Part shown: in pieces, positions 1 to 64,000 of the stretch
Numbering within the stretch: the first letter of the stretch is position 1
How the letters are laid out: the number at the start of each line of letters is the position of its first letter
Virus record (IMG/VR): IMGVR_UViG_640753059_000001
From: a virus
Taxonomy: Duplodnaviria > Caudoviricetes
Strand: one strand, 5' to 3'
Length of the DNA stretch: 64,000 bases
Notes under the pieces: generated by a model
Told to the model about the DNA's origin: nothing
Databases searched by the model: none
The model's input: only the letters and a program-made list of their open reading frames with translations
Translations under genes and position numbers: made by a program

Positions 1-617
1 CCTTCCTTCAGTATTCCGCCTCCTCCTATGCCATCGCCTCCTTCTTTGGCCGCGCCGCGACGGTGGACTTTACCGGCAGCAAGACCACGCTGACCATGAA
101 GTTCAAGACCGAGCCGGGCGTGGCGGCCGAGACCCTGACGGAGACGCAGGCGGCTACGCTGAAGTCGAAGAATTGTAATGTTTTTGTTAACTACGACAAT
201 TCCACGGCCATCATCCAAGAAGGGGTGATGTCCAACGGCTACTTCTTCGACGAAGTGCAGGGACTTGATTGGCTGGAAAATTTCATTCAGACGGAAGTTT
301 GGAACCTGCTCTACACGAGCAAGACCAAGATTCCCCAGACCAACGCCGGCATGTCGCTGATCGCGACCAAGATTGAAAACTGCCTCCAGCAGGGCGTGGT
401 CAATGGCCTGATCGCTCCGGGCGTCTGGAATGCGGATGGATTCGGTGCTCTGGAGAACGGCGACTATCTGGAGACCGGATACTACGTCTACCACGCCGAT
501 ATCTCCACGCAGTCGCAGGCCGACCGCGAGGCGCGCAAGTCCGTGACCTTCCAGGTTGCCGTCAAACTTGCTGGCGCCGTGCACTTCGTCCTCACGCTCA
601 TCTGGGTCAATCGCTGA
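1..617 (+). CDS. Contractile tail sheath protein, DUF3383 type (5'-truncated)
   Basis: C-terminus '...KIPQTNAG...[10 protein letters not shown]...KLAGAVH...VNR' typical of this sheath family; upstream of tube gene. Confidence 0.85.
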
Positions 618-643
618 CCCGCGCTCCGCAATAGGAGGCTCCA

Positions 644-1078
644 ATCTCGACATACAGCTTCATGAACGTCACCGCGTCTATCGTCGGGACTGGTGGCTCC
701 TTCTCCCTTGGGTATGGGTCGGACAATGCCGAAGAGGGCATCTCCGTGTCGATGCTTGAGGACAAGAACACGATGATGGTGGGCGCGGACGGCGGCGTCA
801 TGCACTCTCTGCATGCAGGCCGCGCGGGGTCCATCACCGTCCGGCTGCTGAAGACCTCCCCGGTCAACAAGCAGCTCATGGACCTCTACCGCTTCCAGAC
901 ATCCACCCCTGCCAACCACGGCGCGAATACCCTCACGGTGCGCGACACCATGCGGGGCGATGTGGTCGTGGCGCAGAAGGTGGCCTTCCGGAAGATCCCG
1001 GACAACTCCTATGCCAAGGCCGGCAATATCCTCGAATGGGTGTTCGACTGCGGCATCATCGACGAGAAGCTCGGGTGA
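644..1078 (+). CDS. Tail tube protein (DUF3277-like); probable start at ATC 644 rather than ATG 662
   Basis: GGAGG at 634-638 precedes in-frame ATC-TCG-ACA-TAC-AGC-TTC ('xSTYSF'); follows sheath. Confidence 0.75.
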   Translation: MSTYSFMNVTASIVGTGGSFSLGYGSDNAEEGISVSMLEDKNTMMVGADGGVMHSLHAGRAGSITVRLLKTSPVNKQLMDLYRFQTSTPANHGANTLTVRDTMRGDVVVAQKVAFRKIPDNSYAKAGNILEWVFDCGIIDEKLG

Positions 1079-1083
1079 GCCCA

Positions 1084-1563
1084 ATGGATGACGAATTTGA
1101 ACTCAGCGGGATCAGGTACCGGGCGCGCAAGATGAGCGCCAAGGACCAGCTCTTCGTCGCCCGGAAGCTCACCCCCCTCATCGGCTCTTTCGTCCCGCTC
1201 TTGCAGATGGCGGCCAAGCAGGCGTCAGTCGGCGGCAACATTTCCGGCGCGATCATGTCGCTTGATGTGGAGCAGGTCATGCCACTTGCTCAGGGCATCG
1301 CCAGCCTGCCGGAGAGCGACACGGACGACCTTATCGCCCGGTGCCTGTCCCACGTCCAGAGGGGATCTGTGTCGCCTGCTGGCACCACATGGTCAAACGT
1401 CTGGTCCACCTCCGCCGGTAAGCCCATGTTTGAGGACATCGACCTCATGTCGATGCTGACCCTTGTCGCGCATGTCGTGCGAAAGGACCTCGGAAATTTT
1501 ATTCCCGCCCTGTTCTCCGGTTCGATCGGCGGGGCGGGGCTAATCCAGACGTCGAACTCGTAA
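1084..1563 (+). CDS. Tail assembly chaperone (gpG-like)
   Basis: Between tube and tape measure; slippery heptamer A-AAT-TTT at 1494-1500. Confidence 0.8.
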   Translation: MDDEFELSGIRYRARKMSAKDQLFVARKLTPLIGSFVPLLQMAAKQASVGGNISGAIMSLDVEQVMPLAQGIASLPESDTDDLIARCLSHVQRGSVSPAGTTWSNVWSTSAGKPMFEDIDLMSMLTLVAHVVRKDLGNFIPALFSGSIGGAGLIQTSNS

Positions 1564-1739
1564 CTCTACCTGACGGCATGGACTGGCTGCTTCATCCGGT
1601 GCAGCAGGGTTGGTGCAAATACGAGAGCCTTCTGGATGGAACTCTCGACCTCTGCGACATCGCCATCATGAACGAGGCAATCGCGGTGCATGGGGAAAAT
1701 TCCAGGCGCATGCAGGATGCCCTAAGGCCGAAGGTGTGA
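1494..1739 (+). CDS. -1 frameshift extension of tail chaperone (gpGT-like)
   Basis: -1 frame open from 1500 to TGA 1737-1739: '...LPDGMDWLLHPVQQGWCKYESLLDGTLDLCDIAIMNEAIAV...'; not in ORF track. Confidence 0.8.
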   Translation, partial: KFYSRPVLRFDRRGGANPDVELVTLPDGMDWLLHPVQQGWCKYESLLDGTLDLCDIAIMNEAIAVHGENSRRMQDALRPKV

Positions 1740-1740
1740 T

Positions 1741-3534
1741 GTGGCAGAAACCATCGGCGACTACCTCGTTAAGCTTGGCCTTCAGGTCGATAAGGCGCAA
1801 GAGCAGCGCTTTAACGCCGCTCTCGGAAACCTCTCCAAGACCCTGACGACGATGGCGGCCGGCCTCGCCGCTGCTGCCACGGCGATCCAGGTGACAGTCG
1901 TCGCGGTTTCCAAGTCGTTCGATAACCTCTATTTCGCGGCCCAGCGGACGGGCTCCACGGTGCAGGGCATCAAGGCCCTGTCCTATGCCTTCGGGCAGAT
2001 CGGAAGCTCTGGAAACGAAGCCCAGTCGGCCCTTGAGGGGCTGGCGAAGGCCATGCGCACAAACCCCGGCATCGGGAAGTGGCTCAATGCACAGGGCATC
2101 GCGACTGAGGGCCGGAAGACCGAGGAAGTCCTCGGCGACATCTTCGAGCAGTTCAAGAAGAAGCCATACTATATCGGGGCGCAGTTTGCCCAGCTCGCGG
2201 GCATCAGCGAAGACACCTTCAACAAGGCATCGTCGCAGTGGGCCGAAGTCAAGAAGTTCGTCAAGGAATATGAGGAGACGCAGCGCAAGTTCGGGGTAGA
2301 CCCTGACAAGGCGGCAAAAAGCTCCAACGAGTTGATGACAGCGTTCCGTGGGCTCATGGGCCACGTTGACGCGCTGTTGACCAAGATCACCGTCGCTCTA
2401 CAGCCGCAGCTTACTCAGATCCTCAAGGATGTTGGGGCGTGGTTTGAGCAGCATCAGGAGCAGATCGTCAGGATCTTGAACCAGATCCTTGAGGCGGTGA
2501 AGGGGCTGATCTCCGACTTTATCGCGCTCGGGAAGGCGCTCGAGCCTGTCGTCGAGAAGTTCGTGGCGATGGCTGAGGCTCTGACCGGGAAGCACGGCCT
2601 CGAAGCCGCACTCCTCTTGGTCACAGGCGGCGCATTGGCTGCATTCGTCGCCAAATGGGCCATCTTCTTCGGGATGCTAGCGAAGTACGCCCCGCTCATC
2701 GCGGTCCTCACCGCCATGGGCTGGGATATGTTCTATGCGACGGACCAGGAGAAGCTGGATATCGGAGGCGGCGTCAATGATGCCATCAACGGCCCTGCCG
2801 GCGGCGCTGACAACTGGTGGACGCGGACGCAGAACCGTGTTCGTGGAATGCTGGGCATGGGGCCAGTGGACAATAAGGGCAAGCCGGTAGATCAGGGGGG
2901 GCAGTCCCAGTCTCCCGCCGGCGCTCCGAATGCTCCGGGCATGGCCCAGATCACGACCAAATCGGGCAAGACTGCATGGGTCGGCAAGGAATATCAGGCG
3001 CAGTTCCAAGGATTTATCAACGACCTTGAGGCTCAGGGGTACAACATCAACGATATCGGGGGCTATGCGAACCGCCGGAACGTGAATGACCCCAGTAAAA
3101 TGTCGGCCCATGCTTACGGTATGGCAATCGACGTGAACCCATCGGCGAATCCGAACGGGACGACGCAGTCCGACCTTCCCATCGGGACTGGTGAGCTTGC
3201 CAAGAAGTGGGGGCTCGGGTGGGGGATGAACTGGTCTAAGACCAAAGACCCCATGCATTTCTCGACTGACCCATATGAAGGTGGGAAGGCACTTACGCCG
3301 GATCAGTTGAAGCAGCTTCAGGACGAACAGGCATCCCGGCTGAAGGACAAGCAGAGCGAGTTGATGGGGGCACCTCTTGGGGGCTCCACCACCCGCTCAG
3401 CGTCCCTCTCCAACCGGACCAACATCACGATCTACGGCTCGACCGATCCCGCCGGCACCGCCGCCAACCTCGGCGGGGCGCAGAGCCGGATTGCCTCGGA
3501 CCTGATCCGCAACGCACAGAGCGCATTCGTCTGA
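1741..3534 (+). CDS. Tape measure protein 1 with C-terminal M15 (LAS) peptidase domain
   Basis: Helical Ala-rich N-terminus after chaperones; 'SAHAYGMAIDVN...GLGWG...DPMHF' Zn-peptidase motifs. Confidence 0.8.
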   Translation: MAETIGDYLVKLGLQVDKAQEQRFNAALGNLSKTLTTMAAGLAAAATAIQVTVVAVSKSFDNLYFAAQRTGSTVQGIKALSYAFGQIGSSGNEAQSALEGLAKAMRTNPGIGKWLNAQGIATEGRKTEEVLGDIFEQFKKKPYYIGAQFAQLAGISEDTFNKASSQWAEVKKFVKEYEETQRKFGVDPDKAAKSSNELMTAFRGLMGHVDALLTKITVALQPQLTQILKDVGAWFEQHQEQIVRILNQILEAVKGLISDFIALGKALEPVVEKFVAMAEALTGKHGLEAALLLVTGGALAAFVAKWAIFFGMLAKYAPLIAVLTAMGWDMFYATDQEKLDIGGGVNDAINGPAGGADNWWTRTQNRVRGMLGMGPVDNKGKPVDQGGQSQSPAGAPNAPGMAQITTKSGKTAWVGKEYQAQFQGFINDLEAQGYNINDIGGYANRRNVNDPSKMSAHAYGMAIDVNPSANPNGTTQSDLPIGTGELAKKWGLGWGMNWSKTKDPMHFSTDPYEGGKALTPDQLKQLQDEQASRLKDKQSELMGAPLGGSTTRSASLSNRTNITIYGSTDPAGTAANLGGAQSRIASDLIRNAQSAFV

Positions 3535-5462
3535 TGGCCACCATAGAGGAGTTCCTTGTCTCGCTCGGCTATGCCGTCCGCGAGAGCGAGGTCAACGCCT
3601 TTGAGGGGACGATCAAGAAGGCTGAATCGCTTGTCCTGAAACTCGGCGCGGCGCTTAATTCCTTTGAACGGAAGGCGGCGGCACTCTTCGTTGGGGCTAC
3701 GGACGAACTCGACCGGCTGAACTTCGCAGCCCAGCGCACCGGCTCATCCGTCGATGAGCTTCGTGCCCTCACCTACGCCATGCAGCAGTTGGGCATGAGC
3801 GGGCGTGGGGCTGAGGCGCTGGTGGGTGGGTTCGCCCAACGCCTGCGGCAGTTTCCCGCCATGGCGAGCCTCCTTCAGGGGCTCGGGGTTCAAGCCTCGG
3901 TCAATGGACGGGCCCGCGACCAGGCCGTCGTGATGCGGGATGCCGTAAAGGCGCTGAACAAGATCGAGTATTACCCCTTGGCAGCGCGCTATGCCGAGGT
4001 GCTTGGAATTCCGGAGGAGGATTACAACGTCCTCCGGCAGAACGGCGACAAGATCGACCGCCTCGCAGATGAACAGAAGGCCCTCTTTGATCGCTACGGC
4101 GTCAACGGCAATCAGGCGGGGGAAAGCTCCACCCTCCTGAGGATCGGCTGGCGCCAGACGCTCATGACGTTGGACGCCCTGTTCTCCAAGATCGCCTTGG
4201 AGGTCGGCCCGGCTATCACCCCAGTCATTGAGCGGCTGAAAGAGTGGATCGACAGGAACCAGGACCGCATTGTCGCCGTGTGCCTCGCGCTCGTGGCTGT
4301 TGCCGGCGACCTTGCCAATGGCTTGCAGGCATTCGCTGAGAAGCTTTTTGGATCGGGGGATGGCTTCCTCAACTTCCTTGAGTGGGCCACGGGATCAAAC
4401 GGCATCATCCGCGTGGCGGAGGTGTTCGCGGGAACGTGGGTTGCGACAACCGTCGCTGCCTTCCTCGGTCCTATCGGCATCATCATTGCCGGCCTACTTG
4501 GTATCGCGGCCCTGCTCATGCCGGGCAAGGCGAATGCATCTGAGGCGCGGCATCAGGGCGGCGGTGGAAATGCTGCCTCTGGCGGGGCGGCCGCTGGCGG
4601 TGCTCGTGGGGCCTCCCACGGCGGGTCTGGATCGCGGGCCCCCTCGGACAAGGGTAAGGGCGCAAGTGGGTCGTGGTGGGGTTCCTTGGGAAAGTCTCGG
4701 TCACGCGCAGCCGGAGGCGCTGGTGCGGCGGGGGCATCTGAGCCTTTCACCCCGACGACAAGCACGGATTCCGTCCCGGCTCTGGCCGATGTCCGAAAGC
4801 AGTTCGCGGAGGAGCTAAACGACCCTGCCGTCGCGGCGCGCCTCGCTGCCTATGCCGAGGCGGAAGTGGGGAGCCAAGGCGCGGAAGCCCAGCAAGCGTT
4901 TATCGAGAGCATTATGAACCGGGCTGCGGCGCGGGGGCAGAGTATCGCTCAGGTGCTATCTAGTAGCAGCAGCTATTTTCCAAGGAGCACGCATAATCGC
5001 GCCGCCCAGCTTATGAACAACCCCCGGATCGCCGCAAAGTACCAGGGGATCGTCGCGGCAGTTCTGGGGGGCTCTAACATCTCACTGTTTGCCACCGGAA
5101 ACGCCTCTGACGGCGTTGGTTTCGGGGGCGGGCCGCGCACGAAAAGCTATGGCGGGGAAGACTTCGGCATTGAAAAGCCCGACATGCCGTGGGTCAAGAG
5201 AATGCAGGCGATCACACGGAAGTCGGAGCCGCCGGGGCCAATGCCGGCGATTCCTCCTGATTTTCAGAATATCGACCCAAACACCATGTTCGAGGCGCCC
5301 CCCTTGGGAGCCACGGAAACCACATCCTCTCTCAACGCAGATCAGGTCTCAGAGATTGTGGTGCATGGCGACCCGGACCCGTCCCGGACGGCTGCGGAAG
5401 TCGGGGCCGCACAGAGCCGGATCAATGGCGACTTCGTCGAACAAGCTTCAAAGGCTGCGTGA
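3534..5462 (+). CDS. Tape measure protein 2 (paralog) with putative lysozyme-fold/SleB-like hydrolase domain
   Basis: Shares N- and C-terminal motifs with TMP1; 'AEVGSQGAEAQQAFIESIMNRAAARG' after Gly-rich linker. Confidence 0.7.
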   Translation: MATIEEFLVSLGYAVRESEVNAFEGTIKKAESLVLKLGAALNSFERKAAALFVGATDELDRLNFAAQRTGSSVDELRALTYAMQQLGMSGRGAEALVGGFAQRLRQFPAMASLLQGLGVQASVNGRARDQAVVMRDAVKALNKIEYYPLAARYAEVLGIPEEDYNVLRQNGDKIDRLADEQKALFDRYGVNGNQAGESSTLLRIGWRQTLMTLDALFSKIALEVGPAITPVIERLKEWIDRNQDRIVAVCLALVAVAGDLANGLQAFAEKLFGSGDGFLNFLEWATGSNGIIRVAEVFAGTWVATTVAAFLGPIGIIIAGLLGIAALLMPGKANASEARHQGGGGNAASGGAAAGGARGASHGGSGSRAPSDKGKGASGSWWGSLGKSRSRAAGGAGAAGASEPFTPTTSTDSVPALADVRKQFAEELNDPAVAARLAAYAEAEVGSQGAEAQQAFIESIMNRAAARGQSIAQVLSSSSSYFPRSTHNRAAQLMNNPRIAAKYQGIVAAVLGGSNISLFATGNASDGVGFGGGPRTKSYGGEDFGIEKPDMPWVKRMQAITRKSEPPGPMPAIPPDFQNIDPNTMFEAPPLGATETTSSLNADQVSEIVVHGDPDPSRTAAEVGAAQSRINGDFVEQASKAA

Positions 5463-6001
5463 TGGTCGATATTGTTGAGGCTGTGGTGGGAACCGTCAGC
5501 CAGATCCTCATCGGCTCCGGCCGGTCCATCGGTGGGATCAAGCCAGATATCGTGGTCGAAGAGACTTCGCGCGATAGCCTCTTCATCACCAACCACCCGG
5601 TGGAAAAGGGCGCGGCCATTTCGGACCACGCCTTCAAAATGCCGGTGGAATGCGAGATGCGCTGTGGGTGGTCTGATTCCGGCCACTTCCAAGGGTATAG
5701 CCGGGCGATTAACGCCGCCCTCATCGCCCTCCAGGCGCAGCGCCAGCCGTTCACGGTGGTGACGGGGAAGCGGACCTATCGGAACATGCTTCTTGCCGGG
5801 ATCGAGGTCTCTACCTCTGCCGGCTCGGAATATGCCCTGCTTGTCCGCTGCCTCCTGAGAGAGGTGATCATCGTCGGGACTTCTACCGTGTCGTCCGGCA
5901 GCGCAGGAACGCAGGCGGATGCCGCGCGGACGGGTGGGACTACGAGTGGGGGGCAGAGGCAGGCCATTCCGTCAAGTGCAGGCGGTATCGGTCACGCGTG
6001 A
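5459..6001 (+). CDS. Baseplate/tail initiator (Dit-like) protein
   Basis: 'ITNHPVEKGAAISDHA' motif; downstream of TMP. Confidence 0.75.
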   Translation: MMVDIVEAVVGTVSQILIGSGRSIGGIKPDIVVEETSRDSLFITNHPVEKGAAISDHAFKMPVECEMRCGWSDSGHFQGYSRAINAALIALQAQRQPFTVVTGKRTYRNMLLAGIEVSTSAGSEYALLVRCLLREVIIVGTSTVSSGSAGTQADAARTGGTTSGGQRQAIPSSAGGIGHA

Positions 6002-6022
6002 GAGTTTGGCGATAACGCCAAT

Positions 6023-6427
6023 TCACTCCCCTTCGAATGTGATGATAGCGGACAGAATGAATGGTCCCGGCAAGTATGGTGCCCGGCTCACGATCCCTGT
6101 AATTTCCATCGCTCGGCACCATCTTGATGCCGGCCATGATCGGCAGTTATTGATTATATATCGTAAGGTTTCCCTATCTGCCGATCTCGTGTCAATATTT
6201 ATGACTTCGCCGCCCTTCATGCATGGTATAAACTCTCCCTGCGATCCGATAATGTTGCATCCATCAGTTATGGTGATGCGATGACCGATCAGTTTGTCAG
6301 CATCAACGATTGCATCAGCAAAAGATATTCGCGATCTATCGGCGGGGATCTGCTCCTCGCCCATAGCTAACGATGGGAAAAGAGCGATAGCTACGCAGGA
6401 GGGTATCACGCGTAAAAGTGACCACAT
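6023..6427 (-). CDS. Secreted Cys-containing hypothetical protein (moron)
   Basis: Signal-peptide-like N-terminus 'MWSLLRVIPSCVAIALFPSLAMG'; lower GC; opposite strand. Confidence 0.55.
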   Translation of the reverse strand: MWSLLRVIPSCVAIALFPSLAMGEEQIPADRSRISFADAIVDADKLIGHRITITDGCNIIGSQGEFIPCMKGGEVINIDTRSADRETLRYIINNCRSWPASRWCRAMEITGIVSRAPYLPGPFILSAIITFEGE

Positions 6428-6443
6428 CGGACTATCCTTCTTA

Positions 6444-6962
6444 TTAAAGTTGAGCCTCTGCGTAGCACCTACAATAGCCTTCCGGGCATAAAGAGTGTGT
6501 TCCTGGGGGGCCACAAGGGGGTGGCGCGCCCCAGGAAAATAGTTTCCCGTCATGCTTGGCGCAGATGGGGCAAACGTCGGTGTCGCCAGCGGATCTCCAA
6601 CGGTACTTTTTGCTCCCGACGTGCATCGCTTGCTGTCGAGTGCGGTCGAAGGAGACGGCGCCGCGCAAGCGCATTTCGTATGCGAATCGAGCCGCATCGG
6701 CCGCGCGCTCGTCTTCAGAAAGGCCGCGCCTCCTCGGGGGTCGTGGCCTCACATTGCCGAGGCGCAGTTCGTAGTCGGAAGGGTCTATATCTAGCCTTTG
6801 GGGCGCGGGCTTCTGGGTAACCCACCGCTTTATCCGAGAAGCCGCAGAAAATACTGCGGCCAGCAAAATGACCGCTATGCCGAGCACCGCCCACGTCATC
6901 GCCAACCTACCAAAGAGTCGTTCCTGCTCCCGACTAGGCGTCGGGGGAGTTATCTCGTTCAA
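6444..6962 (-). CDS. Membrane-anchored protein with MuF/minor-head-type Cys domain
   Basis: N-terminal TM helix; 'YRWRSAGDTDVCPICAKHDGK...CRCYAE'. Confidence 0.65.
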   Translation of the reverse strand: MNEITPPTPSREQERLFGRLAMTWAVLGIAVILLAAVFSAASRIKRWVTQKPAPQRLDIDPSDYELRLGNVRPRPPRRRGLSEDERAADAARFAYEMRLRGAVSFDRTRQQAMHVGSKKYRWRSAGDTDVCPICAKHDGKLFSWGAPPPCGPPGTHSLCPEGYCRCYAEAQL

Positions 6963-7161
6963 GAGGCATAAGCCCCTGGGCTGTGAACCAATCTTTGAGG
7001 ATGTACCGGACGATATCCGCGCGCGATATCTCCTCGCCCCAGTCGGAGACTAGCTTATCTAGTGGGGCCAACAGGTCGTCATGCATTCGCACCGCGACTT
7101 GCACCCCCTTCCCTGTAGGGAGGGGCCCCCGGCTTCCTGGTCTGCGTTTTGTTTCTTGCAT
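6934..7161 (-). CDS. Ribbon-helix-helix DNA-binding protein (Arc/Mnt-like)
   Basis: 'GKGVQVAVRMHDDLLAPLDK...ISRADIVRYIL'. Confidence 0.7.
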   Translation of the reverse strand: MQETKRRPGSRGPLPTGKGVQVAVRMHDDLLAPLDKLVSDWGEEISRADIVRYILKDWFTAQGLMPLERDNSPDA

Positions 7162-7255
7162 AGCGGCACAAACTGTGGGAGCATGGTTTCTGTCGAGCCG
7201 AGGGGAGGGATAGGAGCCTCCCCACCGGCTCTAACCCCAGGCAAGGACAGACCCC

Positions 7256-7441
7256 ATGCCCAAGGCTACCCATACCGTTATCACAGTTTCGCGCCGCTCC
7301 GAAGACGCAGCGACGCTTACCCTCATGCTTCTGAAGGCGGCCATTCTCGGCTCTGGGGATGAGCCGGCGCTGGTGAAGGCCGCACCGAAGCGCCCGGTTC
7401 TCACCGATGGTGCCGCCAAGAAGATGAAGGAGATCGCGTGA
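7256..7441 (+). CDS. Small hypothetical protein
   Basis: AAGGA RBS; stop overlaps next start (GTGA). Confidence 0.5.
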   Translation: MPKATHTVITVSRRSEDAATLTLMLLKAAILGSGDEPALVKAAPKRPVLTDGAAKKMKEIA

Positions 7442-8091
7442 TGGGCGACCTGATCACGGTTTCCGATCTGGAAGTGCGCGATGGCGTGGCGCGGGTTGAG
7501 GATGCCCGCCTTGCTGAGGCTCTGGGCTTCGTCCAAAAGCAGATGATCCGGCCGCTTATCAAGAGGCATATTGAGGCGCTGCAACGGTTCGGAGAGGTTT
7601 ATTTCATACGAAATAAACCCGGTCCCAAGGGCGGGCGCCCCTCACAGGTGTTCTACCTCAACGAAGAGCAGGCCATTTTCATCACCGCCAAGTCGGACAC
7701 CCCGAGGGCGGCGGAAATCACGGTGGAGATGGTCCGGGTTTTCCGAGCCTACCTCAAGGGAGAAGAGAAGCCGGTGAGGGTGCGCCAGCATCGGCGGACG
7801 CTCCCCGGCGGACAACTGGCGCTTCCTGCTCCCGAGATGCCGCAGGAGCCCTTCGCGGCGCACCTTGATCTCTTGCAGGACCTGAAGGCGGCAGTCTCCT
7901 CCGCCCGCGTCCGGGTCATGCTTCAGGAGACGGAAGACTTCGGCCTCGCTCTGGAAGAGGTGCTGGTGGACCGGATCAAGATCCTGAACGGCAAGGTCGC
8001 GAGCGGGAAGACGCTATTAGACTGGGACCTTCGCAGGACTGGAGGTGTCAGGAACAGCTATCGCAGCTTAGTGGAAAAGGTGAGGGCCTGA
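7438..8091 (+). CDS. Antirepressor/Rha-like regulatory protein
   Basis: 'GPKGGRPSQVFYLNEEQAIFITAKSDT' motif. Confidence 0.7.
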   Translation: MMGDLITVSDLEVRDGVARVEDARLAEALGFVQKQMIRPLIKRHIEALQRFGEVYFIRNKPGPKGGRPSQVFYLNEEQAIFITAKSDTPRAAEITVEMVRVFRAYLKGEEKPVRVRQHRRTLPGGQLALPAPEMPQEPFAAHLDLLQDLKAAVSSARVRVMLQETEDFGLALEEVLVDRIKILNGKVASGKTLLDWDLRRTGGVRNSYRSLVEKVRA

Positions 8092-8272
8092 GCATTGGCG
8101 TCGCGCCGCTGGACTAGGCGCGTCTGGAGTGGCAGACCATAATAGCGTTCTCCCCCTGTTCTCAGGGGAGGCGACGGCGGGGTTCGGTTCTCTAGGCAGG
8201 ACCCCGCCGTCTAGTCCCACGCCGGATTTCACGATCCGGGCAGTTCCACCCGCAGCATTCGAGGTGCCGAAA

Positions 8273-9058
8273 GTGACGACCCATCATATCGCAGTCCCCG
8301 CCCTCATTTTCAACGGCGTTGAGATCCACGACCGCAACGAGATGCTCTGCCTCACCGACATGTGGCGAGCCGCTGGCGCGGTGGAGGCCAAGCGCCCCTC
8401 CAATTGGACCCGCAAAGAAGGGGCTGAGTTCATTGAGCATGTGTCGCTGATCCTGAATGTGCCCCACGGGCATATTCAGACCCAGCGCGGCGGAAGCGGA
8501 GCAGGGCGCGGTGCGACGTTCGCCCACTGGCAGATCGGCCTCGCCTACGCTAAGTACCTCAGCCCCGAGTTCCACATGTGGTGCAACACGGTGGTCCGCG
8601 AACGGATGGAGGGCAAGCCGGTGGCGCCCGCGTTCGTGCTTGACGAGACCCAGAAGAACGCCATCGGCGGTATCGTGAAGGGGGTGCTTGCCAAGCAACT
8701 CGAATCGGTCGTTCCCGCGCTGGTGTCTCATCTTCTCCCGACCGCCGTCGCCGGCTACATCGCCGACCACAATCTCGCGCTCGCCGATGGCCTGACCGCT
8801 GGTGAGGTCTGCGACCTCGCGAAGGTGGCGACCACTTACCCGCGTGGCGTGTCCGGCCGTGTGAGTGCCCGCCTCACCAAGTTCTGCCAGCGGAACGGGG
8901 AGCGCCCACGCATCTCCCGCCTTGGCCGGGTCCGTGCCCAGCTCTTCCCCACCCACCTTGTCCGCGACTGGCTGGATGTTGAGGGCCGCGCCCTCATCCG
9001 TCGCTGGATCGACGAGAAAAAGGGGCAGGGCGCCTTGAAGCTCGTGCCGAAGTCCTAG
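8273..9058 (+). CDS. KilA-N domain antirepressor
   Basis: 'MLCLTDMWRAAG...RPSNW...ATFAHWQIGLAYAKYLSPEFHMW'; GAGGTG RBS before GTG 8273 (ORF track start 8129). Confidence 0.85.
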   Translation: MTTHHIAVPALIFNGVEIHDRNEMLCLTDMWRAAGAVEAKRPSNWTRKEGAEFIEHVSLILNVPHGHIQTQRGGSGAGRGATFAHWQIGLAYAKYLSPEFHMWCNTVVRERMEGKPVAPAFVLDETQKNAIGGIVKGVLAKQLESVVPALVSHLLPTAVAGYIADHNLALADGLTAGEVCDLAKVATTYPRGVSGRVSARLTKFCQRNGERPRISRLGRVRAQLFPTHLVRDWLDVEGRALIRRWIDEKKGQGALKLVPKS

Positions 9059-9073
9059 CCCATAGGCCAGCAT

Positions 9074-9232
9074 ATGACGCGAGTGGATACGATTGAGCGG
9101 CTTGTGGCCGAGTTCATTCTGGCCCTCCAGAAGGAGGGGTATGGACCGGTAGACATCGCCGCTGCGCTTTCTGCTGCGGCTGGCGCCGTCATGGACCAAG
9201 CCGACGAGGAAGAGACGGCGGAGGCCTCTTAG
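9074..9232 (+). CDS. Small hypothetical protein (52 aa)
   Basis: Open frame MTRVDTIERLVAEF...EAS between KilA-N gene and terminator. Confidence 0.45.
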   Translation: MTRVDTIERLVAEFILALQKEGYGPVDIAAALSAAAGAVMDQADEEETAEAS

Positions 9233-9262
9233 GCTCCCCCGATCGCACAACCAAACGACACC

Positions 9263-9293
9263 AAAGCCGCCCCTCACCGGGCGGCTTTTTTAT
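9263..9293 (+). terminator. Intrinsic terminator
   Basis: AAAGCCGCCC-ctcacc-GGGCGGCTTT followed by T-run. Confidence 0.85.
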
Positions 9294-9303
9294 TGGGGGC
9301 ATC

Positions 9304-9633
9304 ATGGCCACCGTCTATGAAATTCCTGTCACGACTGGGGGTGGGAACCAGTCATTCGAGGTGGAGTTGGGCGGCACCGCTTACCTGCTTGCCCTCAACT
9401 GGCGCGCGGCTCGTGATGCAGGTTGGGTGCTTGATATAGCTACCAGCGATGGGGCGGCCTTAGTCAACGGCATCCCCCTCCTGCCTGGCATCGATCTGCT
9501 CGGCTCCTACAAGCATCTCGGCATCGGTGGTGGGGGCACGATCTACGTCACTACGGATGGCGACCCTCAGGCGCCGCCCATGTTCGCCAATCTCGGGCAG
9601 ACGGCTCACCTCTATTGGGTCCCGGTGGAATGA
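9304..9633 (+). CDS. Baseplate plug-like protein (DUF6983-like)
   Basis: 'WVLDIA...LVNGIPL...DLL' motif; synteny. Confidence 0.7.
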   Translation: MATVYEIPVTTGGGNQSFEVELGGTAYLLALNWRAARDAGWVLDIATSDGAALVNGIPLLPGIDLLGSYKHLGIGGGGTIYVTTDGDPQAPPMFANLGQTAHLYWVPVE

Positions 9634-10610
9634 CGCAGCAGTGGCTTCGCAAGGTCCGTCTCGTGGTCGGAAACGGCTCAGATGGGATCGACTGTTCCGA
9701 CATGCGCATCCGTTTCATGGTGCGGACGCAGGATTCTCAGACACCGTGGCACGCAGACATCACGATAACCAACCTATCGAACGCCACAGCGAACAAGATC
9801 CGCAAAGAATATCACGAAGTTTATCTTGAGGCCGGATACCAGGGGAACTCAGCCGAGATTTTCCGGGGAGAAATCCTCCAGGTGCGAGGCCCCGGCCGGG
9901 AAAGCCCGACTGATACCTATTTGAATATCTTGGCATCGGCTTCTCAGCAGGCTCATTCCTACGCGGTGGTGAACAAGACCCTCGCGGCAGGGCATACCTT
10001 CAGGGATCAGGTAGACGCCTGCCTTGAGGCCCTTAAGCCCTATGGCGTGACGGCCGGCTATATTACCGATCTCGGCAGCACCAAGATGCCGCGCGGGCGA
10101 GCTATGTTCGGGATGGCGCGGAACCAATTGCGGTCTATTTGCATGTCGGTGGGCGCTGCATGCTTTATTGACGGGAAAAAGCTTAACATCGTCAAGTACG
10201 GCGAGAGCTTGCCGGGTAACACCACTGTCATCAACTCGGAAACCGGGATGATTGGCATGCCGATCCAGACGATTGAGGGTGTGGAGGCCAGGTGTCTTCT
10301 AAACCCGCGTCTGAAAGTTACATCACTTGTGAAGATCGATGAGGCTAGCATTCAAAAGGCTAAGCTGGCGGTGGACCAAGTGACAGGAACGGCGATAGCC
10401 TCAAATGGGGCATATGGGAATAGCTTGCAGCAGAATATGCTTGACTTCAATATTGATCCTGACGGCACATACAAAATATTGCAAGTAACCCATATCGGCG
10501 ACACCAGAGGTACGGAGTTCTACACAGACGTTCTGTGCCGTTCCTATGCCCATGGGACTTCTCCTGCTGCTGGCGCGCGCGGGCTCGGCGACCCCTCCGG
10601 GAGCAACTGA
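9630..10610 (+). CDS. Baseplate hub protein
   Basis: 'ITNLS...LEAGY...GMIGMP...CLLNP' motifs; synteny. Confidence 0.8.
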   Translation: MTQQWLRKVRLVVGNGSDGIDCSDMRIRFMVRTQDSQTPWHADITITNLSNATANKIRKEYHEVYLEAGYQGNSAEIFRGEILQVRGPGRESPTDTYLNILASASQQAHSYAVVNKTLAAGHTFRDQVDACLEALKPYGVTAGYITDLGSTKMPRGRAMFGMARNQLRSICMSVGAACFIDGKKLNIVKYGESLPGNTTVINSETGMIGMPIQTIEGVEARCLLNPRLKVTSLVKIDEASIQKAKLAVDQVTGTAIASNGAYGNSLQQNMLDFNIDPDGTYKILQVTHIGDTRGTEFYTDVLCRSYAHGTSPAAGARGLGDPSGSN

Positions 10611-10612
10611 AC

Positions 10613-11275
10613 ATGGATACCAGATCACGGTACGAGGACCTTCGCGAGGCTATTGAGACAACAGTTGAAAACCGCCTTGTTGAGCTGCGTACAGCAGAAC
10701 ATGCGACGGTCGTCTCGTGGGACCCCGTAAAACAGACGATGGTCGCCCAGCCCACCAATAAGGCGCTCATTCGGAAGCCAGATGGGACCAAGGAATGGGT
10801 GCAGATGCCCCAGATTCCGGACGTGAAGATACATTATCCATCGGGCAACGGCATTACCGTCACGCACCCTCTCAAGGAGGGAGACGAGGTTCTTCTTATT
10901 ATGGCGTCCCGCTCTCCGGATGTCTGGCAGCAGAGCGGCGGCGACCAGCAGATCATCGATACCCGGCTTCATGACCTATCCAACGCCTTCTGCATCCCGG
11001 GGTTCAAGTCGGACGCCAAGGCTCTGGAAAATGTCTCGCCGGACTCCACCCAGATCCGTTCCGACGACGGGCAGACGGTAATCGACATTAAGGGTGGGTC
11101 GGTCGCTCTAAAGGCGCAGAATACTGAAGTTCAGGTTACGAACGACGCCGCGACCATGAAGAAGGGCGATATGAAGATCATCGTCTCCTCCTCCCGCGTC
11201 GATCTTGGGGGCACTGGAGGTCAGGCCGTCATGACTGAGGGCGGCCCGTCCACCAAAGTGTTCGCGGTGATCTGA
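10613..11275 (+). CDS. Baseplate spike (Gp138-like)
   Basis: OB-fold N-terminus, 'RLHDLSNAF', beta-helix C-terminus. Confidence 0.8.
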   Translation: MDTRSRYEDLREAIETTVENRLVELRTAEHATVVSWDPVKQTMVAQPTNKALIRKPDGTKEWVQMPQIPDVKIHYPSGNGITVTHPLKEGDEVLLIMASRSPDVWQQSGGDQQIIDTRLHDLSNAFCIPGFKSDAKALENVSPDSTQIRSDDGQTVIDIKGGSVALKAQNTEVQVTNDAATMKKGDMKIIVSSSRVDLGGTGGQAVMTEGGPSTKVFAVI

Positions 11276-11742
11276 TGCGTTACCGGAAACTTGACGTAAA
11301 CGGCGACATGATGTTTGGCCGGGGGCAGGCTGATTTCTATCGAGATGTCCCCGAAGCCCCTGCGCAGGCCGTGAAGACCCGCCTTTTCCTCCGCCTAGGG
11401 GAGTGGTTTCTGGACACGTCAGACGGCACCCCGTGGAATACTGAAATCCTCGGGGCGCACACGCAGAACACCCGTGACGCGGCGCTGAGGGAGCGGATCG
11501 AGGGCACCACTGGCGTCTCTTCGCTTGATGCCTACTCGTCGTCCTACAATTCCGACACGCGATCCCTATCCGTGTCAGCGACGATTACCACGTCCTACGG
11601 CGTGTCCACGCTCTATTACACCAATGGCCAGACCAAGACCTCTGACCAGTTGGCTCAGGAAGCCGAAACCGCGACCGACGTGATTGACGCGGTCTATGGG
11701 CAACTCGACTTCTCCAACCCCTTCCAGTCCGGGTGGCTCTGA
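11275..11742 (+). CDS. Baseplate wedge protein (gp25/gp46-like)
   Basis: 'AQAVKTRL...GEWFLD...GTPW'. Confidence 0.8.
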   Translation: MRYRKLDVNGDMMFGRGQADFYRDVPEAPAQAVKTRLFLRLGEWFLDTSDGTPWNTEILGAHTQNTRDAALRERIEGTTGVSSLDAYSSSYNSDTRSLSVSATITTSYGVSTLYYTNGQTKTSDQLAQEAETATDVIDAVYGQLDFSNPFQSGWL

Positions 11743-12911
11743 TGGCGATTACATGCACCATCGACGCGACTGGCATTACGGCTCCCTCTCTGGACGATGT
11801 CCGGACGTGGCTCGTTGGGCAGTACCAGTCGATCTATGGGTCAGATGTTTATCTTGAGCCCGACAGCCAAGACGGTCAGTGGATCGGCATTCTAGCAACG
11901 GCACTTCATGACGCCAACTCCATGTGCGTCTCGACCTACAACGCGTTCTCCCCTGCTACGGCACAGGGGGAGGGCCTGTCCCGAATGGTGAAGATCAACG
12001 GGCTTTCCCGGCATGTCGCATCTAAGTCCCAGGTTGACCTCCTTCTCGGCGGCACGGCGGGGACGACCATCGCCGGGGGCTACGCCACGGATGATACCGG
12101 CAACAAGTGGATGCTGCCGGATAGCGTCGTCATTGGAATGGCAGGGCAGATCACAGTAACCGCAACCGCAGCCGATGCCGGCGCGGTCACTGCAACTGCT
12201 GGCTCGGTTACGACCATAGGAACCCCGACGCGGGGCTGGCAGACGGTCACGAACCTTCTTGCTGCGGTTGAGGGCGACCCAATCGAGACGGATCTGGAAC
12301 TGCGCCAGCGGCAGGCGGTCTCGACTGAGATCCCGTCGCAGACGATCTTTGAAGGACTTGTCGGCGCCGTGGCGGCTGTGGCTGGGGTGACCCGCTATGG
12401 CGGTGTGGACAACGACACGGACGCCACGGACGAAAACGGCATTCCGGGGCATTCGTTCTCTCTTGTGATCGAGGGCGGGGATGCGGCGACCATCGCTCAG
12501 ACGATCTACACCAAGAAGGGGCCGGGGGCTGGGACGTGGGGCACGACTTCTGAAGTTGTAGTGGACAGCTATGGCGTACCGCACACCATCAAGTTCATGC
12601 GCCCGACAAACATCCCGGTTGTCGTCGCACTTACGCTCAAGGCTCTCACTGGATACACATCGAACATTGGGGCCAAGATCAAGACGGCCGTGGCCGAATA
12701 TATCAATGATCTGGCGATTGGTGATGAGGTTTACCTCACCCGCCTCTTCGTTCCGGCAAACCTGTCTGGAAGTGCCGATAGTGTGACCTTCGATATCACC
12801 GGCCTCCTCATCGCACGGGGCACGGACAGTCCCGGCTCGGCTAATCTGACGTTCGCCTATCATGAGGCCCCGGCCTGTTCCGTCGATGACATCACAATCA
12901 CGGTGATCTGA
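11742..12911 (+). CDS. Baseplate J-like protein
   Basis: 'ETDLELRQR' and typical J motifs. Confidence 0.9.
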   Translation: MAITCTIDATGITAPSLDDVRTWLVGQYQSIYGSDVYLEPDSQDGQWIGILATALHDANSMCVSTYNAFSPATAQGEGLSRMVKINGLSRHVASKSQVDLLLGGTAGTTIAGGYATDDTGNKWMLPDSVVIGMAGQITVTATAADAGAVTATAGSVTTIGTPTRGWQTVTNLLAAVEGDPIETDLELRQRQAVSTEIPSQTIFEGLVGAVAAVAGVTRYGGVDNDTDATDENGIPGHSFSLVIEGGDAATIAQTIYTKKGPGAGTWGTTSEVVVDSYGVPHTIKFMRPTNIPVVVALTLKALTGYTSNIGAKIKTAVAEYINDLAIGDEVYLTRLFVPANLSGSADSVTFDITGLLIARGTDSPGSANLTFAYHEAPACSVDDITITVI

Positions 12912-13615
12912 TGGCCGATGCTCCCTTCACCGTAGACGACTATGTCGGCCTTATCACCTCGGAGCACCGAGGGAAGGCGCGGTTCACAGCTACGGTTCGT
13001 GCGACCGTGCAGCCGGCGGCGGACACGCAGGCGTTTCTTGATGACCTGCCCGGCGCCTTCGATCTGGATAGCGCGATTGGCGTCCAGCTTGATGCGGTGG
13101 GAGCATGGGTCGGCATCTCCCGGCTCATCTCCATTCCCCTCATCACGGTCTGGTTCTCATGGGGTATCGTCGGGCGGGGATGGGGTGAAGGCATCTGGAA
13201 AGGACCTTACGACCCCGAGACCGGCATCTATGCCCTTGATGACGACACGTACCGCAAGCTCATCCGCCTCAAGATCCTGGTGAACAACTGGGATGGATTG
13301 ACGGGCTCTGCGGCCAGCGCGTTTGAAGACTTCTATGCCTCGGACGGCAGCTATCCGTTCATCCTCGATAATGAGGACATGAGCATGACGGCCTGCATCT
13401 CTGGTGCCCGCCCTCCTGCGATCATGTTCGCCATTTTTGCCGGGCGTTACGTTGAGTTCAAGCCGGCGTCTGTCCGCATCCTGAATGTCGTCCCGTCTGT
13501 CCCAAATACGCCAGCATTCGGGTTCGGCGTTGACAACGAATACATCGCGGGATGGGGAACGGGCTCTTGGGTCCGCGACGCTGAAGAAGCGATGATCGAA
13601 GAGCTTTCAGTCTAA
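12911..13615 (+). CDS. Baseplate wedge protein DUF2612-like
   Basis: 'FDLDSAIGVQLDAVGAWVG...LDDDTYR...NNWDG'. Confidence 0.85.
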   Translation: MADAPFTVDDYVGLITSEHRGKARFTATVRATVQPAADTQAFLDDLPGAFDLDSAIGVQLDAVGAWVGISRLISIPLITVWFSWGIVGRGWGEGIWKGPYDPETGIYALDDDTYRKLIRLKILVNNWDGLTGSAASAFEDFYASDGSYPFILDNEDMSMTACISGARPPAIMFAIFAGRYVEFKPASVRILNVVPSVPNTPAFGFGVDNEYIAGWGTGSWVRDAEEAMIEELSV

Positions 13616-13692
13616 GCCCAACAACACCGACACGCAACGAACCGTCACGCACGCGAAAGCGGGCGCTGGCGGCGCTTTGTCTTGGAGCCCTC

Positions 13693-14970
13693 ATGGCAAC
13701 GAATGATTTTCTTCCCTTCGGCACGGGCGCCGGGGCAAATGTGGTGTCTCAAGCCGTGTGGGCCGCACTCGCAACACGTGCGAACGGGTTCCAGAACGGG
13801 GTGGCCGATCCCCAGCCGGTCAACAAGGCGATCCGTCAGGCGGCATTCGTCGCGGCGATGATCGGCCAGTTCACGGCCGACTACGGCGGTGATGCTCTCG
13901 ACAATGGCGACCTCCCCACATTTGAGGCCCATTTCAAGGCGGCCCTTGCCGCATGGATCGCCAGCGGCTCCTCACCCATCGACCTGAGCAGCTACGTCCT
14001 GCGTGCGGGCGATACCATGACGGGGCTCTTCTCTGCCCCGGCTGGGTTCAAGACTGCATCCCGCACGCTGACGACTGCGACGACCCTCACGACTGCGGAC
14101 TTCGGGAAATTCGTCTCCCTTTCTTCGGGCAGCACCTTTACGACCACTTTCCCGACGCCTGTCAGCAATGGCAGCGGGGCCTTCACGGTCTTCAACAATT
14201 CAGTCGTGGCGCAGACCGTAAGCACTCCGGCAGGTGCCTTCCTTGGTCCGGGCGCTTCCAGCGGGACCACTGAATCCATCCCGGCGGGCTCTGTCTACCG
14301 TTATGTCAGCGACGGCTCCAACTGGATCAGATCGGTTGCCACCAACGCCCCGAATGCCCTGCCGAAGCTCTCTTTTATCCAGACCACGCAGACTTGGACC
14401 AGAGCGGCAGGCGCAACGAAAGCCTTCGTCATCGCCCATGGGCCGGGGGGCGCCGGTGGTGGCGAACCAGCCGGCGCGCCGACCACGGCCGGTGGCTCTG
14501 GCGGGGGCGGGGGGGGATGGGCGATGTCTCTTCTCGATATCTCGTCCACTGCATCGTCGCTCGTGACTATCCCATCCGGCGGGGTCGGGGTTTCTGGCTC
14601 GACGGGGGGGGATGGCGCCGGGAACACGTCATTTGGGACCCTTGTCGTGGCCGGCCCTGGGTCTGGTGGGCGCACTGGGTCTGGTGGCAACAGCATCCCC
14701 GGTGGGCTCCCTGGCACCGGCATCACAGGGCAGATCCTTGGGAAGGGGAGCCCCGGCGGCACCAACTTCTGGGAATCCCCTGATATTGGGGCCAACGGCG
14801 GCGATGGCCTCTTCGGCGGCGGTGGGCGTGGCGGGTGTGATGATGGGGGGAGCTTCCCCGCCGTAGCGGGCGTCATGGGCGGCGGCGGCGGCGGGTCCGA
14901 TTCTGCCGACGCGACTGCTGGCGCTGGTGCCAATGGTGGCGATGGCTGGTGTCTTGTGTGGGAGTTCTGA
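13693..14970 (+). CDS. Tail fibre protein with Gly-rich C-terminus
   Basis: 'MATNDFLPF...GANV' fibre N-terminus; GGxG repeats. Confidence 0.85.
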   Translation: MATNDFLPFGTGAGANVVSQAVWAALATRANGFQNGVADPQPVNKAIRQAAFVAAMIGQFTADYGGDALDNGDLPTFEAHFKAALAAWIASGSSPIDLSSYVLRAGDTMTGLFSAPAGFKTASRTLTTATTLTTADFGKFVSLSSGSTFTTTFPTPVSNGSGAFTVFNNSVVAQTVSTPAGAFLGPGASSGTTESIPAGSVYRYVSDGSNWIRSVATNAPNALPKLSFIQTTQTWTRAAGATKAFVIAHGPGGAGGGEPAGAPTTAGGSGGGGGGWAMSLLDISSTASSLVTIPSGGVGVSGSTGGDGAGNTSFGTLVVAGPGSGGRTGSGGNSIPGGLPGTGITGQILGKGSPGGTNFWESPDIGANGGDGLFGGGGRGGCDDGGSFPAVAGVMGGGGGGSDSADATAGAGANGGDGWCLVWEF

Positions 14971-14972
14971 GC

Positions 14973-15482
14973 ATGCGGGTTGCATTTTATAAGGACGGCG
15001 TCTGCACGCATGTTCTCAACTGTTCCGAGGGGTGGGAAGATCTTTTCCCAGACGAGACCGGCATTGCCAGCGAGACGGCGAATGCCGGGGATACATGGGA
15101 TGGGGCGTCTTTCATCTCCCCCCCTCCTCCTCCTCCCGGAATCGGTGATGTTCTTGCCGAGCGGGACAGGCGGCTCTCCCTAGGCTTCTCCTACGACTTT
15201 GGGGATGCCCGTGGCGTCCACCAGATCGGGACCACTTCCGCCGACATGACCGGATGGGATGAAGTCACGAAGGTGGCACAGGCCATGATCGCGACGGGGG
15301 CTGCTACGGCCACCATTGAGATCATCACCAATACCGGGCCTGCGACGGTCACGGCATCGGAGTGGATGGCGATCCTCCTTGCCGCTGGCGCCCATCGCCA
15401 GCCCATCTGGCAGGCATCGTTTGTCCTTCAGGCAATGAACCCCATCCCGGCTGATTACGCCGCCGACAGCCATTGGGCCTGA
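14973..15482 (+). CDS. Tail fibre assembly protein (DUF4376-like)
   Basis: Follows fibre; 'ERDRRL...IPADYAADSHW'. Confidence 0.65.
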   Translation: MRVAFYKDGVCTHVLNCSEGWEDLFPDETGIASETANAGDTWDGASFISPPPPPPGIGDVLAERDRRLSLGFSYDFGDARGVHQIGTTSADMTGWDEVTKVAQAMIATGAATATIEIITNTGPATVTASEWMAILLAAGAHRQPIWQASFVLQAMNPIPADYAADSHWA

Positions 15483-15507
15483 CGGGCGAACTCCTGAGGC
15501 ATAACTT

Positions 15508-16077
15508 ATGGCAACGCAGAATAACACGCAGGTGCGTGATGGCCTCGGCGCGCTTGTAACGCGGCGCTCCTATGACAAGGACGGGGCGCGGGCTGATGCG
15601 CCTTTCATCCCGGAAATCGGAGAGACCTCTGATAGCGCATGGGACGGCACCAGCTCGGCGGGGCTGATTGGCATTCTCAAGGCCATCTGGACAAAGCTGG
15701 GGGGGATCGGGCTCAAGGTGGGCGCCTCGGCGCTCTCCGTCACTAACCCCATGTTCGTCAGCCTTTCCAACGGGGCGAGCGGCGTTACTCCGGTCACGGG
15801 GTCACTCTCGGCCACGGGATATAGCGCTCCGTTCACCCCTATCCCCGGCCGGCCCTTCAACTTCACCGCGACCGGGACCTTCGTCGGGACCCTGGTTCTT
15901 GAGCGGTCTTTCGACGGCGGGGTGACGATGGTCGCCCTGACCGCACTCGGCTCCCCACTCTACACGTTCACCGGCCCCTTCAGCGAATCATACACTGAAG
16001 ATGAAAGCGGCGTGCAGTACTTCATTCACTGCACGTCTTACACCTCCGGAACCATCAACTACAGGATGAGCGCATGA
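15508..16077 (+). CDS. Putative virion/tail adaptor protein
   Basis: Beta-rich C-terminal domain 'FVGTLVLERSFDGG'; tail context. Confidence 0.5.
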   Translation: MATQNNTQVRDGLGALVTRRSYDKDGARADAPFIPEIGETSDSAWDGTSSAGLIGILKAIWTKLGGIGLKVGASALSVTNPMFVSLSNGASGVTPVTGSLSATGYSAPFTPIPGRPFNFTATGTFVGTLVLERSFDGGVTMVALTALGSPLYTFTGPFSESYTEDESGVQYFIHCTSYTSGTINYRMSA

Positions 16078-18200
16078 GCGTGCATGATACTGCGCTCCGC
16101 GTAGGGGCGTCCGCTGCCATTAACCTTGGCATCACGCGAGCCGATATCCCCAGCCGGGTCATCCCGTTTCGCTCCATCACCTTGTCTGGCTTTTATGCGG
16201 CCGGGGACCTCGGCGCAGGCGCAGTCTACGTGCGCGGCACCAGCTCCGGCCCGATGGCGGTTCGTGATGCGGCCGGGACATGGTGGAACCTCTATGTCAG
16301 TCAGGGCGTGGGAGCGGGATGGTTCGGCGACCTGACCGGTGCCGATGCTGGCCCTGTGATTAATGCGGCGATTACGGCCATGGGGGCAGTCGGCGGCGGA
16401 CAGGTGCGCATCCCGGCGGGAACGTTCAACGTCGCAACGGACCTTGTCCCGAAGTCAAACGTCACTGTATCCGGGCTCTACGGTGCGAGCACTCTGAAGG
16501 TTCCGGACGGGAACTCGACGCGAAACAGAATTTTCTATTCCGTTTCTAGCGGTAACGCATGCAATAATTTCGTTCTAGACGGCCTTTCGTTCGAGGGGCA
16601 GTGGGCCAACATCCAATCTGAAACTCCGGATAATGGTCTCGTCACTCTAAAATATGTGACCGGGCTTTTGGTCTTGAAGTGCAGGTTTAGGAATTCAAGA
16701 TACTTCTGCTTAAATGTCAATGAGTGTGACTACGTTATCGTAGATAAGTGCTCACTGAAATACTCGTGCCGCGATATGATCGCGGTCTGGGGCACCCCAA
16801 ACGTACAAGTGACGGATAATAACCTCGAACACAATGACGATGACGGAATTTCGATCAACCTTGAGACCGACCAGCTTAACCCTGTCCGGTCGCGCATCAT
16901 AGTTTCCAGAAATACGCTAGTTGATACTGGTCCGATCAGGACTGAGGCCCCGAAGAACGTAACTGTCGTAGATAACAACGTTCACCGCCCGCGTGGGTCT
17001 GGAATTCATGTTGGGATCACGAACACGTCCGGGGTTGGGACTTCGTCCGGCCTCAATGTGCTGGTGGAAGGAAACACGATCACCGACGTGATCGACCGCG
17101 CTTGGTTCACCTCTGGCGAACAGGTCGGGTCGGTGAATAGCCGCATCTACATCCTCGTGAACTCTCTCAAGCCACAAGCGGGATCGCTTTCGGCCATTCC
17201 CGGAGAGATCAACGCATCTGGCGTGGTGCAGGACCCTTACGGATACTTCTACACAGATGCTACTGTAGGCGGAACCGACCCTATCCGCGCGTCGAAAAAC
17301 ATCATCGTGCGTGGCAACATCTGCCAGAGGACACTCCCGGCCGCGACGAACTACACAGACTGGGGCTTCGGGCAGGCATTCACCAAAAACGGGTGGGTGA
17401 ACTATCAGGTTCCTGATGCTGTACTGCGTGGCTGCGGCATCCTGGCTCGCCTCCCGCAGAGTGGGTTGCGGATCGAGGAAAATGTCATCGAGGCCGGGCG
17501 CTACGGCATCGCATTTGAGGTGCTGTCCGGCGTAACGCTGGCGTCGCGCTTGGCGCAGGACTGCTCGGTGATGCGGAATAAGGTGCGTGACGCCGATCTT
17601 TACGGCATCGCATGGCTCTCCTCTGGATCCCTGACGCACCAAGACATCACCTTTGATGGCAACGACATCGACTGCGACCCCTACTTCACGAACTCGAACC
17701 GAGGCGCGAACGGGACATGGGCCACAAGCGCGACCCCGGTGGCGCTACAGGTCCCCAATCTGGGGTCGGCAGTCATCCTGCGGCAGCGCATTCGCAACTG
17801 CTCTCAGGTCATTGTGCAGACCGGCGTGTCAGTCCTCCAATATTTGGACGGCAACCTGTTGTTCGCAGACCCCGCCGCTGTTGGGTTCTCTACGTCCAAC
17901 AAGGGCATCGGAAACTTGCCCCCGATCGGTGGAGGGGAGCACTGGTGGCTTCAGGCAGTAGACAGCGACCCTCTGTCCGCAACCTACGGGGCTTCGCTTG
18001 GCACAAATATGCGAACGAATAGCGGGGCGCCATCTTCCGGGAAGTGGCTCGCTGGCATGCGGGTAGCGAACCGGGCCTCCGCTGAGAGCGGGACGGCTGG
18101 AAGCAAGTACATCCCGGCATTTTACTCTCGCGTTACGACGGGGACAGGGTCGGTCCTGAATACGGACTGGTTCGAGATGCGTTGCCCGACTGGCAACTGA
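16074..18200 (+). CDS. Tailspike/depolymerase, pectate-lyase-like right-handed beta-helix
   Basis: 'AAI...GGGQVRIPAGTF', 'DDGISI', Asn-ladder repeats. Confidence 0.8.
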   Translation: MSVHDTALRVGASAAINLGITRADIPSRVIPFRSITLSGFYAAGDLGAGAVYVRGTSSGPMAVRDAAGTWWNLYVSQGVGAGWFGDLTGADAGPVINAAITAMGAVGGGQVRIPAGTFNVATDLVPKSNVTVSGLYGASTLKVPDGNSTRNRIFYSVSSGNACNNFVLDGLSFEGQWANIQSETPDNGLVTLKYVTGLLVLKCRFRNSRYFCLNVNECDYVIVDKCSLKYSCRDMIAVWGTPNVQVTDNNLEHNDDDGISINLETDQLNPVRSRIIVSRNTLVDTGPIRTEAPKNVTVVDNNVHRPRGSGIHVGITNTSGVGTSSGLNVLVEGNTITDVIDRAWFTSGEQVGSVNSRIYILVNSLKPQAGSLSAIPGEINASGVVQDPYGYFYTDATVGGTDPIRASKNIIVRGNICQRTLPAATNYTDWGFGQAFTKNGWVNYQVPDAVLRGCGILARLPQSGLRIEENVIEAGRYGIAFEVLSGVTLASRLAQDCSVMRNKVRDADLYGIAWLSSGSLTHQDITFDGNDIDCDPYFTNSNRGANGTWATSATPVALQVPNLGSAVILRQRIRNCSQVIVQTGVSVLQYLDGNLLFADPAAVGFSTSNKGIGNLPPIGGGEHWWLQAVDSDPLSATYGASLGTNMRTNSGAPSSGKWLAGMRVANRASAESGTAGSKYIPAFYSRVTTGTGSVLNTDWFEMRCPTGN

Positions 18201-18319
18201 TAGTCCACGTCTCCGGCACCGGCTGGTCTCCGGTCTACGGCACCGCGTCCTAACCTAACCCTCATCCAAGAACACCCATTCGCGCACCTCGCCAATAGCG
18301 GGGGCGAAGGAGCACGCTT

Positions 18320-19858
18320 ATGCCCGGTCCTTTCCCGACGAAGTCCGTTGTCCTCCAGCCATCCGATGGAACGGATGGGCTTGTCCCTCAGACGGAAGCG
18401 CTCCGGGTTTCGGTTTCGCCCGGAGTGGTGAGCCGAATTTGGGGCACCGATAGCACTGGGGCGCATGTCCAGCAGACCTATAGTCATGGGGGGTTACTCG
18501 TTGCTCCTCCGGCTGGTTTCGGCTGGGATTTCACCACATACCCGGTCAACATCTACAAGGATGGCCCGCGCCATTTCACGACTGACTTTGACCATCGCTC
18601 CATCGTCCCGTCAGATGTCTGGAATGGCCCGGTCTATTACGTCTCTCCCACTGGGAACAACGCCAACGCTGGAACATCTCCGGCAACCGCCGTCAGATCG
18701 CTATGGAAGGCCAGAGTGCTCCTTGAGGCGTCCGCCTCTCCGGGGGGCATCATCATGGCTCTCGTTGATCCCACTCTTGGATATACATGGTGGGACCGGA
18801 CAAATGACTTCAACGATACGGCGAATGCGGGTGGGACTGGAGGGAACACCGTCCCAACTAAGCCATTTGCTTTGATGTCCTATGGCGGAAAGAGCTATCT
18901 GGGCGCAATTCATAACACCTCGTGGACCTATGACGCGACGAGCAAGACCTACTCGATGACGCGTTCTGCCGTCGCAACTGTGGTGGATATCAGTTCCTTG
19001 AGCAACTGGGGAGTGTTCAAGCGCCTGACCAAGATCACGGCTGGTGCCGACCTCGCGGCCACGCGTACGCTGGTGGGCGCGGCCCCTGGCTCCTATGCGG
19101 TTACGGCGGCGAACGATGTTGTTGTCCGCCTTGAGACTGATGCCGTGGTTTCAGATGCCACGGTGCGTGTGGTACTGTCCAATGATGCCTTCAAGCCTGG
19201 GGCGGTCTCCGCTTACGTATCGGACTTCAACTTCGTTGGTGGGGTGAACGGGGTTGTCAATGCGACCGCTACGGCCACGCGGAACCTTGCCTTCGACGGG
19301 TGCAGCGCTGGATTCGGAGGGATTGACCTCGGGGCGAAAGCCAACAGTTGGGGGTTCAACAATTCGACCGGCCTCATCGTTCTCCGGAAGTGCTCGGCGG
19401 CTTCCGGTCAGAACGATCTGTTCAACTTCCACCAGACTGCTGGTTCTGTGAATGCTCTGATGATTGACTGCTCCGGCATCGATGCCGGCCGAGCCGGCTC
19501 CTCCCCAGTCTCTCTCTCAAACCAGATCGTAACCGCGCATGAAAACGTCAGGCTTCTGACAATCAATACGGATGGATCTTATTCATCCGGCGGGTGTGTG
19601 CGGAGTATCGGAACATCTCAGCACTGGGACCTTGGGTCAACCTACTCTTATGACCGCGGTGATGTCAGGTACGCCGGGGGATCGGTGAACTCGATAGGCG
19701 TAGGCATGAATGAAAGCACCAAATACTGGGGTGACAGTATTACGGTTCAGGGGTGCATGAACACGTTCTATGCCGAGAGCGGTGCGCAGATTTACCTTCG
19801 TGCCCCAATCGAAATTGGCGGCGTCCGCGCGGGAGCGGGTCTGATCACGTCCTACTGA
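18320..19858 (+). CDS. Second putative beta-helix tailspike/glycanase
   Basis: 'YYVSPTGNNANAGTS' motif and beta-helix-like repeats. Confidence 0.6.
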   Translation: MPGPFPTKSVVLQPSDGTDGLVPQTEALRVSVSPGVVSRIWGTDSTGAHVQQTYSHGGLLVAPPAGFGWDFTTYPVNIYKDGPRHFTTDFDHRSIVPSDVWNGPVYYVSPTGNNANAGTSPATAVRSLWKARVLLEASASPGGIIMALVDPTLGYTWWDRTNDFNDTANAGGTGGNTVPTKPFALMSYGGKSYLGAIHNTSWTYDATSKTYSMTRSAVATVVDISSLSNWGVFKRLTKITAGADLAATRTLVGAAPGSYAVTAANDVVVRLETDAVVSDATVRVVLSNDAFKPGAVSAYVSDFNFVGGVNGVVNATATATRNLAFDGCSAGFGGIDLGAKANSWGFNNSTGLIVLRKCSAASGQNDLFNFHQTAGSVNALMIDCSGIDAGRAGSSPVSLSNQIVTAHENVRLLTINTDGSYSSGGCVRSIGTSQHWDLGSTYSYDRGDVRYAGGSVNSIGVGMNESTKYWGDSITVQGCMNTFYAESGAQIYLRAPIEIGGVRAGAGLITSY

Positions 19859-19899
19859 TCGCCCGCGTCCGTTCTTCCCCTACAATCTGAGGTGACCCC

Positions 19900-20562
19900 A
19901 TGGTCCGCTCAATCGATATCGTGCGCCGCATCGCGACGCGCGCTGTGCCCCCTTATGTCGAAGCGCTGGACAAGTACGCTGACGACCTGTTCGTTCAGTT
20001 CGATGTGACGACCGATCTTCGGCTTGCTCACTTCATGGCCCGGAGCCTATCGGAGACGGGCGGCTTCCGCGTGCTGGTGGAAAGCGCCGGTTACACGGCC
20101 AAGAACCTTGCGACCCAGTGGGACCGGGGCAACTGGCACCGCTATTTCAGCAGCAAGGCCGACCTTGTGGCTCTGGCAGGGCAGGGCGAAAAGCTCTTCA
20201 ACATCGTCTATGGCAATCGCATGGGCAATGGCGGCCCTGAGACTGGCGATGGCTTCCGGTATCGAGGGCGTGGCCCGCTCCAGACGACAGGGAAGGAGGC
20301 CTATGCCAAGTATGGCGAACGCATGGGCGTGGACCTCGTGAGTAACCCTGATGCGCTTCTGGATCCGCAGAACATTCTACTGCCATCCCTCTATGAGTGG
20401 TCCGATGGTAACCTCAACCGCTATGCCGACAGGGACAATGCCCTCGCCATCGGCCAGATCATCAATTTCGGGTCGCTCAAGGGCGACAAGGAGCCCAACG
20501 GCTACGACGATCAGATGGAGTGGCTGGGCTACGTCAAGCGCGCCATCAAGGCCCTGAGCTGA
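19900..20562 (+). CDS. Endolysin, glycoside hydrolase family 19
   Basis: 'ETGGF...YGNRMGN...GDGFRYRGRGPLQTTGK'. Confidence 0.9.
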   Translation: MVRSIDIVRRIATRAVPPYVEALDKYADDLFVQFDVTTDLRLAHFMARSLSETGGFRVLVESAGYTAKNLATQWDRGNWHRYFSSKADLVALAGQGEKLFNIVYGNRMGNGGPETGDGFRYRGRGPLQTTGKEAYAKYGERMGVDLVSNPDALLDPQNILLPSLYEWSDGNLNRYADRDNALAIGQIINFGSLKGDKEPNGYDDQMEWLGYVKRAIKALS

Positions 20563-20565
20563 TCG

Positions 20566-20910
20566 GTGGCCCGGAAAGTCCCGGAAGGGCCATCCTGGAA
20601 GGTCCGGCGCCGGATCATCGTCGCAACTCTGGTCTTCTGCGCTGGTGAAATCATCTACCTCACCGGGTGGGGGAAAGATCACGAGCTTTCCAGAACCATA
20701 GCGACTGGCGTTCTCTTGCTCGCCGGCTCGACCATCGGATCATACATCTTCGGCGCTGTGTGGGACAGCCGGAACGTGATGGTGAACCTCCCCCCGGAGG
20801 GTGCTGAAGAGCCCACGTCCTACGGGCCTTCTTATCGCAGGCGTGGCCCTCGCGGCTTCTCTCCCGGCGATGATGGGGACGACGGCCCGCCTCCACCTCG
20901 CGGCTCCTGA
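20566..20910 (+). CDS. Putative holin (2 TM)
   Basis: Two hydrophobic segments, charged tail, next to endolysin. Confidence 0.6.
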   Translation: MARKVPEGPSWKVRRRIIVATLVFCAGEIIYLTGWGKDHELSRTIATGVLLLAGSTIGSYIFGAVWDSRNVMVNLPPEGAEEPTSYGPSYRRRGPRGFSPGDDGDDGPPPPRGS

Positions 20911-20921
20911 AAGATCTGAAC

Positions 20922-21074
20922 ATGAAACAGACGCTCATCGTGGGCGCACTGGCGCTCGTCCTCTCAGGCTGCGCCACCAACGGCAACGGCCTCATTGGCT
21001 CCGGAGGCCATGTCTCCGGCTCCTACACCGTCTACGAGCCCGGCAAGGCGCCTATCGTCGTCCTCCTCAAGTGA
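20922..21074 (+). CDS. Small lipoprotein (50 aa)
   Basis: MKQTLIVGALALVLSGC lipobox; below ORF-track cutoff. Confidence 0.6.
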   Translation: MKQTLIVGALALVLSGCATNGNGLIGSGGHVSGSYTVYEPGKAPIVVLLK

Positions 21075-21077
21075 GGA

Positions 21078-21329
21078 TTACGCAAGGATCCCCGCCGCAC
21101 GGATGGTGAGCGCCATCTGGGTGCGCCTTGCCTTGAAATGTTCGCGGGTCATTTGAGTATCCGGCTGCCCGTCGAATTCCATCCTCAATTGATTCTCCAC
21201 TCCGGTGAGAATTATTGTCATTTTATTGAAAAGGTCTGGCTCGTCCTTCGCAATTTTCATGGCGAAATCGAAATAGATTTCTTCTCTTGGTTCAATGCGG
21301 GTAGTCGCCGTTGTTGGCATGTGAACCAT
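21078..21329 (-). CDS. Hypothetical moron protein
   Basis: AT-richer ORF on opposite strand, GGAG RBS. Confidence 0.5.
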   Translation of the reverse strand: MVHMPTTATTRIEPREEIYFDFAMKIAKDEPDLFNKMTIILTGVENQLRMEFDGQPDTQMTREHFKARRTQMALTIRAAGILA

Positions 21330-21464
21330 GACGCCGTCTCCTTCCGCTATTCGGGTCCCATCCTAGCGGCTGCCGAGGCCGATGTTAATCGCACTACCCG
21401 GTCCTCAGCATCTGATTGTCCCGGATATACCTCTCACTCCATCACCGTCAAATAGGAGGCCTCT

Positions 21465-21899
21465 GTGGGCTCTCTCATCGCGTCCTATGCCTCAGGGGCG
21501 GTCAACTGGCTGCTTGTGTTCCTGACGGGCTCTGCCTTGATCGTTGGCGTTGGAGGGATGATCTATTCACGCCTCCCAGTGCTGCCCTACCGGACTATTG
21601 TCGCGGCTGTCTCTGGCGTCCTCCTGTTCGTTGCGGGATGGACCGGGCATGCCGTGGATCAGCGGGGCAAGATGGAGCGCCAGGCCCTCCTTGAGGCTAA
21701 CCGCAAGCTGGTGGTGGAAATCACAGCCGAACGGCACAAGGCGGAATCGCTAGAGGCGGATCGAGCCACAGCCCAGCGGCAGGCGACCGAGGCCGAGGAC
21801 CGCGCACGCAAGGCCGAGGAAGTTGCCGTTTCCATCCCCGATTCCGGCGGGGTGTCGCAGCCCACATCCGACAAAATCCGCGATCTGTGGGGGAAGTGA
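21465..21899 (+). CDS. Putative i-spanin (Rz-like)
   Basis: N-terminal TM helices then coiled coil; GGAGG RBS. Confidence 0.6.
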   Translation: MGSLIASYASGAVNWLLVFLTGSALIVGVGGMIYSRLPVLPYRTIVAAVSGVLLFVAGWTGHAVDQRGKMERQALLEANRKLVVEITAERHKAESLEADRATAQRQATEAEDRARKAEEVAVSIPDSGGVSQPTSDKIRDLWGK

Positions 21900-21901
21900 C
21901 C

Positions 21902-22177
21902 ATGCGAGCGACCTACTTCGACGATATCACAGGGCCAGATGCCCCGGCGGGCGCGTTCAAATTCTATCAAGAGGGCGATAGGAAGGCCGCCGGGATGCTT
22001 TATGTGTGCCCTTGTGGGTGTGGAGCAACTGGCCGTCTACGCTTCCGCCCGGATACCTCAGGGAAACCGTCGTGGGAGTGGGATGGGAACCGCGACGCCC
22101 CGACCCTTAACCCAAGCGTCAATCATGTCGGGCACTGGCACGGCTGGCTCCGCAGCGGGGAGTGGGTGTCATGCTGA
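21902..22177 (+). CDS. DUF6527-like Cys/His protein
   Basis: 'CPCGCG...W.WDGN...PTLNPS...HWHGW'. Confidence 0.7.
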   Translation: MRATYFDDITGPDAPAGAFKFYQEGDRKAAGMLYVCPCGCGATGRLRFRPDTSGKPSWEWDGNRDAPTLNPSVNHVGHWHGWLRSGEWVSC

Positions 22178-22461
22178 TGCGCCTCGCCACCCCCATTCTC
22201 TTCGCACTGGCCCTCGCCGGCTGCGCCACGGGGCAGGCCCCACGAGTGCAGGTGTCCCTTCCTCCCGTCCCGGAGGATATCCGGGCCTGTGCCCAGCGCC
22301 ACGTTCCAAAGCCCTCAGGCGATAAGCCCCTTACCGAACGGGAAGTGTACGTGCTCATCTCCAAGCTCAAGGCCAGTGAGACGGCAAAATCAGGGTGCCT
22401 TGCCCGGTTGATCAGTCTCTATGAGGCTCAGGCCGCTATCGTTGTGGAGGCGCTTAAATGA
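22171..22461 (+). CDS. Putative o-spanin lipoprotein (Rz1-like)
   Basis: LAGC lipobox, Pro-rich. Confidence 0.65.
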   Translation: MLMRLATPILFALALAGCATGQAPRVQVSLPPVPEDIRACAQRHVPKPSGDKPLTEREVYVLISKLKASETAKSGCLARLISLYEAQAAIVVEALK

Positions 22462-22712
22462 GCCCGCCGGCCGGATACGCGGTCGAGCGCATCGACGACA
22501 CGAGAGACAAAGTCATCGCCCTTGAGGTGGAAGTGAAGCACCTCAACGACAAAATGGACAGCATGGTCTCCAAGTTGGACGAAATCCATGCCGCCTTCCA
22601 GCAGGCCAAGGGCGTTAAGCTGGCGATGCTCGTTGGCTTCACAATCTTCGGCGGCGCAATCGGGGCATTCATCACAAAGATGCTCGCCTATTTTGGCATT
22701 GTGATGAAGTAG
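22458..22712 (+). CDS. Coiled-coil protein with C-terminal TM
   Basis: Heptad N-terminus, hydrophobic C-terminus. Confidence 0.55.
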   Translation: MSPPAGYAVERIDDTRDKVIALEVEVKHLNDKMDSMVSKLDEIHAAFQQAKGVKLAMLVGFTIFGGAIGAFITKMLAYFGIVMK

Positions 22713-22762
22713 CTGCGGGCCGGATTCTACACACCATCCCTCCCATAATCTAGGGGCACCAT

Positions 22763-24022
22763 ATGGCGATGCCGCAGCCGTCAGACGACGAGCTTGCGCG
22801 CCTTGTCGCTGCGCTCGATGCAGCTCAGGGCGTTCTATCCCACGCAGCAAAAGCATTGGAGCTTCCGGACACCACGGCACGCAGATGGCGGGATATGGCG
22901 GCCCGTAGGGGGATGCTCGGCACCAAGCCCATCCTCCCCGGCTTTGAAATCTCCCGCGCCTCTGCCGAGCTTGACGAAGCCGGGAACGTGCATCGCCAGT
23001 GGGTGACGCAGAAGCCGGAAAGGGGCGGGCCTTTTACCCTTCCCGAAGGCCATGTGGTCAAGGGCGTGTCGGCGCTCATAGATGCTGATGGCAGGGTATC
23101 GGCACAGTGGGTGAAAACGCGAGAGGGCATCGAACCACTTGATGTTGTCGAAGCGCTCAAGGCCGGACTGGAAAGCTACTCTGGCCCCAAGAAGCCATCG
23201 GCAGCGCCTCGCGGCTGTAACGACGACCTCCTCACGCTCCTGCCCCTAGCCGACTGGCACCTGGGGCTCTACACATGGAGGCGAGAGGTCGGAGAAAACT
23301 GGGATCTGAATATAGCGGAACAGCTATATACCGAGACCATCGAAGACCTCATGTCGCGCACCCCTCGCGCGGGAACCGCCATTGTGCTTGGGGGTGGTGA
23401 TCTTGTCCACTCGGACAACTTCGACAACCGCACCGCGCGCTCTGGCAATTCGCTGGACGTGGACGGGCGATACCCCAAGGTTGTCGAGACGGCCGGCCGG
23501 ATGGTCGTGCGCACCGTAGACACCTGCCTCCGCACCCACGCCCATGTAGTGGTGCGCATCCTCCCCGGAAATCACGACGAACACACCTCTGTCGCCATCG
23601 CCTACTTCCTGAGCGCATGGTTTCGGCATGAGCCTCGCGTGACGGTGGACACAGACCCCTCCCTCTTTTTCTGGCACCGCTTCGGCAAGGTGTTCCTTGG
23701 GGCTACCCACGGCCACACCGTCAAGGCCCGGCAGATGCCGGCTATCATGGCGGCACGTCGTCCTGAAGATTGGGGCGCCTCCCGCTTCCGCCATATCCAT
23801 TGCTTCCACGTTCATCATACCGAGAAGCTGACAGACGAAGCCGGCGGGGCCACAGTCCATGTGCACCGCTCGCCAGCCCCTCAGGACGCATGGCACTTCG
23901 GTGCGGGGTTCGTCTCTGGCCGGTCCATGGAAACGACCACCTATCACCAGTCCAAGGGCGAGCATGGCAGCTCGTTTTCCCCGGTTCGCTCGCATGACGC
24001 GGGCGTGGATGTCCCCGCATAG
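22763..24022 (+). CDS. HTH plus calcineurin-like metallophosphoesterase
   Basis: DWH, GD, GNHD, HGH motifs. Confidence 0.85.
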   Translation: MAMPQPSDDELARLVAALDAAQGVLSHAAKALELPDTTARRWRDMAARRGMLGTKPILPGFEISRASAELDEAGNVHRQWVTQKPERGGPFTLPEGHVVKGVSALIDADGRVSAQWVKTREGIEPLDVVEALKAGLESYSGPKKPSAAPRGCNDDLLTLLPLADWHLGLYTWRREVGENWDLNIAEQLYTETIEDLMSRTPRAGTAIVLGGGDLVHSDNFDNRTARSGNSLDVDGRYPKVVETAGRMVVRTVDTCLRTHAHVVVRILPGNHDEHTSVAIAYFLSAWFRHEPRVTVDTDPSLFFWHRFGKVFLGATHGHTVKARQMPAIMAARRPEDWGASRFRHIHCFHVHHTEKLTDEAGGATVHVHRSPAPQDAWHFGAGFVSGRSMETTTYHQSKGEHGSSFSPVRSHDAGVDVPA

Positions 24023-24031
24023 GAGCGCGCC

Positions 24032-24259
24032 ATGGAAGACGACGATGATTTCGGGGCGGTACCGTGCGATGTCGTTTACGAGCGTGTGCAGGCGATTAGA
24101 AATATCGCCATGGATCTAGAGACGATCACAGACCGTAAGGCGCGCGATCTACTCTTGAGGGCGGGTGAATTGGCCCTCCAACACCTCACCCTTAAATCTG
24201 CCGTCCCTGTTGAACTCGTGGCGGAGGATGGTAGAATTGTGAGCAGGAGGCCGCTGTGA
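24032..24259 (+). CDS. Hypothetical protein
   Basis: AGGAG RBS; stop overlaps next start (GTGA). Confidence 0.55.
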   Translation: MEDDDDFGAVPCDVVYERVQAIRNIAMDLETITDRKARDLLLRAGELALQHLTLKSAVPVELVAEDGRIVSRRPL

Positions 24260-24618
24260 ACCTTGAAGAGCTTCGCGATATCGGTGGCATCACCTACGTC
24301 TCCGTGCCTTATACGGCTCATCTATACGGCCTGTCCGCCGCGGCCTACGATGCCGACCGGCACGCCGCCCACCTGATCAAGATGGGCTTCATCCCGTTCT
24401 CCCCCATCTCGCACTCCCACCCCATCGCCCGCGTCGGGGGCATCGACCCTCGCTCCCACGAAATCTGGATGGCGCAGAACGACGCTTTCATGGAAGCCTG
24501 CTCAGCCATGGTCGCAGTCCATATCCCAGGTTGGGAAGACAGCATTGGCATGAAAATGGAGCGGGAGGCGTTCGCCCGGATGGGGAAGCCTGTTGTGGAA
24601 ATGGAGATGCTGCCTTGA
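24256..24618 (+). CDS. DUF1937/nucleoside deoxyribosyltransferase-like protein
   Basis: 'YVSVPY...PFSPISHSH...GWEDSIGMKME'. Confidence 0.7.
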   Translation: MNLEELRDIGGITYVSVPYTAHLYGLSAAAYDADRHAAHLIKMGFIPFSPISHSHPIARVGGIDPRSHEIWMAQNDAFMEACSAMVAVHIPGWEDSIGMKMEREAFARMGKPVVEMEMLP

Positions 24619-24905
24619 GCGACGGGTACGAAACCCTGAAGGACATTCTTGACGCGGCCTATGCTCAGGCGTCCAAGGGAAAAGGCAAGGAACGCCACGC
24701 GAACGACAAGCCTTTCCACGATCAACCCATCATGCACATCGCCCGCAAGCGCGGCATCGGCTTCCCGCTAGGCCAAGCCGACAAGAAGTCGGAAGAGGCC
24801 CAAGGCATGCTGGAGCGCGGCCAGAAAGACGCCGCGATCCGGGAATTGCTCGGGAGCATCGTCTACCTCTCAGCGGCGATTTTGCTCATTCGGGAGAGGG
24901 AGTGA
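24615..24905 (+). CDS. Conserved phage hypothetical protein
   Basis: TTG start overlapping previous stop; 'GKGKERHANDKPF..QPI'. Confidence 0.6.
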   Translation: MSDGYETLKDILDAAYAQASKGKGKERHANDKPFHDQPIMHIARKRGIGFPLGQADKKSEEAQGMLERGQKDAAIRELLGSIVYLSAAILLIRERE

Positions 24906-24919
24906 CGGCTACATACTGC

Positions 24920-25261
24920 TCAGACTAGATTGTCTGTATAGAAGCGCTCGTGCAGCGCACCGCCCAATTCCATTCCTGGCTCAAACCAGTTTTCCCCCTC
25001 GGAGCGGCGGAACCCCTTGTCATCCGGGTGGGGGGCCAGCTTGAGCGTGATGGCAGGCATACCCGAGCCGCCGTCTAATAGGATCAAGATAGAATAGGCC
25101 ACGCCCTCGCACCTGTCCTTGATCGTAAGGACATCCCCTGTGGCGGGGTCAACATCCGGTAGCTTAGCCCAATAATTGGCGGCCCTCCGCACATGCGCCA
25201 GGATCATGTCCAGCACCTCTTCCTCGGTGTAGGCTCGCGGCCCGCTCATTCGGATCTCCAT
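24920..25261 (-). CDS. Hypothetical protein, last gene of leftward operon
   Basis: ORF flanked by 14-bp direct repeat. Confidence 0.6.
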   Translation of the reverse strand: MEIRMSGPRAYTEEEVLDMILAHVRRAANYWAKLPDVDPATGDVLTIKDRCEGVAYSILILLDGGSGMPAITLKLAPHPDDKGFRRSEGENWFEPGMELGGALHERFYTDNLV

Positions 25262-25278
25262 AAGCTAGATTGTCTGTA
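24925..25278. repeat. 14-bp direct repeat CTAGATTGTCTGTA (24925-24938, 25265-25278)
   Basis: Exact match 340 bp apart. Confidence 0.85.
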
Positions 25279-25441
25279 GCGGGATTAGCCTTCTGGCGAC
25301 AGAGCTGCCGCAAGCGCCCTGTCCGCCTTATCGGCCAAGTCCGGACGATCCTCATAGTGGTAGCGCCAAATCCAGTCCCGGCACTCTCTTAGCGCCTCAG
25401 CCAGACGCCTTTCGCTATCGGTTGTCATCGGGGCCGTCCTC

Positions 25442-25797
25442 TCAGGATGAGTGCTGCTTGCGGGCCATATCCCGCGCGTAGCGGATGTAGCGGTCTGAAA
25501 GCTCGGTCTGAGCGGCGACCTCTCGACTGCTGCCTGGCATCGCAATGATCTGGGCGACGCGGCCGGGGTCATAGCGCTGGCTCGCACGCCGCGCCTCATC
25601 AATGCGAGAGCTGCGGCCCTTCTCATCCATGTCGTTGACGTTCGCCTTCTGATCCCCAAGCCTAAGGTGGCGGGGGTTGCGTACGACAGTATGCTAGCGT
25701 ACACCACAAGGTCTCCCGACCCACAGAAGGGGCACCCCACCGGGTGTAGCCCGAGCATATTCGGCGATACATGACGTGATGTCAGAAAATATCTCAT
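25442..25797 (-). pseudogene. Degenerate HNH homing endonuclease with HTH tail
   Basis: 'NPRHLRLGDQKANVNDMDEKGR' in one frame preceded by TAG; N-terminal part in another frame. Confidence 0.6.
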
Positions 25798-25799
25798 TT

Positions 25800-26165
25800 T
25801 TACTTATCCAGTTCCATAATGCGGGCGCGGATGGCGGCCTCTATAAAGACCGTCGCGTCCGTGAATCCGGCCTCCCATCCGTCCTTGCATGTCGCGCTGG
25901 GGCCGCCGAAGTCAGGGGCTACGTGATAACGCTCCAAGTTGCTGCCCAAAATCGACTGCGCCTCCTTCAGCCCGGCGAGCATGCCGGCGCGGTGGGCCTC
26001 TGCACGGGCGATTTCAACAAGATCAGATCGGATATATTCGGTAGGCTCCCCATCCTCTTTATCGGCCGGCCAAACTTTATCCGAGCACCACATCCGCCCT
26101 TCCATGGCGTGGAATGCATCCTCTGCGTTTTGGAGCCAAATGCTCTTGTGATCTTCTGTGCTCAC
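25800..26165 (-). CDS. Hypothetical early protein
   Basis: Translationally coupled ORF in leftward operon. Confidence 0.6.
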   Translation of the reverse strand: MSTEDHKSIWLQNAEDAFHAMEGRMWCSDKVWPADKEDGEPTEYIRSDLVEIARAEAHRAGMLAGLKEAQSILGSNLERYHVAPDFGGPSATCKDGWEAGFTDATVFIEAAIRARIMELDK

Positions 26166-26416
26166 GGCTTCGGCCCCCCGATCCTCGCCATGATGGCGTT
26201 GGCCGCGTCAACACGGGAGCGGCAGTAGATTGAGACAAATGCTTCGCTCTTGCCGGCAAGAATTTCCGGGTCGATGCCGTTTGCGGCATCCGCCGCTTCT
26301 TCCAGCGCCTCGCGGCGAGCTTCTGCGTGAGCGCTGGCGATAGCTTTTTGCAACGCCTTGTTGTAGCTGCGAACTATGTCATCAACAGCCACATCTATCG
26401 GGTCCTTCTGGGTCAC
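26162..26416 (-). CDS. Hypothetical early protein
   Basis: GTGA-coupled ORF. Confidence 0.55.
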   Translation of the reverse strand: MTQKDPIDVAVDDIVRSYNKALQKAIASAHAEARREALEEAADAANGIDPEILAGKSEAFVSIYCRSRVDAANAIMARIGGPKP

Positions 26417-27072
26417 GGCTTCGGCTCCTGGTTCTTGAGGGCGGTGCGGGCAATCCCCTGCACGTTGAAAAACGCCCAGCCGACTGCGTATGAACCAGTT
26501 CTGCAACTGCTCTTCTCCGGGTGCTCTGCGATATCGTGCAGCGCCTCCCGCAGCCTCCCCACCTCTTCCCTGAGCGAGGCGTTCTCTCTCGCGATATGCA
26601 AGATATCGTCTTCGCGGCGCCCGATAAACTCTTCCAGTTGCCTGATTTCTCGCCGCGCTGCGTCCCGCTCACACATCATTTCTCCAATGCGCTCGGCGTA
26701 CTTCGTGATGCGCACCTCATGCTTATTCGTCAGATCTCTGACGTAGCTTGCGTGACCCTCTCCGTCCAAGCGGAACAGTTCGCGCTGCCGCTCGATCTCA
26801 GCGGCCCCGGTCTCCACCTGCCCAGTCAGGGCCGCGCATCGCTCTTCAAGGCGGGCGATGTGGACGGCATAGTGCGCGTGGATGGCGTCGAGCGTGGCGG
26901 TGCACATGCTGACGGCGCTGGATCCCCAACCCATTTCGTCGTCCACCTCTTCGTCCGGATCGTCGAATGCGGCGCAGAGCGTGATCGCGAGATTGTCGCC
27001 ATGCATCGCGTCGATCTGCACGCCAGCAAGGTTTGCCCGCAGCCGCGCCTTGATATCGTCAGTCTCGGTCAT
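26413..27072 (-). CDS. Coiled-coil hypothetical protein
   Basis: GGAGG RBS before MTETDD. Confidence 0.6.
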   Translation of the reverse strand: MTETDDIKARLRANLAGVQIDAMHGDNLAITLCAAFDDPDEEVDDEMGWGSSAVSMCTATLDAIHAHYAVHIARLEERCAALTGQVETGAAEIERQRELFRLDGEGHASYVRDLTNKHEVRITKYAERIGEMMCERDAARREIRQLEEFIGRREDDILHIARENASLREEVGRLREALHDIAEHPEKSSCRTGSYAVGWAFFNVQGIARTALKNQEPKP

Positions 27073-27355
27073 GGCTGGGGTCCTCCGTGGTCGTAAGGGG
27101 AATGTGCTCGAAACGACATGCACGTCCCCACGCTTCATCCGTCGAGAGCCCTCGCCACGCTTCGAACCGGCTCTCGCTACTGCAATTGCCGATGTTCGCG
27201 AGCAGGATGAAGGTGAGCGGTCCGAGATCAAGCCGCCACTCGCCGCCGTAAACGTCCGCATCGCGGCCGGCGCGCAGCTTCCACATGAGCGGCCAGAACT
27301 GGACGCCGATCCCGATTTCTCGGCAGTTCCGCCAATGCCAACGCGGTTCTCTCAT
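27059..27355 (-). CDS. Hypothetical protein
   Basis: ATG at 27355 after GAGG. Confidence 0.5.
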   Translation of the reverse strand: MREPRWHWRNCREIGIGVQFWPLMWKLRAGRDADVYGGEWRLDLGPLTFILLANIGNCSSESRFEAWRGLSTDEAWGRACRFEHIPLTTTEDPSHDRD

Positions 27356-27359
27356 CGCC

Positions 27360-27611
27360 TCAGCCCTCCCGCCCTTCGCGCTCGGCGAGGGCCGCGTACT
27401 TGGCTTGCCAGTCTGCTTCGGCCGTAGCCTTGGCGTGGTCGATGTTGTCGCACTGCACCCAGACGAACGGGTCATGTGCCCACCAGAGCAGCCCATCAGG
27501 CGCGATCGCGTAGATCCCGCCGATGCCATCAGCGAGCCATTCGGCATCATCGTGCCCGTAGTCCTGGCCGTCATCCTTCGGGCGGCGCCACGTGAGCGGT
27601 TTTGCTACCAT
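27360..27611 (-). CDS. Hypothetical protein
   Basis: GGAGG RBS; 'KPLTW...AKATAEAD'. Confidence 0.55.
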   Translation of the reverse strand: MVAKPLTWRRPKDDGQDYGHDDAEWLADGIGGIYAIAPDGLLWWAHDPFVWVQCDNIDHAKATAEADWQAKYAALAEREGREG

Positions 27612-27613
27612 CG

Positions 27614-29017
27614 TCACGCCTCCTCGCCGGGGAGAGGAAGGGCGCGCGCCCCATGATCTGCTCGGATTTGGGCAAGCAGAGCGGCATCTTCGTCCTGAAG
27701 GGACTCGCCCGTGCACTCGGCCAGCCAGTCGATTTGCGCAATGAGGATGCCGATATCGCGATCTAGCTCCGCCGCGCTCCGGGCCGCCGCAGGGGCGGTG
27801 GGTGGGGTGGCGAGGGTGGAGAGGATGCCGATCTCTTCCGCTTTCAGCAGCACCAGCCGGCGATGATCTGCCTCGGCCGCGTCTTTCGCGGTCATCGCAT
27901 CCGCATGGTCTGCGCCGCGTCCCGCAGCCTGATGATAGGCGACCCCGTTGCGATCGACGCCATAGGTGAAGAAGCCGACAGCAGAGCTTGCGGTGAAGAG
28001 GACATAATCGTCCGCGCTCTCGTCCATCCACTCCAGCGGCTTGACCACCACCTCGGCCTTCGCGGGCTCCGGGGGCGGGGCGGGGATCTTGAAGTCAGCT
28101 TCGATTTCCCGGAGCGCCTGCTTCGCGGCCACTGCCCCCGCATCACTGCCAACGCGGAATGCCATGGCGCGCTCGATACGGGCGACCATTTCATCGAGCG
28201 ACGGAGCACCGTTCGTGAAGCCGATGTGATGGTTTACGGCCTCGCCCTGGATGACCTCGACTTCGAGGCAGAAGTCGATTGCCGGATCGGGATGATGGCC
28301 GAAGCGGCCAAGCACTTCCCCGCTCTCGGCGGGAGGGGCGGCACGATAGAGCGGCGTTTGGAAATTTCCTTCCGGCGCCAGCCGGAAGGGGAGATAGGCG
28401 CTGGGCAACCCGGCGGCATTGTCGAGCTGGCTTGCACTGACGTAGATCGCCGGCGCCGCCACCGGCCACTCCTGCGGCATGGCGGAGCCGGTGGGCTTGG
28501 CGGCCTGCTTGGCGCGGATCTTCTCAACCTTCGTCCAGATACGCGCCAGCTCGGTCTCGCCCGCCTCGTGCATATCAACCCCATGGGCAAGGCAGTAGGC
28601 GGCGAGGGTCACCATGACGCCGCCAACTTCTTGCGACGGCTCTCCGGCCGGGCGGCTCCAGACGTAGCCGGTGAGGGCGCTGACGCGCTCGGCGGGGTAG
28701 CCACCAGATTGCAGAAGCTCCAGAACCTCTTCAAGCAGGCGGTCGCCACGCTCCAGCCTGTCGGCCGAAATCGCAGGGCCGAAGCACGCCTTCATCCAAG
28801 GATCAACGCGGGATTGAAAGCTTTCACCCGGCACCGCCGCCGGATCGCTATGCGCGCGGGCGCGCTCGTGGGCGAGGGCGGCTTGCCAGCCCTGCCACAT
28901 CCACTGCGTGTCGCTGTCGTCGTACATGCTGGTCTCGTCGTCCCACGTTCCTGGGGCGAGTCCGTCTTCGCGAGCTTCGGCCTCGAAGTCCTCGCGGTCC
29001 TGGTCACGCTGGGTCAT
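27614..29017 (-). CDS. Mosaic multidomain protein with MazG-like domain
   Basis: 'RLLEEVLELLQ...QEVGGVMVTLAAYC' plus other small phage domains. Confidence 0.65.
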   Translation of the reverse strand: MTQRDQDREDFEAEAREDGLAPGTWDDETSMYDDSDTQWMWQGWQAALAHERARAHSDPAAVPGESFQSRVDPWMKACFGPAISADRLERGDRLLEEVLELLQSGGYPAERVSALTGYVWSRPAGEPSQEVGGVMVTLAAYCLAHGVDMHEAGETELARIWTKVEKIRAKQAAKPTGSAMPQEWPVAAPAIYVSASQLDNAAGLPSAYLPFRLAPEGNFQTPLYRAAPPAESGEVLGRFGHHPDPAIDFCLEVEVIQGEAVNHHIGFTNGAPSLDEMVARIERAMAFRVGSDAGAVAAKQALREIEADFKIPAPPPEPAKAEVVVKPLEWMDESADDYVLFTASSAVGFFTYGVDRNGVAYHQAAGRGADHADAMTAKDAAEADHRRLVLLKAEEIGILSTLATPPTAPAAARSAAELDRDIGILIAQIDWLAECTGESLQDEDAALLAQIRADHGARALPLPGEEA

Positions 29018-29336
29018 TGTGCGGCTCCTCTGCGGCTGCGATTTCGTGGGAGAGCATGGCGCGGAATAGCTCGCGCGCGCCGGTCTCGCGGCCTTTGATA
29101 TTCCACGGCGGTCCACGGTCTTCGGTGTGCATGCAGTCAATGCCGCCGACTTCCAACACATATTCCCCGCCTGCCGTGGTCATGACGGATGTCGGCTCCA
29201 GCATCTCCTTCATCGCGGCGAGGGCTCTCTCTCTGAGGATGTCCTTCTGGAACCGAGAAAGTATCTTCCACGGTCTATTCCGTGGCGTCGCCTCATAGAT
29301 CGCCCGCGCGATCCGCTCCTGCATTTCGCTGGCCAT
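29004..29336 (-). CDS. Hypothetical protein
   Basis: 'ERIARAIYE...ALAAMKEM' common phage motif. Confidence 0.6.
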   Translation of the reverse strand: MASEMQERIARAIYEATPRNRPWKILSRFQKDILRERALAAMKEMLEPTSVMTTAGGEYVLEVGGIDCMHTEDRGPPWNIKGRETGARELFRAMLSHEIAAAEEPHNDPA

Positions 29337-29339
29337 CCC

Positions 29340-29936
29340 TCAGCCCTCCTTCGTGGTGGAGAGAGGTGGGGCGGGGAGAAGCATCCAGTGGGTGGGCGAC
29401 AGCTCTGTGAACTCCTCGTAGCCCCAAGACGCGACCGTGAAATCCGACCACGCCCCGCGGTACAGAGGCCCGTCGTCCGGGTAGGAAGCGATTTCGAACT
29501 CCGGAACCCACTGCCCCACGGATATGGTCCACTCGGCCGGCTTGCCAGCCTCCGAGACCGCACTGGACGCGAGCAAGATGCGTGTCCCGTCCTTCGGCGC
29601 GGTCTCGATAGGCTGCCACACCACCCCACGCAGGAGCGTGGTGAGCGCGTCCCTTAAGTCGCGCAGCTGGCGCGCTTCAGTGATGACACCGTCTTCGGCT
29701 TGCTCGTCATGCCACTTAGTGGCTGCGGCCAGCAGCATCCCTTGGCCATATTGGTCAGGGGCGGACTGCTGCCACTGCCATTCGACCCCCATCTCGCGGG
29801 GCTCCGTGTACCCATCCCCGCCGCTGTATAAGCAGGCATTGAGCAAGTACTCGCCGACTTCGGCGAGGCGAATAGCCTCTTCCAAGTCGTCCACCCGCTT
29901 CGCCAGCGCGGCGGTGTCGATGGTCTCATTCGTCAT
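29340..29936 (-). CDS. DUF551-family protein
   Basis: 'WQPIETAPKDGT...PTHWMLLPAPP'. Confidence 0.8.
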   Translation of the reverse strand: MTNETIDTAALAKRVDDLEEAIRLAEVGEYLLNACLYSGGDGYTEPREMGVEWQWQQSAPDQYGQGMLLAAATKWHDEQAEDGVITEARQLRDLRDALTTLLRGVVWQPIETAPKDGTRILLASSAVSEAGKPAEWTISVGQWVPEFEIASYPDDGPLYRGAWSDFTVASWGYEEFTELSPTHWMLLPAPPLSTTKEG

Positions 29937-30150
29937 GGGTCTCTTCCCGCGCCTTGAGTAGAGCATCGGCCACCTGATAGGAGCGTCCGGCAATATCGTC
30001 GGGGCCGAAGCTGACACCTGCCGTTCCAGAATGGGCGGCCATGCCGGCCGCAATCTGACCGGCGAACCAGTCGCGCAGGGTCATCCCTGCCGAACCCCAG
30101 CCCTGCCCTTCATCCGGGACCGGGAAGGCGAAACCGCCGTCATTCGTCAT
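29926..30150 (-). CDS. Conserved small phage protein
   Basis: 'GGFAFP...GMTLRDWFAGQ...ADALLKAR'. Confidence 0.75.
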   Translation of the reverse strand: MTNDGGFAFPVPDEGQGWGSAGMTLRDWFAGQIAAGMAAHSGTAGVSFGPDDIAGRSYQVADALLKAREETHDE

Positions 30151-30358
30151 CGGGATATTCCCTTTCCATCCGCTGGCGCTCGTGAGCGTCGTCGCGAAGA
30201 AGATCCGGGTCAGGCTCGCTATCTTCCCAAGGGCACGACCCCATTTCTTCCTCAAGCTCACAGGAGCGCGAGGAATAGGCGCCGCAGAACGGGCAGATCG
30301 TGTTTGGCGCTGCGACACGATACGGAGCGGCGGTGTCGATGGTCTCGGTCATGGTCAT
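30140..30358 (-). CDS. Small Cys protein
   Basis: CPFC...C...CPW; coupled ORF. Confidence 0.55.
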   Translation of the reverse strand: MTMTETIDTAAPYRVAAPNTICPFCGAYSSRSCELEEEMGSCPWEDSEPDPDLLRDDAHERQRMEREYPDDE

Positions 30359-30846
30359 TTTCCCGCCTCAGCTCTGGCTTTGTTCACGATGGCGGTGAGC
30401 GCATGCACGATTTCCGCTTCCGGCCGGCCTAGCCCACGAAGGGCCTCAGACAGGTCATAGAGTCGCTCCGCGACCCGAAGGGGGTCGATGCCGATGATTG
30501 ACCACCAAAGCTCCTCCCCGTTGGCGTGCTGGGAATACTTGTCGCCCTGGTGGACATCGGGGGCCAACGGCACGGTCCATCTGTCGTCCGGCTTCGCGCT
30601 TCCAGGGCCTGCCTTCCCCATGGCCGCGCTCGAATAGCGGATATGAGCCGCATCATTCCTCCGGGATGCAGTCGGGAGCGCGCCGGTGGCAAGGCACGGC
30701 AAGTTCCGGATGAGGTCGAGGTGGCCCGCATCCTTCTGCCGGCCGCGCTCGCGCTTAGGCTTCCGCCCCTGCCTCTCTAGAGGATGATCAGGCTTCAGGC
30801 GGTTTGTGTTCCAGCCGCCATCCGGCTCAATGCGGGCGGCCATCAC
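30355..30846 (-). CDS. DUF968/Ref-like HNH-type nuclease
   Basis: 'HLDLIRNLPC...AAHIR...KPDDRWTVPL...H'. Confidence 0.7.
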   Translation of the reverse strand: MMAARIEPDGGWNTNRLKPDHPLERQGRKPKRERGRQKDAGHLDLIRNLPCLATGALPTASRRNDAAHIRYSSAAMGKAGPGSAKPDDRWTVPLAPDVHQGDKYSQHANGEELWWSIIGIDPLRVAERLYDLSEALRGLGRPEAEIVHALTAIVNKARAEAGK

Positions 30847-31012
30847 GCGCGCTCCATCTCTACGACAGGCTCTTCAGGAACCGATCCGTTGTTGATGTAG
30901 ATTGCGACATTCACCCCAGTCTTGTAGACGCATAGGCATCGGCCCATGCGCACGACGCGGTAGCCGGAGCGGATGAGGCGGGCGCGGGCGTCGTGGATTT
31001 CGAGGCGCATGG

Positions 31013-31339
31013 TCACTTCCCCTCCTTCAGGAGGCGGCGGCCGGCGTCGGTGATACCCACCGTGTGGTACCGGTACGCAAATGGGCGGGATGACGTGATG
31101 AGCCCAGCATGCCGCAGGCGATCGAGCAGCGCCGTAGTGGTGCAAATCTTCGCCCGGTCCCATGTGCCGCCGGCAAGCACTTCATCAATCGCCTGCAAGA
31201 CACGGTACTGTGCGGGCGTCAGCTTCCCCCTCCCAGCGGGCGGCACAGCCACTTCGACTGCACCGCCCGCGTCCGCCGGGCTGGGGGAGGAGGGGGCTTC
31301 CAGAGGCCCCGGCGGATTGGTGTTCGTGTGATCGGTCAT
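31013..31339 (-). CDS. Hypothetical winged-helix-like protein
   Basis: 'LTPAQ...LRHAGLI...ITDAGRRLL'. Confidence 0.5.
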   Translation of the reverse strand: MTDHTNTNPPGPLEAPSSPSPADAGGAVEVAVPPAGRGKLTPAQYRVLQAIDEVLAGGTWDRAKICTTTALLDRLRHAGLITSSRPFAYRYHTVGITDAGRRLLKEGK

Positions 31340-31779
31340 GCTGCCCTCTCGGTGAGGCGGGCCTTGCCAAGCGCGAGGATGTCCTCAACGGTCAGGCCCG
31401 GCAGAATTTCAGTGGTGATCGTCAGCATTGCTGCATCGAAATATTCGCGGAACTTGGCGGCATCCATCCGGTCGAACGCCGTCGATTGCGCGCGGGTATC
31501 AACCTCTCCATGGACAGACGCATAGCTCTCGAAATATCCGAGGTGCATCTTCAGGGCGTGGTGCAGGACCTCGCTGGACGACCACTTCCCGGTTGCCGCG
31601 CACACGGCCGACAGGACGGACCAGTAGAGGCGATTGACGCCACCAGATCGCGGCTCGGTAAGTTCGGCGCGGAGCGTCACGCCCTCCCTGTAGCGGGTGA
31701 GCGCTTCGGCATCGAACCGGGCGCGGGGCAAGAGCAGTTCACCCTTGCGCACCAGCCATATGGAGGGCTTGTCGCTCAT
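31336..31779 (-). CDS. DUF1367/NinB-like protein
   Basis: 'PRS...RLYW...STAFDRMDAAKF'. Confidence 0.65.
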   Translation of the reverse strand: MSDKPSIWLVRKGELLLPRARFDAEALTRYREGVTLRAELTEPRSGGVNRLYWSVLSAVCAATGKWSSSEVLHHALKMHLGYFESYASVHGEVDTRAQSTAFDRMDAAKFREYFDAAMLTITTEILPGLTVEDILALGKARLTERAA

Positions 31780-32405
31780 GCCGCGGCCTTCCCGCCGCCG
31801 TAGGCGCGGATCTGCTCCACCACCTCCTGCAGCTCGGCGTTGAAGTCGGAGACGGCCTTGGACAGGGCCGCGATGTAGAGTTCATCGCGATGGGTGCGCT
31901 TGATGAAGGGCGGGAGCTTCGGCCAATAGACGCAGATGTCCAGCCATTCGCGCTCGGCCACCCATAGCGCGCCCTGGCATTGGGCGACGTGCTCGCTCGG
32001 GAACTCATCCTTCAACAAGCATTCGATCAGAAGTGATGGGATCTTCGTCTTGATCTCCAGCATGCCATCAGTTCCGATGAGGCTGTCCGGGCTGCACCCC
32101 TTCTGCCCATTGCGGATGAAGCCGACCAATTCCGGCTCAACATCGCGCTGGAAGGCATAGAAATTCCGCGCCTCTGGCTCCATGATGTGCCCGCGCTCCA
32201 TATGCGCGTTGCTGTAGGTTTCTGCCGGCTCTCCGGTCAAAATTTCGCCCGCCAACTGAAGCATGTACTTCCGGCGCGTGACGCTTTCTCCGCCGCCCTT
32301 GCCTTTTGCCATGACGGTGGAGAACATGCTGGCGGTCGGGATACCGGCCCTGGCCTGCATCCACTCAGGCGAGTTCTGCGGAACGTCGATTATCTCTAGG
32401 CTCAT
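31776..32405 (-). CDS. YqaJ/lambda-exonuclease family recombination nuclease
   Basis: 'QNSPEW..AR.G..TAS...GCSPDSL...LEIK...QCQG'. Confidence 0.9.
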   Translation of the reverse strand: MSLEIIDVPQNSPEWMQARAGIPTASMFSTVMAKGKGGGESVTRRKYMLQLAGEILTGEPAETYSNAHMERGHIMEPEARNFYAFQRDVEPELVGFIRNGQKGCSPDSLIGTDGMLEIKTKIPSLLIECLLKDEFPSEHVAQCQGALWVAEREWLDICVYWPKLPPFIKRTHRDELYIAALSKAVSDFNAELQEVVEQIRAYGGGKAAA

Positions 32406-32962
32406 TCTACATGGCTCCAGTGCTTGCCGCTTCGGATGAACCAAATGGCACCTGGGTGAACTCCAAATGAGGCCGCTATGGCCGTATCTGGCTCTCCGTC
32501 TGCAATACGGAGTTTGATCGTGCGTACGTCCTGTTCCGTGAGCTTCGCCTTATTATTCTCGGCGCCGCATTTGTGGCTCTTGACGATGTTGCAGCGCGCT
32601 ACGGCTGCGGCGCGCTCAGGGTCACGCTTCGTCCAGTGATTCTGCCCACGTGGAAGATTGTGGTCTTGGCGATAGCCTCCTTTGTTTCGCTGTTGCTCAG
32701 AACGAGTTGCCCATCGACAGTTAGAAGGCTCGTAGTGCCCATCGTTGTCGATGCGATCAATCGAATGTTCACTGGATGGGCGCGGACCCATATCATCGAA
32801 GAACGCGGAAAAGTCTTGCCATCTCTCGCAAATCACAATCCCACGCGCACCGTACCGCGCGTAACGAACGCTGTTAGGGTTCTCACAACGCTGGATCATG
32901 CTTGCCCACGCCCGGTACTCTGGCGTCTTCGTCATGCCGTGAGTAACGACCCCTCTACGCAT
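32402..32962 (-). CDS. HNH homing endonuclease with C-terminal HTH
   Basis: 'MIQRC...YGARGI.IC..W...SIDRIDNDGHYEPSNCRWAT'. Confidence 0.85.
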   Translation of the reverse strand: MRRGVVTHGMTKTPEYRAWASMIQRCENPNSVRYARYGARGIVICERWQDFSAFFDDMGPRPSSEHSIDRIDNDGHYEPSNCRWATRSEQQRNKGGYRQDHNLPRGQNHWTKRDPERAAAVARCNIVKSHKCGAENNKAKLTEQDVRTIKLRIADGEPDTAIAASFGVHPGAIWFIRSGKHWSHVE

Positions 32963-33569
32963 TATCCGCCTCCATGCTTTTGAGGTGGAAGTAGACGCGG
33001 CGGCAGGCGGCCACATCAACCATCGCGTCGTGGGCGCCATCCAGGTCCTCTCCGAAGAAGTGCCGGATGCATTCTTCCAGCTTCGGCGGCTTCGGCTTGT
33101 TGAACCCGGCGGCGCGCATCCGATCGGTCGGCGGAAGGTTGATGATGGGGGTGGCGGACTCCATCGTGCAGAAGACCGGCTTGCGAAGCGGCATGACGCG
33201 GCCGTAGTGCCGGGAGATCGCCGTCTCAGTGACGCCCTTGTCGAACTTGGCGTTGTGGGCGCACACCATGTCCGCGCGCTGGTAGAGATGGGTGAAAGCC
33301 GACAGGGCGAACTCGGTCGAAACCCCGAACTGCACGGCCCTCTCGTTGGTGATCCCATGCACAGCGGCGGCGCGCTCCGGAATATTGATGCCGTCGCCAA
33401 TGCCGGGATCGATGATGAAGGAAAAACCGGCGATGGGCCGTCCATCGTCTTCGCAGAGTTGGGCCGCCAACTGCACGATATAGGGCTGGGCTTTATGGTC
33501 GACTGGCAGGCGATCATCGAAGAAGCCAGTAGTTTCCGTATCCCAAAAGAGGATCATGGCGCGCCTCAA
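32955..33569 (-). CDS. DnaQ-like 3'-5' exonuclease (DEDDh)
   Basis: 'DTETTG...AHNAKFD...AHDAMVD'. Confidence 0.9.
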   Translation of the reverse strand: MRRAMILFWDTETTGFFDDRLPVDHKAQPYIVQLAAQLCEDDGRPIAGFSFIIDPGIGDGINIPERAAAVHGITNERAVQFGVSTEFALSAFTHLYQRADMVCAHNAKFDKGVTETAISRHYGRVMPLRKPVFCTMESATPIINLPPTDRMRAAGFNKPKPPKLEECIRHFFGEDLDGAHDAMVDVAACRRVYFHLKSMEADNA

Positions 33570-34579
33570 TATTTGATCGAGATGTTGGGGATTTCGCCCG
33601 CGATGATCCGCCTGAGGGCCGTCTTCGCAGCCCCTTCCGGCACGCCGCCAGCGACGAGCGCGTTCAGGGCGGCGACGTTGACCGCGCGACGGTGTTCCTT
33701 GTCCTGCTCTCGGCGCTTGGCCTCGGCCGTTTCGGCGGCCTTCTCCTGCTCCTGCCGGAGACGCGCGTTCTCTTCCGCCTCGGCGGCCCGGCGCTCCGCA
33801 TCCTCGGCAGCGCGCTTCAGATCCTGCTCGCGGCGTTCTGCGGCTTCCCGTTCGCGCTGGGCAGCTTCCTCCGCACGGCGGACGGCGGCTTGGGCCTGCT
33901 CTTCGGCGACGCGCTTGGCACGCTCCGCCGCCTCACGGGCGATCTGCTCCTCACGGTCCTTCTTGGCGCGCTCTTCCGCCAGGCGCCGCAGCTCGGCGAG
34001 TTCGGCCTGTTCCGCCTCATAGCGCTGGCGCGCTGCGATGCCGGTAGTCAGCGCCTGAACGGCCGAGTCCTTGGCCTTGGCGTAAGCGGCCTCATATTCC
34101 TCGCACTTTGGCCCGACTACGACGGCCTCGACCTCGGCAAGGGCGAGCTGAAGCGCATCGACGGCCACATTTTGCTTGCCCATATCGGCGAGCTGATCAA
34201 GCCGCAGGATTGCGCGCTCATGGGCTTGGACGCGCTCTTTCTCCGCATTCTCCCAGCCGGTAAGGGGCTTGCGGACTTCGTCCCGCCATGTTTCCAGCGT
34301 GTCGCGGACATGCTTCCGGCACGCGTCAATCTTCTTCGGGATCTCCTTTTGCTCGGCGGCAAGGGTCTTCCCGACCTCATCATCAAGGTAGACCTTCACC
34401 TTGCTGATTTTGGCAGCAAAGGACGCGATATCTTTCCGCCCCTTGGCGGTGGATACATCGGCAGTAAACGCATCGATCTCCCCACGCACCTTGGAAAGGA
34501 ACGGGTCAATGGCGCCGGCCGTGGTGAATACGGAAAGGGCATCGGCCTTCGGGATAGTGACAAGATCAAGGTTCATCAC
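33566..34579 (-). CDS. Coiled-coil phage protein
   Basis: 'DVSTAKGRKDIAS' N-terminus; E/A/R-rich helix. Confidence 0.75.
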   Translation of the reverse strand: MMNLDLVTIPKADALSVFTTAGAIDPFLSKVRGEIDAFTADVSTAKGRKDIASFAAKISKVKVYLDDEVGKTLAAEQKEIPKKIDACRKHVRDTLETWRDEVRKPLTGWENAEKERVQAHERAILRLDQLADMGKQNVAVDALQLALAEVEAVVVGPKCEEYEAAYAKAKDSAVQALTTGIAARQRYEAEQAELAELRRLAEERAKKDREEQIAREAAERAKRVAEEQAQAAVRRAEEAAQREREAAERREQDLKRAAEDAERRAAEAEENARLRQEQEKAAETAEAKRREQDKEHRRAVNVAALNALVAGGVPEGAAKTALRRIIAGEIPNISIKY

Positions 34580-35433
34580 TTCGTCCTCTTGCGTTCGAGG
34601 GCAGTTTTCGCGTCATTGAAGCGGGCCGCTGGAAGGTCGCTGAGGCGGTCAACCCTCATGAAGGTACAGAAACGCTTTTCATCGGCTTCGACGCTGGCGG
34701 CGAGGTCGCGCAGCACTAGCACTTGGTCTTCGGTGATCGTCTCGACACCTCCGGCTGCGCGGCCGTCGTCGTCCCGGTCTTCGCGCGCCCGGCTCTGGAA
34801 ATTCAGAAGGGCGCGCGCCGTGTAGCGCTGGCCGTAGCTGATCGTGCTGCCGACGGCCTGAACCGAGTTCTTGGACCCGGTACTGTCGTGCATCAGCGTG
34901 ATGGTGGTTTCTTCCTGGTGCCCTTCGTTGTGGCTCAGGACGGCAGTGGTGTTCTGCTTCCCATCGGCGGCGACGCCCAGGCGGAAGGAGAGCCCGAAGC
35001 CATGGGCGCGGAGCACCGGCTGGATCGCCTCGTTGATGTCCTCCCACTTGGCGTAGCGGGTGGATTGGATGACCTTCGTGCCGCCCTTCTCGCGGATCTC
35101 AATCTGCCCGTTCTGGTTGATCACTGGAAGTTCGGCCTGCATCTCCGGGAACGCGGCGAGATAGGCGCGCTTCGCTTCATCCGCTCGGATCGTCCGGTAC
35201 ATCGCCATGAGCCGCTCGACCTTGTCGGCGTCGATCTCCGGGTTGCTGGCGGCCTGCATAATGGCGCCGAGGATCGAGCCGGCGTCGGATTTGGCCGAAG
35301 ACCGGGGCGCGGGGCGGCGGGCGGGCGCCTGCCGCGCCTGGCGCGTGGCCGGGACATTCAACTTCGGCGCCGGCTTCGGTACGGTGATGTCCAGATCGTC
35401 GATTTCGTCGGCATATGCGATTTCAGACATCAC
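34576..35433 (-). CDS. erf: ERF-family ssDNA annealing protein
   Basis: 'YAKWEDI...QAVGSTISYGQRY...DDDG'. Confidence 0.85.
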   Translation of the reverse strand: MMSEIAYADEIDDLDITVPKPAPKLNVPATRQARQAPARRPAPRSSAKSDAGSILGAIMQAASNPEIDADKVERLMAMYRTIRADEAKRAYLAAFPEMQAELPVINQNGQIEIREKGGTKVIQSTRYAKWEDINEAIQPVLRAHGFGLSFRLGVAADGKQNTTAVLSHNEGHQEETTITLMHDSTGSKNSVQAVGSTISYGQRYTARALLNFQSRAREDRDDDGRAAGGVETITEDQVLVLRDLAASVEADEKRFCTFMRVDRLSDLPAARFNDAKTALERKRTK

Positions 35434-36496
35434 TTATCTCCCACGGCATAGACCGGGATTTCAGGGCGAATGGAGAAGTCGCCTACAATTTCGTCATCCG
35501 CCGCGCTCTCCAGAGCCACACGGCAGGTATTCGCGAGCTTCCAGCGCGCCTCTTGCGTCTCCATCCCGTGCAGGACTGCACGGACTACAGCTTCAAGCAC
35601 AGCGGCCCGGAACTTCGCCTCAGCGATCTTCCCAGAGCACACCACGCATCCAATGATGCAGCCCATGCCAGCAGAGGCAAAGAAGAGGGGGATGACGATG
35701 TAGGTGGGCATGGGTTATGCCCCCGCCTTGGCCGCGGCGTTCTGGCGGGCGGCCTTCCTTCCAAAGATGTCACAGCGCCGAATTTCTTGCGCTCCGACAA
35801 GCTTCTTCAAGCGACCAACTGTAGTGTTGTGCCAATCGCTCTCAATGACCTTCCCGTCAGCCACATAGAGATATCCGGCGTAGACAGGATAATCATCGGA
35901 AAGGATCGGCTCGTTCAATTTAGCTTCGCTCATCTCACCACCCCATCCAGTCAAAAGCAGAGTTGCGAACGAAAGCGCGGACAAGGCGCCAGAAGAGATA
36001 AGCAAGGATCATCACTCAGCCGCCTCCCGCACCACACCGGCCTCGGAAATGACAGCCCCGGTCCACTCATGGATGGCGCGGATATCATCCATGGATAGAT
36101 CCCGCCAAGAAACGGACTGCACAGAGACTATCTTGATGGCGTACCCGTCTTCCCACTTCCGGTCTGGGGACACAAACTTGAGAACGGGCTGACGGTCTGA
36201 GCCATCCAAGCGAAGATCCTCGACCATGATCACCTCCGATATGCGATGTAATCGCGCCGGGCCTGCGCCATGCGGGCAATCATCTGCTCTTCGGCGTGGG
36301 CGTCCGCTGCCCGTATGGCGGCTGCACGGAAAGCAGCGGCGATGTCCGCGAACGCATCATTGAGCGCGTCGCTGTAGTCCTTGAGCGCGAAGGGATTGAT
36401 CGGCGTCCCGCCCTCGCGTTGCACCGTGATCGCGTCGGCCACGGCTTTTAGGTGTCTGTCGCGATCTGCCGCCAGCGCGGCGATGATGTCTTGCAT
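35430..36496 (-). other. Four small hypothetical early genes (35430-35711, 35715-35933, 36012-36233, 36230-36496)
   Basis: Tandem minus-strand ORFs, several with RBSs or overlapping start/stop. Confidence 0.5.
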
Positions 36497-36546
36497 GATC
36501 CCCTCCCGGTGAAGAGGGCCAGCCGATGCCGGCCCTCCGGTCGTCG

Positions 36547-36918
36547 TCAGTCCATCTGCTGGCGGGCCAGCTTCTCGTAAGGGTCGTATTCGCGGGTCAC
36601 GCGGATTTCGTATTCGCCCGGCCCGAACATGATCGGCTCATGCGTGTCGTGGTCCCGCAGATGCACCAGCGGCGTATCGCTCTCCACGACGGCGCGGAGG
36701 ATGCGCATGCCCTCCGGCGGCCGGTCCATGACCGCGACCGAGCATGCAGGTCCATCGAGAACATGGTAGTGACCCGTCCCGGAATGGCCGACGATCAGCT
36801 TCCCGTCTTCCCGAGAAAGCTCGGTGTATCCCGAGGGAATGCCCCGGTTCTTCGGCAGATCTCCGACGCGGCGGATATAGAGCTCGCCCTGCGCCGCACG
36901 GATCTTGAACGTCTTCAT
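36547..36918 (-). CDS. Small His-rich protein, partner of DUF6745-like gene
   Basis: 'QGE...GHSGTGHYH...HLRDHDTH...GEY...REY'. Confidence 0.7.
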   Translation of the reverse strand: MKTFKIRAAQGELYIRRVGDLPKNRGIPSGYTELSREDGKLIVGHSGTGHYHVLDGPACSVAVMDRPPEGMRILRAVVESDTPLVHLRDHDTHEPIMFGPGEYEIRVTREYDPYEKLARQQMD

Positions 36919-36920
36919 AT

Positions 36921-38342
36921 TCAGCTCCTCACTTCAGGTTTCATGAAATCCTTCGTCGAGAGACCGGCAATCCACGCCTGACCTTCGAGCGCTGACGTGA
37001 TGGTGGGTGGAACCCCGATGGCGAACTCTCGCCCTGTCCCGCAGCGGACCCTCACGAAGCGGGCTTCTCCAACATCAGGAAGCTTCACTTCTACGAGCGT
37101 TCCGATTTCCGGGTCCCCGTCTTCGTCGATTGTTTTTGCGTCAAGATCCTGGAGCATCTTCGCCCAGCCGATGATTTCGACGCCGGCCTGGCGCTGCTCC
37201 ATATTTTCATGCCGGAGGATATCTGCCGGGCCCACAGAGCCCTTGTCTTCGATCCATTGGGCCGGGATCCTTGTCCCGTGCCATGCATGGCATCCCCAGC
37301 CATCTGAATACCTTACCGCTGGCCCCGTTTCACAATGCAGGCGCCGCTCTCCGTCGAAGTGCACTTCGCGAGGGCGGTCACTCACGAAGCAGATCCCGTC
37401 CCAAGGAGCCCACCACCCGACGCTTTTCGAAAGTCGAGCCCATTCGAGCAGCAGGGCGATATTCTCGGGCTCATACCGAACCCCGATTTCATGCCCGAAC
37501 AGATAGAACGCCTCCCATGCACACCAATGTTGGGATCCCCAACGATTGGTGAGAAAATAGGATCGTAGGCCGTCGAGCTGGCTGTCGAGCTGGCTGCGGA
37601 GCTGGCTGTAGAGCTGGCTGTCGAGCTGGCTGCCGAGCTGGCTGTAGAGCTGGCTGCCGAGCTGGCTGCGGAGCTGGCTGCGGAGCTGGCCGCCGAGCTG
37701 GCTGTAGAGCTGGCTGTCGAGCTGGCTGCCGAGCTGGCTGTAGAGCTGGCTGCCGAGCTGGCTGCCGAGCTGGCTGCCGAGCTGGCTGTAGAGCTGGCTG
37801 CCGAGCTGGCTGCCGAGCTGGCTGCCGAGCTGGCTGCGGAGCTGGCCGTCGAGCTGGCTGTAGAGCTGGCTGCCGAGCTGGCTGTAGAGCTGGCTGCCGA
37901 GCTGGCTGCCGAGCTGGCTGCCGAGCTGGCTGCGGAGCTGGCCGTCGAGCTGGCTGTAGAGCTGGCTGCCGAGCTGGCTGTAGAGCTGGCTGCCGAGCTG
38001 GCTGCGGAGCTGGCTGCGGAGCTGGCCGCCGAGCTGGCTGTAGAGCTGGCTGCCGAGCTGGCTGCGGAGCTGGCTGCCGAGCTGGCTGCCGAGCTGGCTG
38101 CCGAGCTGGCTGTCCTTGAGCATCAGAAAGACGAAGTTCACGGCCAGCTCGCACATCGCCGGAGATGAAAAGTGCAGGATCATAGGGGCCGGCTTGCCCA
38201 GCCGCTTGTAGAAACCCCTGATAACCTCATCCCCAGTCTCGAAATCAGCCGGGTCACAACAGAGGCCGACTTGCCGCCACTCTTCCCGGAACTCCTCCAG
38301 CCTGCGTTCCCGCGCGGCGGTGAGCTTGTTGATCTTCGCCAT
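36921..38342 (-). CDS. DUF6745-like protein with 45 SQLx tetrapeptide repeats
   Basis: 'GWWAPW...RLHCETGPAVRYSDGW...WHG...N.EQR' C-terminal domain. Confidence 0.8.
   Translation of the reverse strand: MAKINKLTAARERRLEEFREEWRQVGLCCDPADFETGDEVIRGFYKRLGKPAPMILHFSSPAMCELAVNFVFLMLKDSQLGSQLGSQLGSQLRSQLGSQLYSQLGGQLRSQLRSQLGSQLYSQLGSQLYSQLDGQLRSQLGSQLGSQLGSQLYSQLGSQLYSQLDGQLRSQLGSQLGSQLGSQLYSQLGSQLGSQLGSQLYSQLGSQLDSQLYSQLGGQLRSQLRSQLGSQLYSQLGSQLDSQLYSQLRSQLDSQLDGLRSYFLTNRWGSQHWCAWEAFYLFGHEIGVRYEPENIALLLEWARLSKSVGWWAPWDGICFVSDRPREVHFDGERRLHCETGPAVRYSDGWGCHAWHGTRIPAQWIEDKGSVGPADILRHENMEQRQAGVEIIGWAKMLQDLDAKTIDEDGDPEIGTLVEVKLPDVGEARFVRVRCGTGREFAIGVPPTITSALEGQAWIAGLSTKDFMKPEVRS
37572..38111 (-). repeat. 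12-bp coding tandem repeat, 45 units, (A/G)GC-CAG-CTC-NNC
   Basis: Counted from translation: (S/G)QL(G/R/Y/D) x45. Confidence 0.95.
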
Positions 38343-38395
38343 GGTATCCCCTCGGATTGGATGTAGAGGAGCGGCCCGGAGGCCGCCCCGTTGGC

Positions 38396-38686
38396 TCAGC
38401 CCGGCCGCTTCACGTCATCGACGAGGTGGGCTTGTTTGCCGGTGATGCGGCGGGGGCGGGCGGGTTCAAGTGCGTCCAGTTCCGCCAGCAGATCTTCGAC
38501 GGTCGGCTCGGAGACGACGACGCCGCGCGCGGCCAAGAATGCCAGTTCGTTTTCCCGCTCACGTTCGATCATCGAAACTTCGTGGGCGAAATACGCCTTC
38601 TGGTCAGGGCGAGAAGACCGGTCGCGCCTTCCCCTGGCGTGCGCCAAGCGCTCGGTGATCGCGTTGAGATGATCGGTGGTGGTCAT
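38396..38686 (-). CDS. First gene of leftward (pL) operon, hypothetical
   Basis: GAGGGG RBS downstream of OL/pL. Confidence 0.6.
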   Translation of the reverse strand: MTTTDHLNAITERLAHARGRRDRSSRPDQKAYFAHEVSMIERERENELAFLAARGVVVSEPTVEDLLAELDALEPARPRRITGKQAHLVDDVKRPG

Positions 38687-38713
38687 GTCGGTGTCCCCTC
38701 GTTTTCGATGGGG

Positions 38714-38784
38714 AGACAGTAGGACTATTCCTATCGGGCGGTCAATAGGAAAATGCCTATACCAGAAAATTTTTCGTTCCTATT
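38714..38784 (-). promoter_or_regulatory. pL promoter with OL operators
   Basis: TAGG-N6-CCTA at 38720-38733 and 38746-38759; minus-strand TTGACC-18 nt-TACTGT. Confidence 0.75.
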
Positions 38785-38828
38785 GGCCGGGCGCGAAAAA
38801 GCCCGGCATTTCGCCGGGCTGTGAGTGC

Positions 38829-39512
38829 TTAATCGGCTCCGCGCAAACGGTGCCACTCATCGGCGGGAAGATGGAATCGATAGCGCGCCGCCCACTCGAT
38901 ATCCACGTCCTCAATGTCTCTGGCATTGGCGCTAACCAGGGTATAGAGGCCCGGCTCGGTCCCGCGCTTGAGACGCTTAATATAGGTAGGGCCGTCAACG
39001 ACCTTCACGACGCAAATTTTGCCGATCAGTTGCTCCGGCCCGGATGCGTCTCGGATATAGCCGATCAGGTCGCCATCCTCGAACATCGGCAGCATCGAAT
39101 CGCCGCGCACGATGACGCCAACGGTCCCGTGCTTTACGGGGAAGTCCACCTGCACCAGGTCAAGGCCGGCGCCCTTCTCGTGGTCATCGACGGTGTGGAC
39201 CTCTGCGCCGGCGCCGATATAGCCGACGACGCGGACTTCCTGATCTGGCTTGCGTTTCTTCGATCGATCTACGAGCGACGCGACATCCATGCTGTCAATG
39301 TGCTCGACCGGGCGCGACCGGAGATGCTCATCGTTTACCTTCAAGATAATGGCGAGCTTTTTGCGGTCGCGCTCGCCTAGTTCGCCAGGCACCCCCCGCG
39401 AAATGAACTGTTGCAGATAGGCGTGGTTGCGCCCCAGCGCGAGGGACACGGCTTTCAGGTCCGTCCCAAGGTCTGCGATGCGGTCGAGGATCAGTTGGCG
39501 GGCTGCGTCCAT
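38829..39512 (-). CDS. cI: CI-like repressor (HTH plus S24 peptidase)
   Basis: 'VSLALGRNHAYLQQF' HTH; 'VRGDSM' and 'YIKRL' catalytic motifs. Confidence 0.9.
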   Translation of the reverse strand: MDAARQLILDRIADLGTDLKAVSLALGRNHAYLQQFISRGVPGELGERDRKKLAIILKVNDEHLRSRPVEHIDSMDVASLVDRSKKRKPDQEVRVVGYIGAGAEVHTVDDHEKGAGLDLVQVDFPVKHGTVGVIVRGDSMLPMFEDGDLIGYIRDASGPEQLIGKICVVKVVDGPTYIKRLKRGTEPGLYTLVSANARDIEDVDIEWAARYRFHLPADEWHRLRGAD

Positions 39513-39522
39513 GACACCTTTA

Positions 39523-39591
39523 TAGGAAATCCCCTACGCTAGGGGCGAATAGGAAATTGCCTCTTGCGCGGTAGGCAAATTCCTATAGATT
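39523..39591 (+). promoter_or_regulatory. OR operators and pR
   Basis: TAGG-N6-CCT(A/C) at 39523, 39550, 39572; TTGCGC-16 nt-TAGATT. Confidence 0.8.
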
Positions 39592-39597
39592 GGCGGC

Positions 39598-39807
39598 ATG
39601 ATCGAGCCGAACGCATTCAAGGCCGAAATTGAGGCCTTCATCAAAAAGCACGGGATCGCCGCAACGCGCTTCGGCAAGGAAGCCGTGGGTGATCCGAAAT
39701 TTGTGTTCGACATCCGCGAGGGCCGCTCGCCCAGCTGGCGCACAGCGGAACGCGTGAAGGCGTTCATGTCGGACTTCCAGCCCGGACCGACTGAGGCATC
39801 GCAATGA
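39598..39807 (+). CDS. cro: Cro-like repressor
   Basis: Divergent from cI; 'ATRFGKEAVGDPKFVFDIREGRSP'. Confidence 0.8.
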   Translation: MIEPNAFKAEIEAFIKKHGIAATRFGKEAVGDPKFVFDIREGRSPSWRTAERVKAFMSDFQPGPTEASQ

Positions 39808-40304
39808 CAGGCTACGTATATGCGATCCGCAGCGAATGCGGACTGGTGAAGATCGGCTGGTCTTCCGACCCCATCCGCCGTCTTAGCAAGATCCAGTCCG
39901 ATACGCCTAACAGGTGCGTTCTCGTAGGGGCTTATGTCGGCGGCCGGGATCTTGAGGCAGAAATCCATGACCAGTTGCGCCCTTGGCGCGTGCGAGGGGA
40001 GTGGTTCCGTAATGACGGCGGGGTGTCCCGCATGCTTTCCTCAATGCCGCGATACATTCCGCCTGTTAAGTCAGAGGCCGCGCGTAATTCAATGGAGTAC
40101 ATCCGGAAGAACGTGCTTCAAATTTCCCAAGCGCAGATGGCTTCCATTGCACAAACATCGCAGGCCAACGTGTCGCGATGGGAGTGCGGAAAAGTTTTCC
40201 CGTATTTGAACCAACTGGAGCATATCCGGGAAGAGGCGCAGGCGCGTGGCATAGAATGGAACGATAGTCTCTTTTTCGGGGACAGATCGGAGGCGGCCCA
40301 ATGA
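39804..40304 (+). CDS. GIY-YIG (T5orf172-like) domain plus XRE HTH
   Basis: 'YVYAI...VKIGWS.DP..RL...GEWF'; 'SQANVSRWE'. Confidence 0.8.
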   Translation: MTGYVYAIRSECGLVKIGWSSDPIRRLSKIQSDTPNRCVLVGAYVGGRDLEAEIHDQLRPWRVRGEWFRNDGGVSRMLSSMPRYIPPVKSEAARNSMEYIRKNVLQISQAQMASIAQTSQANVSRWECGKVFPYLNQLEHIREEAQARGIEWNDSLFFGDRSEAAQ

Positions 40305-40447
40305 ACCGGTCGCCCCGCATCTATTTCATTCGCCCCATCGCGCTTCCCGGCCCGGTAAAGATCGGGTTTTCCGAATGCCCGCAGGCGAGGCTCGAAGTGT
40401 TGATGACGTGGTCTCCTTCCTTGGACGTGGAAGGTGCGGATTTCTGA
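40301..40447 (+). pseudogene. Truncated second T5orf172-like gene (48 aa)
   Basis: 'IYFIRP...PVKIGFSECPQARL...WSP' then early stop. Confidence 0.55.
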
Positions 40448-40511
40448 ATTCTACTCGGCGTCTGCCGACTACCGCGAACGTTTGTCAAGATGGTTGATCG
40501 GGAGATGAGAG

Positions 40512-41614
40512 ATGGGCAGCGTCAGGGCGAACCCGTGCTTTCAGGCTCTGAAAGAGGTCTGTGATGAATACGGCCTCGCCTTTGAAGTCGAAGACGGCGG
40601 GAAGCATCCGAAGCTCGTCGTGCACGCTGGCGAACACCCGCTGCGCATGACGTTCCCGAGCACCCCATCCGATGTGCGGTCGCCAATCAACAGCGCGGCC
40701 CAGCTCCGCCGGAAGATCGAAGCCGCTACCGCCCTAAACCGTGAGGCACACATGCACCATGAAGTCGTGACCGTCCTCGGTAAGGACGTGGTGAAGGTGG
40801 AATACAAGGGTTTGCGCGTCGTGACGCTGAAGCAGATCGACGCCATCCACGGGAAGCCAGAGGACGCGGCATACAAGCAGTTTGCCCGCCACGAACAGCG
40901 CTATGTCGATGGCACCGACTTCATCACGGTGAACGCCTCCGAATTCCGGAACCGTTTCCCCGAACTGATCGGGGCGCGAGGTGGCACCGCGATCAAACTC
41001 TTCACCGAGCGCGGCTACGGCAAGATCGTCAAGGGCTGGAACGACGACCTCGCGTGGTCGCTGCACGACGCGATGCAGGATGCCTACTTCGTCGTCCGTG
41101 AGATTGCCAAGGCTGTCTCGGATGGCGAGGTGACCCTTCCGGAATCCGTCTGGCGCCGCATTGGCGGTGTCGTGAAGTCCGTGACGCACAAGAGCACTGA
41201 GGATTTGCGGGCCGGGTCGAATTGGTTTTGGACGAAGTGTCCCGTCTGAGCCGCGAGCTGGACAAGGTGAAAGCCGCCCCGATTGTCCCTGCATTTGACC
41301 TCTCCGGCACGGTCACCTCGCGCGACATCATGGATATGGCCGGCATCCCCCGCGACGGGCGCGTCAGGGGCACCACTGGCGGCATCATCACCCGCGCCAT
41401 GAAGGACTATTGCCTGGGGCATGGCTTCTGCGCTCAGCGTGCTCCGGAAGCGATTGATCCTGACCGACGCTGGCGCTTTCCCCGTCAGGCGGCCTTGGAC
41501 TGGCTCACCGGCCCGACGATGGGCGGCGAGATCATCCGCAATCACATCACCCGAGCAAATGCGCGGCGCGCGGCTAAGGGCCAGCGCCAGTTCACGCTCG
41601 TTCCCACTATCTGA
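40512..41614 (+). pseudogene. HicA-like plus ORF6N antirepressor, split by a frameshift near 41210
   Basis: ORF6N motif 'RVVTLKQID.IH...LFTERGY.KIVK..NDDLAW'; -1 frame ORF 41222-41614 resembles C-terminus of KilA-N antirepressor. Confidence 0.7.
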
Positions 41615-41637
41615 CCGTCAACCACAGGAGAACCACC

Positions 41638-41934
41638 ATGTTTGCCGACACCTATACCGAGGCTTCTACGCATTCCTCCGACGTGTCCGATGCTCCGGCC
41701 GGCTTCGCCAAGGAACAGCTCAAGTCCTTCATTGAGAGGGTGGAGCGGCTTGAGGACGAGAAGAAGGCCATTGCCGAGGATATTAAGGAAGTGTTCGCGG
41801 AAGCCAAGGCCAATGGCTTTGATGTCGCCGCGCTGAAGGAAATCCTGAAGATCCGCAAGGCCGATGCCGACGAGCGGAAGGAGCATGAGGCCATCGTGGA
41901 GCTTTACGCTCAGGCCCTCGGCATCTTCCTCTGA
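41638..41934 (+). CDS. GapR-like DNA-binding protein (DUF2312)
   Basis: 'QLKSFIERVERLEDEKKAIAEDIKEVFAEAKANGFD'. Confidence 0.9.
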   Translation: MFADTYTEASTHSSDVSDAPAGFAKEQLKSFIERVERLEDEKKAIAEDIKEVFAEAKANGFDVAALKEILKIRKADADERKEHEAIVELYAQALGIFL

Positions 41935-41945
41935 GATCCTCCGGC

Positions 41946-42353
41946 ATGAGCGCGCCCATCACCATCATCCTCGCAGGTGAGCCTCGCGGAAAGGGCCGGC
42001 CACGCTTTGGCAACGGCCGATCCTACACTGACGAGAAAACTGAGAATTACGAGGCAGCGCTTCGTATTGCCGCAATGGGTGCGATGGGCGCGCGCCGACC
42101 AATTGAAGGGCCGGTAGCCGTGGACATAGAAGCCCGCGTCCCGGTGCCTGCGTCGTGGTCGCAGAAGAAGCGCCTTTCTGCTCTCGCCGGAGATGTTCTG
42201 CCGACGACAAAGCCGGACATCGACAACATCGTGAAGACATGGGACGCGCTTAACCACGTAGTGTTCAACGATGACCGCCAGATCGTGCAGGCATCAGTAC
42301 GCAAAGTGTACCACGAAAAGCCCGCTCTCATCATCACCGTTTCCGAGGTTTGA
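41946..42353 (+). CDS. rusA: RusA-like Holliday junction resolvase
   Basis: 'KPDIDNIVK..DALN...DDRQI'. Confidence 0.9.
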   Translation: MSAPITIILAGEPRGKGRPRFGNGRSYTDEKTENYEAALRIAAMGAMGARRPIEGPVAVDIEARVPVPASWSQKKRLSALAGDVLPTTKPDIDNIVKTWDALNHVVFNDDRQIVQASVRKVYHEKPALIITVSEV

Positions 42354-42355
42354 TA

Positions 42356-42877
42356 ATGAGCACCATTTACAGCGCCGAAGAAGACCGGCTTATCGCCAAG
42401 CTCTTTCATGCTGGTCTACGTGACAATGAGATCGCCAGCGAGATGCTGAAGTCCGGCTATTCCCGGACTGTGACGGCTATTCAGTGCCGGCGCTCCGACC
42501 TGAATATGCTGCGCAAGCGCGGTAGTGGCGGGCCAGGCTCGGCGTGGATCGATGCCGAGAAGGACATTGCGAAGGCCGGGCTGGATAGTGGGAAGGCTGC
42601 TTCCGAAATCGCCAAAGACCTTCGTGAAGCTGGATACATGAGGGGCAGCCATTCTGTCCGCCGCCTGCTTGAAGTTCTGCGTCTGGATGAGCCTCAAGGC
42701 GCAAGGAAGGCTGCGGAAAAGCGGATGGCGATGAAGGCAGATGAAGCGTTCCGCGCGGCCATGAAAGCCGCTCATCCCAATATCAAGGACGGCTTTGCCG
42801 CTACAGAGCCCAGCCGCTCTGTCCCGCTTCGCTCTCTTCCGGCCACTATCTTCTCTTCTACGGGGGTGATGTCGTGA
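42356..42877 (+). CDS. Tandem Myb/GcrA-like HTH protein
   Basis: Two 'Y/W..E.D...G....EIA' repeats. Confidence 0.55.
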   Translation: MSTIYSAEEDRLIAKLFHAGLRDNEIASEMLKSGYSRTVTAIQCRRSDLNMLRKRGSGGPGSAWIDAEKDIAKAGLDSGKAASEIAKDLREAGYMRGSHSVRRLLEVLRLDEPQGARKAAEKRMAMKADEAFRAAMKAAHPNIKDGFAATEPSRSVPLRSLPATIFSSTGVMS

Positions 42878-43461
42878 ACATGCACATTAACCGGGAAGAA
42901 CCTCAGAGGCAGCATCGGGAACACAAGCTGAGGCAAGAGCGTCTTGGCGGTATGGCGCGCCGGAAGGAATGGCTTCGTTTGCTCGATGAGCCCGCTGACG
43001 TTCCTGCCCCGACTCCCGCTCCCGTCCCCGTTGCAGCTATCGCGCCCGCACCTGAGCCTGAGCCGGTATCCTACCATGATCACGGCTTCGACCTTCACGT
43101 CTCCGCATGGCGCGAAGCTATGTGGGAAAAGCCGCAGGTCGATATGAGGCCGACGGTAGGCAAGATCATTGCCACGGTATGCGAGTTCTACGGCATCCCG
43201 AAGGTCGAGTTGCTTGCTCACCGCCGCCTCAAGTCATTCGCGAAAGCGCGTCAGGTTGCGATGTACCTGTCGCGGGAGCTTACGACGAAGTCTCTTCCTG
43301 TGATCGGGGCAGCAATTGGCGGCCGAGACCATACCACGATACTACACGGGGTCGGAAAGATTTCGGCGGAGATTGAGACTAACGCGCGCCTCGCCTCCGA
43401 AGTCGAAACCATCCGCCTTAAGCTGATCGGAGGCGACGATGCCGACGCCACAGGAGCTTGA
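42874..43461 (+). CDS. Protein with DnaA C-terminal DNA-binding domain
   Basis: 'ARQVAMYLSRELT.KSLP.IG..IGGRDHTTILHG'. Confidence 0.9.
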   Translation: MNMHINREEPQRQHREHKLRQERLGGMARRKEWLRLLDEPADVPAPTPAPVPVAAIAPAPEPEPVSYHDHGFDLHVSAWREAMWEKPQVDMRPTVGKIIATVCEFYGIPKVELLAHRRLKSFAKARQVAMYLSRELTTKSLPVIGAAIGGRDHTTILHGVGKISAEIETNARLASEVETIRLKLIGGDDADATGA

Positions 43462-43620
43462 GAGCGCAGCCAAAGCTATCGAGGACGCATGGCGCCTTCT
43501 GGAGCGCGGCGAGAAGCTGAAGAAGTCAGCGAAGGACTACCTCGGGCCTCGTGTCGTTGATGGCATCCGCTATCTGGAGACTGGCGCGAGGAACATGCGG
43601 ACAAAGCAAGGGCGCTCAGA

Positions 43621-44970
43621 ATGAATGCGCATATCCTCACCGGCGGCGAGGTCACCACCGGCCGGCGGAAGCCGTCGGACCTGGTGGCCGAGTACGAGAT
43701 GAAGGTGGCCAGCGTGCCGGCGGCTCTGGCCGAGTTCAACGCCGCACGGGACGCCGTGAAGATGGCGGCGACGGTCGGCGGCGAGTGGGGGCACCGCACG
43801 CTGGACACCGGGCGGCTGGACGAGCGGGACATGGTGGCGAGTTTGCTCGGCTCGGCGTGGCGCCACTGCTACCGGCTGTATGCGCTGGAGAACTTCGCAT
43901 CGGCGGCCGACAAGAAGCGCATCGAGCAGATGTTCGCGGCCCCGCCGCCATTCACCGTTGAGAACATCCGCGAGCACTTCGGCGCCTACATCAAGGACCC
44001 CTGGGGATCGATCCTGCGGGGGCTGGCCGAGCAATTCGCGGACCTGGACCCTGCGTTCAAGTCCCACGAGAAGATGAAGATCGGGGTCAAGGGCCTGCCG
44101 AAGCGGGTCATCCTGCACGGCTTCAACGGCTATTCCTCGTGCTACGGGATGGAGCGGACACGCGACATCGTCAACGCGCTGGCGGCCTATCAGGGCAAAC
44201 CGCTCCTCACCTGGCCGGAACTGGCGTTGCTGGAGAAGAACGGCGATGCGCTGAACGCCGGGGGGACATTCCCAAGCCCCTTCAACGGCCGCCATGACGA
44301 TAAGACCATCGACGTGATCGGCCGCGGCGTCTGGCTGAAGCGCTTCAAGAACGGACGCGGGCACCTGTTCTTCGGCCCCGAGGCTCTACGCGACGTGAAC
44401 CGCGCGCTGGCGGAGTTCTACGGGGAGGTCCTTCCGGATGCGGCGGAGGAGCGCCCCGCCACCCCACGCGCCAGCACCGCGGTGGCGAAGGACCTGCAGT
44501 ATTATCCGACGCCGGCGACGGTGGTGGAGCGGGTGCTGGGCGACCTATACGTCAAGCCCGGCGACCGGGTTCTTGAGCCATCCTGCGGCTGCGGACGGTT
44601 CATGGACGCGCTGCGTGCACGCGGCGCCCGCGCGCTCGGGATTGAGGTGGACCCAGGCCGGGCGGCGCAATGCCGGGCGCGTGGCCACAGCGTGCTCACG
44701 GCCAATTTTCTTGAGACCGAACCGACCGGCGACTTCGACCACGTGGTGATGAACCCGCCCTTCTACGGGCGGCACTATGCGAAGCACGTCGAGCACGCTC
44801 TCCGCTTCCTGAAGCCGGGCGGCTGGCTCACCGCCATCCTTCCTGCGACGGCCCGCTATGACCACGGGCTGCTCGAGGGCCGGTGGGACGACCTCCCGGT
44901 GGGCTCGTTCTCCGAGAGCGGCACCAACATCAACACGACCGTGCTGACCATTTGGCGGGGGCGGGAATGA
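43621..44970 (+). CDS. DUF4942-type amino (N6A/N4C) DNA methyltransferase
   Basis: 'YYPTP', 'VLEPSCGCG', 'MNPPF'. Confidence 0.85.
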   Translation: MNAHILTGGEVTTGRRKPSDLVAEYEMKVASVPAALAEFNAARDAVKMAATVGGEWGHRTLDTGRLDERDMVASLLGSAWRHCYRLYALENFASAADKKRIEQMFAAPPPFTVENIREHFGAYIKDPWGSILRGLAEQFADLDPAFKSHEKMKIGVKGLPKRVILHGFNGYSSCYGMERTRDIVNALAAYQGKPLLTWPELALLEKNGDALNAGGTFPSPFNGRHDDKTIDVIGRGVWLKRFKNGRGHLFFGPEALRDVNRALAEFYGEVLPDAAEERPATPRASTAVAKDLQYYPTPATVVERVLGDLYVKPGDRVLEPSCGCGRFMDALRARGARALGIEVDPGRAAQCRARGHSVLTANFLETEPTGDFDHVVMNPPFYGRHYAKHVEHALRFLKPGGWLTAILPATARYDHGLLEGRWDDLPVGSFSESGTNINTTVLTIWRGRE

Positions 44971-45182
44971 ACCGATCGAAACGCCCCGGTCCCCGCCACC
45001 TCTGCCCGGTCTGCGGCAGCGCCGCCGTGCACCCTCGCGGCCGTGACTTCGCCTGCGGCAGATGCGGCCACGCGGCCCGCAAGTTCCCACTCTCCACTGA
45101 TCCTGTCCCGGCCATTGAGGAATGGGACAGCCGCCCTCGCTGCGCCGGTCAGGTGCTGCCGGTCCGGAGCAACGACGAATGA
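44967..45182 (+). CDS. Small Zn-finger protein
   Basis: CPVC...CGRC; ATGA coupling on both sides. Confidence 0.55.
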   Translation: MNRSKRPGPRHLCPVCGSAAVHPRGRDFACGRCGHAARKFPLSTDPVPAIEEWDSRPRCAGQVLPVRSNDE

Positions 45183-46918
45183 AAACGCCCTTCCTGCTCG
45201 ACAACCGCATCACGGTCGTCCTGTTCGCCGGCATGGGCGGCGGGTGCGATGGGCTGGAGGAGGCCGGCTTCCACGTTCATGTTGCGATCAACCATGACCC
45301 GGTGGCTGTGGCGGTTCACGAGCGCCGGCACCCTCACACCAAGCATCTACGTTGTGACGTGTTCGAAGCGGACCCACGGGAGGTTTGCCGCGGGCGCGGC
45401 GTGCGCGCGCTCCACGCATCTCCCGACTGCACCCACTTTTCGGTGGCCAAGGGCAGCAAGCCCGTCTCGTCGAGGCGCCGGTCTCTCGCATGGGTGATCT
45501 GTCGGTGGGCGGGCACGGTGCGCCCTGAGACGATCACCCTGGAGAACGTGCAGGAGATCACCACCTGGTGTCCGCTGATCGCGAAGCGCGACCCCGCGAC
45601 CGGCCGGGTGCTTCGGCTGGATGGCACGGTGGCGGCCAAGGGCGAGCGGGTGCCGGTGCAGGAGCAATGGCTCATCCCGGATCCGAAGCACAAGGGGCGC
45701 ATCTGGCGCGCCTGGCTGAAGCACCTGCGTGGGCTCGGCTACAGCTTTGAACACCGCGTGCTGGTCTGCGCTGACTATGGCGTGCCCACGATCCGGAAGC
45801 GGCTCTTCGGTGTCGCCCAGGCCGACGGCCGACCGATCGTCTGGCCGGCGCGCACCCACGCGCCGCGCAAGGATGCCAAGCGGCTGGGCCTGAAGCCTTG
45901 GGTCGGCGCCCACACCATCATCGACTGGTCGCTGCCGGTGAAGAGCATCTTCGACCGGGCCAAGGCCCTGGCGGATGCCAGCCACCGGCGGATCGCGCAT
46001 GGCGTCGTTCGGCACGTCCTGGAGGCGGTCCAACCGTTCATCGTGCCGATTACCCACACGCAGGGCGGCAACAGCGCCCGCTCCACCTCCGAGCCTCTGT
46101 GCACCATCACCACGGCCAAGGGCGGCGAGAACATGGTGGCAGTCCCCACCCTGATCCAGAGCGGCTACGGCGAGCGGGAGGGACAGGCGCCGCGCGTCCT
46201 GGACCTGATGGAGCCTGCCGCCACGCAGGTGGGTGGCAGCAAGGCGGCGCTGGTTGCGGCGTTCCTCGCTCAACACAACGCAGGCCCCCGGCCCGGGGCT
46301 CCGGCGCGCGCTGCGATAGAGCCCGTCTCGACGATCACCACCACTGGCGCGCAGCAGTCCATCGCCGCCATCAGCCTCATGCGCCAGTTCGGGACCGGCC
46401 TTTCACGCGACGCCCGAGAGCCAGTGCCAACCATCACGGTAGAGGGGCAGACCAAGACCGGCTTGGTGGCGGCCACGCTGGGCGAGATGCGCGGGCGAAG
46501 CCGTGGTGGGCGGGACGTCCGCGAGCCGCTCGCGGCGGTCTCGGCCAAAAGCCACGCCCACCTGATCTTGCCCTTCCTTCAGCACTACTACAGTAACGGG
46601 AAGACCGATGACGACGTGCAGAGCCCGCTGGGCGCGCTCACCAGCAAGGCTCGATACGGCATCGTCGAGGTCAAGGTGCGCGGCGAGACCTTCATCATCG
46701 ACGACATCGGCACACGCATGCTGGAGCCGGAGGAGGGGGCCGCAGCCCACGGCTTCAAGCCCGGCGCCCTCCCAGACGAGGTCACCGTCGACGGCGAGAC
46801 CCGCCGCCTGACGAAGACCCAGAAATATCACCTCGTCGGCAACAGCGTGCCGCCGCGAATGATCCAGTTGCTCGCCGAATGCAACGTGCGGCGTGCCTTA
46901 GCAGAGGCCGCAGAGTGA
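45179..46918 (+). CDS. C5-cytosine DNA methyltransferase
   Basis: 'LFAGMGG', 'SPDC', 'ENV', 'RKR', 'GNSV'. Confidence 0.9.
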   Translation: MKTPFLLDNRITVVLFAGMGGGCDGLEEAGFHVHVAINHDPVAVAVHERRHPHTKHLRCDVFEADPREVCRGRGVRALHASPDCTHFSVAKGSKPVSSRRRSLAWVICRWAGTVRPETITLENVQEITTWCPLIAKRDPATGRVLRLDGTVAAKGERVPVQEQWLIPDPKHKGRIWRAWLKHLRGLGYSFEHRVLVCADYGVPTIRKRLFGVAQADGRPIVWPARTHAPRKDAKRLGLKPWVGAHTIIDWSLPVKSIFDRAKALADASHRRIAHGVVRHVLEAVQPFIVPITHTQGGNSARSTSEPLCTITTAKGGENMVAVPTLIQSGYGEREGQAPRVLDLMEPAATQVGGSKAALVAAFLAQHNAGPRPGAPARAAIEPVSTITTTGAQQSIAAISLMRQFGTGLSRDAREPVPTITVEGQTKTGLVAATLGEMRGRSRGGRDVREPLAAVSAKSHAHLILPFLQHYYSNGKTDDDVQSPLGALTSKARYGIVEVKVRGETFIIDDIGTRMLEPEEGAAAHGFKPGALPDEVTVDGETRRLTKTQKYHLVGNSVPPRMIQLLAECNVRRALAEAAE

Positions 46919-46952
46919 TATTAAAATGGAAATTACACGATATACAATATTC

Positions 46953-47597
46953 TTAAAAAGACAGCGGGCGACGCTCAATGAACGTCGTCGCTCTGATTTT
47001 ATCGACGGGGGTGCCGCTCTCAAGGAGCCGTATTCTTTTCAAGATGCTGTCTGCAATATCAAAGTAAGGGTTAAATGCATCCGGGGGGCCGTTTCGTGCC
47101 CACTGAGGATTTGTGTAGTATCCTGCTATTGCAACCAAATCCATTACCCAAGAGCCGACGGCATCTCCGTCCCCACCAAGAAGAGTATCGTTTTGCAGGA
47201 CTATAAGCTCTGGGGCAGATGTGCTTTCTATGAGGGAGCGGAAGCGCTCCCTTCTGGCTTCAGGGCGCCCGTCTTCCTGATCTCCGATGGCTTCGACGAG
47301 CTGTCGGAACAAGCGCCTGAGTTGAATGTCATAGTTCTTAAGACGTTCCACAGCATTTATGTTTTCGGAAGTGAGAATTTGCCTCTGCGCGGCGAGCCAT
47401 GCAATGCCGCCGGCTGCTATGGTCGCCGCCGCGCCAATGATTGCTCCCCAGAACCCAAGCCAGTCGCTGCGGCCATCCGCTTTGATCCAGTTAACTGGGG
47501 TGTCCCCCGCGACAAACGCTATCGAGACGCCAAGGATACCTCCGAAAATCAAGCAGGCTGCGCCCAGCACGAGCGAGTTTCGATTCTCCGTATTCAT
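46953..47597 (-). CDS. Membrane moron protein (2 TM)
   Basis: Hydrophobic N-terminal helices; lower GC; opposite strand. Confidence 0.6.
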   Translation of the reverse strand: MNTENRNSLVLGAACLIFGGILGVSIAFVAGDTPVNWIKADGRSDWLGFWGAIIGAAATIAAGGIAWLAAQRQILTSENINAVERLKNYDIQLRRLFRQLVEAIGDQEDGRPEARRERFRSLIESTSAPELIVLQNDTLLGGDGDAVGSWVMDLVAIAGYYTNPQWARNGPPDAFNPYFDIADSILKRIRLLESGTPVDKIRATTFIERRPLSF

Positions 47598-47641
47598 ATC
47601 GCAACGCTGCCCGCTCTCGCTCAAGTTGTCGAGAGGGCAGC

Positions 47642-48670
47642 ATGACCGTTGATGTCCGCTGCCTACCCTATATGCCGCTGCACATCGAACGCCTGCGCCG
47701 GTCCAAGGCGTGGCTCCGATGCAAGCGCAGGCCCGAACTTGCCTTCTACCTCATGAACCTCTGGATGCGCGCCTGGCACGAGGTGCCGGCCGGCTCGATC
47801 GAGGCCGATGACGATGTGCTCGCCGACGCTGCCATGTGCTCGCCGGAGGCATGGGAGCGGATCAAGGGCGACGTGCTGCAGGGCTGGGAGGAACGCGACG
47901 GCCGTTGGCACCACCACGTCGTCACAGAACTTGCCGCAGAAGGCTTGGAGAAGGTTGAGGCGAGCCGGCGTCGCACGGAAGCGGCGCGACAGGCACGGTC
48001 ACAGCAGCGCGCCGTGTCTGCCACTTCGAATGCGACATCGTCTGTAACAGAGAATGTGACAGAGCGTGTCGCTGACGATGTAACAGGCTCCAAAGAGAAG
48101 AAGAAGGGAAGGGAAGAGGTTTCTGATGCTGCCGCATCAGACGCGGGCGAGATACAGCCGGAGGTGGAAACTACGCCCCGGTTGCAGCCTGCATCTGTCA
48201 GCATGTCGCCGTCTCCCGCGATCCGCTCTCATGCCGATGACTTCGCGCGCTTCTGGCAGGCCTACCCCCACAAGGTCGGCAAGCAAGACGCTGAGAAGGC
48301 ATTCATTTCCGTGATGAAGCGCGGCGCCGTTCCGCTCGATCAGATGCTGGCGGCGCTCGATCGCTACGTTCGCACCAAGCCGCCCGACCGGTCTTGGTGC
48401 AACCCGGGAACGTGGCTTCGACAAGGACGATGGGACGATGAGCCAGGAACTGATCCAGCACCGAGAGGACCAATCCCGCCAGCGCCTCCGGGCTCTTCTG
48501 GACCCTCTCACCGCCTCGCCGCCGTGGCTGATTGGGTGCGTGAAAGCACTGGGGGAGGGCCTGCGCCCGAAGATCCCGAAGGCCTTCGCTTTGACGACAG
48601 AGCAGCGGGCCACCGTGATGGAGATGTCCTCCCGCTTGGCCCAGCACCTCGCGCCCGCTTCACCGGCTGA
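47642..48670 (+). CDS. Replication initiator (DUF1376/YdaU-like)
   Basis: 'LPYMPL...LW..AW', 'FWQAYP.K.GK', internal iterons. Confidence 0.8.
   Translation: MTVDVRCLPYMPLHIERLRRSKAWLRCKRRPELAFYLMNLWMRAWHEVPAGSIEADDDVLADAAMCSPEAWERIKGDVLQGWEERDGRWHHHVVTELAAEGLEKVEASRRRTEAARQARSQQRAVSATSNATSSVTENVTERVADDVTGSKEKKKGREEVSDAAASDAGEIQPEVETTPRLQPASVSMSPSPAIRSHADDFARFWQAYPHKVGKQDAEKAFISVMKRGAVPLDQMLAALDRYVRTKPPDRSWCNPGTWLRQGRWDDEPGTDPAPRGPIPPAPPGSSGPSHRLAAVADWVRESTGGGPAPEDPEGLRFDDRAAGHRDGDVLPLGPAPRARFTG
48019..48119. other. Putative replication origin: six 12-bp-spaced iterons plus purine tract
   Basis: TGCCACT/TGCGACA/TGTAACA/TGTGACA/TGTCGCT/TGTAACA at 48019+12n; then AAAGAGAAGAAGAAGGGAAGGGAAGAGG. 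Confidence 0.7.
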
Positions 48671-49034
48671 CATCGGTGCCGCGCTGGCTCTCCTGCAGTG
48701 CGCCTTCCCTGCTGCCCCGATGGACGCTGTCACGGCCAAGGCGAACGTTCGGGCATATGCACTGGCACTCGAGGGCATTCCTGCGTTTGCCTTGGACGAA
48801 GCGGCTCGGCGGATTCTGAGGGGCGAGGCTGGGCTGAAGCACGCCTTCATGCCGACCCCGCCGCAATTGCGGGATATCGCCAATGAGGCTTCCCGTCCGG
48901 CGCGCTGGCACGCGGTGCAACTGCGGCGGCTCCTTGATGCAGAGGTAGAGCGAGAGATCTCCGAGGAGGAGCGCGCCAGGGTGGCGGAACGGTTCCGCGC
49001 GATCGTCTGGCCGGAAGCGGAGGAGCGCCGGTGA
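48438..49034 (+). CDS. Replication P-like helicase loader (putative)
   Basis: 'Y..AL.G.P.FA...A...FMPTPPQLR'; follows initiator. Confidence 0.6.
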   Translation: MSQELIQHREDQSRQRLRALLDPLTASPPWLIGCVKALGEGLRPKIPKAFALTTEQRATVMEMSSRLAQHLAPASPADIGAALALLQCAFPAAPMDAVTAKANVRAYALALEGIPAFALDEAARRILRGEAGLKHAFMPTPPQLRDIANEASRPARWHAVQLRRLLDAEVEREISEEERARVAERFRAIVWPEAEERR

Positions 49035-49321
49035 CTGGCAGCATTTTCGAGCGCTTCGGCTGGCACGTCGACGCTGATGGGATCATCCGCCACGACGATC
49101 GGCCGTGCTCCTGGGAGCGCGGTGACGAACTGGCCGGCCGGCACCTGGATCGGAGGCGGTCCTATGCCGTCATCGAGGGAGCAATCTGCGAACTCGCATC
49201 TTGGTCGTATGCCTGCAGCGGTTGCTACGAGGGAATGTACGGCCACACCGAGCGTGGATGCGGCTGTTCCGAATGCGGGTTCACCGGCCGGCGGCGCAAC
49301 CGCGAGTTCGTGCCGGTCTGA
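49031..49321 (+). CDS. Zn-finger hypothetical protein
   Basis: CSGC...GCSECG. Confidence 0.55.
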   Translation: MTGSIFERFGWHVDADGIIRHDDRPCSWERGDELAGRHLDRRRSYAVIEGAICELASWSYACSGCYEGMYGHTERGCGCSECGFTGRRRNREFVPV

Positions 49322-49386
49322 ACCACCACGCGCCGAGGCCAGCGACACCCCGGCGGCATCCACACCACACGACCAATGGGGCTCCA

Positions 49387-50043
49387 ATGGCAGGGCGTAA
49401 GCGTAAGGCAGGGCGGCGGACGGCGGACGGTCGGTTAGCGAAGAAGCCGCGCCCGCAGCGCGTCAGGGACATCACCGACGTGGCAACCAGCCAGCCGCAC
49501 CGCAGCTGGCTCAAGGAAGGCCAGCGCCGCGATCAGCGCGCCGAGAGCACCCTTGGCAGGATGTTCCTCGCCGACCTGATCACGGAGCCCGAGTGCTGGG
49601 CGGGTGAGCGGCTCCGCTCCATCATCCGGGAATTCCATGTCGTGATCGCCGCACCGATCACAGCGTCAACGGCGGCAATCATGGTCGCCGAGGGGATGGA
49701 GATCCCGGCCGAGGCCGACCACCTGGCGGCGGAGCGCCCGGAAACCGAGGAAGAGAAACGGGATCGGGTTCTCGCGCAGCACGCTGGCGCCATGGCGGTC
49801 CTCGATCGGCTCGAATGGGGGCGGCAAATCACCAGTGAACTGGACGCCCTGCTTATGCGGGACGCCGAGCCCGAGCACCTCCGCCTGGTGAAGGCGGGCC
49901 TGCACGCCCTCGCCGCCTTCTGGCGCATGGCCGAGCCTCCGGAAAACCCCAACGATCGCGAGGTCAAGGTGAAGGGGGTCCGCTATGGCGAGGAGGCCGA
50001 ATGGCCTCACGAAGAGAAGGTGGTGAGCATCGTCTATAAGTAA
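49387..50043 (+). CDS. Putative late-gene activator/antiterminator (Q position)
   Basis: Last early gene before terminase; basic N-terminus, 'LGRM.L...IT....AG', 'GL..LA.FW'. Confidence 0.55.
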   Translation: MAGRKRKAGRRTADGRLAKKPRPQRVRDITDVATSQPHRSWLKEGQRRDQRAESTLGRMFLADLITEPECWAGERLRSIIREFHVVIAAPITASTAAIMVAEGMEIPAEADHLAAERPETEEEKRDRVLAQHAGAMAVLDRLEWGRQITSELDALLMRDAEPEHLRLVKAGLHALAAFWRMAEPPENPNDREVKVKGVRYGEEAEWPHEEKVVSIVYK

Positions 50044-50135
50044 AATTTCGGCTCCCTGCGCCATAGGCGCAAATCAGCCATGGTGTGCCCGAAATGCAGG
50101 GTGAAGTGTTGCGCCCTGATTTGGCATAGCAGTTT

Positions 50136-50950
50136 ACGGCTCCGGCCCCTTCGGGCAAGTCGTTCCAAGTCCTACCGGCCGGATACGTCGGACTTGGTAG
50201 AAGCGGGGATCGGTCACAAACGCGTAGCTTGCCGGGGGCGAACAGAAGCCCCGTAGAAATTCCCGGCACCCATTCGCGCTTCGGCGCGCAACCAGGTGCG
50301 GACCGACCAGCAGGCCTCCGGGCGCAAAGGCGGCGAGCACGGCGCTAAAGGCAAGCATCTGGCCCGCGCCGGCTGAGAGGCCGGCAACTGTGATCCCTGA
50401 GCGAAAGCTCGTGTTGAAGCAAGGCGCGCGATAGTGCCGAGTGGAGCGGGTGAGTAGGTGGCGCGGCACGGCCCCGCGATGGACCGCCGGGAAGCTACGG
50501 CGACAGGGTGAGGACGGCGCAAGCCGGTGGCCCAGGCCTTTGCCTCTCCCAAGTTTCGCGCTTCGGCGCGCACGAGTTCGACGCGGCAGCTTGTTGCTGT
50601 GAAGGTTGGGGCGGCCCGGCCGTCCCGCGTCGATCAGCTTCGAGAGGGCAAGCCAGCTCGCGCCTTGTGTGCCCCGGTAGGAAACGGCTTCCGTTCGAAG
50701 GGGAAAGCAACGATTGCCCAGCGGTGCGTAGGCGTTCGGCAAGCCGGCGCTTTGGCATTCGCTCTAGGGACCGCACAACGCGGGGATGGCGCCCCGCCCG
50801 CAGGGCGGCTGGGGTCGCGCCCGGCCTCTCACGAAAGCAACTCTCCGCCACGGCAGGCTTGAAGTCCGTGGCACGTCCACTGCCGCGGGGCTAGCCTCCG
50901 GGGCCCGTGTTCATCATCCGCCCGCCCGGTTCTGCCGAGGCGGGTTTTTC
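50136..50950 (+). ncRNA. Candidate large structured ncRNA or ncRNA array
   Basis: No credible ORF; dense stems with GNRA and UUCG tetraloops, long-range closing helices, 3' terminator. Confidence 0.7.
50921..50950 (+). terminator. Intrinsic terminator upstream of terS
   Basis: CCCGCC-CGGT-tct-GCCG-A-GGCGGG-TTTTT. Confidence 0.8.
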
Positions 50951-50987
50951 ATTGGGCGAGTGAGCCCTTATTGAGGCGGGCTCAGGC

Positions 50988-51605
50988 GTGACCGAGAAGC
51001 GAAAGACGGATTGGGAGGCGATCGAGCGCGAATACCGCGCGGGCCAGCATTCCATCCGCGAAATTGCCAAGAAACACGGCGTCAGCGATACCGCCATTCG
51101 CAAGGAGGCCAAGGCCAAGGGCTGGGAACGGGCCCTTGCCGATCAGGTCCGCAAGGCAGTTCGCGAGAAGCTGGTTCGCAGTGATGGTTCGCAGTCAGGT
51201 TCGCACCCTCAACGTGCGAACGACCGGGAGATCATCGAAGGGGCTTCGCTCCTCGGTTTCGAGGTCGTCCAGTCGCACCGGCGCGATATCTCGCAGCTCA
51301 CCGCCATCTCCAACATCCTCGCCACGAGGCTCGCAGCGGTCCTGAACAGCGACCCTGTGGAAGGCCGTTGCCTTGGTGACAAGGAAAGCCCCGGCGACCT
51401 TCTGGAGAAGCTGACGCGGGTTCGTGCGCGGCTGATCCCCCTGGAGCGGCAGGCCTACAACCTTGACGCCGAGGAGCGCGACCCCAGCGACCCTGATAGC
51501 CATGACGGTTCCGCAATCGACCTTCTCGCTCGCCGCCTCGATCGCATCGCTTCCCGTAGCGGAGAGGGCCCGGGTTCTGGCGGGACTGACGAAGAAGCAG
51601 GCTGA
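50988..51605 (+). CDS. terS: Terminase small subunit
   Basis: 'DWEAIEREYRAG..SIREIAKKHGVSDTAIRK.A...GW.R'. Confidence 0.8.
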   Translation: MTEKRKTDWEAIEREYRAGQHSIREIAKKHGVSDTAIRKEAKAKGWERALADQVRKAVREKLVRSDGSQSGSHPQRANDREIIEGASLLGFEVVQSHRRDISQLTAISNILATRLAAVLNSDPVEGRCLGDKESPGDLLEKLTRVRARLIPLERQAYNLDAEERDPSDPDSHDGSAIDLLARRLDRIASRSGEGPGSGGTDEEAG

Positions 51606-52842
51606 ACAGCTCCTTTGGGACTGGAAGTTCTGGGCACGGCCCAATCAGCTGCCGCCGCCAGGGGACTGGCTCACGTGGCTCATCCTCGCTGGGCGGGGAT
51701 ATGGCAAGACCCGCACTGGGGCCGAGTGGGTTCGCTCCGTCGTTTGCGGGGCAACACCGCTATCGCGGGGCATCCTGGGGCGGATTGCCCTTGTGGCCGA
51801 GACCGCTGCCGATGCCCGCGACGTGATGGTCGAAGGCGAGAGCGGCATTCTCTCGGTGCATCCGAAAGCCTTCAGGCCGCTCTATGAGCCGTCGAAGCGG
51901 CGTCTGACTTGGCCGAATGGCGCCGTGGCGACGCTCTACAATGCGGTTGAGCCTGATCAGCTTCGTGGGCCGCAGCACGATGGCGCCTGGTGCGACGAGC
52001 TTGCGAAATGGCGTTACGCGGGCGAGACGTGGGATCAGCTGCAGTTCGGTCTGCGCCTCGGCGACAAGCCCCGCCAAGTGGTGACGACGACGCCCCGGCC
52101 GATCCCGGTGCTGAAGCAGATCATCGCGGCTGGAACGAGCCGGGTCACGCGCGGATCGACCCATGAAAACCGGGCGAACCTCGCCTCCACCTTCCTCGCG
52201 GAAGTGGTGAAAAAATACGAGGGCACCAGACTCGGAAGGCAGGAACTGAACGCCGAGATCCTCGACGATGTGCCTGGCGCGCTTTGGACGCGGGACATGC
52301 TGGATATGTCGAGGGTCGGGTTTCCTCCCGATCTGGTCCGGGTCGTCGTCGCCGTTGACCCATCTGGCACCAAGGGCGCCGAGGACGACGGCGACGCCAT
52401 CGGAATCGTCGCCGCTGGCTGCGGGGTGGATGGACGGGCCTACTTGCTTGAAGACGCGAGTTGCAAGCTGCCGCCTGCCGGCTGGGGCCGCCGAGCCATC
52501 GAAGTTTTCAAGAGATGGGACGCCGATCGTCTGATCGCCGAGCGCAATTTCGGCGGCGCCATGGTGGAGCACGTCATCAGGTCCATCGACCCCGACGTCT
52601 CGTTTCGAGAAGTGACCGCGAGCCGCGGGAAGGTGGCGCGCGCGGAGCCGATCGCCGCTCTTTACGAGCAGAAGAAGGTGTCCCACGTCGGGTCGTTCCC
52701 TGATCTGGAAGACCAGATGTGCTCGTTCACCCCGAGTGGATACATCGGCGCGGGTTCGCCGGATCGAGCTGATGCGGCGGTGTGGGCGCTCACCGAATTG
52801 ATGCTCGGGCCGTCCCCCTTCACCTGGTTCGTCGGAAACTGA
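51502..52842 (+). CDS. terL: Terminase large subunit
   Basis: Walker A 'AGRGYGKT', Walker B 'AWCDE', 'TTTP', nuclease 'AVDP...PDRADA'; start uncertain. Confidence 0.95.
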   Translation: MTVPQSTFSLAASIASLPVAERARVLAGLTKKQAEQLLWDWKFWARPNQLPPPGDWLTWLILAGRGYGKTRTGAEWVRSVVCGATPLSRGILGRIALVAETAADARDVMVEGESGILSVHPKAFRPLYEPSKRRLTWPNGAVATLYNAVEPDQLRGPQHDGAWCDELAKWRYAGETWDQLQFGLRLGDKPRQVVTTTPRPIPVLKQIIAAGTSRVTRGSTHENRANLASTFLAEVVKKYEGTRLGRQELNAEILDDVPGALWTRDMLDMSRVGFPPDLVRVVVAVDPSGTKGAEDDGDAIGIVAAGCGVDGRAYLLEDASCKLPPAGWGRRAIEVFKRWDADRLIAERNFGGAMVEHVIRSIDPDVSFREVTASRGKVARAEPIAALYEQKKVSHVGSFPDLEDQMCSFTPSGYIGAGSPDRADAAVWALTELMLGPSPFTWFVGN

Positions 52843-52853
52843 AGGGCCACTAC

Positions 52854-54287
52854 ATGGCATCCTGGTGGCCCTTCGGCCGGCGTTCGCAAACCAAGGCGAG
52901 CGCCGCCGGCTCGGTGATTTCGGCGTGGAATGTCGGCCAGCCCGTCTGGACTGATCGCCGCTACGACCGGATCGCCGATGAGGCCTATGTCAGGAACGCG
53001 GTCGCGCACCGCTGCGTGAAGATGATCGCCTCCGCCGCCGCGACGATCCCCTGGCTCCTGGCGGACACCAAGGGGCGGGAGGTGGAGGAAAGCCCCCTTC
53101 TCGACCTGCTCAGGCGCCCGGCGCCCGGCATCGGCGGGCATTCGCTGTTCGAGGCGTTCTACGCCTACCTGCTGCTCGCCGGGAACACCTACCTCGAGGC
53201 GGTCGCTCCCGCCGACGGCAAACCGCCGCGCGAGCTTTGGACGCTCCGCCCTGATCGGACACGGGTGATCCCCGGCGCCTATGGCCGCCCGGAGGCCTAC
53301 GAATACGAGGCCAACGGCCAGAAGATGACGTGGCAGGTGGACCCGCTGACCGGAGAGGGCCCGATCCTGCATCTGAAGGAGTTCCACCCGATCAACGACT
53401 GGTATGGCCTGTCGCGGGTGGACCCGGCCGCCTATGCGGTGGACCGCCATAACGCCGCGAGCGCCCACAACATGGCGCTCCTGCAGAACGGCGCCCGGCC
53501 GAGCGGTGCGCTGATCTTCAAGCCGGTGGTGGTGAACGGCTCGGCACAGTCCGCGCCCAAGGAGGCGGTGGAGGCGGCCGAGGCGAGGCTGAAGGAGCGA
53601 CATGGCGGCTTCGAGAACGCCGGCCGGCCCATGGTGCTGGGCGGGAACGTAGACTGGCAGGAAATGGGGATCACGCCCAAGGACATGGACTTCGGCGCCG
53701 GCAAGGACGATGCGGCGCGGGACATCTGCACCGCCTTTGGGGTGCCCCACATCCTGATCGTGCCGGGGGCGAGCACCTACAACAACGTCCGCGAGGCAAC
53801 TTTGGGCCTCTACGAGGACACGGTCCTGCCCCTGGTGGACAAGGCCGTGGACGCGCTCGATGCCTGGCTCACCCCGCGGTTCGACGACCGCCTGCGTCTC
53901 GGCGTGGACCTCGACGAGGTGCCGGCGCTGGAGCCTCGGCGAGAGTCGAAGCGGAAGGCGACAATCGAACTGTTTGAGAAGCGCCTCATCACCCGCGACG
54001 AGGCGCGGGACGCGCTGCAATACGAGCCGCTCCCAGACGCCACGCAGTTCGACCCCGACGCGCAAGTGCTCTCTGCCCTCGTTGACGCCTACACGAAGGA
54101 CGCGCTGCCGATCGAGATGCTCTGGCGCTATGCCAGATCCATCGGCCTGAGCGTCCAGACGGACGAGGAGCTTCTCGCCGCCCTCACGGCTGAGCGCGAT
54201 CTGCGCGCCGCCGAGGAAGCCGGCGCGTCCTTGGGCGACACCGGGCAACCGGCGGCCGATACCCAGGCCGATCCGGCCGCTCCCTGA
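52854..54287 (+). CDS. HK97-type portal protein
   Basis: 'YVRNAVAHRCV...NGARPSG...ICTAFGVP'. Confidence 0.9.
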   Translation: MASWWPFGRRSQTKASAAGSVISAWNVGQPVWTDRRYDRIADEAYVRNAVAHRCVKMIASAAATIPWLLADTKGREVEESPLLDLLRRPAPGIGGHSLFEAFYAYLLLAGNTYLEAVAPADGKPPRELWTLRPDRTRVIPGAYGRPEAYEYEANGQKMTWQVDPLTGEGPILHLKEFHPINDWYGLSRVDPAAYAVDRHNAASAHNMALLQNGARPSGALIFKPVVVNGSAQSAPKEAVEAAEARLKERHGGFENAGRPMVLGGNVDWQEMGITPKDMDFGAGKDDAARDICTAFGVPHILIVPGASTYNNVREATLGLYEDTVLPLVDKAVDALDAWLTPRFDDRLRLGVDLDEVPALEPRRESKRKATIELFEKRLITRDEARDALQYEPLPDATQFDPDAQVLSALVDAYTKDALPIEMLWRYARSIGLSVQTDEELLAALTAERDLRAAEEAGASLGDTGQPAADTQADPAAP

Positions 54288-56158
54288 TGGCGAAGCCGAC
54301 CAAGAAGTACCTGCTCGAGCTGGTGGCGCAGCACGGGCCCGAGATCGCAAAGGCGTTCAAGGCATCCATCACGTCGATCAAGGGCTCGGCGCAGGTCGGC
54401 GCCCTGACCACGATGTTGGAGAAGGGAGACATCAACGGCGCCCTGCTGGCCATCGGTCTCGATCCGGCGGCGTTCCGGAAGCTGGACCAGTCGATTTCCG
54501 ATGCCTTTGAGGATGGGGGTGGGAAGACGGCCCAGACCATCCCGCCGGTGAAAACCCCGGACGGGCTGCGCATGGTGGTGCAGTTCAATGCCCGGAACGA
54601 CCGCGCCGAGCAGTGGCTGAAGGACCAATCCTCGACGTTGATCCGCGAGATCATTGAAGACCAGCGGCAGGTGATCCGGGCCGTTCTCGCCGACGGCATG
54701 GCCCGCGGGCTTAACCCGCGCGACGTTGCCCTGGACCTGGTCGGGCGTCTCGACCCCGTGACGAGGACGCGCCAGGGCGGCGTGATCGGGCTGACCTCAC
54801 AGCAACTGGATTATGTCCAGCGCTACCGGTCCGAACTGCTTTCCGGAGATCCGGCCCAGCTTCGCAAAGCGCTGGCGCGGGTGCGGCGCGACCGCAAGTT
54901 CGACGGTGCGATCCGCAAGGCCATCGCCGCCGGCAAGCCGATCGACGCCGCCGCGGCGGAGAAGATGGTCGGCCGATATTCCGACCGGCTGCTGCTCCTG
55001 CGCGGCGAGACCATCGGCCGGACCGAGGCAATGACGGCCCTGCACCAGTCGCAGGAGGAGGCATACCAGCAGGCGATCGACAAGGGAGCCCTGCAGAGCA
55101 ACCACGTCCGCTATTTCTGGCGAACGGCGGCGGACGAGCGGGTGCGCCACTCGCACGCGATGATCCCCGGCATGAACGAGAAGGGGGCACCGCACGGCAC
55201 GCCGTTCTCGTCCCCGCTGGGCCCGATCCGCTTTCCCGGCGATCCCAACGCCTCTGCGGCCAACAGGATCGGATGCCGCTGCTGGCGCGAGGCAAAGGTT
55301 GACTTCCTCGCCCAGGCCGTGGAGGCAGAGCAGAAGCCGAAGCCAGCACCTAAGCCGAAGGCGCCGCCCAAACCGAAGAAGCCGCTGCCACCGGAACCGG
55401 TCCTGCTGCCTCAGCGCTATGGCCCGGACGGGGCGGCGTGGCCCCGTGTGCCGTCGGAACTTGCAGATCGCGTCGCTGATGAACTGCTCACTCCGACCCA
55501 TCCGGCTTGGCGCAAGGAGATCGAGACCATCCTCAAGAGTGCGCCCGCGCCGTACAAGCGGCTTTCGATTGGGCAGGCTGGGCTCATCAACTGGTACACC
55601 GGCAGTGGCTACCGCCGGCTGAACAAGGATCTGCGGGAAGGGACGGGGAATTGGCTCACCCCGATGATCTCCGATGCGCTGAATGGCGCGCTGGACGCCG
55701 TCACCCGGAAGGCAACCGGCCTCGTGACCAGAGGTCTCAACGTCTACAGCGATGCCGAAATCACGTCGACCTATGCTGTCGGCGCCGCTGTCGAGTTCCC
55801 GGCCTTCACGTCGACGGGCCGAGGGTTTTCCTTCGGTGGCAATGTCCGGATGATCATCGATGGATCGTCCGGCGTGGACGTGAAGCCCCTGTCTCGCTTT
55901 CGTAATGAGAACGAGGTGTTGTTCAAGGCGGGCACGCGGTTTATCGTGACCGGCATGGCAAAGCGCGGGAACGTCTACGAGATCACGCTCAAGGAGGTCG
56001 CGGACGACAAAAAGTCCGACGATCGCGTCATGCTGGGCGGAGGGTTCTCGGACGAGGCGAAGCGGATCTTCGATCAGTGGCGTGAGCCGCAATCGGACGC
56101 GGAACACCGACTGGCGGACAAGATGCAGTCTGGTGGCGCCGGGCGGCGCATTCGCTGA
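54287..56158 (+). CDS. MuF/SPP1-gp7 minor head protein fused to ADP-ribosyltransferase toxin domain
   Basis: 'IGRTE...WRTAADERVRHSH...GCRC', Pro/Lys linker, then 'YTG..Y..LN..LR...RG...FTST...ENEVLF'. Confidence 0.85.
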   Translation: MAKPTKKYLLELVAQHGPEIAKAFKASITSIKGSAQVGALTTMLEKGDINGALLAIGLDPAAFRKLDQSISDAFEDGGGKTAQTIPPVKTPDGLRMVVQFNARNDRAEQWLKDQSSTLIREIIEDQRQVIRAVLADGMARGLNPRDVALDLVGRLDPVTRTRQGGVIGLTSQQLDYVQRYRSELLSGDPAQLRKALARVRRDRKFDGAIRKAIAAGKPIDAAAAEKMVGRYSDRLLLLRGETIGRTEAMTALHQSQEEAYQQAIDKGALQSNHVRYFWRTAADERVRHSHAMIPGMNEKGAPHGTPFSSPLGPIRFPGDPNASAANRIGCRCWREAKVDFLAQAVEAEQKPKPAPKPKAPPKPKKPLPPEPVLLPQRYGPDGAAWPRVPSELADRVADELLTPTHPAWRKEIETILKSAPAPYKRLSIGQAGLINWYTGSGYRRLNKDLREGTGNWLTPMISDALNGALDAVTRKATGLVTRGLNVYSDAEITSTYAVGAAVEFPAFTSTGRGFSFGGNVRMIIDGSSGVDVKPLSRFRNENEVLFKAGTRFIVTGMAKRGNVYEITLKEVADDKKSDDRVMLGGGFSDEAKRIFDQWREPQSDAEHRLADKMQSGGAGRRIR

Positions 56159-56182
56159 CTGGACCGGAAATCGCTGAGAAAT

Positions 56183-56205
56183 GGCCCGCTTCGGCGGGCT
56201 TTTTC
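56183..56205 (+). terminator. Intrinsic terminator
   Basis: GGCCCGC-TTCG-GCGGGCT-TTTT. Confidence 0.85.
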
Positions 56206-56220
56206 ATTGGGGAGGCGGGT

Positions 56221-56700
56221 GTGGCTGACCAGAACCTCAGCTTCGCAGCCCAGGTCGATGCTTGGGCGAAAAAGGTGAAGACGCGTCAGGTTGCAGTCTT
56301 CCGCGAGAGCGCGCAACGGGTGATCGGCGACATGCAGACGCCGGAGGGCGCGGGTGGCCGGATGCCGGTCGACACGGGCTTCATGCGCGCCAGCCTTCAG
56401 GCGACGCTCGGCACCCCAGCATCGGGCACTCTGAAGCCCCCACTTGAGGGCGCCGTCCAGGCCTTCGATGCCGGGCAGGTTGCCCTGGTGATCGCGGGTG
56501 CTGAACTGGGCGATACGATCTATGCGACCTACGGCGCCGCCTATGCCCGCCGGTTGGAATATGGCTTCGTTGGGCAGGACAGCCTCGGGCGGACCTACAA
56601 TCAGGCCGGGAAAGCCTTCGTGCGCTCGGCGGCCCAGAAGTGGGGGCAGATCGTCGGCGAGGTGACCGGCGAGCTCAAGGCCCGCCTCGGTCAGTCCTGA
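56221..56700 (+). CDS. HK97 gp10-like neck/tail-completion protein
   Basis: 'PVDTGFMRAS...YARRLEYG'. Confidence 0.75.
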   Translation: MADQNLSFAAQVDAWAKKVKTRQVAVFRESAQRVIGDMQTPEGAGGRMPVDTGFMRASLQATLGTPASGTLKPPLEGAVQAFDAGQVALVIAGAELGDTIYATYGAAYARRLEYGFVGQDSLGRTYNQAGKAFVRSAAQKWGQIVGEVTGELKARLGQS

Positions 56701-56903
56701 TTTCGCACGCCGTCCAGTTTGTCGGTGCTCTCTTCCATCGCCTTGACGAGGCTGAGCTGGAGCATCACGAGCGCTCGCCGCGCCGTCGCGATGGCGGTGT
56801 TTCCGCGCGTGGTCTCCCCCGGAGCGTCCCCGAGGGCTTCAGCAGCGGCGACCAGACGGTCGTGAACCTCGGTGTCGCTGAGGGGGCGGTGTTTTCGTGC
56901 CAT
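56691..56903 (-). CDS. Small antisense-oriented hypothetical protein
   Basis: Fills gap between two plus-strand genes; helical protein-like composition. Confidence 0.5.
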   Translation of the reverse strand: MARKHRPLSDTEVHDRLVAAAEALGDAPGETTRGNTAIATARRALVMLQLSLVKAMEESTDKLDGVRNQD

Positions 56904-56932
56904 CGGCCCAGACCATAGCGGAGATCGCAGCC

Positions 56933-58048
56933 ATGGGGGACCCCCGGACGCTCTATGTCAGCCGGCCCCTGCTGAACGGCGCGGAACTGATCGATTGGGC
57001 GAAGGGGCAGGGGTTTACCAAGACGGTCCCCGCCGACGATCTGCATGTGACCATCGCCTACAGCCGCGATCCCGTGGACTGGGCGGCAGCCGGTGACCAC
57101 TTCGACCAGGTGCGGGCCCGGGCTGACGGGCCGCGTTCAGTGGAGCAACTCGGCGACAAGGGCGCGGTCGTGCTGCGGTTCGAGCATGCTGAACTCGCCC
57201 AGCGCTGGCAGGCCTTCCGCGACATTGGGGCGTCCTGGGACCACGACGGGTACCGCCCGCACGTGACGATCACCTACGACGCGGCGGGTGTCGACCTGAG
57301 CAAGGTCCAGCCGTTCAGCGGCGAGCTGGTCTTCGGACCCGAAGAGTTCGCGGAGATCGATGAGGATCGGGCCGACCGGGTCCGGGCGAGTGAGAAGGGG
57401 CGGCGCGCCATGGAGATCAAGAGCTTCGCTCTGGAACTGAAGGAGGTTGGCGACGCCGGCACCTTCACCGGCTACGGGGCAGCGTTCGGCAACGTCGACC
57501 AGGGGCGAGACCTCATCGCGCGCGGAGCCTTCGCGGATAGCCTGTCGGCGTGGCGTTCGAAGGGCAAGTTGCCCAAGCTCCTGTGGCAGCACGACGCGCG
57601 CAAGCCGATCGGCGTGTGGACCGAGATGCGCGAGGACGACTACGGGCTCTTCGTGAAGGGCCGGTTCACCGCCGGCGTGAAGCAGGCGGATGAGGCGTAC
57701 GCGCTGCTCAAGGATGGTGCTCTGGATGGCCTTTCCATCGGCTACGCCACCATCGAGGACGAGATCGACCGGGCCGCAGGGATCCGGAAGCTGGTCAAGC
57801 TCGACCTGATGGAGGTCAGCCTGGTCACCTTCGCGATGAACCCGGCCGCCGGCGTCACCGGCGTGAAGGCGGGCCCGCCGCGCACCATTCGAGAATTCGA
57901 GGCCGGGCTTCGGGAGAAGTTCGGTTTCTCGCACGCCCAGGCGAAGTCGATCGCTTCGTCCGGGTTCAAGTCGCTGGAGCCTCGGGATGAGGACGGCGCG
58001 ATGAACGACCTGCTGCGGACCATCAAGGGCATCCGGGCCGGTCTCTGA
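56933..58048 (+). CDS. 2H phosphoesterase (Acb1-like) fused to HK97 prohead protease
   Basis: HVT motifs 'LHVTIAYS' and 'PHVTITY'; protease 'LLWQH...PIG.W...GLSIGY...EVSLV'. Confidence 0.85.
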   Translation: MGDPRTLYVSRPLLNGAELIDWAKGQGFTKTVPADDLHVTIAYSRDPVDWAAAGDHFDQVRARADGPRSVEQLGDKGAVVLRFEHAELAQRWQAFRDIGASWDHDGYRPHVTITYDAAGVDLSKVQPFSGELVFGPEEFAEIDEDRADRVRASEKGRRAMEIKSFALELKEVGDAGTFTGYGAAFGNVDQGRDLIARGAFADSLSAWRSKGKLPKLLWQHDARKPIGVWTEMREDDYGLFVKGRFTAGVKQADEAYALLKDGALDGLSIGYATIEDEIDRAAGIRKLVKLDLMEVSLVTFAMNPAAGVTGVKAGPPRTIREFEAGLREKFGFSHAQAKSIASSGFKSLEPRDEDGAMNDLLRTIKGIRAGL

Positions 58049-58077
58049 CATCACACCGCCGAAACAGGAGCACCCCT

Positions 58078-59430
58078 ATGGCTGGTGAAAACGACGTGCT
58101 GGAGCAGATCCAGCGCGAGGTGAAGGGCTTTGGCGACAACGTCTCCGGGCTGAAGTCCTCGATGGAGAAGGACCTCGCCGACGTGCGCAAGCTCGCCGAG
58201 GAGGCGAAGAAGTCCGCCGATCGTCCGGAGGTGAAGGCGCAGATCGACGCGCTCACCACCTCCGTTTCCGAGAAGCACGCCGCGATCGAGAAGACCGTCG
58301 CCGAGCTGAAGGCCCAGGCCGACCAGGTCGCGACCGCCATGCGCCGGGCGCCCCTCGGCGATCCCAAGGAGCAGGGCGAGGAGCAGAAGCACGCCCTGGC
58401 CTATTTCGAGACCAAGGCGGCCGCCGCCGGCTCGCTGAAGGTGGGCAGCCCCATCGACCCGGCCGGCCTCGACATGGACGGCTATCGGGCGTGGACCAAG
58501 TCGTTCCCGCTCTACCTGCGCCGGGATGACAAGCCGATCGAGGCGAAGGCCCTCTCCGTGGGCTCCGACCCGAACGGCGGCTATCTCGTGCCGACCGCGA
58601 CCTCGGCGCGGATCCTGACCCGCATCTGGGAGACCTCCCCGCTGCGCCAGCTTTCGACCGTCGAGACGATCGGGACCGACAAGATCGAAATCCCGATCGA
58701 TGACGACGAGGCCTCGGCGGGCTGGGTCGGGGAGACCGAGGGCCGACCGGAGACCGGAACCCCGGCGATCGGCGTCCAGACGATCCCGGTCTTCGAGATC
58801 TATGCGAAGCCCCGGGCGACGCAGTCGATGCTCGAGGATGCCTCGATCAACATCGAGGGATGGCTCGCCACCAAGATCTCGGACAAGTTCGCCCGGATCG
58901 AGGCCTCCGCCTTCATCGTCGGCAACGGGGTCAAGAAGCCCCGCGGCATCCTGACCTATCCGGCTGCGCCGGCCGGAACTTACGCGCGGGGCAAGATCCT
59001 GCAGGTGAACTCCGGTCATGCGACCAACATCACCGCCGACGGCCTCGTGAACATGACCTTCTCGCTGAAGGAGGCCTACCTCGCCAACGGGTCCTGGCTG
59101 ATGAAGCGTGGAACCGTAGGCTCGGTGGCGCTGCTCAAGGATGCTCAGGGCCAGTACCTGTGGCGCCCGGGGCTGGAGGCGGGCAAGCCGTCCATCCTGC
59201 TCGGCTATCCGGTGCGGCAGGCCGACGACATGCCGGTGGTGGGCGCCGGCGCGCTCCCGATCGCCTTCGGTGACTTCCGGGCCGGCTACACCGTCGTGGA
59301 CCGTCTCGGCATCACCACCCTGCGCGACCCCTACAGCGCCAAGCCGTTCGTGGAGTTCTACTCCCGCCGGCGCGTGGGCGGCGACGTGACGAACTTCGAG
59401 GCCTTCGCCCTCATGGTCGTGAGCGCCTGA
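58078..59430 (+). CDS. HK97-fold major capsid protein
   Basis: Coiled-coil delta domain; 'GGYLVP...G.G..KP.GIL...FGDF...R.GG'. Confidence 0.95.
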   Translation: MAGENDVLEQIQREVKGFGDNVSGLKSSMEKDLADVRKLAEEAKKSADRPEVKAQIDALTTSVSEKHAAIEKTVAELKAQADQVATAMRRAPLGDPKEQGEEQKHALAYFETKAAAAGSLKVGSPIDPAGLDMDGYRAWTKSFPLYLRRDDKPIEAKALSVGSDPNGGYLVPTATSARILTRIWETSPLRQLSTVETIGTDKIEIPIDDDEASAGWVGETEGRPETGTPAIGVQTIPVFEIYAKPRATQSMLEDASINIEGWLATKISDKFARIEASAFIVGNGVKKPRGILTYPAAPAGTYARGKILQVNSGHATNITADGLVNMTFSLKEAYLANGSWLMKRGTVGSVALLKDAQGQYLWRPGLEAGKPSILLGYPVRQADDMPVVGAGALPIAFGDFRAGYTVVDRLGITTLRDPYSAKPFVEFYSRRRVGGDVTNFEAFALMVVSA

Positions 59431-59499
59431 TCCTGAGCTGACCGGGGGCCGCCGCGAGCGGCCCTCTCTCTTCATTCCCGCCCGGAGGAGGGCTTCCCA

Positions 59500-59934
59500 A
59501 TGCATGGTCTTCTCAACAACGCCGAAGTGCGGTGGGTCAAGGCGGCCGTCGCCGCGGCGAACAACACCGACACCAACTCGGCCATCATCGACACCCAGGG
59601 CTATGAAAGCGTGATGTTCGTGGTGCCCGTCACCGCGAGCGTCGCGACTGGCGTGGCGAAGATCCAGCTCGAGGAAAACGACGCCAACGCCGATGCCGGC
59701 ATGACTGTGGTCGATGGGGCGGTGGCCTCGGCCGTATCGGGCGCCACCAACGACCTCGCCAGCAAGGTGCTGGTGGTCGAGTATTTCAAGCCCCGGAAGC
59801 GCTACGTGCAGGCGGTCATCACCAGCACGGTGGCCAACATCGCCTTCGGCGAGATGGTCGCGATCCTCGTCCCGCTCCAGCGCCCGGCGCAGCAGGGCTC
59901 CACGGTGCTCGCCAAGGGCTTCGGCCAGAGCTGA
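59500..59934 (+). CDS. Putative capsid decoration protein
   Basis: Directly after MCP; 'IDTQGYESV...KRYV'. Confidence 0.6.
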   Translation: MHGLLNNAEVRWVKAAVAAANNTDTNSAIIDTQGYESVMFVVPVTASVATGVAKIQLEENDANADAGMTVVDGAVASAVSGATNDLASKVLVVEYFKPRKRYVQAVITSTVANIAFGEMVAILVPLQRPAQQGSTVLAKGFGQS

Positions 59935-59989
59935 CCGGATCCGGCGGGGGCTCGCAGGCCCCTGCCGATCGACGAGAGGAGCGTGAGCC

Positions 59990-60499
59990 ATGCGCGGTGT
60001 CGTTCTGAAGCCTTTCCCGTGGCTCGAAGACGGGATCAGGGCCGAGTATCTCTCCGGCGGCGAAGAGCGTGAGTTCGGGCCGCACTTCATGGGGCTGTAC
60101 GCCAGCGGATTTGTGGCGGAGGTCAAGGCGCTGCCGGGCGCCCCCGAGATCCAGGCCTTCGAGGGTGCTCCGGAGAACAAGGCGAGTTCCGCCGAAGGCG
60201 CTGCTGGCACCGAACTCCAGACGGAGCCGGAGGCCGCTGCCGATGGGGCAGCATCGGTGGAGAGCACCTCCATTCCGGCTGATGTCGCTCAAGATCTGGA
60301 CGCCATCGGCCAGGGCGGCGAGGCCGGTCCGGCGGAGGACGCCGAAGGCGCTGCCGGCGCAGAGACCAACGCCGCGGAACTTTCTATCCGCCACGTCGGG
60401 CGCGGCAAGTGGGCGGTCTACCGTGGTGATGAGCGTCTCACCGAGGACGCACTGACCAAGGAAGAGGCTACGGCCAAGCTCGCCGAGATGCAGGGCTGA
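59990..60499 (+). CDS. Acidic low-complexity hypothetical head-region protein
   Basis: GAGGAG RBS; 'APENK' motif. Confidence 0.55.
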   Translation: MRGVVLKPFPWLEDGIRAEYLSGGEEREFGPHFMGLYASGFVAEVKALPGAPEIQAFEGAPENKASSAEGAAGTELQTEPEAAADGAASVESTSIPADVAQDLDAIGQGGEAGPAEDAEGAAGAETNAAELSIRHVGRGKWAVYRGDERLTEDALTKEEATAKLAEMQG

Positions 60500-60503
60500 T
60501 GCG

Positions 60504-61049
60504 ATGCTGATCGTCGAAGACGGCACGGGCATCGCTGGCGCGGAGAGCTATGCCACAGTGGCCGACACCGATGCGTATTGGGCCGCACAGCCGCAGGATG
60601 CGCTGGCGGCGGCTTGGGCGGCGGCAACCGAGGCCAGCAAGGAAGGCGCGCTCCGCGCCGCGTCGGCATATCTGGACGCGATTTACGGGGCATCCTACCG
60701 GGGCATCCGGAAGGGCTGGGAGCAGGGGCTCGAATGGCCCCGCACCGGAGGGCTGGATGCCGCCGGCGACCCGCTCGCCGTCTTGGGGCCGGGGAACGTG
60801 CCGCTCCCCGCCCTGCCGCCGATGCTGAAGAGGGGCGCGGCGGAACTGGCGCCGCGGGCACTCTCGGGCCCCTTGGCACAGGACGCCGACCGCGGCGGCC
60901 GCGTGAAGCGGGAGAAGATCGAAGGCGCGGTCGAGGTCGAATATTTCGACGGTGCCCCGGCCGAAACGAGCTATGGCGTCGTCGCCGGGATTCTCGGCCC
61001 GATCCTCGATGGTTCGCAGGGCGGCCAGGCGACCTGGTACTGGGCATGA
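60504..61049 (+). CDS. Head-tail adaptor (DnaT-like family)
   Basis: 'LIVEDGTG..GAESY...QGLEWPR...VKREK'. Confidence 0.8.
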   Translation: MLIVEDGTGIAGAESYATVADTDAYWAAQPQDALAAAWAAATEASKEGALRAASAYLDAIYGASYRGIRKGWEQGLEWPRTGGLDAAGDPLAVLGPGNVPLPALPPMLKRGAAELAPRALSGPLAQDADRGGRVKREKIEGAVEVEYFDGAPAETSYGVVAGILGPILDGSQGGQATWYWA

Positions 61050-61402
61050 CGATCTACGATCGGGCGCGCCAGACCGCGTCGAAGCTCTTCACCAAGTTCG
61101 GCCAGGGCGTCGTCAGCCTGCAGCGCGACGTGCCGGGCGAGGGCGGCGACGCCTGGAACCCGCCCGTTGCGGTCCCGGTCAACTACGGCCTCAATGCCAC
61201 GGTCAGCGGCGTGACGGCGCGCTATGTGGACGGAACGCTGGTCACGGCGAGCGACCTGATGCTCCGCTGCGCGGTGCCCGAGGTCGAGCCCCTCATCACG
61301 GACCGGATCGTGATCGACGGCACGCCGCGGGTCATCATGAAGATCCAACCCCTCCCCGCAGCCGGCACGCCGGCGGCCTACCTCATCTTCGTGAAGGGCT
61401 GA
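61046..61402 (+). CDS. Head-tail joining protein
   Basis: 'MTIYDRARQTASKLFTKFGQ...YVDGT'. Confidence 0.75.
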   Translation: MTIYDRARQTASKLFTKFGQGVVSLQRDVPGEGGDAWNPPVAVPVNYGLNATVSGVTARYVDGTLVTASDLMLRCAVPEVEPLITDRIVIDGTPRVIMKIQPLPAAGTPAAYLIFVKG

Positions 61403-61403
61403 C

Positions 61404-61829
61404 ATGGCCATTTCACATCCTGAGGCCCAGATCGCCGACGCTCTGATCTGGCACCTGTCGCAGCTCGTGCTGACGCCGGCCCGCCCGATCTCCTATCCCG
61501 GCATGATCTTCTCGCCGACCGTGGGCGTGCCCTACCTGGCCGCCACGCACCTGCCCAACACGACTGGGGCGACGGGCCTTGCCTTCGACTCCGACCGTGA
61601 GTTTCGCGGCCTCTTCCAGGTTTCGGTCTTCTGGCCGGCGAGGAAGGGGATCATCGAGCCCTTCGACCTTGCAGGCGCTTTGGCAGTCCATTTCGCCAGC
61701 GGCACGCGGATCCTGCGGCACGGTCGCGTCGTCGAGGTGAACCGCCCGCCCACGGTCGCGCCGGCAATCGAACAGCCGGATTGGGTGCAGGTGCCGGTCA
61801 CCATCCGTTGGCGCTGCGTCGCGCCTTGA
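61404..61829 (+). CDS. Tail terminator (DUF4128-like)
   Basis: 'GLFQVSVFWP..KG...VPVTIRW'. Confidence 0.75.
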   Translation: MAISHPEAQIADALIWHLSQLVLTPARPISYPGMIFSPTVGVPYLAATHLPNTTGATGLAFDSDREFRGLFQVSVFWPARKGIIEPFDLAGALAVHFASGTRILRHGRVVEVNRPPTVAPAIEQPDWVQVPVTIRWRCVAP

Positions 61830-61885
61830 TATCCCGCCTGCGGACCAGAGCAGGCGCTTCCCTCCACCCAACCAGAGAGGCTCCC

Positions 61886-62227
61886 ATGCCGGCGAACCCG
61901 GGCGAAGTCGAGGTCACCCTCGACGGAAAAGCATTTGTTCTGCGGTCCACATTGAGGGCCGCCAAGGAGGTCAGCGCTTCGGCGGGAGGCTTCATCGGAG
62001 CCTACCAGCGCCTGGCCGCCTTCGACTTCTCGACCTATGTCGCGATCGTCGCGGCCGGCCTCGGCAAGAGATCTTCCGACGTGGAGGATGCGGTCTACGC
62101 AACTGGCATCGCCCCGCTTTCGGCTCCGCTCTCGCGCTTCGTTCAGCTCCTCGCGAACGGCGGTAAGGAGCCCGAGGAGCCGAAGGGGCTCGATGACGAG
62201 GAGGGCACCTCTTCGGGGGAAGCCTGA
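61886..62227 (+). CDS. Tail assembly chaperone (siphovirus/GTA-gp10-like)
   Basis: Ends in GGGGGAA slippery run 62215-62221. Confidence 0.65.
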   Translation: MPANPGEVEVTLDGKAFVLRSTLRAAKEVSASAGGFIGAYQRLAAFDFSTYVAIVAAGLGKRSSDVEDAVYATGIAPLSAPLSRFVQLLANGGKEPEEPKGLDDEEGTSSGEA

Positions 62228-62460
62228 GCCAGTCGGAATACCACGACTGGCTCTTCAAGATCGGTACGGGATGGCTCGGCTGGACTGAGGCCGAAACGCT
62301 CGACGCGTCGATGCAGGGCATCGTCCTCGCCTACGAGGGCCGCCTTGACATGCTGAAGGCGATCTTCGGCGGGGCTGACAAGCCAAAGCCCATCGCAAAC
62401 CTGACCCCGGCGGCCTTCGACGCGGTGTTCGGCACGATGGCTCACGCAAATCGAACCTGA
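62215..62460 (+). CDS. -1 frameshift extension of second tail chaperone
   Basis: -1 frame open to TGA 62458-62460: 'WLFKIGTGWLGWTEAETLDASMQGI..AYEGR'. Confidence 0.7.
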   Translation, partial: GGSLSQSEYHDWLFKIGTGWLGWTEAETLDASMQGIVLAYEGRLDMLKAIFGGADKPKPIANLTPAAFDAVFGTMAHANRT

Positions 62461-62470
62461 GGAAAATCAA

Positions 62471-62962
62471 ATGTCTATCTATGGGATCAGCGGATCGAAG
62501 ATCTACATCGGCGGCGCCAAGGAGCCGGCCAACGGCGCGGACATGATCGCTACCGACTTCACGTCGCAGACCTGGACGGAAATCACGCCCGTCGAAAGCA
62601 TCGGCGCCCTGGGCGATTCCGCGGAGGTCTCCTCGTTCAATGCCATCGGCATCGGCCGGACCCTGAAACGGAAGGGTGTTGCGAATGCCGGCTCCATGCA
62701 GGTGGTCATGGGTTGCGACTATGCCGACGCCGGCCAGCTCGCGCTCCGCGCGGCTGCTATTGCGAAGGGCGCCTATGCCTTCAAGATCGAATTCGCCGAC
62801 AAGCCGGCGACGGGCGCCTCGCCCAAGAACTCGCTTCGCTATTTCACCGCCTTGGTGATGAGCGCGTCGGAGCAGCTCGACGACGCCAACGGCACCCTCA
62901 AGCTCAATTCGACGCTGGAGATCAACTCCAACGTGGTGGTGGTCCACGCCTCGGCGACCTGA
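62471..62962 (+). CDS. Siphovirus major tail tube protein
   Basis: 'GSKIYIG...WTEI...GD...KG..NAG...D.GQ'. Confidence 0.8.
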   Translation: MSIYGISGSKIYIGGAKEPANGADMIATDFTSQTWTEITPVESIGALGDSAEVSSFNAIGIGRTLKRKGVANAGSMQVVMGCDYADAGQLALRAAAIAKGAYAFKIEFADKPATGASPKNSLRYFTALVMSASEQLDDANGTLKLNSTLEINSNVVVVHASAT

Positions 62963-63007
62963 CGAGGGCGGCGTGCGCCGCCGCCTCCCCATCACCGTGT
63001 GATCCGT

Positions 63008-63038
63008 AAAGCCGCCCGTCCATCGTGCGGCTTTTTTC
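63008..63038 (+). terminator. Possible intrinsic terminator
   Basis: AAAGCCGC...GCGGCTTTTTT. Confidence 0.6.
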
Positions 63039-63050
63039 ATGGGAGCTTCC

Positions 63051-64000
63051 ATGGCCGACGATATCGCCCGCCTCGGGCTTGCGATCGATTCCGGGCCGGC
63101 GGCCAAGGCCTCCCAGGAGCTGGACAAGCTCGCCAACTCGTCGAAACGGGCCCAGGCGGCGAACGATGACCTCGCCACTGCTGCGCAAGCGGCCGGCCGC
63201 GGTATCGACCAGATCACGCGGGAGACGAAGGGCGCGCGGGCCGCGCTTGAACAGGCCGCCACGGCGGCACGGTCCGTCGAAGCGGCCGCGGTGGCGCTCG
63301 GCCGCAACGCGATTGCCCCGACCGTGGCCTATGTCCGGGCGATCGACCAGGTCAACAATGCGCTGCGCGTCCAGCAGCAGATCAATCGAACCGTGGGTGT
63401 CAGGCCCCTGGCTGATACGGCCGGCCGGGCCTCGGACATCGCGGCCTTCGGTGATGCACTCGATGACCTGCGGGCGAAATTCAACCCGCTGTTCGCGGCG
63501 GAGCGCCAGCACCGCGAGACCATTGGGGAGATTGCGGAAGCCGCGCGCGTCGGCGCGATCTCGGAGAAGGAGCGGGCGGACGCGATCACCCGGACGACGG
63601 CGGTCTATGAGGCCCAGGTCGCCCAGATCCGCAAGCTTGAAGGCGCGTTGTACAATCAGGCGGCAGCGGCCAAGGCCGCGGCGCAGGCGGCCGTGTCGCG
63701 CCAGACCGTCATGCCCGACCGTGGGGCCGATGTTGCAGCCTATGGCTCTGAACTCGATCGGCTGCGCGCCAAGTACAATCCGCTCTATGCCGCCGGCCAG
63801 CAGTACCGCCAAACCCTGTTGGAGATCAGTGAAGCGGCGAAGGTGGGCGCGATCAGCGAGCGCGAACGCGTAGCAGCGTTGGACCGGACGAAGACGGCAT
63901 TCGCGCAACACGTCGTGAGCCTGAATGGAGTGGCTAAAGGGGCTGGGCTTGCCGGCTACCAGATGATGAATCTGTCTCGGCAGATGAACGACGTCGCCAC
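63051..64000 (+). CDS. Siphovirus tape measure protein (3'-truncated)
   Basis: GGGAG RBS; MADDIARLGLAIDS..., repeated 'LRAK(F/Y)NPL(F/Y)AA', 'NLSRQMNDV'; open to window end. Confidence 0.85.
   Translation, partial: MADDIARLGLAIDSGPAAKASQELDKLANSSKRAQAANDDLATAAQAAGRGIDQITRETKGARAALEQAATAARSVEAAAVALGRNAIAPTVAYVRAIDQVNNALRVQQQINRTVGVRPLADTAGRASDIAAFGDALDDLRAKFNPLFAAERQHRETIGEIAEAARVGAISEKERADAITRTTAVYEAQVAQIRKLEGALYNQAAAAKAAAQAAVSRQTVMPDRGADVAAYGSELDRLRAKYNPLYAAGQQYRQTLLEISEAAKVGAISERERVAALDRTKTAFAQHVVSLNGVAKGAGLAGYQMMNLSRQMNDVA

Follow-up and report, generated by a model that had tools for sequence, protein, structure and literature searches.

A modular non-coding array ahead of terS in a Xanthobacter prophage: a candidate tRNA-island-derived set of small structured RNAs

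The window analysed here, a stretch of 64,000 nucleotides, is annotated with a non-coding gap of about 0.94 kb (50044-50987) that precedes terS in a Xanthobacter prophage and lies on the same strand as the late genes, terS being followed by terL, portal and MuF-like genes (Table 1). The ORF on the other side of the gap is given as 49201-50043 in the ORF list, and a shorter form is obtained if it starts as its homolog in genome G009 does. Its protein is 96% identical to that of the related locus L002 and distantly related to proteins of ~180-195 aa encoded 5' of the corresponding arrays in L004, L005, L008 and L024; no match was found in Pfam or PHROG, and its relatives in the Atlas were hypothetical phage proteins only. 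The label of late regulator that it bears in the initial annotation is putative. No sigma-70-like promoter site was recognised in 49000-51600.

The initial annotation had read the gap as free of any credible ORF and as ending in an intrinsic terminator, and both points were confirmed. GC content by codon position differs by only 0.05-0.09 (maximum minus minimum) in the gap, compared to 0.2-0.4 in the flanking genes, which means that there is no periodicity, and indels of 7 and 4 nt relative to homologs show that a reading frame is not kept. Together with the lack of a Pfam match, these results rule out a coding gap, including the 202-aa ORF on the minus strand (50134-50742); the gap is non-coding. 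At its 3' end, a U-run follows a GC-rich hairpin on the transcribed strand, and a weak RcsR1-like alignment from Rfam, whose 18.8 bits lie below the gathering score of 60, spans this terminator hairpin only.

Table 1. Features of the non-coding gap and its flanks (positions in the window).
Feature	Position	Strand	Description
Upstream ORF	49387..50043	+	218 aa if start as in G009 homolog; Arg-rich N-terminus
5' flank of array	50044..50135	+	
M0	50136..50272	+	Hairpin CCAAGUCC/GGACUUGG (50165-50172 / 50190-50197)
H1	50273..50290	+	CGCGC-UUCG-GCGCG; stem 50275-50279 / 50284-50288
M1	50291..50388	+	Terminal hairpin GCCGGCU-GAGA-GGCCGGC (50368-50385)
M2a	50389..50466	+	Hairpin GAGC-GAAA-GCUC (50399-50410)
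M2b	50467..50553	+	~87-nt conserved core; CGGC-GCAA-GCCG (50515-50526); variable hairpin after GGUGG
H2	50554..50572	+	CGCGC-UUCG-GCGCG; stem 50557-50561 / 50566-50570
Domain J	50573..50637	+	Helix UCGACGCGG (50578-50586) / CCGCGUCGA (50625-50633); 38-nt two-hairpin interior; linker UCAG
D2 (= M3)	50638..50835	+	Helix UUCGAGAGGG (50639-50648) / CCUCUCACGAA (50825-50835), one A-A mismatch
M4	50836..50917	+	GCCACGG/CCGUGGC (50847-50853 / 50866-50872)
Intrinsic terminator	50918..50950	+	GC-rich hairpin 50918-50944, then UUUUUC; 38 nt before terS
terS (terminase small subunit)	50988..51605	+	phrog_1206; first gene of packaging/head operon

Judged from its homologs, the gap is a mosaic of small, interchangeable RNA modules, not one giant folded RNA. 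M1 is common to L002, L004, L005 and L006, and all matches stop at 50387-50389, with a sharp homology breakpoint at 50388/50389, directly 3' of the module. In L004, M1 is fused directly to 50635-50855; G021 has 50273-50387 next to 50635-50855, and homology with G009 reaches 50389 only. The blocks 50273-50388, 50389-50634 and 50635-50855 are found apart or recombined in relatives. M2a is present in L015, L003, L024 and partly in L025 and is missing from L007, where M2b stands alone, directly 5' of a tRNA-Met. M0, which also holds a GCCGGG...CCCGGC domain with ACCCA at its end, is 98% identical to the G009 copy (L002), has a homolog in the metagenome contig L126 whose stem is identical but whose loop differs, and sits where L004, L026 and L027 have a tRNA before the hairpin H. 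M4 contains a CUUGAAGUCCGUGGCAC stretch common to L026 and L053 and present in varied forms in L009 and L024; in L026 and L053 this stretch is paired with another partner, located downstream, so that the M4 hairpin is not consistently conserved.

We also looked at folding energy, considering that the region 50136-50950 (815 nt) had been described as a very highly structured RNA of about 800 nt. Against dinucleotide shuffles, its minimum free energy gave z = -0.09 on the plus strand and +1.13 on the minus strand, and the description was not borne out. The single modules gave +0.15 (M0), -0.29 (H1 with M1), -0.10 (M2a), +1.15 (D2/M3) and, for one further module, +0.62; only H2 with J (-1.96) and the terminator-bearing 3' end (-2.29) stood out. 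The individual helices listed in the initial annotation are all present in the sequence. The domain of ~225 nt that it had drawn at 50313-50538 crosses the module and recombination boundary at 50388/50389 and is not conserved, its 5' strand being missing from L003, L004 and L015, which retain the 3' part, and the pseudoknots placed within it found no comparative support. The claim had been worded as a large phage ncRNA or a set of ncRNAs: a single RNA of ~800 nt does not fit, because the blocks are separable, the energy is at shuffle level and the long-range domain is not conserved, while a set agrees with the covarying helices described below, with loop types and G-U pairs that favour the plus strand, and with the lack of an Rfam family.

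A narrower version of the single-molecule reading would take 50389-50835 (M2-H2-J-D2, ~450 nt), or still the whole gap, as one large functional RNA of a new class resembling GOLLD and ROOL. The order M2-H-J-D2 is indeed common to the window, L003, L015 and L024, with H-J-D2 in L009 and L145, and L003 retains 50358-50835, the stretch shared by G011, as a single block with 77% identity. We nonetheless regard this reading as quite improbable, as the modules are separable (M1-D2 in L004, M2b without the others in L007, H-J without M2 in L009, L026, L053 and L145), members have unrelated J and D2 interiors, no pairing conserved over long range or between modules was found, and folding energy does not exceed that of shuffles. 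The GOLLD model has a conserved 3' half with multistem junctions and pseudoknots, and ROOL has six multistem junctions along with three pseudoknots. Unlike them, the array has no conserved global architecture or pseudoknots, its modules are shuffled among relatives, and it was found in one genus and a few metagenome contigs; moreover, neither covariance model matched in the window at gathering score, in 49900-51100 at E<=10, or in 20 related loci. The array is not a member of either class, though its genomic context is similar: GOLLD and ROOL occur in prophages near tRNA islands, and the variable linker of GOLLD can carry tRNAs (10.1101/2024.12.08.627333; PMC5737381), and the array is likewise non-coding, prophage-borne and associated with a tRNA island, with a similar length scale for the whole gap.

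Other searches also left the gap without a known family, as the initial annotation had stated. The Rfam covariance-model search of the whole window gave nothing at gathering score, in 49900-51100 at E<=10 only the terminator-like piece was matched, and on the 20 related loci tRNAs alone reached gathering score. No match was found by blastn among INPHARED phages. Against the whole genome, blastn revealed one further locus only, in the neighbouring prophage, with a copy of 50389-50586, M2b included, that is 96% identical; dispersed repeats of the REP or MITE type are ruled out by this copy number of two loci in the genome. Another candidate, an RNA anti-CRISPR mimicking a solitary repeat, was rejected because no CRISPR array turned up when the whole genome was crudely scanned for repeats and spacers.

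Three elements, namely the hairpin H and the closing helices of J and D2, behave as selected RNA would on the plus strand. The hairpin has the consensus CGCGC-YNMG-GCGCG, with UUCG, UACG, CUCG or UCCG loops among homologs; its two copies in the window compare to 0.14 expected by chance, and the four copies of the whole genome all fall within its two prophage arrays. In three relatives (L004, L026, L027) it lies directly 3' of the CCA end of a tRNA. The closing helix of J begins 6-8 nt after H, with the same offset in 15 units whose interiors range from 38 to 152 nt and which use ~11 different helix sequences. As MAFFT was unable to align these variable-interior units, a covariance model was used in its place, and L027, L010 and L011, for which it mis-placed the 3' strand, were excluded from the pair count. 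This helix, listed in the initial annotation as TCGACGCGG/CCGCGTCGA, showed strong covariation, with 6 of 9 pairs changing on both sides and 99% of cells paired, in an alignment fitted to its model and with most two-sided changes contributed by L028 and L003. None of 500 shuffles reached this count, and slid controls gave 12-49%; the J and D2 helices were chosen per sequence by a helix finder, for which per-unit shuffle p-values are only 0.003-0.18.

The closing helix of D2, which frames a 197-nt domain (50639-50835), is retained in L003, L015, L009 and L145, where the interiors (16-170 nt) are unrelated, and in L004, where the M3 interior is homologous. Its place is taken by UUUGAUCUGCGG/UCGCAGAUCAAA in L028 and by UCUGAGGCCG/CGGCCUCAGA in L006. 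The interior in the window (176 nt, multibranch, including UUGUGUG/CGCACAA at 50665-50671 / 50772-50778) is common only to L003 (77%) and L004 (90%). Compensatory changes were found in the closing helices of J and D2, which answers in part the expectation of covariation among homologs upstream of terS; it did not extend to the ~225-nt domain and was weak for M2b, where 2 pairs change on both sides among 6 homologs, 20 of 500 shuffles do likewise and most pairs are invariant, the GNRA loop varying between GCAA, GAAA and GCGA. M2b and the M3 interior are nearly invariant among few close homologs, so that comparison barely tests their structures.

Regarding polarity, the loops remain GNRA or YNMG on the plus strand only, G-U pairs occur in L006, L027, L028 and L053, and the alifold energy of D2 is better on the plus strand (-86.6) than on the minus strand (-78.9), in agreement with the plus-strand reading of the initial annotation. 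These observations bear on a role at the DNA level, either as a pac or cos site for the adjacent terminase or as inverted-repeat recombination sites moving cassettes. The region adjoins terS, inverted repeats, in the form of the closing helices, bound swappable segments, and an ORF for an HNH-AP2 endonuclease is inserted within the L024 array. On the other hand, G-U pairs are never needed in DNA repeats and, like the one-strand-only loop classes and the fixed position of H after tRNA 3' ends, point to RNA, and the repeats are not multicopy; we consider a DNA-level role very improbable.

We also asked what occupies the same slot in relatives. It holds 1-4 tRNA genes, on the same strand, in L003, L004, L005, L006, L007, L015, L024, L026, L027, L126 and L145, and none in the window, where ARAGORN found no tRNA and RF00005 gave no match in 49900-51100 at E<=10. 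In L126 a helix at the J position encloses a tRNA (41.8 bits). With no tRNA in the window phage, the array may be decaying, a remnant without function whose tRNAs would have been lost by recombination between the repeated H and linkers and whose spacers would persist only through recent divergence. Such a remnant is suggested by the tRNA fragments that adjoin the second array, L015, by the A-A mismatch of the D2 closing helix, found in the window only, and by a narrow distribution with close known homologs. Set against this, compensatory changes and the retained loop class show that structure is under selection within the family, the array diverges less from L003 (23%) than the four-fold sites of the adjacent terS (36%), and the non-tRNA modules recur in many arrays with intact tRNAs. 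We thus hold a functionless remnant to be rather improbable.

The distribution of the array is indeed restricted, its blocks recurring independently of one another in related prophages of Xanthobacter and in a small number of metagenome contigs. Within the genus, the H-J covariance model matches 11 of 32 species genomes, with 1-2 copies each. An M2b pattern scan of the genome collection gave 18 matches, of which 2 are real (Xanthobacter loci) and the rest chance matches in coding DNA, and an H pattern scan of metagenomes gave at least 120, mostly chance palindromes in coding genes, with ~5 true relatives; the same scan also returned two unrelated 5'-leader families. No true match outside the genus was found by an order-wide pattern scan of 400 genomes, and more distant terS relatives (34-41% identity) had neither H nor tRNAs upstream.

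From the sequence comparisons, the reading we favour, to which we give about an even chance, is that of an array, co-transcribed and probably processed, whose small structured RNAs would derive from a phage tRNA island and lie within the packaging-operon leader. The gap would correspond to the slot that the tRNA island takes in a family of temperate Xanthobacter phages, between the early and replication genes and the packaging operon. The tRNA genes are missing here, and what is left would be exchangeable, independently folding modules (M0, H1-M1, M2a/M2b, H2-J, D2/M3 and M4) followed by the terminator. Each major module may form a closed domain, with a conserved basal helix around a freely variable payload, and the domains would be separated by short single-stranded linkers of the AG-UUUCG type and by the very stable YNMG hairpin H; the same frames appear to flank tRNAs in relatives. 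We propose that the whole array is transcribed as one precursor, which host RNases (E, III or P) would cut at linkers and basal helices to release small stable RNAs, the putative processing sites being deduced from a motif. The sequence data show the non-coding nature of the gap, its modular mosaic, the link with tRNAs in homologs, the covarying framing helices, the plus-strand polarity and the terminator; co-transcription, processing and any role of the released RNAs are inferences.

Two known situations resemble this proposal. In phage T4, a tRNA cluster and two small stable RNAs are polycistronic, co-transcribed and released by host RNases, and the array would similarly be a polycistronic phage RNA operon of tRNAs and other stable RNAs; unlike the T4 cluster, the array of the window has no tRNA, belongs to a temperate alphaproteobacterial phage and has framing helices with variable payloads, and its processing is putative. 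The leader-trailer stems of rRNA and tRNA precursors are substrates of RNase III, E and P. The long-range helices of the array likewise pair the flanks of an RNA payload, which in L126 is a tRNA, although they are only 8-13 bp long and their cleavage remains presumptive.

The position of the array also invites another explanation, namely a cis-acting leader of the late operon, with a promoter upstream and a conserved core (H together with the J and D2 helix bases) that would recruit or modify RNA polymerase, by itself or aided by a phage factor, for terminator read-through into terS, the tRNAs and payloads merely riding along. The array lies directly 5' of terS, with the terminator in between, and in L003, a relative from X. 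flavus, a gene for a NusG-like antiterminator (phrog_6386; PF02357 NusG, E = 2e-12) is located directly 5' of the array. In L007 and L010 a terminator-like hairpin with a U-run immediately precedes H, and conservation is concentrated at helix bases and linkers, while interiors are variable. Lambdoid phages have a terminated pR'-tR' leader (6S transcript) between Q and the late genes, where Stx phages carry tRNA genes, and put of HK022 is a cis-acting RNA. The array resembles these in its place between a gene, which is a regulator in lambdoids, and the late operon, with a terminator at its end, and through the antiterminator encoded in L003. It differs from them by its length (~0.9 kb against ~70-200 nt) and has no sequence relationship with them; the upstream protein of the window is not recognisable as Q, N or NusG, and antitermination is putative for the array. 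Besides this protein without a recognisable antiterminator domain, relatives have different genes ahead of the array (L009 a DnaB-like helicase, L015 DUF6362), L003 shows no obvious terminator before terS, and promoter-like hexamers judged by eye immediately 5' of H in L145 and L053 suggest independent units. Altogether, we find a cis-acting leader unlikely.

Returning to the processed array, a bolder possibility, which we advance only as speculation and consider doubtful, is that the frames (H and basal helix, with AG-UUUCG...UCGAA-AGC borders) are a reusable 'RNA cassette holder', a scaffold on which RNAs would be processed or presented and whose payloads, be they tRNAs, tRNA-like pieces, decoy or regulatory RNAs, would be swapped by phages, or that M2-H-J-D2 is a third class beside GOLLD and ROOL. 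If true, the cassette holder would represent an as yet undescribed kind of modular RNA operon. To our knowledge, nobody knows the role of the GOLLD and ROOL RNAs beside phage tRNA islands, which is an open problem. In this respect, arrays that combine tRNAs and non-tRNA modules in the same helical frames, with the window as a natural tRNA-free variant, provide a small tractable case in a cultivable alphaproteobacterium with two related prophages. If the modules are not expressed, the locus is a plain decaying tRNA island, and the earlier impression was due to GC-rich chance helices; if they are expressed and processed, they would be new phage RNA motifs, on which the packaging, processing and exchange of small RNAs by phages could be studied.

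The stretch between the upstream ORF and terS had been described in the initial annotation as a non-coding gap matching no known RNA family, and both points were borne out. Codon-position GC differences are 0.05-0.09 within the gap vs 0.2-0.4 in the flanking genes, indels of 7 and 4 nt separate it from homologs, and family searches agreed. The Rfam covariance search gave zero families at gathering score, the sole match at E<=10 being that of the terminal hairpin to RcsR1 (18.8 bits vs a gathering score of 60), and the proposed intrinsic terminator was confirmed at the 3' end. A 202-aa minus-strand ORF in the gap matched no protein family and was rejected as coding; ARAGORN found no tRNA in the gap. 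Gene content on either side places this array within a prophage, with a DUF1376 replication-type protein and ORFs without assigned function upstream; after terS come the genes for terL, the portal and a head protein of MuF-like type. A second prophage borders the window directly on its upstream side. The MuF-like protein has an ADP-ribosyltransferase domain at its C-terminus (PF03496, PF01129) and may be a virion-delivered ART effector. G+C dips to 0.48-0.52 vs about 0.66 elsewhere between a C-5 cytosine methyltransferase and the DUF1376 gene. A 20-mer, CGAGCTGGCTGCGGAGCTGG, occurs six times at 45-90-nt spacing in a minus-strand ORF; a CRISPR array was rejected for these repeats, which are a coding tandem repeat.

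Coordinates of the array, its neighbours and related loci (window positions, + strand, unless a locus is named)
Feature	Locus	Position	Detail
Window	Own genome	G000:C1:4056496-4120495	Replicons 5,308,934 bp and 316,164 bp
Tandem 20-mer		about 37585 (C1:4094080)	In minus-strand ORF 36921-38342
C-5 cytosine methyltransferase		45122-46918	
G+C dip		46900-47350	
Gap (array)		50044-50987	
M0		50136-50272	
H, first copy		50275-50288	
M1		50291-50388	
M2a		50389-50466	
M2b		50467-50553	
H, second copy		50557-50570	
J helix		50578-50586 / 50625-50633	UCGACGCGG/CCGCGUCGA
D2 (M3)		50638-50835	
Terminator		about 50918-50950	
terS		50988-51605	phrog_1206
MuF-like protein		54287-56158 (+)	phrog_3517
Second array	L015, adjacent prophage, own genome	G000:C1:4043870-4044350 (1380-1963)	3' of DUF6362 gene
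Copy of 50389-50586	L015	C1:4043887-4044084	96%
NusG-like protein	L003	88-741	PF02357 + KOW; phrog_6386 'transcription antiterminator'
HNH_3 + AP2 ORF	L024	1901-2395 (-)	
J-position helix	L126	4381-4511 (oriented)	UAGACGGC/GCCGUCUA
tRNA	L003		Thr
tRNA	L004		Pro
tRNA	L005		Gly
tRNA	L006		Thr
tRNA	L007		Met
tRNA	L015		Trp, plus tRNA fragments
tRNA	L024		Thr
tRNAs	L026		Leu, Ser, Ser, Thr
tRNAs	L027		Thr, Ser
tRNAs	L126		Three
tRNA	L145		Thr

The gap had also been called very highly structured, a description that did not survive the dinucleotide-shuffle test the annotation itself had named: the minimum free energy of the 815-nt stretch is -397.4 kcal/mol vs -396.7 +/- 7.7 in shuffles (z = -0.09; minus strand, z = +1.13). 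By module, z was +0.15 for M0, -0.29 for H1+M1 (H1 holding the first H copy), -0.10 for M2a, +0.62 for M2b and +1.15 for M3; only H2+J (the second copy with J; -1.96) and the 3' end including the terminator (-2.29) deviated. Helices such as those listed are expected by chance in 68% G+C DNA; energy is therefore uninformative here, and the question falls to comparison.

BLAST searches of 60 related genomes and of the own genome revealed separate blocks with sharp borders. G009 (L002) has the upstream gene and the gap to 50389 in common at 93-98% and diverges beyond, and G011 (L003, an X. flavus prophage) matches 50358-50835 at 77% and terS at 83%. In G021 (L004), a tRNA-Pro is followed by 50273-50387 (92%) fused directly to 50635-50855 (90%), so that 50388-50634 is an insertion/deletion module. 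Five independent matches start or end at 50387-50391, a border spanned by the 225-nt domain proposed earlier (50313-50538); because its 5' strand is absent in L003, L004 and L015, this domain is not a conserved structure, and the proposed pseudoknots found no comparative support. The second array of the own genome runs from tRNA fragments through an H-like hairpin, the copy of 50389-50586, H, J and a miniature D2 to tRNA-Trp. Since this 96% identity lies inside otherwise unrelated flanks, it suggests recent exchange between co-resident prophages. Part of M1 (50333-50384) has 81-83% matches within an orthologous 545-aa chromosomal ORF of several Xanthobacter genomes (L012, L019, G000:C1:3923978), which could reflect chance or the capture of a gene fragment.

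One unit is hairpin H (CGCGC-UUCG-GCGCG) followed by helix J. H occurs twice in the window vs 0.14 expected by chance, and its four copies genome-wide all lie inside the two prophage arrays; in L004, L026 and L027 it stands two bases 3' of a tRNA CCA end. Its loop varies (UUCG/UACG/CUCG/UCCG), a YNMG-type tetraloop being retained on the + strand only. In 15/15 units examined, the 5' strand of J begins 6-8 nt past H with its partner 38-152 nt downstream. This helix, annotated as a three-way junction, covaries among homologs: UCGACGUG/CACGUCGA in L003, G-U forms in L006 and L053, UUUCGAGCGCAUG/CGUGUGCUCGAAA in L027, UUAGCUAGCG/CGCUGGCUAA in L028 and UUUCGAGAUG/CGUCUCGAAA in L126. In a model-fitted alignment of 11 units, six of the nine pairs changed on both sides, mostly through L028 and L003, and 99% of cells were paired; 0/500 shuffles matched these values and slid controls paired at 12-49%. 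J helices were located sequence by sequence, with per-unit shuffle p-values of only 0.003-0.18. In L126, a helix in the J position (UAGACGGC/GCCGUCUA) surrounds a tRNA gene (Rfam 41.8 bits, anticodon not named by ARAGORN) and a further hairpin.

Beyond J, a GCAG/UCAG linker leads into D2, where UUCGAGAG(R)G pairs with C(Y)CUCUCNCGAA around interiors of 176 nt (window, one A-A mismatch), 170 (L003), 100 (L009), 81 (L145) and 16 nt (L015). L004 retains the helix around a homologous M3 interior, and L028 and L006 have another complementary pair at this position. The M3 interior, which only L003 and L004 have in common with the window, is almost invariant; its internal helices (including UUGUGUG/CGCACAA) are putative. 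In L024 an endonuclease ORF is inserted directly after the D2 5' strand CAGUUUCGAGAC; the 3' strand was looked for downstream of it and not found. M2b is kept in six loci, adjoining the 5' end of tRNA-Met in L007. The loop of its CGGC-GNRA-GCCG hairpin is GCAA, GAAA or GCGA, and covariation is seen in one hairpin. Over the whole of M2b, two pairs changed on both sides, a value equalled by 20/500 shuffles; comparison argues weakly for its structure. A + strand RNA is indicated by the loop classes (GNRA, YNMG), by G-U pairing and by a better alifold energy for M3 (-86.6 on + vs -78.9 on -). Over its alignable part, the array diverges from L003 by 23%, less than the 36% at four-fold degenerate sites of the adjacent terS (n = 102), in line with constraint. 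H, J, D2 and, weakly, M2b behave like selected RNA elements. Covariation, strand-specific features and low copy number make a decaying remnant, or a role at the DNA level, less likely.

ARAGORN and Rfam showed that the equivalent non-coding stretch of relatives, 0.9 to almost 3 kb long, holds tRNAs on the same strand as terS, the window array being the member without tRNA. In the genus Xanthobacter, the H-J covariance model matched 11/32 species genomes at one or two copies per genome. Scanning 400 genomes from across the order for the pattern gave no true instance outside the genus, viral and metagenome collections added a handful (L024-L028, L053, L090, L126, L145), and no such array accompanies more remote relatives of terS. 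H-like hairpins also recur in two other metagenome contexts. One is an unrelated leader (L059, L063, L072, L087, L088, L092, L129, L141, L146, L158, L161, L168) with a TATATA-like box, CCCCGCGAAAACCGACC, the hairpin, a second hairpin and an ORF starting MALPLMQ, and resembles a family of conserved 5' UTRs; the other, non-phage, reads ...GGTACAGAGGGATTC, hairpin, GAGTTGCTTTTCACCC... (L057, L066, L123, L140, L144).

The large ornate RNAs GOLLD and ROOL likewise occur in prophages near tRNA islands, GOLLD with tRNAs in its linker (10.1101/2024.12.08.627333; PMC5737381); the array nonetheless fails their defining covariance models. The order M2-H-J-D2 recurs, as a single RNA of this kind would have it, but such an RNA is unlikely, as modules occur apart and inter-module pairing is not conserved. 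Of the proposed large ncRNA or ncRNA set, the set is the half that fits, as separable modules. What the comparison supports is an array of 'beads on a string' type, set in a phage tRNA island, in which closed domains would combine conserved basal helices and linkers with swappable interiors.

The array is positioned as the leader of the packaging operon. The reading we favour, at roughly even chances, is that it is co-transcribed and then processed into small RNAs. Recurring AG-UUUCG linkers beside helices resemble RNase E-type sites, as judged from established knowledge of the enzyme, and would be candidate cleavage points; the framing helices recall the leader-trailer helices around the payload of rRNA and tRNA precursors. 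The main rival, cis antitermination by the array, could coexist with processing: the terminator lies 38 nt before terS, and in L003 the NusG-like gene is immediately 5' of the homologous array. The preceding gene differs by locus, however (DUF6362 in L015, a DnaB-like helicase in L009); an unassigned family of ~180-218 aa with a basic N-terminus precedes the array in the window, L002, L004, L005, L008 and L024, so that the late regulator named in the annotation is only putative. None of the papers searched describes these Xanthobacter elements. In conclusion, the array belongs with tRNA-island-associated phage non-coding RNA, its framing helices well supported by comparison and its RNA products putative.

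Follow-up and report, generated by a model that had tools for sequence, protein, structure and literature searches.

A conserved hairpin as a probable junction element between exchangeable tRNA, tRNA-like and other folded-RNA cassettes in Xanthobacter-type prophages

The question raised by this locus is what an exactly repeated 18-nt hairpin does in the stretch of DNA that precedes the terminase genes of a prophage. In the window, i.e. the whole 64-kb stretch of viral DNA analysed, open reading frame inspection revealed no convincing ORF in the 944-nt gap between positions 50044 and 50987, which is flanked on its 5' side by the gene for a 218-aa protein of no family and on its 3' side by terS, followed by the TerL and portal genes (Table 1). 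The order terS–TerL–portal places the gap at the head of a packaging operon, in a genome consisting of a 5,308,934-bp chromosome and a 316,164-bp second replicon. A sequence-only reading of this DNA had claimed that TTCGCGCTTCGGCGCGCA occurs exactly twice, that each copy folds as CGCGC-UUCG-GCGCG, and that the copies divide a polycistronic RNA into exchangeable cassettes. The comparison of related loci indicates that the hairpin is a conserved element of Xanthobacter-type prophages, placed at the junctions of RNA cassettes that can replace one another and that comprise tRNAs, tRNA-like RNAs and other folded RNAs.

The sequence search bore out the first two of these claims: both copies (H1 and H2) lie on the + strand, and each is predicted to form a 5-bp G+C stem with a UUCG loop (-8.4 kcal/mol). 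When up to 3 mismatches were allowed, the shuffle control gave a mean of 0.34 matches, and 2 or more matches occurred in 4 of 100 window shuffles; an exact 18-nt repeat within 944 nt is far beyond chance. The weaker third hairpin near the 5' end, previously given as C-UUCG-G, is also present and is better read as GCCC-CUUC-GGGC, the stem type found in distant variants of the element in L314 and L353 (L numbers denote the loci compared). Across the 5.6-Mb genome, the 15-nt core TTCGCGCTNCGGCGC with a UNCG loop was found only four times, in each case on the + strand. Besides the two copies of the window, there are two with a UACG loop that lie 62 kb upstream in the RNA leader of an adjacent, different prophage (L002), where they are placed equivalently, between early or methylase genes and the TerL, portal and capsid genes. 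With only four copies, on one strand and in two prophage leaders, the element is thus neither a genome-wide REP nor a chance repeat. REP sequences and other intercistronic hairpins act as RNA stabilisers, and 5'-terminal stem-loops protect RNA from RNase E. The present element resembles such stabilisers in being a small G+C hairpin between cistrons that would define and protect processed ends, but its four copies are not dispersed, lie between non-coding cassettes and are tied to an invariant UUC linker. The class of REP-type dispersed palindromes was therefore rejected for the four UNCG-loop copies, which share one strand and occupy two loci.

Table 1. Features of the array and its flanks (positions in the window)
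Feature	Positions	Strand	Remarks
218-aa conserved phage protein	49387..50043	+	Arg/Lys-rich N-terminus; always directly upstream of the RNA leader
Leader	50044..50135	+	Motif GCAAATCAG...CGAAATGCAG kept in orthologous loci, then a small hairpin
Module A	50136..50272	+	Weak hairpin ~50147-50158; tRNA-like 3' end
H1	50273..50290	+	UU-CGCGC-UUCG-GCGCG-CA; stem 50275-79 with 50284-88
Module B	50291..50389	+	Helix ~50296-50300 with 50355-50359; terminal hairpin 50368-50385
Module C	50390..50552	+	Structured RNA of ~165 nt; GNRA loops, variable hairpins; no Rfam match
U-rich linker (GUUU) and H2	50553..50572	+	H2 50555-50572; stem 50557-61 with 50566-70
S1 long helix	50573..50642	+	CGAG..UUCGACGCGG with CCGCGUCGA..UUCG flanking a variable insert of 38 nt
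S2 helix enclosing the D2 core	50639..50835	+	D2, conserved structured motif of ~180 nt
3' domain	50836..50919	+	Conserved GGCUUGAAG and hairpins; similar segment after S2 in L011 and L312 (by eye)
Intrinsic-terminator-like hairpin and T run	50920..50950	+	Directly before terS
Terminase small subunit (terS)	50988..51605	+	phrog_1206, E 3e-41; then TerL and portal (Pfam)

The gap matched no Rfam family, either at the gathering score or at E up to 10, and the phage GenBank collection gave no match to the gap region. In the 64-kb window, ARAGORN and the Rfam tRNA model detected 0 tRNAs. Folding of the single sequence gave z-scores of -0.19 and +0.42 for the two strands, which are uninformative at such G+C content. 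The G-U pairs and compensatory changes in the helices neighbouring the hairpin fit the + strand only, and the hairpin always has the same orientation as the tRNA genes and terS. The leader motif was recognized by eye in L004, L352 and L353, where it follows the orthologous gene; the leader, in which no match to the sigma-70 consensus was found, is possibly a candidate late promoter or start region. A terminator scan returned a single site, 50931-50949 (stem 50931-50944 and TTTTT), with a longer stem starting near 50920. The repeated hairpin itself was rejected as an intrinsic terminator, since its U-rich run lies 5' of the stem and not 3'. The gap is best read as the putative + strand leader of a prophage packaging operon, encoding a mosaic of structured-RNA cassettes.

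An absence of the repeat from homologous loci had been named as evidence against an array; instead, the repeat was conserved there at module junctions, with tRNAs as alternative cargo. The hairpin set comprised 20 instances, drawn from some 16 loci of prophages or viruses, which are few and phylogenetically close, so that statistics overstate their independence. Four stem pairs were present in all 20 instances and a fifth pair in seven, with one GC-to-CG flip in L314 and L353; a GCCC/GGGC stem was also found on a metagenomic contig. The tetraloops were UUCG, UACG, UCCG, CUCG, GAAA and UCAC, and all variants were predicted at -7 to -9.6 kcal/mol. The UUC before the stem was invariant or nearly so, with a short A/U-rich run 5' of it (3-6 nt linker). 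In the genus census, the hairpin occurred in about 9 of 32 genomes, true copies being found only in such arrays, and the remaining 15-mer matches in the genus were chance matches in coding sequence, with a frequency no higher than that of the reversed control. Pattern scans of genome and metagenome contigs yielded two true loci and otherwise almost only coding-sequence chance matches in G+C-rich genomes, and a first viral pattern scan likewise gave mostly chance matches. The contig sets of four relatives, which are probably DNA, contained the module boundaries 50389 and 50587 as well as variant hairpins.

Modules A, B, C and D2 had no counterpart in Rfam. The last 43 nt of module A contain a 7-bp acceptor-like helix (50230-50236 with 50262-50268), a discriminator C and a CCA at 50270-50272 that abuts H1. 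Module B is common to L004, L006, L007 and L008 at 90-98% identity, and in L006 it lies between the hairpin and S2, in the place of S1. A CRISPR protospacer was noted in module B at 50356-50387, with the PAM AAG at 50353-55; the spacer, of a type I-E-like system in another Xanthobacter genome (L018), matches module B with one mismatch and the correct AAG PAM. BLAST matches to 50333-50384 in L003, L014, L020, L025 and L026 were rejected as a conserved host protein gene, and the matches in L015, L016, L021, L022, L023, L027 and L152 were rejected as chance matches in coding sequence. Module C recurs at 96% identity in the neighbouring prophage, and it has relatives in L005, L312 and L314; the consensus drawn from five relatives has 49 pairs, seven of them with compensatory changes, and in it the GNRA loops interchange (GCAA, GAAA and GCGA) while two hairpins are free in sequence and length. 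The S1 helix was found in 10 loci with different inserts, its base CGAG/UUCG being kept, G-U pair included. Its inner stem varies in a compensatory manner (GACGCGG/CCGCGUC in the window, GACGUG/CACGUC in L005, GACGGC/GCCGUC in L316 and AUGACCGG/CCGGUCAU in L353), and its loop ranges from 38 to about 170 nt, with sequences unrelated between loci. The S2 helix encloses the D2 core in the window, L005, L006 and L316, and elsewhere a 12-nt hairpin (L002), a stretch of about 110 nt (L011) or an entire HNH_3-AP2 endonuclease gene (L312). The D2 core also stands alone, with swapped peripheral hairpins, on the Methylorubrum extorquens AM1 megaplasmid and in the IMG/VR locus L315. These stand-alone cores follow a gene that is Mom-like by eye. 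The description of the domains as independently closed is thus supported by comparison for C, S1 and S2, and not by the single-sequence fold, with its z-score of about 0.

The claim that the cassettes are exchangeable was supported by homology comparison across loci, which revealed a mosaic of separately swapped structured-RNA modules. The segment A–H1–B (50057-50389) is 94-96% identical in G009 (L004). In G021 (L006), H1–B (50273-50387) is fused directly to S2/D2 (50635-50855), the intervening part being skipped. In the neighbouring prophage of the same genome, C, H2 and the 5' strand of S1 (50389-50586, 198 nt) are 96% identical, and G011 (L005) has 77% identity over 50358-50835. Many loci have the segment 50554-50586, i.e. 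H2 and the start of S1, in common. Homology breakpoints cluster at the hairpin edges (50273, 50290, 50552-55 and 50585-87). In sister arrays, tRNAs for Pro, Thr, Gly, Met, Trp, Ser and Arg lie beside the modules, and a tRNA was detected in the homologous arrays L005, L006, L008, L009, L312, L316 and L353. Furthermore, one leader and one hairpin–S1 unit are common to L011, L316 and L312, which between these two parts contain nothing, a 77-nt tRNA-Met and a module C of ~190 nt, respectively. This alignment shows that the position just 5' of the hairpin is a cassette slot, and that module C can replace a tRNA.

The CCA of a tRNA ends within 1-2 nt 5' of the hairpin in L006 (tRNA-Pro), L316 (tRNA-Met) and L353 (tRNA-Arg), and the hairpin also directly follows a YrlA-like RNA in L002, module C in six loci and, in the window, module A with its CCA. 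In 9 of the 20 instances, a CCA was found no more than 10 nt upstream of the stem, where the composition of the gap itself predicts a background of 0.10 (binomial P 7e-5, which is overstated since the loci are related). On its 3' side, the hairpin is followed by B, C, module E (L008) or, most often, S1. It appears without S1 before B (the window, L004 and L006), before C (L002) and before E (L008), and further S1-free hairpins lie after C in L314 and beside tRNAs in L034 and L045. The hairpin thus appears to be a junction piece, 3' of tRNA-type cassettes and C and 5' of the H–S1–S2 scaffold. The B|C junction at 50389, the sharpest and most frequent homology breakpoint, has no hairpin, and neither has the B|S2 junction in L006, so that the hairpin is not needed at every boundary. 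The repeat–domain–repeat–domain order put forward in the sequence-only reading is thus not a strict one: the repeat is conserved at junctions, but no hairpin separates B from C, and H2 doubles as the constant first helix of the H–S1–S2 scaffold.

The frequent pairing with S1 raises another explanation, in which the hairpin is simply helix P0, at the start of a single conserved leader RNA composed of H–S1–S2 with or without D2. Such an RNA would regulate the packaging operon in cis, for example by put-like antitermination or as a regulatory RNA upstream of the terminator at 50920-50950, and H1 and the extra copies would be functionless by-products of the recombination events by which foreign modules were inserted. 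The hairpin lies directly 5' of S1 in at least 10 loci, and the H–S1 junction is the most conserved stretch of the region; the orthologous loci of two other genera, found via the 218-aa protein, keep the hairpin followed by an S1-type helix, and a terminator precedes terS. However, the S1-free hairpins of the window, L002, L004, L006, L008, L034, L045 and L314 do not fit a helix internal to such an RNA, nor would its tight link to the CCA of tRNAs and tRNA mimics be expected, and the extra copies are intact and identical rather than decaying. We consider this single-leader explanation rather unlikely.

The identity of the copies within a locus also bears on how the array changes. The window has two copies with UUCG and 5 bp, L002 has two with UACG and 4 bp, and L008 has two of AUUC-GCGC-UUCG-GCGC-A, the types differing between loci; with about five circulating types, three concordant pairs would arise by chance with a probability of the order of 0.01 (a rough estimate). 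Identical copies in each phage suggest that the resident hairpin was duplicated when a cassette was inserted, or that gene conversion took place, and either would be an exchange of DNA. DNA exchange at the hairpin is likely, by comparison of the loci, as a consequence of the element and not as its selected function. In phage T4, the preferred inheritance of the tRNA gene region depends on segB, a homing endonuclease gene of the tRNA gene cluster (PMC2330249). The HNH gene inside the L312 array and the CRISPR match to module B fit an actively exchanged locus. A stronger form of this idea is that the element acts as DNA, either as a recombination hot-spot or target (attC-like, or a homing-endonuclease site) or as part of pac or cos by terS. 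The proximity to terS, the breakpoints at the element edges, the homogenised copies within a locus and the homing-endonuclease gene in L312, with segB as a precedent, would agree with such a role. However, the orientation is constant relative to the tRNA genes, the loop choices are RNA-specific, the stem has only 4-5 bp and is embedded between helices with G-U pairs, and the distance to the terminase genes varies (the neighbouring prophage, L034/L053). A function of the element as DNA is thus very improbable. A group I intron, a candidate raised by the HNH gene of L312, was also rejected: the homologous window sequence gave no Rfam intron match, and the adjacent tRNAs are intact, with no sign of a split gene.

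Another suggestion of the sequence-only reading was that the repeat might load the product of the upstream gene. This 218-aa protein belongs to no Pfam, PHROG or NCBIfam family, and has homologues in 24 clusters from Xanthobacter, Azorhizobium and metagenomes. Its AF2 model is all-helical (pLDDT 74) and had no PDB fold match with E below 1. In the corresponding explanation, the Arg-rich protein would be loaded at the hairpin much as at boxB, and once bound would modify RNA polymerase for read-through of the terminator into terS (N/nut-type antitermination). The basic N-terminus (MAGRKRKAGRR...) is conserved in the 218-aa family, a similar one occurs on the unrelated-looking upstream proteins of L008 and L354, a terminator lies downstream of the hairpins and before terS, and the copies are identical within a phage and different between phages, as nut sites are. 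Indeed, the λ N/boxB nut and HK022 put systems also have short conserved leader hairpins before a terminator, in two identical copies per phage, and in the nut/put comparison there is an Arg-rich protein gene next door. However, near-identical hairpins follow at least four upstream proteins (the 218-aa family, the phrog_15385 family, a phrog_6836 protein and a family-less 291-aa protein), and BLASTP revealed no similarity between the window protein and that of L008. The differences between phages concern the flipped-out second loop base and the stem length and are not matched to protein families, and L006, L008 and L312 combine the same protein family with different hairpin types. UNCG and GNRA loops interchange (L314), which fits a structural clamp better than a specific protein site, and the 218-aa protein has no recognizable fold or family. 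In contrast to nut and put sites, the hairpin is common to phages with different neighbour proteins, has UNCG or GNRA loops and lies behind the CCA of tRNAs; no boxA-like partner was identified. Judged from these comparisons, the hairpin is unlikely to be a loading signal for the 49387-50043 protein, and antitermination through this protein is quite improbable.

With the hairpin read as a junction element, the closest known systems are phage tRNA clusters with stable RNAs, and GOLLD and ROOL near phage tRNA islands. The tRNA region of T4 co-encodes two small stable RNAs of unknown role, RNAC and RNAD (PMC3014915). As in T4, the present locus is a polycistronic, ORF-free phage locus mixing tRNAs and stable RNAs for host RNase processing, and the SegB gene of the T4 cluster (PMC2330249) has a parallel in the HNH gene of the relative L312. 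The window differs from T4 in having no decodable tRNA, in belonging to a temperate alphaproteobacterial phage and in lying at the head of the packaging operon; moreover, a dedicated conserved hairpin separates the cassettes here, and none was described for T4 in a limited literature search. A canonical tRNA gene cluster was rejected, the window having 0 tRNAs. With the large phage RNAs GOLLD (RF01998) and ROOL (RF03087), the array shares a prophage location near tRNAs, since it lies in a prophage leader before terS and sister loci have tRNAs in the same place. However, the 64-kb window had no match to either at the gathering score, nor had 50000-51000 at E up to 10, and both classes were rejected; the modules here are separately exchangeable, unlike one co-evolving giant fold. 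YrlA (RF02553; PMC4201824) resembles the tRNA mimic of L002, which has a T-arm/D-arm and is closed by a long stem, and YrlA RNAs are modular RNAs near tRNA-like domains that also occur in phages. The segment L002:1385-1491 scored 38.1 bits (E 1e-6) against the YrlA model, below the gathering score of 69, and the GNCGAAN0-1G motif on the 5' strand was only partly present. The window had no match at E up to 10, and membership of the YrlA or Y RNA class was rejected. In the 100%-complete genome, no Ro60/Rsr (TROVE) gene was found, while the control matched in Deinococcus and Bacteroides, and no RtcB gene was found; the YrlA likeness of L002 is thus a resemblance and not membership.

Considering these results, we propose the following scenario for the element and its array, which as a whole has about an even chance of being right. 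That it is a conserved RNA junction element of a cassette array is highly probable. The specific mechanism, processing by RNase E followed by protection by the clamp, is an inferred and more tentative proposal, to which we assign somewhat less than an even chance. The element comprises a 3-6 nt A/U-rich, presumably single-stranded linker ending in an invariant UUC, then a 4-5 bp G+C clamp with a very stable tetraloop. The host RNase E may cut the transcript in the U-rich linker, which would be held single-stranded between a closed cassette and the fast-folding clamp. The GUUUCG linker of L002 is paired in the Rfam alignment with a CGAAAC that lies upstream of it, and the linker may thus not always be single-stranded. 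After the cut, the downstream RNA would start with 1-3 unpaired bases and a G+C hairpin, and this paired 5' end would protect it against RNase J and against 5'-end-dependent attack by RNase E. The clamp may also insulate the G+C-rich neighbouring modules from misfolding into each other. In addition, the shared DNA of the hairpin, alone or with S1 (~18-33 nt), would provide the homology at which cassettes are exchanged, and exchange there may explain why copies are identical within a phage and different between phages.

The host genome encodes RNase E and an RNase J-like protein. Where the CCA of a tRNA is encoded in its gene, exonucleolytic trimming must be preceded by an endonucleolytic cut close behind the CCA, and in Proteobacteria the enzyme that makes it is RNase E. 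The enterobacterial RNase E motif reportedly has R at position -2; on our reading of the hairpin set, only about half of the linkers have R there. RNase E prefers a single-stranded site with a U two nucleotides downstream of the cut (PMC5222698), and every linker offers UU(U). The stem sequence is GCGC in 18 of the 20 instances, conserved well beyond what a mere hairpin requires. This conservation hints at a sequence-specific recognition that the processing-clamp model does not explain.

The comparison of loci thus supports the architecture well and provides precise sites at which it can be tested. A limited literature search found no paper describing the junction hairpin. If the element were only a helix of a leader RNA, the finding would be ordinary. 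As a junction element of 18-25 nt, it marks where cassettes start and stop, so that A, B, C and D2 become predictable as discrete molecules, and end mapping, RNase E assays and deletions can be aimed at defined positions. The function of phage tRNA islands and of the large RNAs that adjoin them (GOLLD, ROOL and RNAC/RNAD of T4) is still unexplained. Should the element suffice to release and stabilise arbitrary RNAs, it would account for the shuffling of non-coding cargo by phages, and it would be a usable part for the expression of multi-RNA arrays in G+C-rich bacteria. A further, speculative reading, which as a whole we regard as unlikely, is that the locus is a plug-and-play ‘RNA-gene island’, in which the punctuation element, a U-rich cut site with a clamp hairpin, lets any folded RNA be inserted, expressed late and released in a stable form, be it a tRNA, a tRNA mimic or, as A, B, C and D2 may be, a ribonucleoprotein or decoy RNA. 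The cargo would be tools for counter-defence or host takeover, such as decoys for tRNA-targeting nucleases, and would be exchanged by recombination at the element, aided in some phages by a homing endonuclease. If true, such an island would be the RNA counterpart of protein-coding anti-defence islands or integron cassettes.

Conserved leader motifs lie directly 3' of the upstream gene in the window (50044-50135), L352 (2160-2270) and L353 (2190-2310), and just past its stop codon in L007 and L008, all loci compared with the window. In loci of the 218-aa family the motif reads GCAAATCAG...CGAAATGCAG, and a small hairpin ending in a U-rich tail comes next; in those of the phrog_15385 family it is a palindrome, AATTTCCGAAATT. 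Such motifs may be a late promoter or regulator site. The upstream proteins of the window (49387-49480), L354 (about 1490-2100) and L008 (1666-2220) share an Arg/Lys-rich start, R-K-R-K-x-G-R, and an alike helical layout, and appear unrelated by BLASTP; they may be one superfamily associated with late leaders.

The D2 core (window 50648-50824), the content of the S2 helix in the window, is a structured motif that spans about 180 nt, is conserved and has no Rfam entry. It also occurs on its own, flanked by ORFs, on the Methylorubrum extorquens AM1 megaplasmid (L153:2990-3160) and in an IMG/VR contig (L315:about 870-1000), with its peripheral hairpins swapped in both. The gene ahead of the megaplasmid copy has, by eye, a Mom-like appearance. 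In the homologous array L312, the S2-helix loop holds an endonuclease gene, which looks like a free-standing homing endonuclease inside an RNA-gene array, much as T4 SegB is a homing endonuclease within a tRNA cluster (PMC2330249).

tRNA-like elements accompany some of the related arrays. ARAGORN left the tRNA-Met(CAU)-like gene of L314 uncalled, and neither Ro60/Rsr nor RtcB was found in the genome carrying the YrlA-like mimic of L002, the sister leader in the neighbouring prophage.

Features located in loci related to the array
Feature	Location	Strand	Remarks
tRNA-Met(CAU)-like gene	L314:8860-8930 (IMG/VR contig)		Non-canonical T-loop; directly 5' of module C
YrlA-like tRNA mimic	L002:1385-1491 = G000:C1:4043771-4043877		T-arm and D-arm; 38 bits, under gathering score
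Endonuclease gene	L312:1901-2455	-	HNH_3 (57 bits) and weak AP2

Another genome of the genus carries a CRISPR array (L018, G028:C27) that, judging by its repeat (CTGTTCCCCGCATGCGCGGGGATGAACCG), looks type I-E-like. One 32-nt spacer matches module B (window 50356-50387) with one mismatch, beside a PAM, AAG, at 50353-50355; L008, a prophage copy in the spacer-bearing genome itself, differs from the spacer at two bases.

A 198-nt RNA module (window 50389-50586) is shared at 96% identity with G000:C1:4043887-4044084, within a different, adjacent prophage on the same chromosome, and its flanks are unrelated. That identity, combined with the unrelated flanks, indicates a recent exchange between resident prophages.
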